Notes: a model not told the origin generated them from the letters alone. DNA of 63,991 nt, filler included, from Octopus bimaculoides (GCF_001194135.2; 5 parts of 4 records of this genome joined end to end with filler, not necessarily neighbours in it); one strand, 5' to 3'. Counted from the first letter of the whole stretch, positions 1-63,991 are shown. Program-made: numbers and translations.

Positions 1-469
1 GAAACATACAAGATTATATTCTGTTGTTTAGCCAGCTGTATATCAACCTTGATCGAGCAGACCTATGGTTGTAGCACTCTGACCATGTGTAACCTGTCAT
101 TTTTTTAGTGGTATTTTGTATCATCCAATGTGCACTTATCCATTTTTTTTTTAGAATAAAAGTTTGATTTGAATAAGATTTGGCTTCTAGTTTTAGCAGG
201 GCAAGTGAGCATGTAGTGGCTCTTCTTTGGTTTCTCATATATTGTTTTGTAGGCAGTGTATCTGGGGGGTAGGTAGTGACACTCTAAAACAAGACTTACA
301 GAACAGAGAGAACCTGAATACCATCTGTCATAATAAAGTTTATTTGAACATCATTTGTCTTAATTAAATTTATTGAACCTCATCTATCTTAATGATGTTT
401 ATTTGAGCATCTATCTTAATGAAGTTTATAAATATTCAGCAACTTGCTTAGATAGTTACTGAGATTGAA

Positions 470-720
470 TACTACAGTATACAGTGCCATCTACAGGAAA
501 AATTGAATGCAAACATACAGGCATATTTATCAACACAAGGAATATTGATGGAGCATTTGCATGAAAACTTCCACCAAGTCCAAATATAACAAACCTGATA
601 TAGTTCTTTAAAACAAACAAACAGAAAGAAAATATATGTCGTCATAGAGGTTAGGTGTCCTATAGATATGAAAATTTCTTCCAAAATTACATCCTGATGT
701 CCTCCAATACCTATGGGACT
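470..720 (+). mobile_element. Decayed RLE-type (R4/Dong-like) LINE endonuclease fragment
   Basis: Broken frames read YNKPDIVL and VVIEVRCPIDMKISSKI. DNA aligns by eye to 52190-52430 (RPDIVVWD...IIEVSCPADMNISRKV). Confidence 0.65.
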
Positions 721-857
721 CCAGAATTGCAGAAATAGCATGACTCAATAAAGATCCGAAAGAGAGACACTATGTATATCACAAACAGGCTTAAAGACTA
801 ACAAAGAAGCTTAAAAACCAGAATAAAGATTGATACAATCTTTATTCTGTATCAACT

Positions 858-1040
858 TAACCTTTTTGTTACTATGTTTCAACTGAAATACATTGTATTT
901 GAATTAATTTTGAAAATAATGAAAAATTTAGTAAAATAATTTGTCATTATTAAGCTAATGTCTGGAGCTTGACATGAAATTTTGATGGAAAGTTTTCATT
1001 TAGATCACTTTTAAAACAAAGAACCATAGACCCAGGGTAT
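858..1040 (+). mobile_element. piggyBac-like MITE fragment
   Basis: Shares the body (ttttgaaaataatgaa...tttagtaaaataa...gtcatt) with 2404-2588, 18763-19470 and 23079-23299. Confidence 0.55.
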
Positions 1041-1116
1041 TCTCATGCAGGTTGGGATCAAAAGAAATAAAGCAGCAACATGACTACCAACATCATTGTC
1101 ATCGTCATCTTCTCGC

Positions 1117-1124
1117 CGTTGTCG

Positions 1125-1190
<66 letters not shown>

Positions 1191-1338
1191 TTCACTGTCC
1201 ATCTTTCATGCTGGCATGGGTTTGATAAGTTGGAGGACTGCATTATGCATCAATATCTTCTTTGGCTTGGTTTCAATGGCTGGATGTGCCAACCATTTCA
1301 CAGAATGTAGTGTGTAACTTTTTTCATGGCACCAGCAC
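1117..1338 (-). mobile_element. RTE-LINE 3' tail repeat (family B) with expanded (CAT)n/(CAG)n tail
   Basis: catcat tract followed by tttcatgctggcatgggtt...gctggatg, homologous to 23300-23575 and 24093-24402. Confidence 0.7.
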
Positions 1339-2403
1339 TAGTGATAATGTAATTAATAGTTCATTGTATTTATTTCAAGTTTACATTTACACAAGCGTTC
1401 AGTGCATGCATACTTTAGTCACAAGAAAAACATATTTGTTTAGCACAAGATTTTTGTGCGTACTGACTCATGAAAATTTTAAGGGACATACATAACTTGG
1501 TAACATGGAAGATTATCTTCATGTAAATTCGGAAACTGAGAAAAATGCAGAGCCAAACCAGGGGCATTAATAGGAAATGACAAGAGAATATCTTTAGGAA
1601 ATATTTACCCTTGTTAAACATGATATAATTGTTTTATGAATCCTGGAAACAATTTACAGCCATTTTTGTAGGCAAGCAAAGATTGAGTGAGTCAACAAAG
1701 GATTTATGCAGTCAGTTGACCAGTAAGAAAAAAAATTCTTCAAATTATAAGCCAGTTGTCTTAAAGAACACAAAGAACATGATTTTATTCTCTTTTGAGA
1801 GAGAATAAAATAAAAATGGCTTTGGTTATAGCTGTTATTGTTATCAGGGATAGCAAAAATAAGAATATGTAGTTATTTTAAAATAAGTTGTCTGTTTGAA
1901 GCCAAAGTTTCAAAAAAAAATAATACAAGTGAAGTTTACTTTTATCCTCATAATGGTAATTGCTACAGTGCACCAATGTATGATAAATATTGGTTTTTGT
2001 TTTATTGGAAGTCATTCCCAACATGACAGCAAGCAATCTGCAGTAAAACACAGATTTATGAAAGAAATGGAAAGTAAAAAATTTAATGAGAAGCTGTCCT
2101 AAGAATCATAAAATGGTCAACTCAAAATTTAAAAGAGTTAACATTGTATTTATCTGGGAAATAAGAAGAGAGTTTCTTAAGATAGATGTTTGAGGAAAGA
2201 AACTACAAGAAAGAAACATTTCAGAAGGGGGACAATGACAATGAAAGAATGAGAATTAGCCAAAAGATGAGTCACTCAATTAGTAATCTTAAAGAGAGGA
2301 AAGTTTGGTAGAACAATGACCATGGAAATATCTATAGAACAGGGAGATGAAAGAGGAGTTGAAGTTTAGCTGTCAAAAACAGAATCAATGTCAGAAACTT
2401 GCT

Positions 2404-2588
2404 TTTAACCCTTTTGTTACTATAATTCTATTGAAATATATTGTTTTGTATTCATTAATTTTGAAAATAATGAAGAATTTAGTAAAATAATTTTGTCATT
2501 CAGAACATAAATCAGCATAAAATTTTTATGGAATTTTGTATCATTGAACTAGTTTAGTCTCAGGTGTAGTAGTATAAAAAGGATTAAA
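2404..2588 (+). mobile_element. piggyBac-like MITE
   Basis: TTAA-CCCTTTTGTTACTAT at the left end and GTAGTATAAAAAGGA-TTAA at the right end: imperfect TIRs flanked by TTAA. Confidence 0.6.
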
Positions 2589-3574
2589 CTCATTCAATGA
2601 GTGAAAGAACACCAGTAGAGACATTAGCCCCAATGGAACAACAGCATTCCATGTAAGGACAAATAAGAGATTATTTATAAAGATTCTGCAGAAAAGTAAA
2701 TGTTAACATTGTTAGTTTAATGAACCAAGAGATTTTAATGAATTAAAATTACACATTTAAAGATGAGAAGCAATCATTATGTTAATAACACTAGTAAAGA
2801 AAGGTGGAGAGACAATGCTAAAATTTAGCTTAATTAAACTAATTAAATATGGAATACAGTGTCTGTGATAAATAATGGAGGAAATGGTCTTTATGGAAAG
2901 GTGAATAATTAAATTGAGCTCCATATTTTCAATGGTAAATATTTGTAGAAAGGTCATTGATGTGTATAACACACTTCTGTTGTCATTCTAAATTATTTCT
3001 TTCAGTTTTCCTTCTTTAAAATCTTGTTATTAGAAAAGAAGACTACTTGGAAGAAGACAATATAAACTCAGCCGCGAAGAGAAAGATGAATATGCAATTA
3101 TAAGTTGAGATAAAGTGATAGATAAGTATAACAGAAAGATAGTTAAGTAACTAAGAATAGACAGGAAAATGCAGACAGGTATACATACAGAGAGAGGGGG
3201 GGGAGAGGGGAGAAGGGGAGAGAGAGAGAGAGTATGAATACATTAGAAATGGATAAATAGACAAAAAGACAAAAACTCAGACAGAAAGAATCTCTGAAAG
3301 ATAATAAAGGCAGTACTAAATCAGATGTTATTTTGATATTTAATCAAGTGTATAAATTATGTAGGCATGTTTGTTACATTTACCTAGACATTCATAGACA
3401 TATGTGTGTGTGTGTGTGTGTGAATGAGTGGAAAAACAAAAGGGAAGGGTACTTGACACATTTAGTAGGAGTTACATGTATTCCTCAAAACAGATTGATT
3501 CAGTTCCATGTGAAACTTTAAGTTGCATGGAACTGAATCAAATTATTTTAGATAATGTATACAGTATATATATA

Positions 3575-3723
3575 TCATCATCATCATCATCATCGTTTAA
3601 CGTCCGCTTTCCATGCTAGCATGGGTTGGACGATTTGACTGAAGACTGGCAAGCACCAGGCTGCACCAGGCTCCAATCTGATCTGGCAGAGTTTCTACAG
3701 CTGGATGCCCTTCCTAATGCCAA
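3575..3723 (-). mobile_element. RTE-LINE 3' tail repeat (family B), runs into a gap
   Basis: (CAT)n then cgtttaacgtccgctttccatgctagcatgggttggacg, near-identical to 24093-24245. Confidence 0.85.
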
Positions 3724-4315
3724 NNNNNNNNNNNNNNNNNNNNNNNNNNNNNNNNNNNNNNNNNNNNNNNNNNNNNNNNNNNNNNNNNNNNNNNNNNNNN
3801 NNNNNNNNNNNNNNNNNNNNNNNNNNNNNNNNNNNNNNNNNNNNNNNNNNNNNNNNNNNNNNNNNNNNNNNNNNNNNNNNNNNNNNNNNNNNNNNNNNNN
3901 NNNNNNNNNNNNNNNNNNNNNNNNNNNNNNNNNNNNNNNNNNNNNNNNNNNNNNNNNNNNNNNNNNNNNNNNNNNNNNNNNNNNNNNNNNNNNNNNNNNN
4001 NNNNNNNNNNNNNNNNNNNNNNNNNNNNNNNNNNNNNNNNNNNNNNNNNNNNNNNNNNTGAAAGTTCATAAAATTCTTATGATGTCAACAACATACAATT
4101 CTTGCTTGTTAGAACAAAGATTCTAAAATGGATAGAGAAATTTGAAGAACTGTTTTGGTCAAATGGTAGAACACCTCTCATGTCTATAGAAGAAGTGAGT
4201 TTGTTTTCCAAGGGCAGCCTTCAGCTTTCTCTATCCAAAAGGGATTTTAACCTAATATTTACATGCTGTATTTTAGAACCATTATGCCAAAAAAGAATTA
4301 TATATAACATACATT

Positions 4316-4670
4316 GGTGCAGGCATAGCTGTGTAGTAAGAAACTTGCTTCCCAACCACATGGTTCCAGGTTCAGTCCCACTGTGTGGCACCTTAGGCAA
4401 GTGTCTTTTATTATAGCCTCAGGTCAACCATCATATATATGTGCATGCATGTGTGTGTTTGTATTAGTGTTTGTCCCCTATCACTACTTGATAACTGGTG
4501 TTGGTTTGTTTACATCCTCATAACTTAGCAGTTCAGCAAAAATGACTGATAGAATAAGTACGAGACATTTAAAAAAAAAAAATTAAGTACTTAGTTAAAT
4601 TCATTCAACCAAAAGTTCTTCAAGGCAGTGCTTCAGCATGGCCATAGTCTAATGACTGAAACATAAAATA
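4316..4670 (+). mobile_element. tRNA-derived SINE (family A), degenerate
   Basis: tRNA-like head with A-box-like tagctgtgtagtaag and B-box-like ggttcagtccc; tail cagcatggccatagtctaatgactgaaaca; homologous to 5596-6014. Confidence 0.85.
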
Positions 4671-5083
4671 TAAGTGTGTGTATATGAACATGTTATAGGG
4701 ATTAACAACATATATGGGATTAACTACATATATGTACATATCATAAGTTGTATACACACTTTAAAGTGGTTAAATGCATGTTGATATTTGTCATGACCTT
4801 TTACTTGTTTGTTGCAAGAAATTCTTGTCTGCAGGTTGTATTTCTTCTTCATTTTTGGAATTAAAATAACCTGTAACTCTTGTTACAGTCAAAACAACTA
4901 GTTTACCTTAAATAGTCAAGTATCTTACTGAACTGACTAAGTAATTTGTGTTAATCGAGGATAGTAAACTAATTAATCTAGAAACACTCACCATACCCAA
5001 TACTCAAGACTTGTTTTACACTGTCACTACCAAGAACATTCACCCTTACTTCTAGCGAGTTACATCATTATCATCATTACCAC

Positions 5084-5229
5084 CTGTTTCTGTCTTCCAA
5101 GCTTCACAAGCTTTTGGTCAGCCCAAGGCTATAGTAAAAGACACCTCCCCAAGGTGCCATGCAGTAGAACTGAATCCTGGATTTTGTGGTTGGGAAGCAC
5201 AAACTTCTTACCACATAGCCTTGCCTGTA
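5084..5229 (-). mobile_element. tRNA-derived SINE (family A), 5' half
   Basis: Reverse complement of the family A head (ccaaggtgccatgcagtagaactgaa...cttaccacatagcc). Confidence 0.8.
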
Positions 5230-5595
5230 TGTTGACTAAATGAAATAAAATGAATGAACAGCCAAATAAATCATTACAAAAAGTGGGGGAAAGGGAAAAT
5301 ACAAAACAAGCAATAATTAAAAAAAAAGAATTTCTGTTGTTCAGTTTTAACATTGCAGATGGTATAATTAAAATCACACCTTTTGCAATGAGAAAATTAT
5401 ACATTTAGCAATCTTGACTAATTATAGTCAAGAAAAGAGGAGAGACATTGCTGGAATTTAACTTAATTAAAATTAATTAAATATAGAGTGCAGTGTCTTC
5501 CGCAAATCTTAGATGACATGGTGTCTTTGTGGAAAAGTGAACAATCAAACTGAGTTCCATGAATGGCATTGATAGATGTTTGTAAAAGTTACATA

Positions 5596-6014
5596 GGCGC
5601 AGGAGTGGCTGTGTGGTAAGTAGCTTGCTTACCAACCACATGGTTCTGGGTTCAGTCACATTGCGTGGCACCTTGGGCAAGTGTCTTCTACTATAGCCTC
5701 GGGCCGACCAAAGCCTTGTGAGTGGATTTGGTAGACGGAAACTGAAAGAAGCCCGTCGTATATATGTATATATATATATATGTATGTGTGTTTGTGCCTG
5801 TGTTTGTCTCCCCACCATCGCTTGACAACCGATGCTGGTGTGTTTACGTCCCCTAACTTAGCGGTTCGGCAAAAAGAGACCGATAGAATAAGTACTAGGC
5901 TTACAAAGAATAAGTCCTTGGGTTGATTTTCTCGACTAAAGGTGGTGCTCCAGCATGGCCGCAGTCAAATGACTGAAACAAGTAAAAGAGTAAAAGAGTA
6001 AGAGTAAAGAGTAA
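5596..6014 (+). mobile_element. tRNA-derived SINE (family A), near full length and young
   Basis: ggcgcaggagtggctgtgtggtaag head, internal (TA)n, retained CpGs, and an (AAAGAGT)n-like tail. Confidence 0.92.
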
Positions 6015-6419
6015 TATTTAAAGAATAAATAAATGTAGAAAGACCAAAAAACACTTATGTAATATGTAAACATAACTTATTTTAATACTAGCTTAAAAGC
6101 TGCACTTCATGTGGACTTTTAAACTAGCTCCTGTAGAGGGCTAATTGGTCCTGTGGTTCCAAACTAAAGAGACCTATGTAGCAGGACTATAATATGTCTA
6201 TAATGACTATATGCTCCAGTGTATCTTCTTTTTGGTATAATCTAGATTTCTGAGTACCAGAAAGTAATAACAATAACAGCAATAATAATTATCGCATAAG
6301 TATGGCTGCATGGTTAAGAAGCTCATTTTGCAACCATGTGGTTTCTGGTTCAGTCCTGCTGCACAGCACCTTAGGCAAGTGTATTCTGTATAATATTGTC
6401 ACAAGAAGTGCAGTGGAAT

Positions 6420-8019
6420 AGTAGGAAGTTTATTGGAGAAAGTGGTGTTTGTATTTGAAAGATGCATAGGAGCCATAAACACTATAGATGGATGGGAAAT
6501 TGATTTTCTCAAATGCCCTGGAGGCTCTCTAGAAGTAGAGGATAATTTTTGCTACCTAGGGGACCTAATTAGCTGTAAGGGAGGATGTACAAAAAGTTTA
6601 ATTTTTAGAATAAGAATAGGATAGAAAAAATTCAGAGCACTTTTACTTCTGTTGGTAATGTCTCTCTCCAAGTGAAAGGAAGATTGTATGATGCATGTGT
6701 ACTCACAACAATGCTACATGGTAGTGAGACATGGGCTTTGAATGCAGAGGATACGCAAAGACTAAAGAGGAATGAAGCTATTATACTCTGCTGGATATGC
6801 AGTGTCAGTGTACATGTGCAACAGAGCACTTGTGAAGTGAGAGAAAAGTTAGGTGTAAGAGTTATTAGATGCAGTGTGCAAGAGAGAAGACTGTACTGGT
6901 TTAATCATGTGATGCATATGAATGTGGACAGTTGCTTAAAGAAGAGCCAATCACTTAAAATGGATGGAACTTGTAGGAGAGGGAGACCTAGAAAAACATG
7001 GGACAAAGTACTGAAGGCCAATCTCAAGAAACTTAGCCTTATGAAGATGACAAAGGATTGAGATATCTGGTGCTTTGCTGTACTCAAGAAGATCCATTCA
7101 CCACAGCAGAATGGATATCCTAAACCACTTTGGTTAATACTTGTCAGTGAGGGATTCTGGTCCACACCCACCCACATCCTCTGTGCTTCCCACCCTGGCA
7201 ACCATTGCCCCCCCCCCCCCGGCAACCATTACCTCCCTCCACATGTCATCTCCTAACACCCATCACTTCTCTATCATCTGAGAGCAGAATAAGCACATAC
7301 TACACCCCCACCCAGCTTTCTCAGTTACCTCCCTCCTCACCCCAAACCACTTCCATTTCCCATTATCTTCCCCCCACCTACTGTCTCCACCAATCACCTC
7401 CTTTCTGTGTCATTCTTCATCATTAACACCTTGCTTATCTGCTATCACCTTCAATGCCCTCACATACCTACTGCAACCCTATATTTTCACACCATCATTT
7501 GTGTCAGTCATCCCTATTCTGCCCAGCTACCCAGTCCAAACCTCTGTATTACCCCCTTATTCTCACCATGCCCAATGTCCCTTGAGTTCATGTCCTCCTG
7601 ACACATCTTCACCACCATATCTCTCCCTATTGCCTTATTTATTTTACTCTCACCTACCCTCCTTTCTTTTTCAACTGGAGTATCCATGTATCTACTCTAC
7701 AGCAAGACACACATCTCTGTCCATCTATACCCCTAATCTCACATCAACTGGCACAAAGCCACTCCACTTTCCCAGCTGAGGGTTTCTTTTTTTTCTGTCT
7801 GGCAAGTTATTTGGTGACCCTGTCAGTGCTTGTGCCACGTAAAAAGCACCAAGTACACTCTGTAAAGTTGTTGGTATCTGGAAGGGCACCCAGCCATAGA
7901 AACCATACCAAACAGACAATGGAGCCTGGTGTAGCTCCTGGTGTTACCAGCTCCTGTCAAACCATCCGACCCATACCACCAACAAAGAAATCTTATATTA
8001 AACAATGATGATGATGATG
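6420..8019 (+). mobile_element. 5'-truncated RTE-clade LINE: RT C-terminus, C-rich 3' UTR and (ATG)n tail
   Basis: Translations FCYLGD, KGRLYDACVLTTMLHGSETW, RRLYWFNHVMHM and GRPRKTW are typical RTE post-RT motifs. One in-frame stop. Ends in a family B tail at 7821-8019. Confidence 0.88.
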
Positions 8020-8022
8020 CGT

Positions 8023-8067
<45 letters not shown>

Positions 8068-8155
8068 ACATGCACGCATGTACCCCAGCATGCCTACAGT
8101 TCAATAACTGAAACAAGTAAGATCACGATGGTGATGATGATGATGATGATAATAA

Positions 8156-8372
8156 TAATAATCCTTTTTACTGTAGGCACAAGGTCTGAAATTTTAGGGG
8201 AGGAGACTAGTTGATTACATCACCCTCAGTATTTTACTGGTACTTAATCTACTGACCCTGAATGGATGAAAGGCAAAGTTGACCTCAGTGGAATTTGAAC
8301 TCAGAACATAGTGATGGGTGAAATACCACTAAGCATTTCATCCACCATGCTAAGAATTCTGCCAGCCACCTT
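8156..8372 (-). mobile_element. tRNA-derived SINE (family C, Nin/Deu-like central motif)
   Basis: gatgaaaggcaaagttgacctcagtggaatttgaactcagaac (reverse B-box gagttcaaattcc). More than 10 related copies in the window. Confidence 0.85.
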
Positions 8373-8385
8373 AATAATAATAATG

Positions 8386-8420
<35 letters not shown>

Positions 8421-8426
<6 letters not shown>

Positions 8427-8640
8427 CCTTTGTACTGTAGTCACAAGGCCTGAAATTTGTGGGGAGGGATTAAGTCGATTATATCGACCCTCGTGTGTAA
8501 CTGGTACTTATTTAATTGACTCCGAAATGATGAAAGGCAAAGTCAACCTTGGTGGAATATGAACTCAGAATGTAGCAACAGACGATATACTGTTAAGCAT
8601 TTTGCCCGGTGTACTAATGATTCTGCCAGCTTGCTGCCTT
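8421..8640 (-). mobile_element. tRNA-derived SINE (family C), tandem with the previous copy
   Basis: Same structure, separated from the previous copy by (AAT)n. Confidence 0.85.
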
Positions 8641-8652
8641 AATAATAATGAT

Positions 8653-8860
8653 AACAAGAGCACTCAGAGAGCGCAAACCTCTGCCAAGGCAACACCAACA
8701 TCCTCTCAACGATTAGCTGGAGATGATTTTTAAAATGAGAATATGTGAAATAAACTCGACTGCTCTCACAAATGAGAAAACTAAAAATGAACCCGACTAC
8801 CCTCAAAAATTAAGTAAAAAATCATCCAGAATCCTTGTTCAGTACCTGATCAATCCCAAT
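8653..8860 (+). mobile_element. HINE/DINE-1-like non-autonomous element (family E), 5' part
   Basis: Matches the 5' half of 11747-12120 (aacaagagcactcagaga..acctctgccaaggc). Confidence 0.75.
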
Positions 8861-8929
8861 GGTAGTCTTGGAATGTGAAGGTGGGTGTGCAGGCCATGTT
8901 TGTAATGCTGTGTGTGTGTTGTCTGCAGT

Positions 8930-9065
8930 GGGAACAGGGACAGTTTTCTCTATGAAGGCCTTTTTTAGTCTATCCACTGATATAGTATCTTTATGATCAT
9001 TAAAGTCCATAGTGGAAAATTTAATCTGTGTATGAAAGAAAATGGAAAGGATCTGCACATGGTGC
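8930..9065 (-). mobile_element. Gypsy integrase C-terminal remnant
   Basis: Minus frame FSTMDFNDHKDTISVDRLKKAFIE resembles the Gypsy integrase end motif (DTVSIDRLKPA). Upstream frame PCADPF resembles PYxGPY/F. Confidence 0.7.
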
Positions 9066-9328
9066 TATTAACGGAGGTTTAACAACATCATTGCACACAA
9101 AAATGTGTGTCCAAGAAGTAAAGCTTCCTTCAAGTCAGAGCTAGCAATGCAATTGTCAAGTAGGCAAGAGGTTTTAAACAGGAGCGATATATTCAAAATT
9201 GGTAAAACTAAAAATTGTCAAGGATAAATTAAATTTATTATTGTTATTGAGTATGTTAGTGTTATTTAATTTCTGAACAGTTTTGCTGCTGTTTCTTTAT
9301 GCAGTTTGATTTCTTTATCCATTAGTTT

Positions 9329-10429
9329 TGTAGTGAAACTACCTATCGTCACTAGATACAAAACTACTATCACCATTACATACAATCTTCTCATTTAAAT
9401 ATAAATAAATGCGAGCGTAGTAGAGAACCCATTCCTTGTCATCACGTGACTGATTAATATTCGAAGCGGCAACTTCTTCGAACCGTTCCCGCCAGAACGC
9501 AAACTGACCAATCACAGCCCTTAATAAGGTCACGTGATAGAGTATAATTCTGATATCTGGTGAGCCCCCTTAACGCTATAAATAGATCAACTCATACCCC
9601 ACAAATTTGTCTCGGTCCAGTTTCTCTTTGAGATCTGTTCCATGTACCACACGACAGCAGCTGTAACAAATAGCCAGCGACCACTTCAACAGCTTCTTCC
9701 AGCCAACGATGACCACCGCTGTCGCCACATCAGCAACAAGAGTCTACGACTACTATCCAGCATCATCGTCATGACCAACACGATTACTACCAAGCAGCCT
9801 CAATCTCCACCAGCGTCTACACGACTTTCTATGTACACCAAACTACCGCGGCACATCTCTCTCTTCGATTCTGTTAGGTGACTTAGCTTCACCACGATAA
9901 TAAACAGACAAGATTCTCAGCCAGTGACGAACATCTGTATAACAAGAATCACGGCCCGGCATCGATGCCATGACATCACAACTAGTGATCAGCTCTGCCA
10001 CACTCAGCCAACTCACTTCACATACAGATTCATATTATTGTGTACCCAAGAACTGGTATAATTGCTCACGTGTTATTGACTCTCTTTCCATCTGCTGTAA
10101 TAACTAACATACACACACATGTATCACTCACATACACACTTTTCTTTGTACGAAGGCCTGTCTTTGATTATGTTCTTATATGTCGCATTCACACTCTCAC
10201 ACAGACATACATCTTTAACACGACAATAAATATCTCTGTTATTCATCTAATACGGTTGTGGTCTTTCATTACTGGTCATCTATGTTATCGTCGTATAACA
10301 TATTTGTATATCATCTTTGATATATATATTTTGTGTTCGACTGTGTGACACGTTTAAATAAAAGGAGTGCTCTGTTTCTTCCATTCGTCACCATTTCTCC
10401 TTTTTGAGTTCGCACAGTCGTTCCTTACA
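9329..10429 (+). mobile_element. Solo LTR (Gypsy-like)
   Basis: TGTA...TACA termini flanked by a 4-bp GTTT duplication. TATAAATA at 9577-9584, AATAAA at 10357-10362, CCAAT and CACGTG boxes. CpG-rich, with no PBS after the 3' end. Confidence 0.8.
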
Positions 10430-10600
10430 GTTTCTACTAAGATAGAGACGCAAGTAAAATTAATGATGGAGAAATGAAAATAAAACTTTCGAAACAGCAA
10501 TGCCATCATAACTTACATGGAAGCCACGAGTGATAATCGGAGAAAGACTTAAAAGTCAATGTAAGATCATAATACTTCATCTAAAGTAAAGTAAATATAT

Positions 10601-10798
10601 CAAATAATCCAGAATCCTTGTCCAGAACCAGATTGATCCCAAAATCTAATCAGTTCATACCAGTCATGAGGCCAAACATCCCTGAAAGTTTCATTCGAAT
10701 CCATCCAGCGGTTCTTGAGATATCTTGTCCACAGACAAACAAACAAACAAACATGACTGAAAACAATACCGCTGCCTTCGCTAAGGCAGAGGCAATAA
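10601..10798 (+). mobile_element. HINE-like element (family E), 3' part
   Basis: (ACAA)n microsatellite and terminal hairpin ctgccttcgctaaggcag; matches 11930-12120. Confidence 0.75.
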
Positions 10799-10804
10799 TG
10801 ATAA

Positions 10805-11022
10805 TAAAAGTTTCCAATTTTCCCACAAAGGCAGCCGTTTTATGGGAGAGGAAGTGTTGATTACATCGACCCCAGTGTTCAACTGGTACTTTATTTATCA
10901 ACCCCGAAAGGATGAAAGGCAAAGTTAACCTTGGCAGAATTTGAACTCAGAACGTAGCAACAAACGAAATACCACTAAGCATTTTACCTGGCGTGCTAGC
11001 AATTCTGCCAGTTTGTCACCTT
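10805..11022 (-). mobile_element. tRNA-derived SINE (family C)
   Basis: accccgaaaggatgaaaggcaaagttaaccttggcagaatttgaactcagaacg. Confidence 0.85.
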
Positions 11023-11095
11023 AATAACAACAACAACAACAACAATAATAATAATGATAATAATAATCTTTTCTATAATAATAATAATAATAATA

Positions 11096-11140
<45 letters not shown>

Positions 11141-11161
11141 GTAATAATAATAATAATAATA
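11023..11161. repeat. (AAT)n/(AAC)n microsatellite
   Basis: Direct reading; produces the spurious poly-N ORF at 10993. Confidence 0.95.
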
Positions 11162-11592
11162 AATGCTTAGAATCAAGTCAGGTGAATTATATGCAGGGAA
11201 TGTGTTTAGACAAGCAGTTTTTCTATTTCTTATGTTAAGAATAAAACAAGAAAGAGATTACTAGATACTTTAGACATTCATGAAAAATGTGCTCTGCTTG
11301 TAAATCAGCTTAAAATTTCCAAGTATGTATACAATAAATAAATTGAAACTGAATGTTCTGAAAGATTAAGTTAATAAAAATGTGTATCGTAAACTCATAA
11401 ATTAACAGTAAACATTTATAATAATGATTTTTTTTTGTTGTTGTGGATTATTTTCTTTATTTTGTATACTTATTGTCATAAATGCTGACAGCATGTTTCA
11501 GCTTTCTCCAACAGCTTTAATCTGATGTGTGTTTGTTTGTGTGTGTGTGTGTGTGCACACGCACACGCGTGTACATACATACATACATATAC

Positions 11593-11638
<46 letters not shown>

Positions 11639-11746
11639 AGAAGAAAAGAGGGATTAATAAGTCCAGGCTGATATCTATAAAGCATTCAGAGTTAAATGAA
11701 TTTGGTTAAATATGTCAAGCAATCAGATACAAATAAATGTAAGTAG

Positions 11747-12120
11747 AACAAGAGCACTCAGAGAACGCCAACCTCTGCCAAGGCAACACCAACGTCATCT
11801 CAACAATAAGCCAGAGATGATTTTTAAAATGAGAATATCTGAAATAAACTCGACTGCTCTCACAAACGAGAAAACTAAAAAAATGAACCTGACCGCTCTC
11901 AAAACTTATGTAAAAAAAAAACGAAAAATAATCCAGAATCCTTGTCCAGTACCAGATCGATCCCAAAATCTAATCAGTTTATGCCAGTCATGAGGCCAAA
12001 CATTCCTGAAAGTTTCATCTGAATCCATCCAGTGGTTCTTGAAATATCTTGTCCACAGACAAACAAACAAACAAACATAACTGAAACAATACCTCTGCCT
12101 TCACTAAGGTGGAGGTAATA
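11747..12120 (+). mobile_element. Full-length HINE/DINE-1-like element (family E)
   Basis: 5' subterminal acctctgcc motif, (ACAA)n, and a 3' hairpin acctctgcct-tcact-aaggtggaggt followed by taat. No TSD seen. The architecture matches Helentron-associated elements. Confidence 0.7.
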
Positions 12121-12852
12121 AACATTGAAGGTAATTTTTCGTGTATGACAAGTAAATTCAAATACTGCTTACAAGAATTTTAAGAAATTTGGAGAATAAC
12201 ACAACAAGAATAAGAATGGAGAAAATCACATTTTTAATTGGTGATTACATCACACATTACTGATGATAATTTCTTTTGCGCCAGTATATTGAGATACAAG
12301 AAAAAGGTATAAAATACCAGTCAAATTAATATATCCAGAAATATATGTGAACACATCAAGGCAATCCAGAATGGGTTAAATTCAAAGTGGACTAAGAAAA
12401 GCCAGTTTAGTATTTAACTTTTGATGACATCAGTAGATAACGAAAGAATAAAAAATAAACATAGGAATTCTATGTCACAACAATTAGAAACATAGAAATT
12501 CTACATCATAACAATTAGTTATCTATCTATTAAATATGCTAAGAATGTTTTCAGAAAAATTATGCACATTAGATTATAGGAGAAATAATTATAATTAATA
12601 GGTTATTTAATATGTAAATATTTAAATGTTTTAAATTTGTGAAAACATTTCAATGTAAAATTAATTTAGAATTATATAGTACATTTCTTCAAGGTAAAGA
12701 TCACGTTTAATATTGTCAGTATGGTATGATGGTGCATAACTAATAATGGACTACTTTAAATCATAATTAATGTTCCTGTCTTTTGAAGCCCAAATACATT
12801 TACCAAAATTCGTAGAATAACATTTTCTTCTATACTTAATTTTTTAAAAATT

Positions 12853-13000
12853 TTACTTGTTTCAGTCATTTGACTGCAGCCATGCTGGAGCACCGCCTTT
12901 AGTTGAGCAAATCGACCCCAGGACTTATTCTTTGTAAGCCTAGTACTTATTCTATCGGTGATTTTTGCCGAACCACTAAGTTATGAGGACATAAACACCA
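12853..13000 (-). mobile_element. SINE family A, 3' half
   Basis: Reverse complement of 5845-5990. Confidence 0.85.
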
Positions 13001-14307
13001 CCACCACCAAAATAAAATAAAAATTTATTAAAAAAAAAAGGTTTTGAATCTCTTCCCCTATAAATCCTAAAATTTCCGTGCTTTTTCAAAAGTTTTTAAA
13101 ATCAGAGTTTTGAAGTACAGACACTAATTTTCAGACAAGGTGTGTGATTTAAGGGAAATTTAGCTGGTGCTTTTAACACATCCCACGACCACCTGGCACC
13201 TTCCTCGTATCTTTGTCACTCTGACATGTACTGACGTTCTTCAATATTTTTCTCCCTGTAATTCTTTCTCTTGGAATAATGAGTCTCAAAGCTGATAAAG
13301 CTATAAATAAAAGTATATAGATAGTTGGTTAAAAAATCTCTTTAGATAGAAAGAGACAAAGACCGTTTGTGAGGCTTGAACCCACACCTCCTTTAAGCAT
13401 GATAATTCTTTGAATATCTCTATCCATTTTAAAAACTTAATCTTACCAACAAGAATTTAGAAGCTTTGAGAACGTGAAATAATTCTTACAGGCAAGTCAT
13501 CCTACTTTTTCTATTTAAAGTGCTTTTTAACCCAATATTTACAAGCTATGTATTTATAGTTTTATTTGCTTTGAGATTCATTGTTACAAAAAAGCTGTAT
13601 GTGTGTGTGTACATACGTATGTCTGTTCCTGAATTAAGCACAGGTGTATGAATAATGAACATCCAAGATGTTCATTATTACAACTATTAAAAAAACTTCA
13701 CAGACAAATCAAACAAAACTGTTACAAAGTTCCGATTGTTCAGGGTTAACATACAGATATGTACAGAGCCCTGGCTGTAGGCCAACTGATTTAATTCCCT
13801 TTAATTGGGCTGCAATTTTATCAAAACTTAAACTTAAAATTGGATCCATGCTTCAGGGTAAATAATGAAAAAGAAAGAAAAATCCTCTAATTTCGTATTT
13901 AAATCTTATGTAAACAAACATTTGTAGGTTTGTTTCTCTATGGTTTTAGAAGTAGGAATTTTAGTGGTGTAATTGCTTATACAGAATACCAAGTTCTTGT
14001 TGAATCGTTGTTTTGGTTGACAGAGTTTGATACTAATTTGGAAGAATAAAGATTTTGCTGATATTTAACAATGTTGCCAATATTCTGTGAAGAAAAACCC
14101 TGCATGAAATATTGTGAGTCATTTTTCCCTCATCTCATTTAATGAAGGTTAAACTTGCTTTGTTAGGGGAATTTAACAATTTTTAATTTAATAGATTTAA
14201 AACCTTTGTCACAACGGCGGCTTGGTTGGTGCAATAGTAAATGAAGATATATTTCATTGGCTGTGTGAACAGTAACTGAATTTTTGGAAAGCTATTTATG
14301 TGACAGC

Positions 14308-14665
14308 TTGTTGTTGGCACTCCGTCGCTTACGACGTCGAGGGTTCCAGTTGATCCGATCAACAGAACAGCCTGCTCGTGAAATTAACGTGCAAGTGGCT
14401 GAGCACTCCACAGACACGTGTACCCTTAACGTAGTTCTCGGGGATATTCAGTGCGACAAGACTGACCCTTTGAATTACAGGTACAGCAGAAACAGGAAGT
14501 AAGAGTGAGAGAGTACAGCAGGGTTCGCCACCATCTCCTGCCGGAGCCTCGTGGAACTTTTAGGTGTTTTCGCTCAATAAATACTCACAACGCCGGGTCT
14601 GGACAACCGCGATCCTATGACCGCGAGTCTGCTGCCCTAACCACTGGGCCATTGCGCCTCCACTG
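14308..14665 (-). mobile_element. Young tRNA-derived SINE (family D) with 9-bp TSD
   Basis: TGTGACAGC at 14299-14307 and 14666-14674. Reverse complement of 20389-20762; CpGs retained. Confidence 0.92.
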
Positions 14666-15638
14666 TGTGACAGCATGCAGTTAGCTTAAAATTATATGAA
14701 GTCAACTGTGCAAATATCTGCAGTGATAGAAGTCCTGTCTTGAATATCACCAAATGTTGAGAAAATGAACATCAGCTGTCCAATTTTGTGGTCTTATGGG
14801 CCTTATCTTGAGTTGAGGGTCATCAAAGCCGTGATGGTAGCTTGTTGCTTGACCTGAGCTGGTAAATGAGGATATATTTTCATTGGCTGCGTGAATAATA
14901 ACTAAAGCACACTCATGAACATTTAATTGAAATATTTTTTGATGGACATAAAGATATTTGGTGTTGGCTATTTACAATGAACAACAAAGATATTTAGTGT
15001 TGGCTATTTATAATGAACAACAATTACTGACTGGGAGAGAAAGACAGACTGGACTGGAATTATCGAAAGCTCTCTGTGTGACAACATGCGGTCACCACCA
15101 AAAAGAGAAACGATGTAAATACTACAGACCATTAAATACGTAGAAAAGGAGTGTTATATTAAAAGATTTCCACTTCTTTTATAGATTCTTTATTAAAAAT
15201 TGATGATGTAATGATCGATAAATTAGTTACACAATCGAACAATGCCCGGTGGTACTGTACACACAAGATGGTTGGAAGCACTCGTAGTCGGACGCCAGTA
15301 GCTAGATGGCGGTCAGCGTTGGAATAGGCAGTGGGATTATCATGATGTGTTGCATAAATAATCTCAAGACAATTAAAACAAAGAATGTAATGTCTACTAC
15401 AATAATACCTGGCAGCAAACCACTGGGTAGGTGACCAACGATAGGCATGAATACTCCACTGGTTTCCCCTCTGATTTTGTCTGGTAACAGGTATTAATCG
15501 TGTGTGTCTGGTACTACGCCATCATGTGGACAATTTTTTCCTGAAATTGCATTTCTAAAATCAGGGTGCGTATTCTACGATGCAGCATCTACCATGCCAC
15601 AAAGAACGGTTATCTGCTTCTAGAGGGAATATCCAGCA

Positions 15639-16074
15639 GGTAATCTTCCAGTTTAGGGAGGTAAAAAAAAGTAAATAAAAATACAAGGGAAATAACCTAA
15701 CGTCTTACTAGTATTATCCGTACTACTCTGAAATTTGATTTTTTTTTTTTTAGCTGTTTATAAATAAATTGATTGAAGTTAATTGTTTATATATAAATCA
15801 CACACGTGGTTGAATATCATAGTACCGGCTGCACAACAACTTATGGTAATCTTCCAGTATAGGGAAATAACGGTCAAACTAAAGCGTTTGACCCGAGCTT
15901 AAAAAAAATTTAGTGTAATAGGTGTAAAACAACTTGCTGTGAACGAATATGAAGAAAAAAATGCGCGCTCGCGAACGGGTGGGGAGAGTACGGATAATAC
16001 TAGTAAGACGTTAAGTCATTTCCCTTGTATTTTTATTTACTTTTTTTTTTACCTCCCTAAACTGGAAGATTACC
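15639..16074. mobile_element. Merlin-like MITE
   Basis: About 85-90 bp TIRs starting GGTAATCTTCCAGTTTAGGGAGG (fits the Merlin GGNRM terminus). Perfect 9-bp TSD TATCCAGCA at 15630-15638 and 16075-16083. Confidence 0.85.
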
Positions 16075-16083
16075 TATCCAGCA

Positions 16084-16558
16084 ATCACCCGCTATCGCGA
16101 TTTGCTAGCATATTGCCCACGTGATTAACAAAATCTGACGAATCACGATTTCGCGTGGAATAGGTTCTCGCAACGACTTCATTTTTTTGGCGCGCTTCTT
16201 TCTGAGCCTAATCATCAGTATAAATTCAGCACACCTTGACTACTTGACAGAAAACATTAGGATGCAGCAGAAAGAGCATGGAGAGACTGCAGAGGTGAGG
16301 CGGTGAGCAGACACGGACAGTTGCTGACAAAGCCAACCCTAGGGTTGCTGGCGTCCCGTGCAAGTTGAGCTTCGGCGTGTACAAGGCGGCAGCTGTGGAA
16401 ATTTCCTCGTCTTTGCCGTGTCCTCTTTGGCGCCTCCTATCACATGGTGCGTTAGGCAACTGCCCGAGTTACCAGTACCTTGAGCTAGCCCTGATAGCTG
16501 ACCCGAGCTGACAACAACCACAATAAATAATCAGCGACGGCAGCATAATGACCAGCAG
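16084..16558 (+). promoter_or_regulatory. Putative CpG-rich promoter and non-coding first exon
   Basis: E2F-like TTTTGGCGCG at 16185-16194, TATAAAT at 16219-16225, a GC-rich unique segment, and a donor-like CAG|GTAACT at 16558/16559. Confidence 0.4.
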
Positions 16559-16843
16559 GTAACTTTTTGACTTCTATTACAATTACACCAAGAATGATAA
16601 CATTCAAACTCTCTCGACATTTTGTCGTTCATATTAATGACAGTAATCGTTTCTTCTTTTTTTGTGTGTGTACGAAAAGAATAAAACTTTGTTTATCAAA
16701 AATTGCAACCTTCTCCAGTGTTCTTTTTCATACAGCTGGTGACCCCGTACATGTTTAAATGTACTTGTAAAGCTGTAAGTCATGACAAGTTTATAATAAA
16801 CTTTACATAAAATAATAAATTAAAAATGAAAATATAAAAACTA

Positions 16844-17085
16844 CTGGGTTGGTGCATAATTATTGCGGCTTTTTTTCAACAAATTTTATTGAACAAAAAT
16901 AATAACAACATGTAACAAAAACATCTTTAAATGATTATTCCGGAGCATATTCACCACCTACTTCAATTACTGCTTCCCATTTGCTTGGCAGACGGCCAGA
17001 CTGTCATTTAAAAATGTTTTTGTTAATTATTATTATTATTATTTTTGTTGAATAAAATTTGTTGAAAGAAAAAGCCGCAATAATT
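16844..17085 (-). mobile_element. mariner-derived MITE (internal deletion derivative)
   Basis: TA then CTGGGTTGGTGCATAATTATTGCGG TIR, with an inverted copy at the right end (truncated). Internal minus frame GRLPSKWEAVIEVGGEYAPE* matches a mariner transposase C-terminus. Confidence 0.85.
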
Positions 17086-17517
17086 GGTAGCCTTTTTAAT
17101 GACCTGTTGCAGGAATATTTGGCAGAATCGCTAGACCATTTTGTTGCGTCAATTCTTGAGTTAGGGGAACCTCTTATCGATGGTTGCAGGTGTAATTCAA
17201 GTCTGTGAGGTTCCCAACTTTTCCTGATACGTTTGCTGCGTATATCCAACAATGAACATCATCTGTTTGTGCATCATTGAAGGTATGTCACGATACGAGT
17301 CCGCGTTTCTTCGAACGGTTGTTTCTTTAATAAAACATAAGCGTTTGCACCATTTTCTCCTATCTCAAGTTTTCAGATATTGTTCACACGAACAAACAGA
17401 AAGAATCCTGGCCTATTACGAATTCAAAATAACTATTTAATAATAATATTACGAATCAGAATTCTATCGATTTTTATAAAAGCTTGTATTTAAAAATCTC
17501 GATTAATCAAATACAAA

Positions 17518-18384
17518 ATGCGGTACGACGTTAGAGAATCTCATTACCTCGAATGTTCAAGAAAAGAAAGCAATCTCCATTTTTATTCGTATAACAACGA
17601 AAGTCAAGCAAACGAAGAATGCTCTACGAATATTTCAGATGGTTTTTATATTACTGATATTGATTATTTTCAAAATAGCGGAGAAAATTATTTCACTTTT
17701 AACGAAAGTGAATCCGTGACAGAATTTGAAAATCTTTCTCTAATAGCTGGATACGGAGCAGAATTTTATTCTCCGTGTGTTCCAAATGATGTTTATTGGA
17801 CACATGGTTACTGTCATCCGTCATGGTATCGAGGAGTTTTTACTTCTCATGTCAACTCTTACAATCAAAAACATATAAGTTTATTCAGAACAATAGGCAA
17901 TGCCTGTGTCCAAGAAAATTACAAATGTAACGAATGTGGCTGTCCTTTAATTCATTGGCCGGGGTACATGTACGGAAACTCGGACGACTGGGTCCAACAA
18001 GCGAACCATTCTCACAGTTCTTGCTATCGGGAATATCCACCAACAGGGCCTCAGATGACCGTAGAAAAAATAAATGACAGCTTGAGTAATACTTCTAATG
18101 GTCGCCAATCTGTGTACCCTAACGAAGAAAATTTTATCTGGTATCAAGTCCCAAGACCGTGTCCCAACAATTACTACACTAATCAAGAATATGATTATTA
18201 CAACTGTGACTATAATAATTCTTTATTTCACGACGATGAGTTTGAAGATTTTGTCACCTGGTTCAAAGATGCAAACTCAACACAAGACCACAAGCAATTT
18301 CACGTTTGGGTTTGCAATACTCCCACCCAGTGGGAAAATCAAGAATACGAAGAATTCCAGGTCCTTATGGAAGAATCTGGCTGA
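17518..18384 (+). CDS. Intronless orphan protein, 288 aa, acidic and Tyr/Trp/Cys/Asn-rich
   Basis: 867-nt uninterrupted, non-repetitive ORF in AT-rich DNA. CAAAATG start context, candidate acceptor ttttcag| at 17376 and AATAAA at 18611-18616. No recognisable domain. Confidence 0.7.
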   Translation: MRYDVRESHYLECSRKESNLHFYSYNNESQANEECSTNISDGFYITDIDYFQNSGENYFTFNESESVTEFENLSLIAGYGAEFYSPCVPNDVYWTHGYCHPSWYRGVFTSHVNSYNQKHISLFRTIGNACVQENYKCNECGCPLIHWPGYMYGNSDDWVQQANHSHSSCYREYPPTGPQMTVEKINDSLSNTSNGRQSVYPNEENFIWYQVPRPCPNNYYTNQEYDYYNCDYNNSLFHDDEFEDFVTWFKDANSTQDHKQFHVWVCNTPTQWENQEYEEFQVLMEESG

Positions 18385-18762
18385 AATTCAGTCTGTTATA
18401 GCTCATACAAAAGAAAACATTGACATTTAAAAACAATATACTTACATATTTCTATGATTGTTTACGTCCGAACGGACGAGAAAACGTTTATACACCATCA
18501 ACGATTGCTATGTTAATATTATATTCTGATAAATTATATTTTACCAAATTTTATAAAATATAACAATATTTTGTAATTTGCAGTGCTTTGTGATAGCACA
18601 TTTTATTATTAATAAAACAGAAACGAAAATGGTAGAGATGTTGAATATGTCGGTTAGTATGTAGTATGTCGGTTAGGTTTCTTCTAATAGCAAGTTCAAA
18701 CTTCATTGTACTTCACCTTTTATACTTCCAAGCTTGAATTCTAGAATTTGACTGGAGTATAT

Positions 18763-19470
18763 TTAACCCTTATATCACCTTATTTCTGTTAAAATACACT
18801 GCATTTACATTATTTACATTTGACAGATATTTGTCTTCATCTTGTTTTTTGTTAACACAACGTGTCGGCTGATATACCCTCCAGCCTTCATCATGTGTCT
18901 GGGGAAATTTCAAACCTGGGTTCTCATTCCTAAGGTATTTTTTATCGATGTTGTTATTCAGGTCACTGCCTGGAATCGAACTAGGAATCTTGGGGTTAGT
19001 AGTCCACGCTCTTAACCACTACGCCATATGCACGGGCATATGGCGTAGTGATTAAGAGTTCGATTCCAGGCAGTGACCTGAAAAATAATAATAATAATAA
19101 CAACAACATCGAAAAATACCTTAGGAATGAGAACTCCGATTCGAAATTTCCCCAAGACACCTGCTGAAGGCTGGAGAGTATATCAGCCGAAACATTGTGT
19201 TAACAGCAAACAAGATGAGGACAAATATCCGTCAAATATAAATAATGTACCTAATTCCTCATCTCTTAAATATAATACTGTATTACACTGCATTTCTTTA
19301 TATAAATTTTGAAATTAATGAAGAATTTATCCAAATAATTTTGTCATTAAGCTGGTATTTGGAACATAAATTAACAAGGAATTTTAATGAAGGTTTTAAT
19401 TTAATTTAAAAGAGGAAGTTTTTTTTTATCATAGAATTAGGGGTCAGTCCTAGTGGTGTCAAAAGGTTAC
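18763..19470 (+). mobile_element. piggyBac-like MITE interrupted by a palindromic retroelement
   Basis: TTAA-CCCT left end and AAAAGG-TTAC right end. The body resumes after 19284 and matches 858-1040 and 2404-2588. Confidence 0.7.
18807..19283. mobile_element. Head-to-head palindromic tRNA-headed element carrying Penelope-type hammerhead motifs
   Basis: Arms 18807-19031 and 19036-19248 are inverted copies. A box TGGCGTAGTGG and B box GTTCGATTCC. 12-bp TSD TACACTGCATTT at 18795-18806 and 19284-19295. HHR-like cores at about 19156-19201 (+) and 18854-18899 (-). Confidence 0.85.
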
Positions 19471-19999
19471 ACCGTACCCCAACAAATTTATGGCCTTGTG
19501 TTAAATTTAGAGTTCATATATTATTAATGGAATGAGATGAAGGCAATCAAGTTGATTAAAAATGGTAGTGAGTTAATGTTGATCAAATTAATTGCCTTCC
19601 AAAATTTAGCTGTAACCATCATCGTTTTGGTTGCTTTTGCTTTTTTATAAGTATAAAGGAGGTACTGAGGTCTCCTGAAAATCAACTACATGTCTCCCTT
19701 CAAATTTGTGGATCTGTGCCAGGAACATCTTAGACCTTATGATCTGAAATAGAAACTTTTCATGCTTTGATTTTTGCATATGTGCTAAATAGCTGGGTTG
19801 TGTGTGTGTGTGTGTGAAGAAATTTCAGTATGGTTATATCTTTCCATATGTAACCATCCTGGTTTTTTAAAGAATTAGAAATTTTTTTCAAAATTGTACT
19901 TAAAAAAAAAAGCATTTTAGTCATGGTACCAAACCTAATCCTGGACCCTATTCTGAACTCTAATACTAAATCTTGAAAAATAATATTTATCATTATATC

Positions 20000-20198
20000 G
20001 ATTTCAAATTTTGGCACAAGGCCAGCGATTTTTGGGGAGGAGGTAATTTGCTTACATCGAACCAGTACTCAACTGGTACTTATTTTATTGACCCCAAAAA
20101 GATGAGGGCAAAGTGGACCTTGGTGGAATTTGAAGACGGACAAAATACCACTAAGCATTTCACCCAGCATGCTAATCATTCGGCCAGGTTACCACCTT
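20000..20198 (-). mobile_element. tRNA-derived SINE (family C)
   Basis: Homology to the other family C copies. Confidence 0.8.
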
Positions 20199-20388
20199 AA
20201 TAGTTATCATTATATTGCCTTGAATTTTATTGAAAAGCTATGCACAAAACAACTGAACAAAACTGTAAAATATTTTGCTTCGTATCAGGAAATTCAGGAT
20301 TTACTGTGTCAGAGTAAGAAATCATTTGTATTAATGAAGTGAAAGAATATCACACATTCTCATTTTCTGTACTTTTATAATCCTTTCT

Positions 20389-20762
20389 GTGGAGGCGCAA
20401 TGGCCCAGTGGTTAGGGCAGCGGACTCGCGGTCATAAGATCACGGTTTTGATTCCCAGACCAGGCGTTGTGAGTGTTTATTGAGCGAAAACACCTAAAGC
20501 TCCACGAGGCTTCAGCAGGGGATGGTGGCGAACTCTGCTGTACTCTTTCACCACAACTTTCTCTCACTCTTACTTCCTGTTTCTGTTGTGCCTGTAATTG
20601 AAAGGGTTAGCCTTGTCACGCTGAATATCCCCAAGAACTACGTTAAGGGTACACATGTCTGTGGAGTGCTCAGCCACTTGCACGTTAATTTCATGAGCAG
20701 GCTGTTCCATTGATCGGATCAACTGGACCCTTGTCGTCGTAAGCGACGGAGTGCCAACAACA
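20389..20762 (+). mobile_element. Young tRNA-derived SINE (family D) with 12-bp TSD
   Basis: Head gtggaggcgcaatggcccagtggttagggc. TSD ATAATCCTTTCT at 20377-20388 and 20763-20774, which is the tail end of a family C SINE. Confidence 0.92.
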
Positions 20763-20981
20763 ATAATCCTTTCTAATTAAAAGCACAAGGCTTGAAATTT
20801 GGTGGGAGGGAGCTAGTCGATTACATTGACTACAGTGTTTCACAGGTACTTAATTCATCGAGCCTGAAAGGATGAAAGGCAAAGTTGACCTTGGTGAAAT
20901 TTGGACTCAGAACATAGTGACGGGCAAAATACTGCCAAGCATTTCATCCAACATGCTAATGATTCTGTCAGCTCACCACCT
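20763..20981 (-). mobile_element. tRNA-derived SINE (family C), target of the family D insertion
   Basis: Homology to the other family C copies. Confidence 0.85.
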
Positions 20982-22617
20982 TTTTCTATATTTCCATAAT
21001 AAAGGTTGTGACATCGTTCTAAAGTAACAGAAAAAAAACAAAAGAAAAAAAGATTCTCTGTCTCCTAGCTGTAACTCACTTCATTTACCTTTTTAATGCT
21101 CTTAAGAATGGCATTAGCATTATATATAGTCATTTTCCTTCCAGAACATTATATTATGGGGCTGAATCAAATTAAAATCAGTATTTCAGACTGTTAGGTT
21201 AGAAGGAGTCTCTTTGTTTAAGAATAAAGCACAGAAGATGGACTGAATTTTTGCCATTCTAGTCTTAGGATTCCACTGATTTGTGAAATAAAACTTCTAT
21301 TACACACACATCACCATCATCATCATCTTTTAATGTCTGTCTTTCAAGCTGGCATGGATTGGATAGTTTGACAAGTAAACAATAAAAAGAAATAAATTAC
21401 TGTAAAAATATTTTTCTAAGCTTAATATCTTCTTACCTAGAATTTTATTTTTACTCTCTCTTTTTACTCTTTTACTTGTTTCAGTCATATATATATATGA
21501 TGACACCCTGGCCATTTCTAGAGAAGCAAATGGACACACTCATGAAAAAAAGGCAGCCAATTCACTCTGTAAAATGATTAGTGCAAGGAATGGCATCTGC
21601 CTGTAGAGAGAGACTAGGCTAAGCAGATATTTGTAGAAGAAAGTACTTGTCCAAGGTGTCATACAGTGGCTCTGAACTTAAAACCATGTAGTTGGGAAGT
21701 AAACATCTTAACCATACAAACTTGTCTGTGCCTCACCACATAGCCATGTCTGTGCCTATCAAATATTAAATTCCTCTCTAGAAACATGTTTTTAATAGAT
21801 AATAATTTAGAGACTAGAAATGAAAACAAATTTAAACATTTTTCTTACAGTGAAGCAATTTGGAAATTGACAACTTAAAAGTATGTAGTTAAGAACATCT
21901 ATAAAGTTAACTTTTGTTGATGGTTGTAGCATTACTTCTTATCATATATATTATTTTTTTACACTGTCCTGAGATAACATACTCAACTCTTCTTGTGTCA
22001 GGCTAGACAGGATATAGATGTTACTATATCTATACCCCAATAGGTGGTTGTGGTGAAGGATAAAGACTGTGGGTTGTGCAACTTGATACAAAGCTGTTCT
22101 TGAAGATCAGGCACTAAAAAGTTTTCTCAAATTCTACACTAACAACATCATGTTTAGATTTACCATCCCTAAAAAGGTCCATAATGACAGTAGCAAAACA
22201 CCACTATAACATCTGGTAGTTATATTTCCTTAACTTTCATCAGGTGAAGGTTACAATGTTATTATCATAAGATAGACTGCAACTACTAGCAGGCAATAAT
22301 GGTTCTTTATCTCGTCCTGCTTTAGTACTTTTTTTTTTCTGTAATGGAATCTTTGTAGATAGTCAAGACTGTATAGTGCTGGCTTGAATGTTTAATAACC
22401 TTTAATTTCATCACTCATGGTTTTGGGTTAGAATCATATTGAAGCTAGATTTGCCTTTTATCATTCTAGACAATGTAAAATATATACCTGTAATATTCTG
22501 AGGTTAATATAGTTGATTATTTTTCTACTCTTCAACCACTGTTTTTCTATGCAAAATTTTCTTGACTATATTTCTAATGAAATATACTGCAAAGATAAAA
22601 AGTGGTCTTTTATCTTT

Positions 22618-22996
22618 TACTGTGGTCATGCTGGAGCACCACCTTGAAGAACTTTTAGTTGAATGAATCAATCCCAGTACTTAATATTTTTTTTGATAAG
22701 CTTGGTACTTTTTCTATCAGTCTCTTTTTATCGAACAGCTAAGTTATGGGGATGGGAACATACTGACACCAGTTGTCAAGTGGTGGTGGGGGACAAATAC
22801 AGACACAAAGACACACACACACATATATTTAACAGACTTCGTTCAGTTTCTGTCTACCAAATCCACTCACAAGGCTTGAGTTGGCCCAAGGCTATAATAG
22901 AAGACATCTGCCTAATGTGCCATTCAGTGAAACTGAACCGAGAACCATATAGTTGGGAAGCAAGCTCCTTATTACACAGCCATGCTTGCACCTATG
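22618..22996 (-). mobile_element. SINE family A, near full length and degenerate
   Basis: Tail catgctggagcacc through head ...ttacacagccatgcttgcacc. Confidence 0.82.
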
Positions 22997-23078
22997 ATCT
23001 AATAAAATATAATGTTTTGTTATTAATTTGATGTTTGGGAAATAACTTAGCAATGTTTAGAAGCTTTTAATTTGAACA

Positions 23079-34951: not shown

Positions 34952-37489
34952 TAAGCACATACACACGCACATCTTAATTCATAAAAAACAAAAAACTAGG
35001 TACTTTTGACAAAAGTTCCCATTAAAAATTTCTTATAGATTAAGGCTATGGAAGTCTACATAGAACAAAAATTGAGGTATGTATATACGACGGATAATAT
35101 ATATATATATAATGTATGCGTGTACGAGTATACGTGTATGTATATATATAGAAAGGACGTTTATACACAACTACGTAAATACTATGTACGTGTATGTGAA
35201 ATATGTATGCACATATGTGTGTATATTATACACACACACATTCACAAACTCTCATTTAGCCCGGATCCAGCAAATCCACCATAATCAAATACTTTCTGTC
35301 ACAAATATGACCACCCATCCTCGTTGCTATTCAGTAGTTACACAAATCCCAATACCCGGTACCCATACGTTTTTCAAAGACTAAAGTATGTGATCTGTCA
35401 ATCTGAGGTAGATTTAGCTGTTATTTCAAGACCCGAAATTTCTCCTAATTTAGCACAGAGATAATATACAGTAAAAGGGGGCGGGGGCGATAAAGGATAA
35501 GGCCGATTAAAATAAATTGAACCCTAAAATTGCTGATACTTTAAGTTTACCCGATCTGTCTTGCGGAATGGGGGAAGAGAAAAAAAGGGGGGAGTAGTCG
35601 GGGTGTCAGTAGATCCGGTGGGATTTGTGAGAAAGAAACTATATATGAATGGCTCTCTAGGATTTGCGCCAACAGAGTCGACGTGACAGTCACGACTGGA
35701 ATACCTTTAATAACCGGTCCAGCTGACTTGGGAGCTAAACACTATCAACTAAAATAATCGGTCGTTCGTTCGATCTGCTAGAAACAGTAACCAGATTTCA
35801 ATCAAATCACATCCTACTGTCATTTAAATTGAGGGGGGGGGGATAATAAAGAGGCGGGGGAACGTCCATTTAAGATTCAGATCGTGTAACTATTAAAAAC
35901 GTGATGGCCACGGCTGGAATGTCAATTTATAAATTAAAAGCAAAAAAAAAAACAAAAAAAAACAATAATGCAGTTTCCTTCCATCCATGGAGGAGAAATT
36001 ATGGTGATTGCTGACAGACAATCCAGATCCAAGCAAATCCACGATATAAAAGGCATGCCAACCGTGGCCATAACATTTGGAGATTCAAAAAAATACGTGA
36101 TTTTGTTTGTTTGTTTGTTTTTTGTTTTTCTNNNNNNNNNNNNNNNNNNNNNNNNNNNNNNNNNNNNNNNNNNNNNNNNNNNNNNNNNNNNNNNNNNNNN
36201 NNNNNNNNNNNNNNNNNNNNNNNNNNNNNNNNNNNNNNNNNNNNNNNNNNNNNNNNNNNNNNNNNNNNNNNNNNNNNNNNNNNNNNNNNNNNNNNNNNNN
36301 NNNNNNNNNNNNNNNNNNNNNNNNNNNNNNNNNNNNNNNNNNNNNNNNNNNNNNNNNNNNNNNNNNNNNNNNNNNNNNNNNNNNNNNNNNNNNNNNNNNN
36401 NNNNNNNNNNNNNNNNNNNNNNNNNNNNNNNNTATATATGTCGAAAAGCGGCAAGGCGGAACTCGGGAGTAGCAAGGGCGTAAAAATTTCATATTTTTCC
36501 CTATATATTTTAAATAGTTTATACATTGAAACACTCTTTCCTGGCAGTTATTTATATAGGGACATATATTTATATGGAGAGAATTGGAAAAGAAATTAAA
36601 TTACACATACACCCAAATACAGCACACACTCACAAACACATAAATATATATATATATACACACATATATATAACAATATTGGAATGCTTTGAGCACTTTT
36701 TACTCCAGTTCGTACATATGGAATATACATATGAATGTATATAACAAATAACTACTCGTATGCAAGGGAAAATATAAGAGAGGACGGGATATGGTTTCCT
36801 AAGTAATGCAGCGTTAGAATTCCTTCTGCAGCAAATATATTCGGAGCCAGTTGTTGTTCAGCCCTAGGTTAACCGTGACAAAATAGACCCACGATCAGAG
36901 TAGTTCATAATGCATACATTGTGTGTGTGTGTCTTATGTCAAGTTATAATGGAAATAATTTTGCATTAAGCTGAAGAATTAATACTTTTTGTGCAGTACA
37001 TATTTATTATCTTAACAAGAATAGTGTTGACAGTAACTTTGAAGTGACGGCCTGCTTAGCCTTGTGCGTGTGTGTAACTTGCATGTGTTTTATTTCTGGT
37101 TGAAGTGTGTCTGATATGAGATATGACTGATGTTTCTAGCAGGTCTTAGCAACCACATTATAAACGTACCCTCGTTGACTCGTCGCTTGTCGTTTATTTT
37201 ACATGTTTTAATGGCTGGTGAGGTAGTTTGATAATTTTGGGGAAAGGACGACGAAGGGAAAAAATATCTCACACACACACACACGAGGAGAGAGGGTTGT
37301 GAGACGATAGGCAGGGTGTATACTAATTGGAGAGAGGGGAGTGCTCGCACATAATACGTTAATGTCCTTTTTCTCAACGTTGTACACACACACACACACA
37401 TAAACGGAGGGAGCTGAAACAGAAGGCAACGTGTGTGTGTGTGTGTGTGAAATGTACAGAAAAAAGGAGAATATTACATACACGTGCGT

Positions 37490-37527
<38 letters not shown>

Positions 37528-38289
37528 AGGCAGACATCCACATTATACACAAAAAAGGGGTTGACATGTAAAGAGTAGTGTATAATTGTGAGAAAATGCG
37601 TGTGTAGAGAGATCGCTATATATATGGCGATCTCTCTATACACACATATATATACACATATGTACACACGCATTTTCACAATTATATATATATATATACA
37701 CATACACACGTACGTGTATGTGTACGTGCATATGCACACACACACACACATCCGATAAGGGGAAGAAGAGAGCAAAGTCCGCCTGTATATTAAAAAAACT
37801 TGTATGTAAATAAAACTGTTCCATCTGATAAGTGAAGTAGCACCGTTGCTGACGAGGCAGATGTTTCAAACAGAGACAAATTAATCTTTTTTTCTCTAAC
37901 ACTAACCACCAACCACTCGGCTCTCTCTCTCTCTCTCACTCGGCCTATGTTTTTATACATACCGTCTGTATGTATATCTATCTACACGCAAAGGGCTGAC
38001 TAGAGAGAGAGAGAGATGGCTCCTTCAATGTGGTTTGCTAGTGCTGGTATAGAAACAGAAGTCTAACTCTGCCTCAAATCACGCCCTTTTAATGTCTTTA
38101 AAAATAAAAACTGACACATTGACAAATAATGTAGTGTAACTGCATAGCTGGGGAAAAAAAGGAGGGGAGAGAGAGAGAGAGAGAGAGAGAGGATGGATGG
38201 CCATGATTGGAATACTCTGATCATAAGTCTACTTGTTCGGGGGCCAACTTTGGAGAGAGAAGAGGAGGCATCAACGAATTCAAAGCCAT

Positions 38290-38527
38290 AACAATAATGA
38301 AAATGTCTTCAAAATTTTGGGACAAGGGTAGCAATTTTAGAATGAGTTGGGAGTGAGTCGAGCTACATCGACCCCCGAGTCCTCCGCCAGTTCTTTTTTT
38401 TTATCGACCCACCAGGGATACAAAGCAAAGCGAACTTCGGCGGGATTTGATTTGCAATGAGAAACCCCCAGGAAAGTGTTGAGGTGGGAAAATGCTGAAA
38501 AACATTTTGTCCGGCGCTCCAAACGAA
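38290..38527 (-). mobile_element. tRNA-derived SINE (family C), CpG-retaining
   Basis: tacatcgacccc...gataca aagcaaagcgaacttcggcgggatttga. Confidence 0.7.
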
Positions 38528-38878
38528 NNNNNNNNNNNNNNNNNNNNNNNNNNNNNNNNNNNNNNNNNNNNNNNNNNNNNNNNNNNNNNNNNNNNNNNNN
38601 NNNNNNNNNNNNNNNNNNNNNNNNNNNNNNNNNNNNNNNNNNNNNNNNNNNNNNNNNNNNNNNNNNNNNNNNNNNNNNNNNNNNNNNNNNNNNNNNNNNN
38701 NNNNNNNNNNNNNNNNNNNNNNNNNNNNNNNNNNNNNNNTAATTATAATAATCGTTATTATTATTATTAATATTAATAACACATTCATTGCCTTGATGAT
38801 AGGTTTGATTTAACAAGGCTGACCCGTGGCCTAAACACAGCACTATATATATATACATACATACACACACACACACAT

Positions 38879-38921
<43 letters not shown>

Positions 38922-39425
38922 ATAACGTTTGTGTTTACAAACGTGGGAGATGAAAAAGGTACCCAACACAGTTTTACTCTTTTCCAAGCCTCCGTCACTG
39001 GATCGCAGTGCCTTTTAACACGGGGTTATATCATTCTTATTATTTTATTCCATTTTAAATCAACCACACACACTACTGCGACATTCCTCTCCTCCCCTAA
39101 CCACATCCATTTCAAATTGCTGTTTGATTGATTCATCATCGACAAGGAGTTAAAAAAAAAAAGGGAACACACGCACACAGTTTACGTATGTATATAAATG
39201 AAATTTCATTAAAAATGAAATCAATCTCGACACAGTCACTACTCCACACACATTATATATATATATATATATATATATCCATTTAGAGTTGACTGTCGGA
39301 AAAAAAAAAGTACTCAATACCACACTAGTAGTTAATGTATATTATTTTGGTCAAATCAGTCTTTTTCGCCTTTGGGAACGCAGGGTCTTCAGGCCAGTTG
39401 TCACACACACACACATCTCTGTCTT

Positions 39426-39469
<44 letters not shown>

Positions 39470-39939
39470 CACAATTATTGCATTTTATATGCCTATACAC
39501 TCACTTTTGTATCTGTGTATAAAGCGATTTGTGCAGTGGAAAGAAAAGGGGTTGAAAATACAACAGATAGGTGGCCCCCAAAGCAGTGTTCAATGCTTAC
39601 AAAGACAGATGCATATTTCTTTTTTTTTCTATTTAGATAAAATTAAAAAGAAAATAATTACTTAGTGGAAATTGTAAATGTGACAGTTACTTTCCTACAT
39701 AGATAAAAAGGATGTCGGTTTGAAAGGAGAAAGAGAAAGACAGAGAGAATGCATATTTATTAACAATTGGGGGTTTAGTGGGGGTGTGTCAGCCTAACAC
39801 GGAGAAATGTTCTCCCCCAACTCCACCCTTCCATGGATATATTTATTAATTAAATCCACTAGCACGAGATTTAAGGATTAACAAATGCAAAATATTATCA
39901 ATATGCATATAGATAGATAGATAATTGCTAATAATCTAC

Positions 39940-40290
39940 AAGCACAAAACCAGAAACTTAGGAGAGATAGGGCCGGTCGACCCCCTGTGCTTTATTTATC
40001 AAGGGGTAAAAGACAGAATAGACTTCAGCGGGATTTTAACTCTGAAATACCACAAGGTTATTTTCCCCCCGGTGCTCTGTCAGTACAGTACCCTTCCATA
40101 ATGATTTCTAAAATACTAGAAATATAGGAGTGAAGAGAGTCGATTAAATCGACCCAGTAGTTGAAATGTATTTTATCGATCCCTTAGGATTAAAGAAACC
40201 AGATGACATCCGTGGGATTTGAATTCAGAACGTCAAGTGCCGTCACTAAATACTTGCAAGACATTCCGTCCAAGACCAACCATAAAGAAC
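39940..40290 (-). mobile_element. Two degenerate family C SINE fragments
   Basis: gcacaaaaccagaaac...gacttcagcgggattttaactc, and a second gtcgattaaatcgacccag...gggatttgaattcagaacg. Confidence 0.6.
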
Positions 40291-41124
40291 TGAACCTATT
40301 CGTGATTGCTCGTCTTCCTACAAACAACTAAAATCTCTCTCATATCATACATCATCTTCGAAAGAAAACACTGTTTAATAATATGTATCTTCAAAGACGT
40401 GACAGGCATGGTCGGATTGCTTTCGATTATATGTCTTCTGAATCAGAGCCGATTGGCTCTGGAGCTAAAAACAACTAGGAGTTTCTTCCATTGCCATTAG
40501 GAGTGACGGACGTTGGAGAGGGCACAACAACAATAAACAACAGGAGGAAACAACGATTGTGTGTTGTTTCCCATCTTCCGAAATTTGTCGCTTTTGCTAT
40601 GTTTGAAAATTGAATTAAATGCAGGCTTAGATAATCAAACACCGATTACACTGTAGCTGCCTTGTTCCATGAATACCGGTTTGTGTAATTAGCCATAGAG
40701 CTTACCTTTAAATAAGGAAGACACGGAAAGATTGTGACAAGCATATATATATATATATATATATGTATATGCTTGTATGTATATGGTCATATGTGGCTTT
40801 TAATAAAGACACATAAACATATACATGTGCTTTATTTATTAATATATATATATATAAATATATATATACATACATACGCATGTGCTTTTATTATATACAC
40901 ATAAGTGTGATTTTTTTTTTACATACCTACATACATACATACACGCACATATACATGCATACAAATGTGATCGAACATACATAAACACACATGTGTTTGC
41001 TTTAATATACACAGATGGATGGATGGATGGGTAAATAGATGTAGGTTCCCTAATTACATCAATACATCCCCATAAATAAATGAACTGTCAAGGCCGATCT
41101 CCGGGCCCACCGCCTTCAAATACA

Positions 41125-41158
<34 letters not shown>

Positions 41159-41510
41159 NNNNNNNNNNTATATAGACACACACATACTTGAAAGCGAGAA
41201 GGAGGGAGGCTTTATTAACTATGTATCGTATTAGCTAGAGACCACCACCGCCTATTCCGGCCCAAGTGCAGCTTGTCACAACCAGCAAAAGGGAAAAAAT
41301 ATACAATTTAAACTAAAACCTGCAACTACTACCGAAGCTGTTTAGTTGTAATAACAGAATTAATGTGGTGATACCACCACTTCGAATACGAAATCAAGCA
41401 GCTGTATGCAATAAACAGACACAACACACACGTATAAATATATATATATACAAATATACACACAGAAAATTACAAATGAAACATACATAAATGTACCTTT
41501 CCTAATACAA

Positions 41511-41541
<31 letters not shown>

Positions 41542-42047
41542 TATAAACACACGATGCTAAATATATGTGCGTGTATGTGTATCATTGTGTGTAAATATGT
41601 ACATGTGAATACAGATCTATATACAGATCTATACATATATATATACATATATACACACATATGTACGTACACAGGGAATTGTGGTTTAGCGCCATTTTTC
41701 TCCAACACGTATGCAAGCAGAAAGCTAAGCCAACTTGTTGGTAGAAGGATGGGGGATGATGCCTGGTCTTTTTGTTTGTTTTTGCTTTTGTTGTTCTTTT
41801 TTCTTTTTCGGGATTTTTTAAACGTGGAAAAAAACATATATATATAACGAAAAAAAAATCCAACTCCAATACCTACCTTTCATGTTACTCGACATCCTTT
41901 CACCATAACATTCAGTAAGACTTCCCAATCACTCAAAACAAACCGAAAACTAGAGCATCCAACAAAGAGGTAAAAATAAAACCAGAGCAGGCTGATTTAC
42001 ATGTGTAGGTCACAGACATGACATTAACATAACTTAGCATATATTAC

Positions 42048-42720
42048 CCTTGTTCGACCTCACCCCACCCGGTTTAGCGCCCGAGACGGCAAAACGCCGT
42101 CTTCGGCCGGCCGTCAGCGGTAGCGATCGCAGCTGTGTAGAGAGACTCGGACATTGCCGCCGCTTTCGTCCCGATTTGTCGCCTGTAATGTCCGCAAACG
42201 GGGTCCCGAAGCCGCGACCTATATTCTTGGATCGCTAGCTGGCGCCGCGCAGTGATACCGGCGCCGTGCAAATCTCTCCTCCCGCTCCTCCCCCCTCGAC
42301 GCTGCAAATCGTCTTCCGCCTTCTTGTTCCGGAGGTTGTGAAGTGTCTACTGCTGCTGCTGTGCTATTGCTACTCTCCTCACAACCACTACTCCCACTAC
42401 TACCATCACCACCTCTACCGCTTCTCTCATGCTTAGGTAACCAAGGAAGGCAACACAAGCTGCTAGTAGTAGTAGCAGCAGCAGTATTCAATAAACTCAG
42501 TGTGGTTGGCATACTTCCTCCACCCCTACACTCACTGCAGTAGTAGTAATAACAGCGCTTATACACTGATGGTGGTAGTAGTAGTGGTGGTGGTGCTTGT
42601 GCTATAGCAGTAGTGTTTGCATTAGTAGTAGCAATAGCAGTAATGTTTGTACTATTAGTAGTAGTCACAGTGGTAGTGCTTTCTTTTTTATTCTTTCACT
42701 CGTGGTAGTAGTAGAAGTAG
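42048..42720 (-). promoter_or_regulatory. CpG island, probable first (5') exon of a minus-strand gene
   Basis: The most GC/CpG-rich unique segment in the window (42050-42340). Minus-strand donor-like AAGG|GTAATA at 42048/42047; several short uORF-like frames. Confidence 0.45.
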
Positions 42721-42882
42721 CGGCTATAATAACACTGCTTTACCTAGCGCTGCTATAACCACCACCACCACCACCACTACTACTATTACTACTACAACCA
42801 ACCAACCACCACTACTACTGTACTGTATATACTTAGCTATAGTGGTTATGACAATACAAATGGAAGATAATATGCGTGTGTA

Positions 42883-42930
<48 letters not shown>

Positions 42931-43646
42931 CTTCCCCAATAGACGTGTAAATATATGTATTCATATATATTAATAAATAATTGTGTGTCTATACACTGTA
43001 ATCTATATGTATATGCATATATATTTTTTATATGCTCAATATATATATGAACACGAAATTAGATTATNNNNNNNNNNNNNNNNNNNNNNNNNNNNNNNNN
43101 NNNNNNNNNNNNNNNNNNNNNNNNNNNNNNNNNNNNNNNNNNNNNNNNNNNNNNNNNNNNNNNNNNNNNNNNNNNNNNNNNNNNNNNNNNNNNNNNNNNN
43201 NNNNNNNNNNNNNNNNNNNNNNNNNNNNNNNNNNNNNNNNNNNNNNNNNNNNNNNNNNNNNNNNNNNNNNNNNNNNNNNNNNNNNNNNNNNNNNNNNNNN
43301 NNNNNNNNNNNNNNNNNNNNNNNNNNNNNNNNNNNNNNNNNNNNNNNNNNNNNNNNNNNNNNNNNNNNNNNNNNNNNNNNNNNNNNNNNNNNNNNNNNNN
43401 NNNNNNNNNNNNNNNNNNNNNNNNNNNNNNNNNNNNNNNNNNNNNNNNNNNNNNNNNNNNNNNNNNNNNNNNNNNNNNNNNNNNNNNNNNNNNNNNNNNN
43501 NNNNNNNNNNNNNNNNNNNNNNNNNNNNNNNNNNNNNNNNNNNNNNNNNNNNNNNNNNNNNNNNNNNNNNNNNNNNNNNNNNNNNNNNNNNNNNNNNNNN
43601 NNNNNNNNNNNNNNNNNNNNNNNNNNNNNNNNNNNNNNNNNNNNNN

Positions 43647-43707
<61 letters not shown>

Positions 43708-44005
43708 ATAAACGTGTGTGTGTGTACACAAGTGTTTGAAGCCTAGCAATACACTGTCCGTACTGAATGAACAGTTTACAAAAAGAGAGAGAGAGACAGA
43801 CAGACAGACAGAAAAGGAAAATCTCTAGTAGTTTATTGTAAAAGATGAATAAACATTGCACTACTACTACTACTACTACACATGACTAAGGTTAACAGAG
43901 TTGCCTACCTCCACCCTCCCACCATCTCCCTATTTCCCCTCACACTGACACTTTCTCTCTCTTTCTCTCTCTCTCTCCCATTCATACGTACACTCTCAAA
44001 TACTT

Positions 44006-44045
<40 letters not shown>

Positions 44046-44236
44046 TCATATACATACATGCATACATACAATTTTGATCCTCACACGTTTACATGATCTC
44101 ACAAGCACTCATACGCCAAAACACACGTTCTCTCTCTCTCTCTCTCCACGAGCAAGTGCGAGAAAATATTTTTAACACATTTATTCTCTGCACAGCTATC
44201 TGCGTGCAACCTATTCTAAAACGTTGTCATTTATGT

Positions 44237-44289
<53 letters not shown>

Positions 44290-44850
44290 CTCAAAGTAGG
44301 CATTATTGTAGATCCATTTCAGCCGATTGTACTAACTCTTGATAAATATACGAGTGCATATTTTTCCTAACTTATGGATTAACACACACACACTCACGCT
44401 TACACACAAACAGAGATAAAAGAGTACATGTTTCCACAATGCATAGAAGCGAGAGAAAAAGTACTCGATACTAGAGATAAAGAGATATACAATTTATTCG
44501 ACGTTGAAAACTACGAAGTACTCCTTCAAGAAGTTGGGAGTAAAGACTTAAGAAGTTTCAGGCAGCATGAAATAATTTGTGTGTGCGTATATATAAGCGC
44601 ATGTGTACATTCTATTGAAGCATACATATATCGATCTGTAAGTGGTGGATACAATGAGCTAAGGGGAAGTAATTCAAGTGGGTCATTGGCATGCATTTGG
44701 TTGGCGAGGGTATACTGAATGAGATGCGCCAAAACAAAAACTTCTCACTGAACTGAAATATTCCCTCTTTGGGGTGAAAAGAAAGCAAATACCGAGAGAT
44801 AATGTTAGCGACTATCAATGAAAAGGGGAGGTAATTTAAAAATTATATGT

Positions 44851-45066
44851 AGGCACAGGCATGGCTGGGTGATAAGATATTTGCTCACCAACCACATGGT
44901 TTCGTGTTCAGTCTCACTGCATGGCACTTTAGGCAAGTGTCTTTTACTATAAACTCCAGGCTGGACAAAAGCCATGTGAGTGGATTCGGAAAGAAACTAG
45001 TCATATATGTGGGTGTGTGTGTGTCTTTGTGTCTGTCTCGCTACCGCTTGACAACCGGTGTTAGTG
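44851..45066 (+). mobile_element. SINE family A, 5' part
   Basis: Head aggcacaggcatggctgggtgataag and internal cgcttgacaaccggtg. Confidence 0.8.
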
Positions 45067-45706
45067 TGTGTGTGTGTGTTTGTTTTCCCCCAGTGCCAAA
45101 AAGAAGTGTCGCCGAAACCCAGTCCAATCAGCGGTGTCTAATCGCTAGTATCCAAAGAGTTGTGTCCAATCGTTGCCTCCCGATTTCCACCAACCTTCTG
45201 CCCAGCATTGATATTCATTTTTATCGACTCTGAAATGACAAAAGACAAAGCTGATCTCGGCAGGAACTGAACTCACAAATCGAAGCGTGAGATCTCAAAC
45301 ACTGCAATATTTTAATAACTCTACCAAATCATTGTAAAGGTAAGAGAGACAACTGCAACCACATTTCAGTCTAAATGGACCTCATCAGCATAATATATTG
45401 TTTCTAAGACTGGTTCTAAAATTAATGCTTTCTTTTTCTTATAACTATCTCCCCCTTTTCATTGAGAACCCCTAATAATTACAGCCAGTTATTGCATTCC
45501 CTTGCCTTATCGAACAAAAAGGGACATTTCAGTTAATTGAAGATTCATCCTCTTAACTTTATCTCACTTTATGCCATAGATATGTTTGAGTTATATCCCC
45601 TCAACTCATTTAGTTTTTACAATATGCAAATTATTACTCACCAAAAATCTACATAACTTTAGCTCCGCTTCCTCTCCCCCACCTCCACCTTGTATCTTAC
45701 CACACA

Positions 45707-45803
45707 GCGGGCGTGGCGGTGTGATGAGTTTACTTTCCGACAACACCGTTCCAGGTTCAGTCCCACTTTAGGCAAGTATCTCCTATATAACCTTGGGCTG
45801 ACC
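45707..45803 (+). mobile_element. SINE family A, head fragment
   Basis: ccaggttcagtcccactttaggcaagtatctcc. Confidence 0.6.
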
Positions 45804-46133
45804 TCTTACGAGGAGTTGCTGGGTTTAAGGGTTACCTGACAAGCCTGGTTGGAGACCCAAGTTTCCGAGTTCTTTTACAGGGCTTAGGAAAACTGGAGGA
45901 CCGCTGCAATATGTGTGTGAAGCTGAGAGGGAAATATACTGAATGACTTATCCTCCTGTATTTTCTTTTATCCGAAGCTAGGAATTTTTCAGCACCTCCT
46001 CGTACTGTACACGATGGTACGGATAGTCAAGGATCTAGAAAATGTATTCGCAATGGTTTCTCAGTAAATTAGCAATGAATACAGCATTTGTGCAATTCAA
46101 ATATGTCCGAAACATATTTGTATAGATCTAGAT

Positions 46134-46872
46134 CAGTGATTCTCAACCTGGGTTCATATAAGATTTGATGGTCCACACAGTAAAATAGTAAACTGGGGGT
46201 TCACAATATTAGTTTAGGGGCCCCTGAAAAAATGTTGCTTTAGATGTATGCATTGGTTATGTATTGCAAGAAACATAGGTTTCTTTCTCTAACATTTTAC
46301 ATAGTTCAACTTACACAAATTAAATGTGTGAAAAACACAATAGGAATTTTGAAAGAAGTTTCTATAAAACTAATTTTTAAACATTGAATGGTTATGGGGG
46401 GTCCACCAGAATAAAATAGTAATCAAAGGGGGTCCATAGAGTATAAATGTTTGAGAACCCCTGCTTTAGATGTATGTATTGGTATGCATTGCAAGAAACG
46501 TCTAGGTTTCTTTCTCTAACATTTGACATAGTTCAACTTACACAAATTAATGTTTGAAAAACAAAATAGGAATTTTGAAAGAAGTTTCTATGGAACTGAT
46601 TTTTAAACATTGAGTGACTATAGGGATCCACCAAAATAAAATAAAAATCAAAAGGGTCCATAGATAAAAAAAAAATGATTTTGAACCCCTGTTTTAGATG
46701 TATGTATTGCTAGGGACATCTTGCTTATTTTCTCTATTTGAAATAGTTCAACCTACACAAGTTAATGCGTGAAAAACAAAATGGGAATTTTGAAAGAAGT
46801 CTCTATAAAACTAGTTTTTAAATGGCTATGGGGGTCCACCAGGATGAAATAGTAATCAAAGGGGTCCATAGA
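46134..46872 (+). mobile_element. hAT (Charlie-like) MITE with a tandemly amplified 3' half
   Basis: CAGTGATTCTCAACC...TTTGAGAACCCCTG TIRs preceded by ATCTAGAT (NTCTAGAN target). Two further copies of a ~200-250 bp unit follow. Confidence 0.8.
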
Positions 46873-46924
46873 TTTTTTTAAATGCTTGTTTTCTATTTAC
46901 TTCTTTTTGCAAGAAACAGATAGG

Positions 46925-47110
46925 TTTACAACGGCGAGCTGTCACAATCATTTCAGAGCCGGAGTAAAAACTTTACTTTTTCTATATTTCTTCCGGCTCT
47001 ACATACTTCCCGAGTTCAAATACTGCTGAGGTAAATTTTTGCCTTTTTATCCCCTTTAATAGTCGATACAACAAAGTACCGGTCATGTACTGAGGTCAAA
47101 GGTATCGTCT
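46925..47110 (+). mobile_element. tRNA-derived SINE (family C)
   Basis: acggcgagctg head, gagttcaaatactgctgaggt B-box region, aagtaccggt central motif. Confidence 0.65.
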
Positions 47111-47189
47111 AAAAAAACACCTTCCCTCAAGAAAAAAGAAAAAAAAAAAATTCACGTCTTTTGCCTGGACTAGAAACTTACTAAAAATG

Positions 47190-47355
47190 ATCTTAGTGAA
47201 TGGGCAAACTGCGGCCCGCTTGACTCTGAATGGCACGCCGAACGAAATATTCCCTTCGATTTTCGTTTTTTTAACAGTGAAGCCCGCCTGACGATGATTC
47301 ATGTCTCATGCGGCCCGCATCACGGAAAAAAAAAAGGGGGTTGCCAGTGCCTGGT
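47190..47355. mobile_element. Degenerate hAT-type MITE
   Basis: gggcaaactgcggcccgc...gcggcccgc...gttgccagtgcctg, typical hAT terminal and subterminal motifs. Confidence 0.45.
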
Positions 47356-47745
47356 GTACACCATTCATTCAAATCAACCCCTGATGTGGCCCGACGTAAG
47401 GATCTTAACTTCGATTAAACGAGATTATCCTTGCGAACAAGAAAGAAAACTCCCCTGCGGGTGTATGTAAAAAGCTGTAAACAACCAAGGGAGATAACTA
47501 TAATAACAGCAGCCAATCGGAATTGTTTGGTGGGAGGTGGTCGTGGATATAAAGACTAAACGTTAAGTATTGTTAACCCATCTCTACACCACAGACAGCT
47601 TGATTTTTCTTGCTTTTTCTCTCCTTTTCGTTGCTTTAACGAATCGGAAAAGAAGTCGTATGTGTGTGTGTGTGTGTGTGTGTATCTAAATGTGACTGTT
47701 TATATTTATCCAGGAGCTAAGTATCACGCAAATGCCTTGGTTTAT

Positions 47746-47779
<34 letters not shown>

Positions 47780-47809
47780 CAGTTCAAACTATTCTTAGGA
47801 GATAGAGAG

Positions 47810-48290
47810 ATGCGGGGGTAGAAAGAGAAAGAGAGGGGGGGCTAGGAACAGAAAAGGATAGAGAGAAGGACGGTTTAAGTAGAAATAGATAGAGAGAAAG
47901 TGAGGTTAGGAAGAAACAGATAGGCAGAGAGGGGGTTAGTAAGAGAAAGATAAACAGAGAGAGGGCGGTTAGGAAGAAACAGACAGGCAGAAAGTAGGTA
48001 AGGAAGAGAAAGATAAACAGAGAGAGGGGGGGGGGTAGGAAAAGAGTGATAGAAAGAAAGAGGTAGTTTGAAAGAGACGGAGATATATAAAAGGGGGTTT
48101 AGGAAGAGGAAAAGAGATATATAGAGAGAGAAAGACGGAGAGGCAAAGAGAGATAAGGATAGTAACAGAGAACAACAAAATGAGGGAGGGAGTTCGGGGA
48201 AAGGAACCACCCTTTTACTTTGAATAATACCAGAGAGACGGGGGGGGGGTTAAGGAAGAAGAGAAGGGCAGTAGAAGAGAGTCCTCAAGG
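47810..48290 (+). repeat. GA-rich polypurine tract with a ~63-bp minisatellite
   Basis: gttaggaagaaacaga.aggcaga...aagagaaagataaacagagagaggg repeated at about 47905 and 47968. Confidence 0.8.
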
Positions 48291-61235: not shown

Positions 61236-61565
61236 TCACTTGCTTCACTCATTAGACTGCAGCCATGCTGGAGCAGCACCTTGTAGGGTCTAGTGAATTA
61301 AATGTAACTTGGACCATTTTTTATTAAGTGTTATACGTATGCTGTCAGTCACTTTTTGCATGACCGCTAATTTATAGGGACGTAAACAACACCAGTGATC
61401 TTGGGATGGTGGGGAACAAATCAAAGACAAAGAGACACATACAATATAAATGACTGGTTTCTTTCTGTTTTTGTCTCCCAAATCCATTCAAAAGGCTTTC
61501 GTTGGCCCAAGTAGGAGACACCCAAGATACAACCCAATGGGACTGAACCTGTGAGTGTACATGAA
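61236..61565 (-). mobile_element. SINE family A, degenerate
   Basis: gactgcagccatgctggagcagcacc tail and gggactgaacc B-box on the reverse strand. Confidence 0.7.
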
Positions 61566-62246
61566 ATATGTAGCAAAGTGTGTTTAATTCCCAATGAGGA
61601 GGAGGCTGGTGTCTTAACAAAATCATAGCGTTACACCTGGAATTTGAGAAAAATCTTGTGTATATTCACTCTTCTACGAACATGAAATTTGCAGCATACA
61701 TATTAACTGGTGTCTTTTTGTGTCTGATAATCCACGTTTTTCCACACTACATAGTATGTATGTATGTATGTATGTATGTATGTATGTATGCATGCATGTA
61801 TGTATGTATGTATGTATGTATGTATGTATGTATGTATGCATGTATGTATGTATGTATGTATGCGTGTACATCAAAACATGTGTATGGAAGTACATATGAA
61901 TGTTTGTATGACTGTAAAATTATATCAAGACAGTCTTAAGCAAATATATTTCTAGTAGGCGGTACTTTATAGTATTTTCTTAGCCGTAAGATAAATAATA
62001 AAACTTTATGCGCTCACTTGCAGTTATTCTCTGAAGTATTTGCACAAACTAGCATTAAAGGAGAAAAAAGAAGCGCAACTGCATCTATATTAGTAAAGGT
62101 ATCAAGTATTTGAAGGTAATCACATATATATATATATGTACATACAACCACCCCAACGCATATATGTATACATATGTGCGTGTATATATATGATGTAAAT
62201 CGCACAAATACGGATGAGGAGGACAATAATAGTAATAATAATAATG

Positions 62247-62285
<39 letters not shown>

Positions 62286-62369
62286 GAGAAAAAAAAAGAA
62301 AAAAGATTTATCGATTCTCAACGAAATTAGTAAACAATCAACACAACTAAGTAACAAGAAGAAAACAAA

Positions 62370-62662
62370 AATACTGTACAGATACAGCATTACAGAAAAA
62401 GACTTACCTGATGCAAAAGAAAAACTAAAGCAAGACATCCTTGCCAAAGCACAAAGGATCCGCCGGTAAGAGAAACGCCAACATTTCTTTGAACAAAACA
62501 AACAGCTCAGATCCAACCCCAAAAAACTCTACCAAGAACTGGGTAAAAATAAAATAGACATTACTGCAGCACTAACAGCAGAAGAACTGGAAGAATTCTG
62601 GAAACAAATATGGTCGGTGAAGCAACAACCCCAGAAAAGGACCATTAAAACAACGAACTTAG
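62370..62662 (+). mobile_element. R4/Dong-like LINE ORF fragment (region N-terminal to RT)
   Basis: LKQDILAKAQRIRR*EKRQHFFEQNKQLRSNPKKLYQELG...EELEEFWKQIW. Confidence 0.65.
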
Positions 62663-62774
62663 NNNNNNNNNNNNNNNNNNNNNNNNNNNNNNNNNNNNNN
62701 NNNNNNTTAATTAATTAANNNNNNNNNNNNNNNNNNNNNNNNNNNNNNNNNNNNNNNNNNNNTATGTATCTCTA

Positions 62775-62858
62775 TCCCCCCCCCCTCACTATCGCTTGAC
62801 AACCGATGCTGCTGCGTTCACGTCCAAGTAACTTGGCGGTTCGGCAAAAGAAACCTCC
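62775..62858 (+). mobile_element. SINE family A, internal fragment
   Basis: atcgcttgacaaccgatgctg...gcggttcggcaaaaga matches 5817-5880. Confidence 0.8.
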
Positions 62859-63991
62859 TCAGGCCCCATAAAGTTTATCGTTGTCATAAGACACACAATA
62901 ATTCGAAATAATATGAAATTTCTTAGAACATGAATTCATAAAAATATTCCCAGGCAGTCAACCCATTAATTATTGCTTTCTTATAGTACTTTTAGTAATT
63001 TTTACATACCTAATTAATAAGCAACTTTTTGCATTGTAGTATAAAGATATGTGTATACATATATTTGGGTGGGTGGGTGGATGGATAGATAGATAGATAG
63101 ATATATAGATAGATAGATAGATAGAGAAAGATACAGAGACAGAATGAGATAGATATACATGTATATACACAACGAACTTCCACACTGTAGCTACCTCTCT
63201 ACTCAACTGGCAACTATAGTTCGGTCAGGGGCCTTTGTATAAGGCACCTGGCGAAGGAGCTATGCCCTGGGATAGAACCTGTTATTACATACTTTTCAAT
63301 CAGTAAGCCATACCTACACCTAAGTCCTCCAAAAGACGGACTTAATGGTGTTTGAAGTCATAGATATATGAGGCAGGATGGAATGGCTGACTGGCTAGCC
63401 TTCGTGCTTCGCAATAGTTCAACCGTGTTTTCCGAAAACATGTCAAATAATTCTATAGATATTGATAGCATGCTGTATGCAAGATATTACAATTCTGTCA
63501 CGAACCTGGTCTGTCATTTCCTTATCCTAACGTTGCACGCATCTAGTCCGTCATTGTTTTTCATTATATCATGGATTCAGGAAAGTTTTATTTTGCACGA
63601 AATACCAAGGTTATGAAATATTTGAAGTTAACAATTTTATATTCATGCTCTCGTTGTTATTGTCATTTAACCATGCAAATTTATTAGTAAACGTTTCTGA
63701 CATACGTTCCATATAATTGTGCATTTCGTATGTGCCTCTGTGTATGTGCATGTGTGTATGAATATATATGGGTATGGCTGTTGGAGTCCATGAATTACCG
63801 TTTCAGAATCCCTTCCATCGCGTATAATTGAATACCATATGATCTTTTAACCTTATCACTGTGTGTCTTACTAATACTTCATCGGAATATCGGGACAGCC
63901 ATGGATGATTTCTTCAATTAAAAAAAATATATATATATATTCCAATTCAGTTTTCATTGAACGAACGCATTCTCACCTTATATACTATATA

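What the first reader, a model, noticed from the sequence alone, without database searches (positions are those of the whole stretch)
17518..18384. Orphan 288-aa aromatic-rich acidic protein
Seen: the only long, non-repetitive, stop-free ORF in the window that is not recognisably TE-derived. It has a good CAAAATG context and a downstream AATAAA. Hand counts give about 27 Tyr, 8 Trp and 12 Cys, with high Asn/Glu/Ser and little Leu/Lys/Ala. There is no signal peptide or TM segment. A Cys/His cluster (CVQENYKCNECGCPLIH) could bind metal. Inference: a lineage-specific gene. Its aromatic-rich, disordered composition recalls cephalopod novelties such as reflectins, but it lacks the Met/Arg-rich reflectin motif, so it is not called one. 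A viral or TE-captured origin is also possible.
Basis: partly seen in the sequence, partly recalled or inferred. Interest (0 to 1): 0.7.

Follow-up and report, generated by a model that had tools for sequence, protein, structure and literature searches.

The report
Conserved intronless orphan gene, aromatic-rich acidic protein
The 288-codon reading frame is a real, selectively maintained single-exon gene with its own conserved promoter region and poly(A) signal, encoding an acidic, tyrosine/asparagine-rich protein that matches no known family, so it is a true orphan gene whose function remains unknown.

Summary
The ORF at 17518-18384 (+) is exactly as described: 288 aa with 27 Tyr, 8 Trp, 12 Cys, pI 4.5, no signal peptide or TM segment, and a CAAAATG start. 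The only AATAAA within 600 nt lies 227 nt past the stop. It is the longest genuine ORF in the piece; the longer "ORFs" are N-run artefacts.

Only one homologue exists anywhere searched, a 288-aa protein on a 1.9-kb Logan contig (89% aa, 93.5% nt identity). The two loci are orthologous. A 477-nt repeat with a 12-nt target-site duplication is inserted in the window, and the contig has the empty site.

The ORF shows coding constraint: no indels in 867 nt (about 11 expected), dN/dS 0.30 (P=6e-5), and only frame +1 open in both species. The 240 nt upstream are non-coding yet more conserved than synonymous sites, and they include a TATAAAAG box. Conservation collapses just after the AATAAA.

Pfam, PDB, PHROGs, NCBIfam, a full HMMER scan of 1.84 billion proteins, and viral, prokaryotic and metagenome DNA scans found nothing else. 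AlphaFold was uninformative. It is not a reflectin.

Verdict: a genuine taxonomically restricted gene. Its mechanism (aromatic/acidic interaction motifs plus a conserved Cys4-His cluster) is only inferred. Interest is moderate.

The parts
17280..17517 (+). Conserved non-coding upstream block (proximal promoter and/or 5' leader)
   Evidence: It is 94.5% identical to L001 with no indels, and 98% identical over 17400-17499. Synonymous sites in the ORF differ at pS 0.146, and the outer flanks are 62-90% identical with indels. The binomial P is 7e-6. All six frames carry stops in both species, and the 62-aa uORF at 17252-17440 is interrupted by a stop in L001.
17476..17483 (+). TATAAAAG, a TATA-box-like element 35-42 nt upstream of the ATG
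   Evidence: Read directly from the sequence and identical in L001. The function is inferred. It would imply a very short 5' leader unless transcription starts further upstream.
17415..17456 (+). Two copies of ATTACGAAT (17415-17423 and 17448-17456), a candidate regulatory motif pair
   Evidence: These are the only two occurrences in the whole piece (0.24 expected). Both lie in the conserved block and both are identical in L001. This is a post-hoc observation and the function is not tested.
17518..18384 (+). Coding sequence: 288 aa, 34.2 kDa, pI 4.5, single exon
   Evidence: Against L001 there are 56 substitutions and 0 indels, distributed 17/13/26 by codon position. dN 0.048, dS 0.163, omega 0.30, synonymous excess P=5.8e-5. 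Only frame +1 is open in both species.
17518..17646 (+). Invariant N-terminal module (aa 1-43)
   Evidence: There are 3 synonymous and 0 non-synonymous codon changes.
17905..17955 (+). Cys/His cluster C130-x6-C137-x2-C140-x-C142-x3-H146, a candidate metal-binding knuckle
   Evidence: All five ligand-type residues are conserved in P0001, while 3 of the intervening residues changed (V131D, N138K, P143S). Metal binding is inferred, not shown. There is no Pfam or PDB match.
18118..18381 (+). Conserved aromatic/acidic C-terminal third (aa 201-288), including DDEFEDFVTWFKD and EYEEFQVLMEE
   Evidence: There are 6 amino-acid differences in 88 residues. Net charge is about -14 and there are 19 aromatic residues. 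AlphaFold suggests helices at about aa 239-252 and 274-286, but with pLDDT 42-54.
18385..18640 (+). Probable 3' UTR
   Evidence: The interval 18431-18620 is 90.5% identical to L001 with no indels. Two indels lie just after the stop. Identity falls to 62-77% with indels from about 18620 onward.
18611..18616 (+). AATAAA polyadenylation signal
   Evidence: It is the only AATAAA in 18300-19000 and is conserved in L001. It is followed by a GT-rich stretch at 18637-18680 in the window and a comparable one in L001. Conservation ends just downstream.

Best explanation
This is a genuine, single-copy, intronless, taxonomically restricted (orphan) protein-coding gene. Shown: the reading frame is maintained by purifying selection in two species at an orthologous locus. 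Also shown: it has a constrained non-coding region directly upstream, containing a TATA box, and a constrained 3' UTR that ends at a conserved AATAAA. Together these define a compact transcription unit of about 1.1-1.4 kb (roughly 17280/17509 to 18640). Inferred: the product has no signal peptide or membrane segment, so it stays in the cytosol or nucleus. It is a 34-kDa, strongly acidic protein (net charge -28). It is enriched 2-3 fold in Tyr, Trp, Asn and Glu, and depleted about 3 fold in Leu, Ile, Lys and Arg, relative to what its own DNA composition would encode. That bias indicates the composition itself is selected. My best guess at the mechanism, with only about 25% confidence for this step, is that the protein acts by binding or self-association rather than catalysis. 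In that model the dense aromatic 'stickers' set in acidic sequence (for example DDEFEDFVTWFKD and EYEEFQVLMEE) mediate protein-protein or multivalent self-interaction. The conserved C-x6-C-x2-C-x-C-x3-H cluster would hold a metal ion or act as a redox-sensitive cross-link. This would be functionally analogous to aromatic-driven assembling proteins such as reflectins, but not homologous to them.
For: The ORF and its composition are confirmed. The one homologue, P0001/L001, is full length and 89% identical at the amino-acid level. Orthology is supported by the flanks being colinear across a 477-nt insertion. That insertion has a 12-nt TSD in the window and an empty site in L001. Coding constraint is strong. 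There are 0 indels in 867 nt against 11 gap openings in 834 nt of aligned flank (Poisson P=1e-5). Omega is 0.30, with 23 synonymous of 56 changes (P=5.8e-5). Random substitution at this density would leave the frame stop-free only 3.8% of the time. Only frame +1 is open in both species. The upstream 238 nt are non-coding but 94.5% conserved (P=7e-6), with a conserved TATAAAAG. The 3' UTR is conserved up to the AATAAA. The composition departs from the base-composition expectation (chi-square P=2.5e-16). The Cys/His cluster is conserved while neighbouring residues vary. There is no signal peptide and no TM segment, and no N-terminal extension is possible.
Against: There is no expression evidence of any kind. 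The window's exact protein is not on record in the assembly collection, and the homologue occurs on a single contig from a single run. Selection is estimated from one pairwise comparison only. The mechanism rests on composition and motif inspection. Both AlphaFold runs were uninformative (pLDDT 32 and 42), and no homologue with a known function exists. N-glycosylation sequons are mildly enriched (9 against 4.3 expected, P=0.018). The Cys count stays at 12 in both species despite one loss and one gain. Both features would fit an extracellular protein better than a cytosolic one.
Confidence: 0.72

Rival explanations
1. The gene was captured or domesticated from an unsampled virus or transposable element. 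In this reading, an intronless ORF with a compact TATA promoter and its own poly(A) signal was acquired horizontally and then co-opted by the host.
For: The architecture is compact, intronless and TATA-proximal. There are no cellular homologues at all. The neighbourhood is repeat-rich, with SINE-like, LINE and palindromic elements within a few kb.
Against: There is no match in IMG/VR viral contigs, PHROGs, Pfam, or the 1.84-billion-protein library, which includes viral proteins. There are no terminal repeats or TSD around the conserved block itself. The flanking palindromic element at the 3' side is an independent later insertion. No second copy exists in the piece and only one homologous contig exists in the whole collection, so it is not a multicopy element. 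No other viral-like or TE-like ORF lies nearby.
Confidence: 0.1
2. The product is a secreted or extracellular glycoprotein, for example a matrix, adhesive or gamete-recognition protein, stabilised by disulfides and N-glycans.
For: There are nine N-x-S/T sequons against 4.3 expected from shuffles (P=0.018), and six are conserved in the orthologue. There are 12 Cys in both species, with C87F offset by W158C so the count stays even. Acidic Tyr-rich composition is common in molluscan matrix proteins; that last point is from general knowledge, not tested here.
Against: There is no signal peptide or hydrophobic segment anywhere (maximum KD19 0.57). The first 43 codons are clearly coding, with 3 synonymous and 0 non-synonymous changes. 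No upstream exon can be spliced in: there is an in-frame stop at -9, no AG before the ATG in the window, and a TAG at -2 in L001. Sequon enrichment is marginal for a post-hoc test.
Confidence: 0.08
3. The gene was born de novo recently from AT-rich non-coding DNA, and its protein has little or no evolved function. This concerns origin and partly overlaps with the best explanation.
For: There are no homologues beyond one close relative. It is a single exon, and no confident fold is predicted.
Against: At 288 codons it is very long for a young de novo ORF. Its composition is far from what the local DNA would encode (Leu 3.1% against 10.7%, Ile 3.1% against 8.5%, Lys 2.1% against 6.1%, Glu 9.4% against 3.3%; chi-square P=2.5e-16). 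Omega is 0.30, two modules are invariant, and the promoter is constrained. These features indicate an established, functional gene. Divergence beyond recognition from an older gene is equally possible.
Confidence: 0.07
4. The ORF is a chance open frame or a decaying pseudogene with no function.
For: An iid model at 35% GC predicts roughly one 290-codon stop-free run by chance per Gb-scale genome (my estimate). No expression data are available.
Against: The frame is intact and free of indels in a second species at 6.5% nucleotide divergence. There is a significant synonymous excess, and both the promoter and the 3' UTR are constrained.
Confidence: 0.03

Closest known systems
Reflectins (cephalopod iridocyte proteins)
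   Same: Both lack a signal peptide. Both are strongly depleted in Lys, Leu, Ile and Ala: 10.4% combined here, against about 29% expected from the base composition. Both are unusually rich in Tyr and Trp. For reflectins, aromatic residues are proposed to drive assembly where aliphatic hydrophobics are lacking (PMC9779258).
   Different: This protein has no reflectin N-terminal motif and no [M/F]D-x5-MD-x5-MD repeat. Met is 1.4% and Arg 2.8%, where reflectins are rich in both. Net charge is -28, where reflectins have cationic linkers. It has no internal repeats or block-copolymer layout. No reflectin was recovered by the exhaustive HMMER search. It is not a family member.
Taxonomically restricted (orphan) genes in general
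   Same: There is no detectable homologue outside a very narrow group, no known domain, a single exon and a biased composition. This matches the general description of orphan genes in the abstracts retrieved (PMC12684174, PMC6542195).
   Different: It is longer than typical young orphans, and its purifying selection and promoter conservation are clearer. Its composition is not the one expected from translating local non-coding DNA.
Small Cys/His zinc knuckles and treble-clef-like metal sites
   Same: The spacing C-x6-C-x2-C-x-C-x3-H contains a CxxC pair and a nearby His, and all are conserved. This is the kind of arrangement that binds zinc in many proteins (general knowledge).
   Different: No zinc-finger family in Pfam matches, even at E<=10, and there is no PDB sequence match. 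The spacing does not fit the CCHC knuckle C-x2-C-x4-H-x4-C. The resemblance is a lead only.
Pfam DUF4649 and DUF3719
   Same: These were the only Pfam alignments returned, to aa 9-50 and aa 195-220.
   Different: The scores of 16.5 and 12.9 bits fall below the gathering cut-offs of 27 and 23, with E-values of 0.0098 and 0.094. Neither is significant, and I treat them as noise.

Membership tests
Reflectin | Repeated reflectin motifs [M/F]D-x5-MD-x5-MD-x3/4 (definition from PMC9779258) | tested here: not met
   A regex search of the 288-aa protein found none. The protein has only 4 Met in total.
Reflectin | Conserved N-terminal motif MEPMSRM(T/S)MDF... | tested here: not met
   The N-terminus is MRYDVRESHYLECSRKES.
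Reflectin | Composition: very high Met, Arg, Tyr and Trp; essentially no Lys, Leu, Ile or Ala; cationic linkers | tested here: not met
   Tyr (9.4%) and Trp (2.8%) are high and K/L/I/A are low (2.1/3.1/3.1/2.1%). But Met is 1.4% and Arg 2.8%, and the protein is acidic (pI 4.5, 42 acidic against 14 basic residues). The criterion is met only in part.
Reflectin | Detectable sequence homology to family members | tested here: not met
   A profile HMMER search of 1.84 billion representative proteins returned only P0001. The word-indexed search of 5.8 billion returned only P0001.
Taxonomically restricted (orphan) protein-coding gene | A real protein-coding gene, with the frame conserved under purifying selection | tested here: met
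   Omega is 0.30 (P=5.8e-5), there are 0 indels (P=1e-5), and only frame +1 is open in both species.
Taxonomically restricted (orphan) protein-coding gene | No homologue outside a narrow lineage | tested here: met
   Met at the level of predicted proteins: Pfam, PDB, PHROGs, NCBIfam, the 5.8-billion and 1.84-billion protein libraries, and viral, prokaryotic and metagenome DNA scans gave only one close orthologue. Still missing is a tblastn against unannotated genomes of related animals, which these tools do not offer.
Taxonomically restricted (orphan) protein-coding gene | Transcribed and translated | not testable with these tools
   No RNA-seq or proteomic data were accessible. The library type and organism of SRR11869384 could not be found.
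Transposable-element or viral gene | Homology to TE or viral proteins, multicopy distribution, terminal repeats or TSD bounding the unit | tested here: not met
   There were no hits. It is single copy in the piece and occurs on one contig in the collection. No repeats bound the conserved block 17088-18806. The adjacent 3' element is a separate insertion with its own TSD.
Processed retrogene | A multi-exon parent gene, a poly(A) remnant after the 3' end, and flanking TSDs | tested here: not met
   No paralogue or parent was found anywhere. There is no A-run after the AATAAA. The only candidate direct repeat (17 nt, 15/17 matches, 17327 and 18609) is at chance level for AT-rich DNA (and my estimate).

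The most novel reading that the evidence does not exclude
The protein founds a previously undescribed class of intracellular self-assembling or condensate-forming material protein. It would be an acidic counterpart of reflectins, built from Tyr/Trp/Phe stickers in an Asn/Glu/Ser matrix, nearly devoid of aliphatic and basic residues, and switched by metal or redox chemistry at its conserved Cys4-His cluster. It would underlie a lineage-specific tissue property.
Probability: 0.1. Interest if true: 0.7.

Novelty: new member of a known kind. Interest (0 to 1): 0.35.

Why it matters
Orphan genes are common, but few come with clean evidence that they are real. This one has an orthologous second copy, significant purifying selection, a constrained promoter and a constrained 3' UTR. 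It is therefore a safe annotation target that automated pipelines may have missed; the window's exact protein is not on record in the collection searched. Its composition is clearly selected rather than inherited from AT-rich DNA, being aromatic- and acid-rich and poor in aliphatic and basic residues. It also carries a conserved Cys/His cluster. These features make it a tractable candidate for studying how lineage-specific proteins with unusual physical chemistry arise. Without expression or functional data, it remains one orphan among many.

Tried and rejected
Searches that found nothing:
- Pfam at E<=10 gave only sub-threshold DUF4649 and DUF3719 alignments, which I reject as noise.
- The PDB sequence search at E<=10 gave nothing.
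- PHROGs and NCBIfam gave nothing meaningful.
- The exhaustive HMMER profile search returned only the known orthologue.
- Back-translated scans of IMG/VR, GTDB genomes and JGI metagenomes found no relative.

Structure:
- AlphaFold2 on the two-sequence alignment gave mean pLDDT 31.8, and on the conserved C-terminal third gave 42.1.
- I deliberately did not run a fold search, because matches to such models would be meaningless.

Local checks:
- There are no paralogues in the piece and no internal repeats.
- Rfam and tRNA scans of the piece gave nothing.
- Ten of the other long stop-free frames in the piece gave no Pfam domain except a sub-threshold RESP18 alignment.
- I considered the upstream uORF (17252-17440, with a hydrophobic start MNIICLCIIEG and a GT after codon 10) as a possible signal-peptide exon. 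I rejected it because it is interrupted by a stop in L001, the only good acceptor leads to a stop after 18 codons, and the main ORF's first 43 codons are themselves coding.
- I considered the inverted SINE-like pair (14308-14663 and 20389-20763) as termini of a composite element. There is no support for this: they look like ordinary tRNA-derived SINE copies, and a third partial copy lies at 27003-27157.

Organism identification failed:
- SRR11869384 and GCA_024449705/JAANSU are absent from the paper library.
- The LINE fragment's relatives are anonymous short contigs.

Full report
**Observation**

The window has an ATG-to-stop ORF at 17518-18384 on the + strand, encoding 288 aa. Asn is 31, Glu 27 and Ser 27, and Leu, Lys and Ala are scarce at 9, 6 and 6.

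The protein is 34.2 kDa with pI 4.5 (42 acidic and 14 basic residues) and 17.7% aromatic residues. Its most hydrophobic 19-residue window averages only 0.57 on the Kyte-Doolittle scale, so it has no signal peptide or TM segment.

The start context is CAAAATG. The AATAAA at 18611-18616 is the only one within 600 nt of the stop. The Cys/His cluster is aa 130-146.

The stop-free run of 296 codons exceeds every one of 200 six-frame shuffles of the piece (maximum 232). The nominally longer frames in the piece all run through the two assembly gaps at 3724-4058 and 24403-25332. A Gb-sized AT-rich genome could still hold roughly one such frame by chance, so I looked for comparative evidence.

**One homologue, at an orthologous locus**

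The word-indexed search of 5.8 billion proteins returned a single hit, P0001. It is 288 aa, 89% identical and covers the full length. It is encoded on a 1,926-nt Logan contig from run SRR11869384, fetched as L001.

L001 aligns to window 17088-18806. The alignment then breaks and resumes at window 19284. The 477 nt in between (18807-19283) form a palindromic repeat element flanked by a 12-nt direct duplication, TACACTGCATTT (18795-18806 and 19284-19295). L001 carries one copy of that 12-mer (TACACTGCCTTT) and no element.

This is a classic filled-site against empty-site pair. The two loci are therefore orthologous, and the element inserted in the window's lineage after the split.

At the 5' side, homology starts 3 nt after another palindromic element (16858-17085). 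The first 117 nt of L001 match nothing in the piece, so that break is unresolved.

**Coding constraint**

Across the 867-nt ORF there are 56 substitutions and no indel. The 834 aligned flanking nucleotides contain 11 gap openings (Poisson P=1e-5). Substitutions fall 17/13/26 by codon position.

| Measure (Nei-Gojobori) | Value |
|---|---|
| dN | 0.048 |
| dS | 0.163 |
| omega | 0.30 |

Twenty-three of the 56 changes are synonymous, where 18% would be expected (P=5.8e-5). Random substitution at this density would keep the frame open only 3.8% of the time. Frame +1 is the only open frame in both species; every other frame has 8-31 stops.

Constraint is uneven:

| Region (aa) | Synonymous codon changes | Non-synonymous codon changes |
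|---|---|---|
| 1-43 | 3 | 0 |
| 44-102 | 4 | 11 |
| 103-125 | 1 | 0 |
| 126-200 | 9 | 15 |
| 201-288 | 4 | 6 |

The ATG is the true start. An in-frame stop lies 9 codons upstream with no AG between it and the ATG, and L001 has a TAG at codon -2.

**Gene anatomy**

- **Upstream block.** The 238 nt upstream of the ATG (17280-17517) are 94.5% identical with no indel, and 98% identical over 17400-17499. That is significantly more conserved than synonymous sites (P=7e-6).
- **It is not coding.** The block has stops in all six frames in both species, and the uORF at 17252-17440 is interrupted in L001.
- **Motifs in the block.** It contains a perfectly conserved TATAAAAG at 17476-17483. It also holds the only two ATTACGAAT copies in the piece, 33 nt apart.
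- **Downstream.** The interval 18431-18620 is 90.5% identical without indels. Identity drops to 62-77% with indels right after the conserved AATAAA and its GT-rich downstream stretch.
- **Overall.** Direct reading therefore suggests a compact, unspliced transcription unit of about 1.1-1.4 kb. The TSS and poly(A) site are inferred, not shown.

**What the protein is not**

- Pfam gave only sub-threshold noise, and PDB sequences, PHROGs and NCBIfam gave nothing.
- An exhaustive HMMER profile search of 1.84 billion representative proteins returned only P0001.
- Scans of IMG/VR, GTDB genomes and JGI metagenomes found no relative.
- The piece contains no paralogue, and the protein has no internal repeat.
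- AlphaFold2 gave pLDDT 31.8 for the full length with 2 sequences, and 42.1 for aa 196-288 alone. I did not run a fold search on these models.
- Tested against the reflectin definition in PMC9779258, the protein fails on motifs, Met/Arg content, charge and homology. It shares only the K/L/I/A depletion and the Tyr/Trp richness.

**What the composition says**

Relative to what its own base composition would encode, the protein is enriched in some residues and depleted in others (chi-square P=2.5e-16):

| Residue | Observed % | Expected % |
|---|---|---|
| Glu | 9.4 | 3.3 |
| Asn | 10.8 | 5.8 |
| Tyr | 9.4 | 5.0 |
| Trp | 2.8 | 1.0 |
| Leu | 3.1 | 10.7 |
| Ile | 3.1 | 8.5 |
| Lys | 2.1 | 6.1 |
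| Arg | 2.8 | 7.1 |

Other stop-free frames in the piece follow the expectation. The composition is therefore a selected property. That argues against a chance frame and against a very young de novo ORF.

**Mechanism (inferred)**

With no signal peptide, the product should be cytosolic or nuclear. Its conserved features are:
- an invariant N-terminal 43 aa;
- an invariant segment, WYRGVFTSHVNSYNQKHISLFRT (aa 103-125);
- a C-x6-C-x2-C-x-C-x3-H cluster whose ligand-type residues are kept while 3 of the intervening residues changed;
- an aromatic/acidic C-terminal third.

I consider a non-enzymatic binding or self-assembly role the most likely. It would work through aromatic and acidic motifs, with a small metal or redox site. 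I put only about 25% on that step.

A rival reading as a secreted glycoprotein rests on a mild sequon excess (9 against 4.3, P=0.018) and an even, maintained Cys count. The N-terminus contradicts it.

A viral or TE capture has no positive evidence, but it cannot be excluded for an unsampled donor.

**Limits**

- The organism of the window, and that of SRR11869384, could not be identified.
- No expression data were available.
- Selection rests on one species pair.

**Verdict**

It is a well-supported orphan gene with an unusual, selected composition. It is worth annotating and worth an expression check. Orphan genes as such are common, and nothing here yet points to a new mechanism.

Noticed in passing
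window 18795-19295: A 477-nt palindromic repeat element (18807-19283, with arms of about 18806-19031 and 19036-19249) is flanked by a 12-nt target-site duplication, TACACTGCATTT. The orthologous contig L001 has the empty site. The insertion therefore happened after the two lineages split.
   Followed up: yes
window 16858-17085: A second hairpin-like element of 228 nt, whose two halves are about 74-92% complementary, ends 3 nt before homology to L001 begins. L001 1-117 matches nothing in the piece, so I cannot tell which lineage carries the insertion or deletion.
   Followed up: partly
window 14308-14663, 20389-20763, 27003-27157: These are copies of a tRNA-derived SINE-like repeat with a tRNA-like head (GGCGCAATGGCCCAGTGGTTAGGG...). 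Two copies in inverted orientation (87-95% identical in blocks) lie about 3 kb either side of the gene, and a third partial copy lies further away.
   Followed up: partly
window 15638-16075: Another 438-nt element has 89-nt terminal inverted arms at 95% identity, which is MITE-like.
   Followed up: no
window 6609-7058 (+): A 150-aa stop-free frame looks to me like the C-terminal tail of a LINE ORF2; it ends ...GRPRKTWDKV, and this reading is from my own knowledge, not tested here. It is 52-63% identical to anonymous short contigs in ENA, Logan and NCBI, including GCA_024449705.1. It has no Pfam domain.
   Followed up: partly
window 3574-3723, 24093-24244, 23427-23576: The same repeat of about 150 nt (90% identical copies, with more diverged copies at about 7871, 28925 and 30919) abuts both assembly gaps (N runs at 3724-4058 and 24403-25332). 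The gaps probably reflect this repeat family.
   Followed up: partly
window 17415-17423 and 17448-17456: ATTACGAAT occurs only twice in the 31.6-kb piece (0.24 expected). Both copies lie in the conserved promoter block, 33 nt apart, and both are identical in the orthologue. It is a candidate transcription-factor site pair, noticed post hoc.
   Followed up: partly
window 17252-17440 (+): A 62-aa upstream ORF lies in the conserved block. It has a hydrophobic start and a GT after codon 10, so it resembles a signal-peptide exon. However, it is interrupted by a stop codon in L001, so it is not conserved as coding.
   Followed up: yes
window 8149-8630; 11022-11162; 28408-28501; 30827-30940: There is a 264-nt unit repeated 1.8 times, plus long microsatellites: (TAA)47, (CA)47 and (TCA)38. 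This is typical repeat-rich intergenic or intronic animal DNA.
   Followed up: no
window 22663-23028 (+): A 122-aa ORF with a hydrophobic N-terminus gives a sub-threshold Pfam RESP18 alignment (E 0.0018, 18.9 bits against a cut-off of 25). It is probably noise.
   Followed up: no
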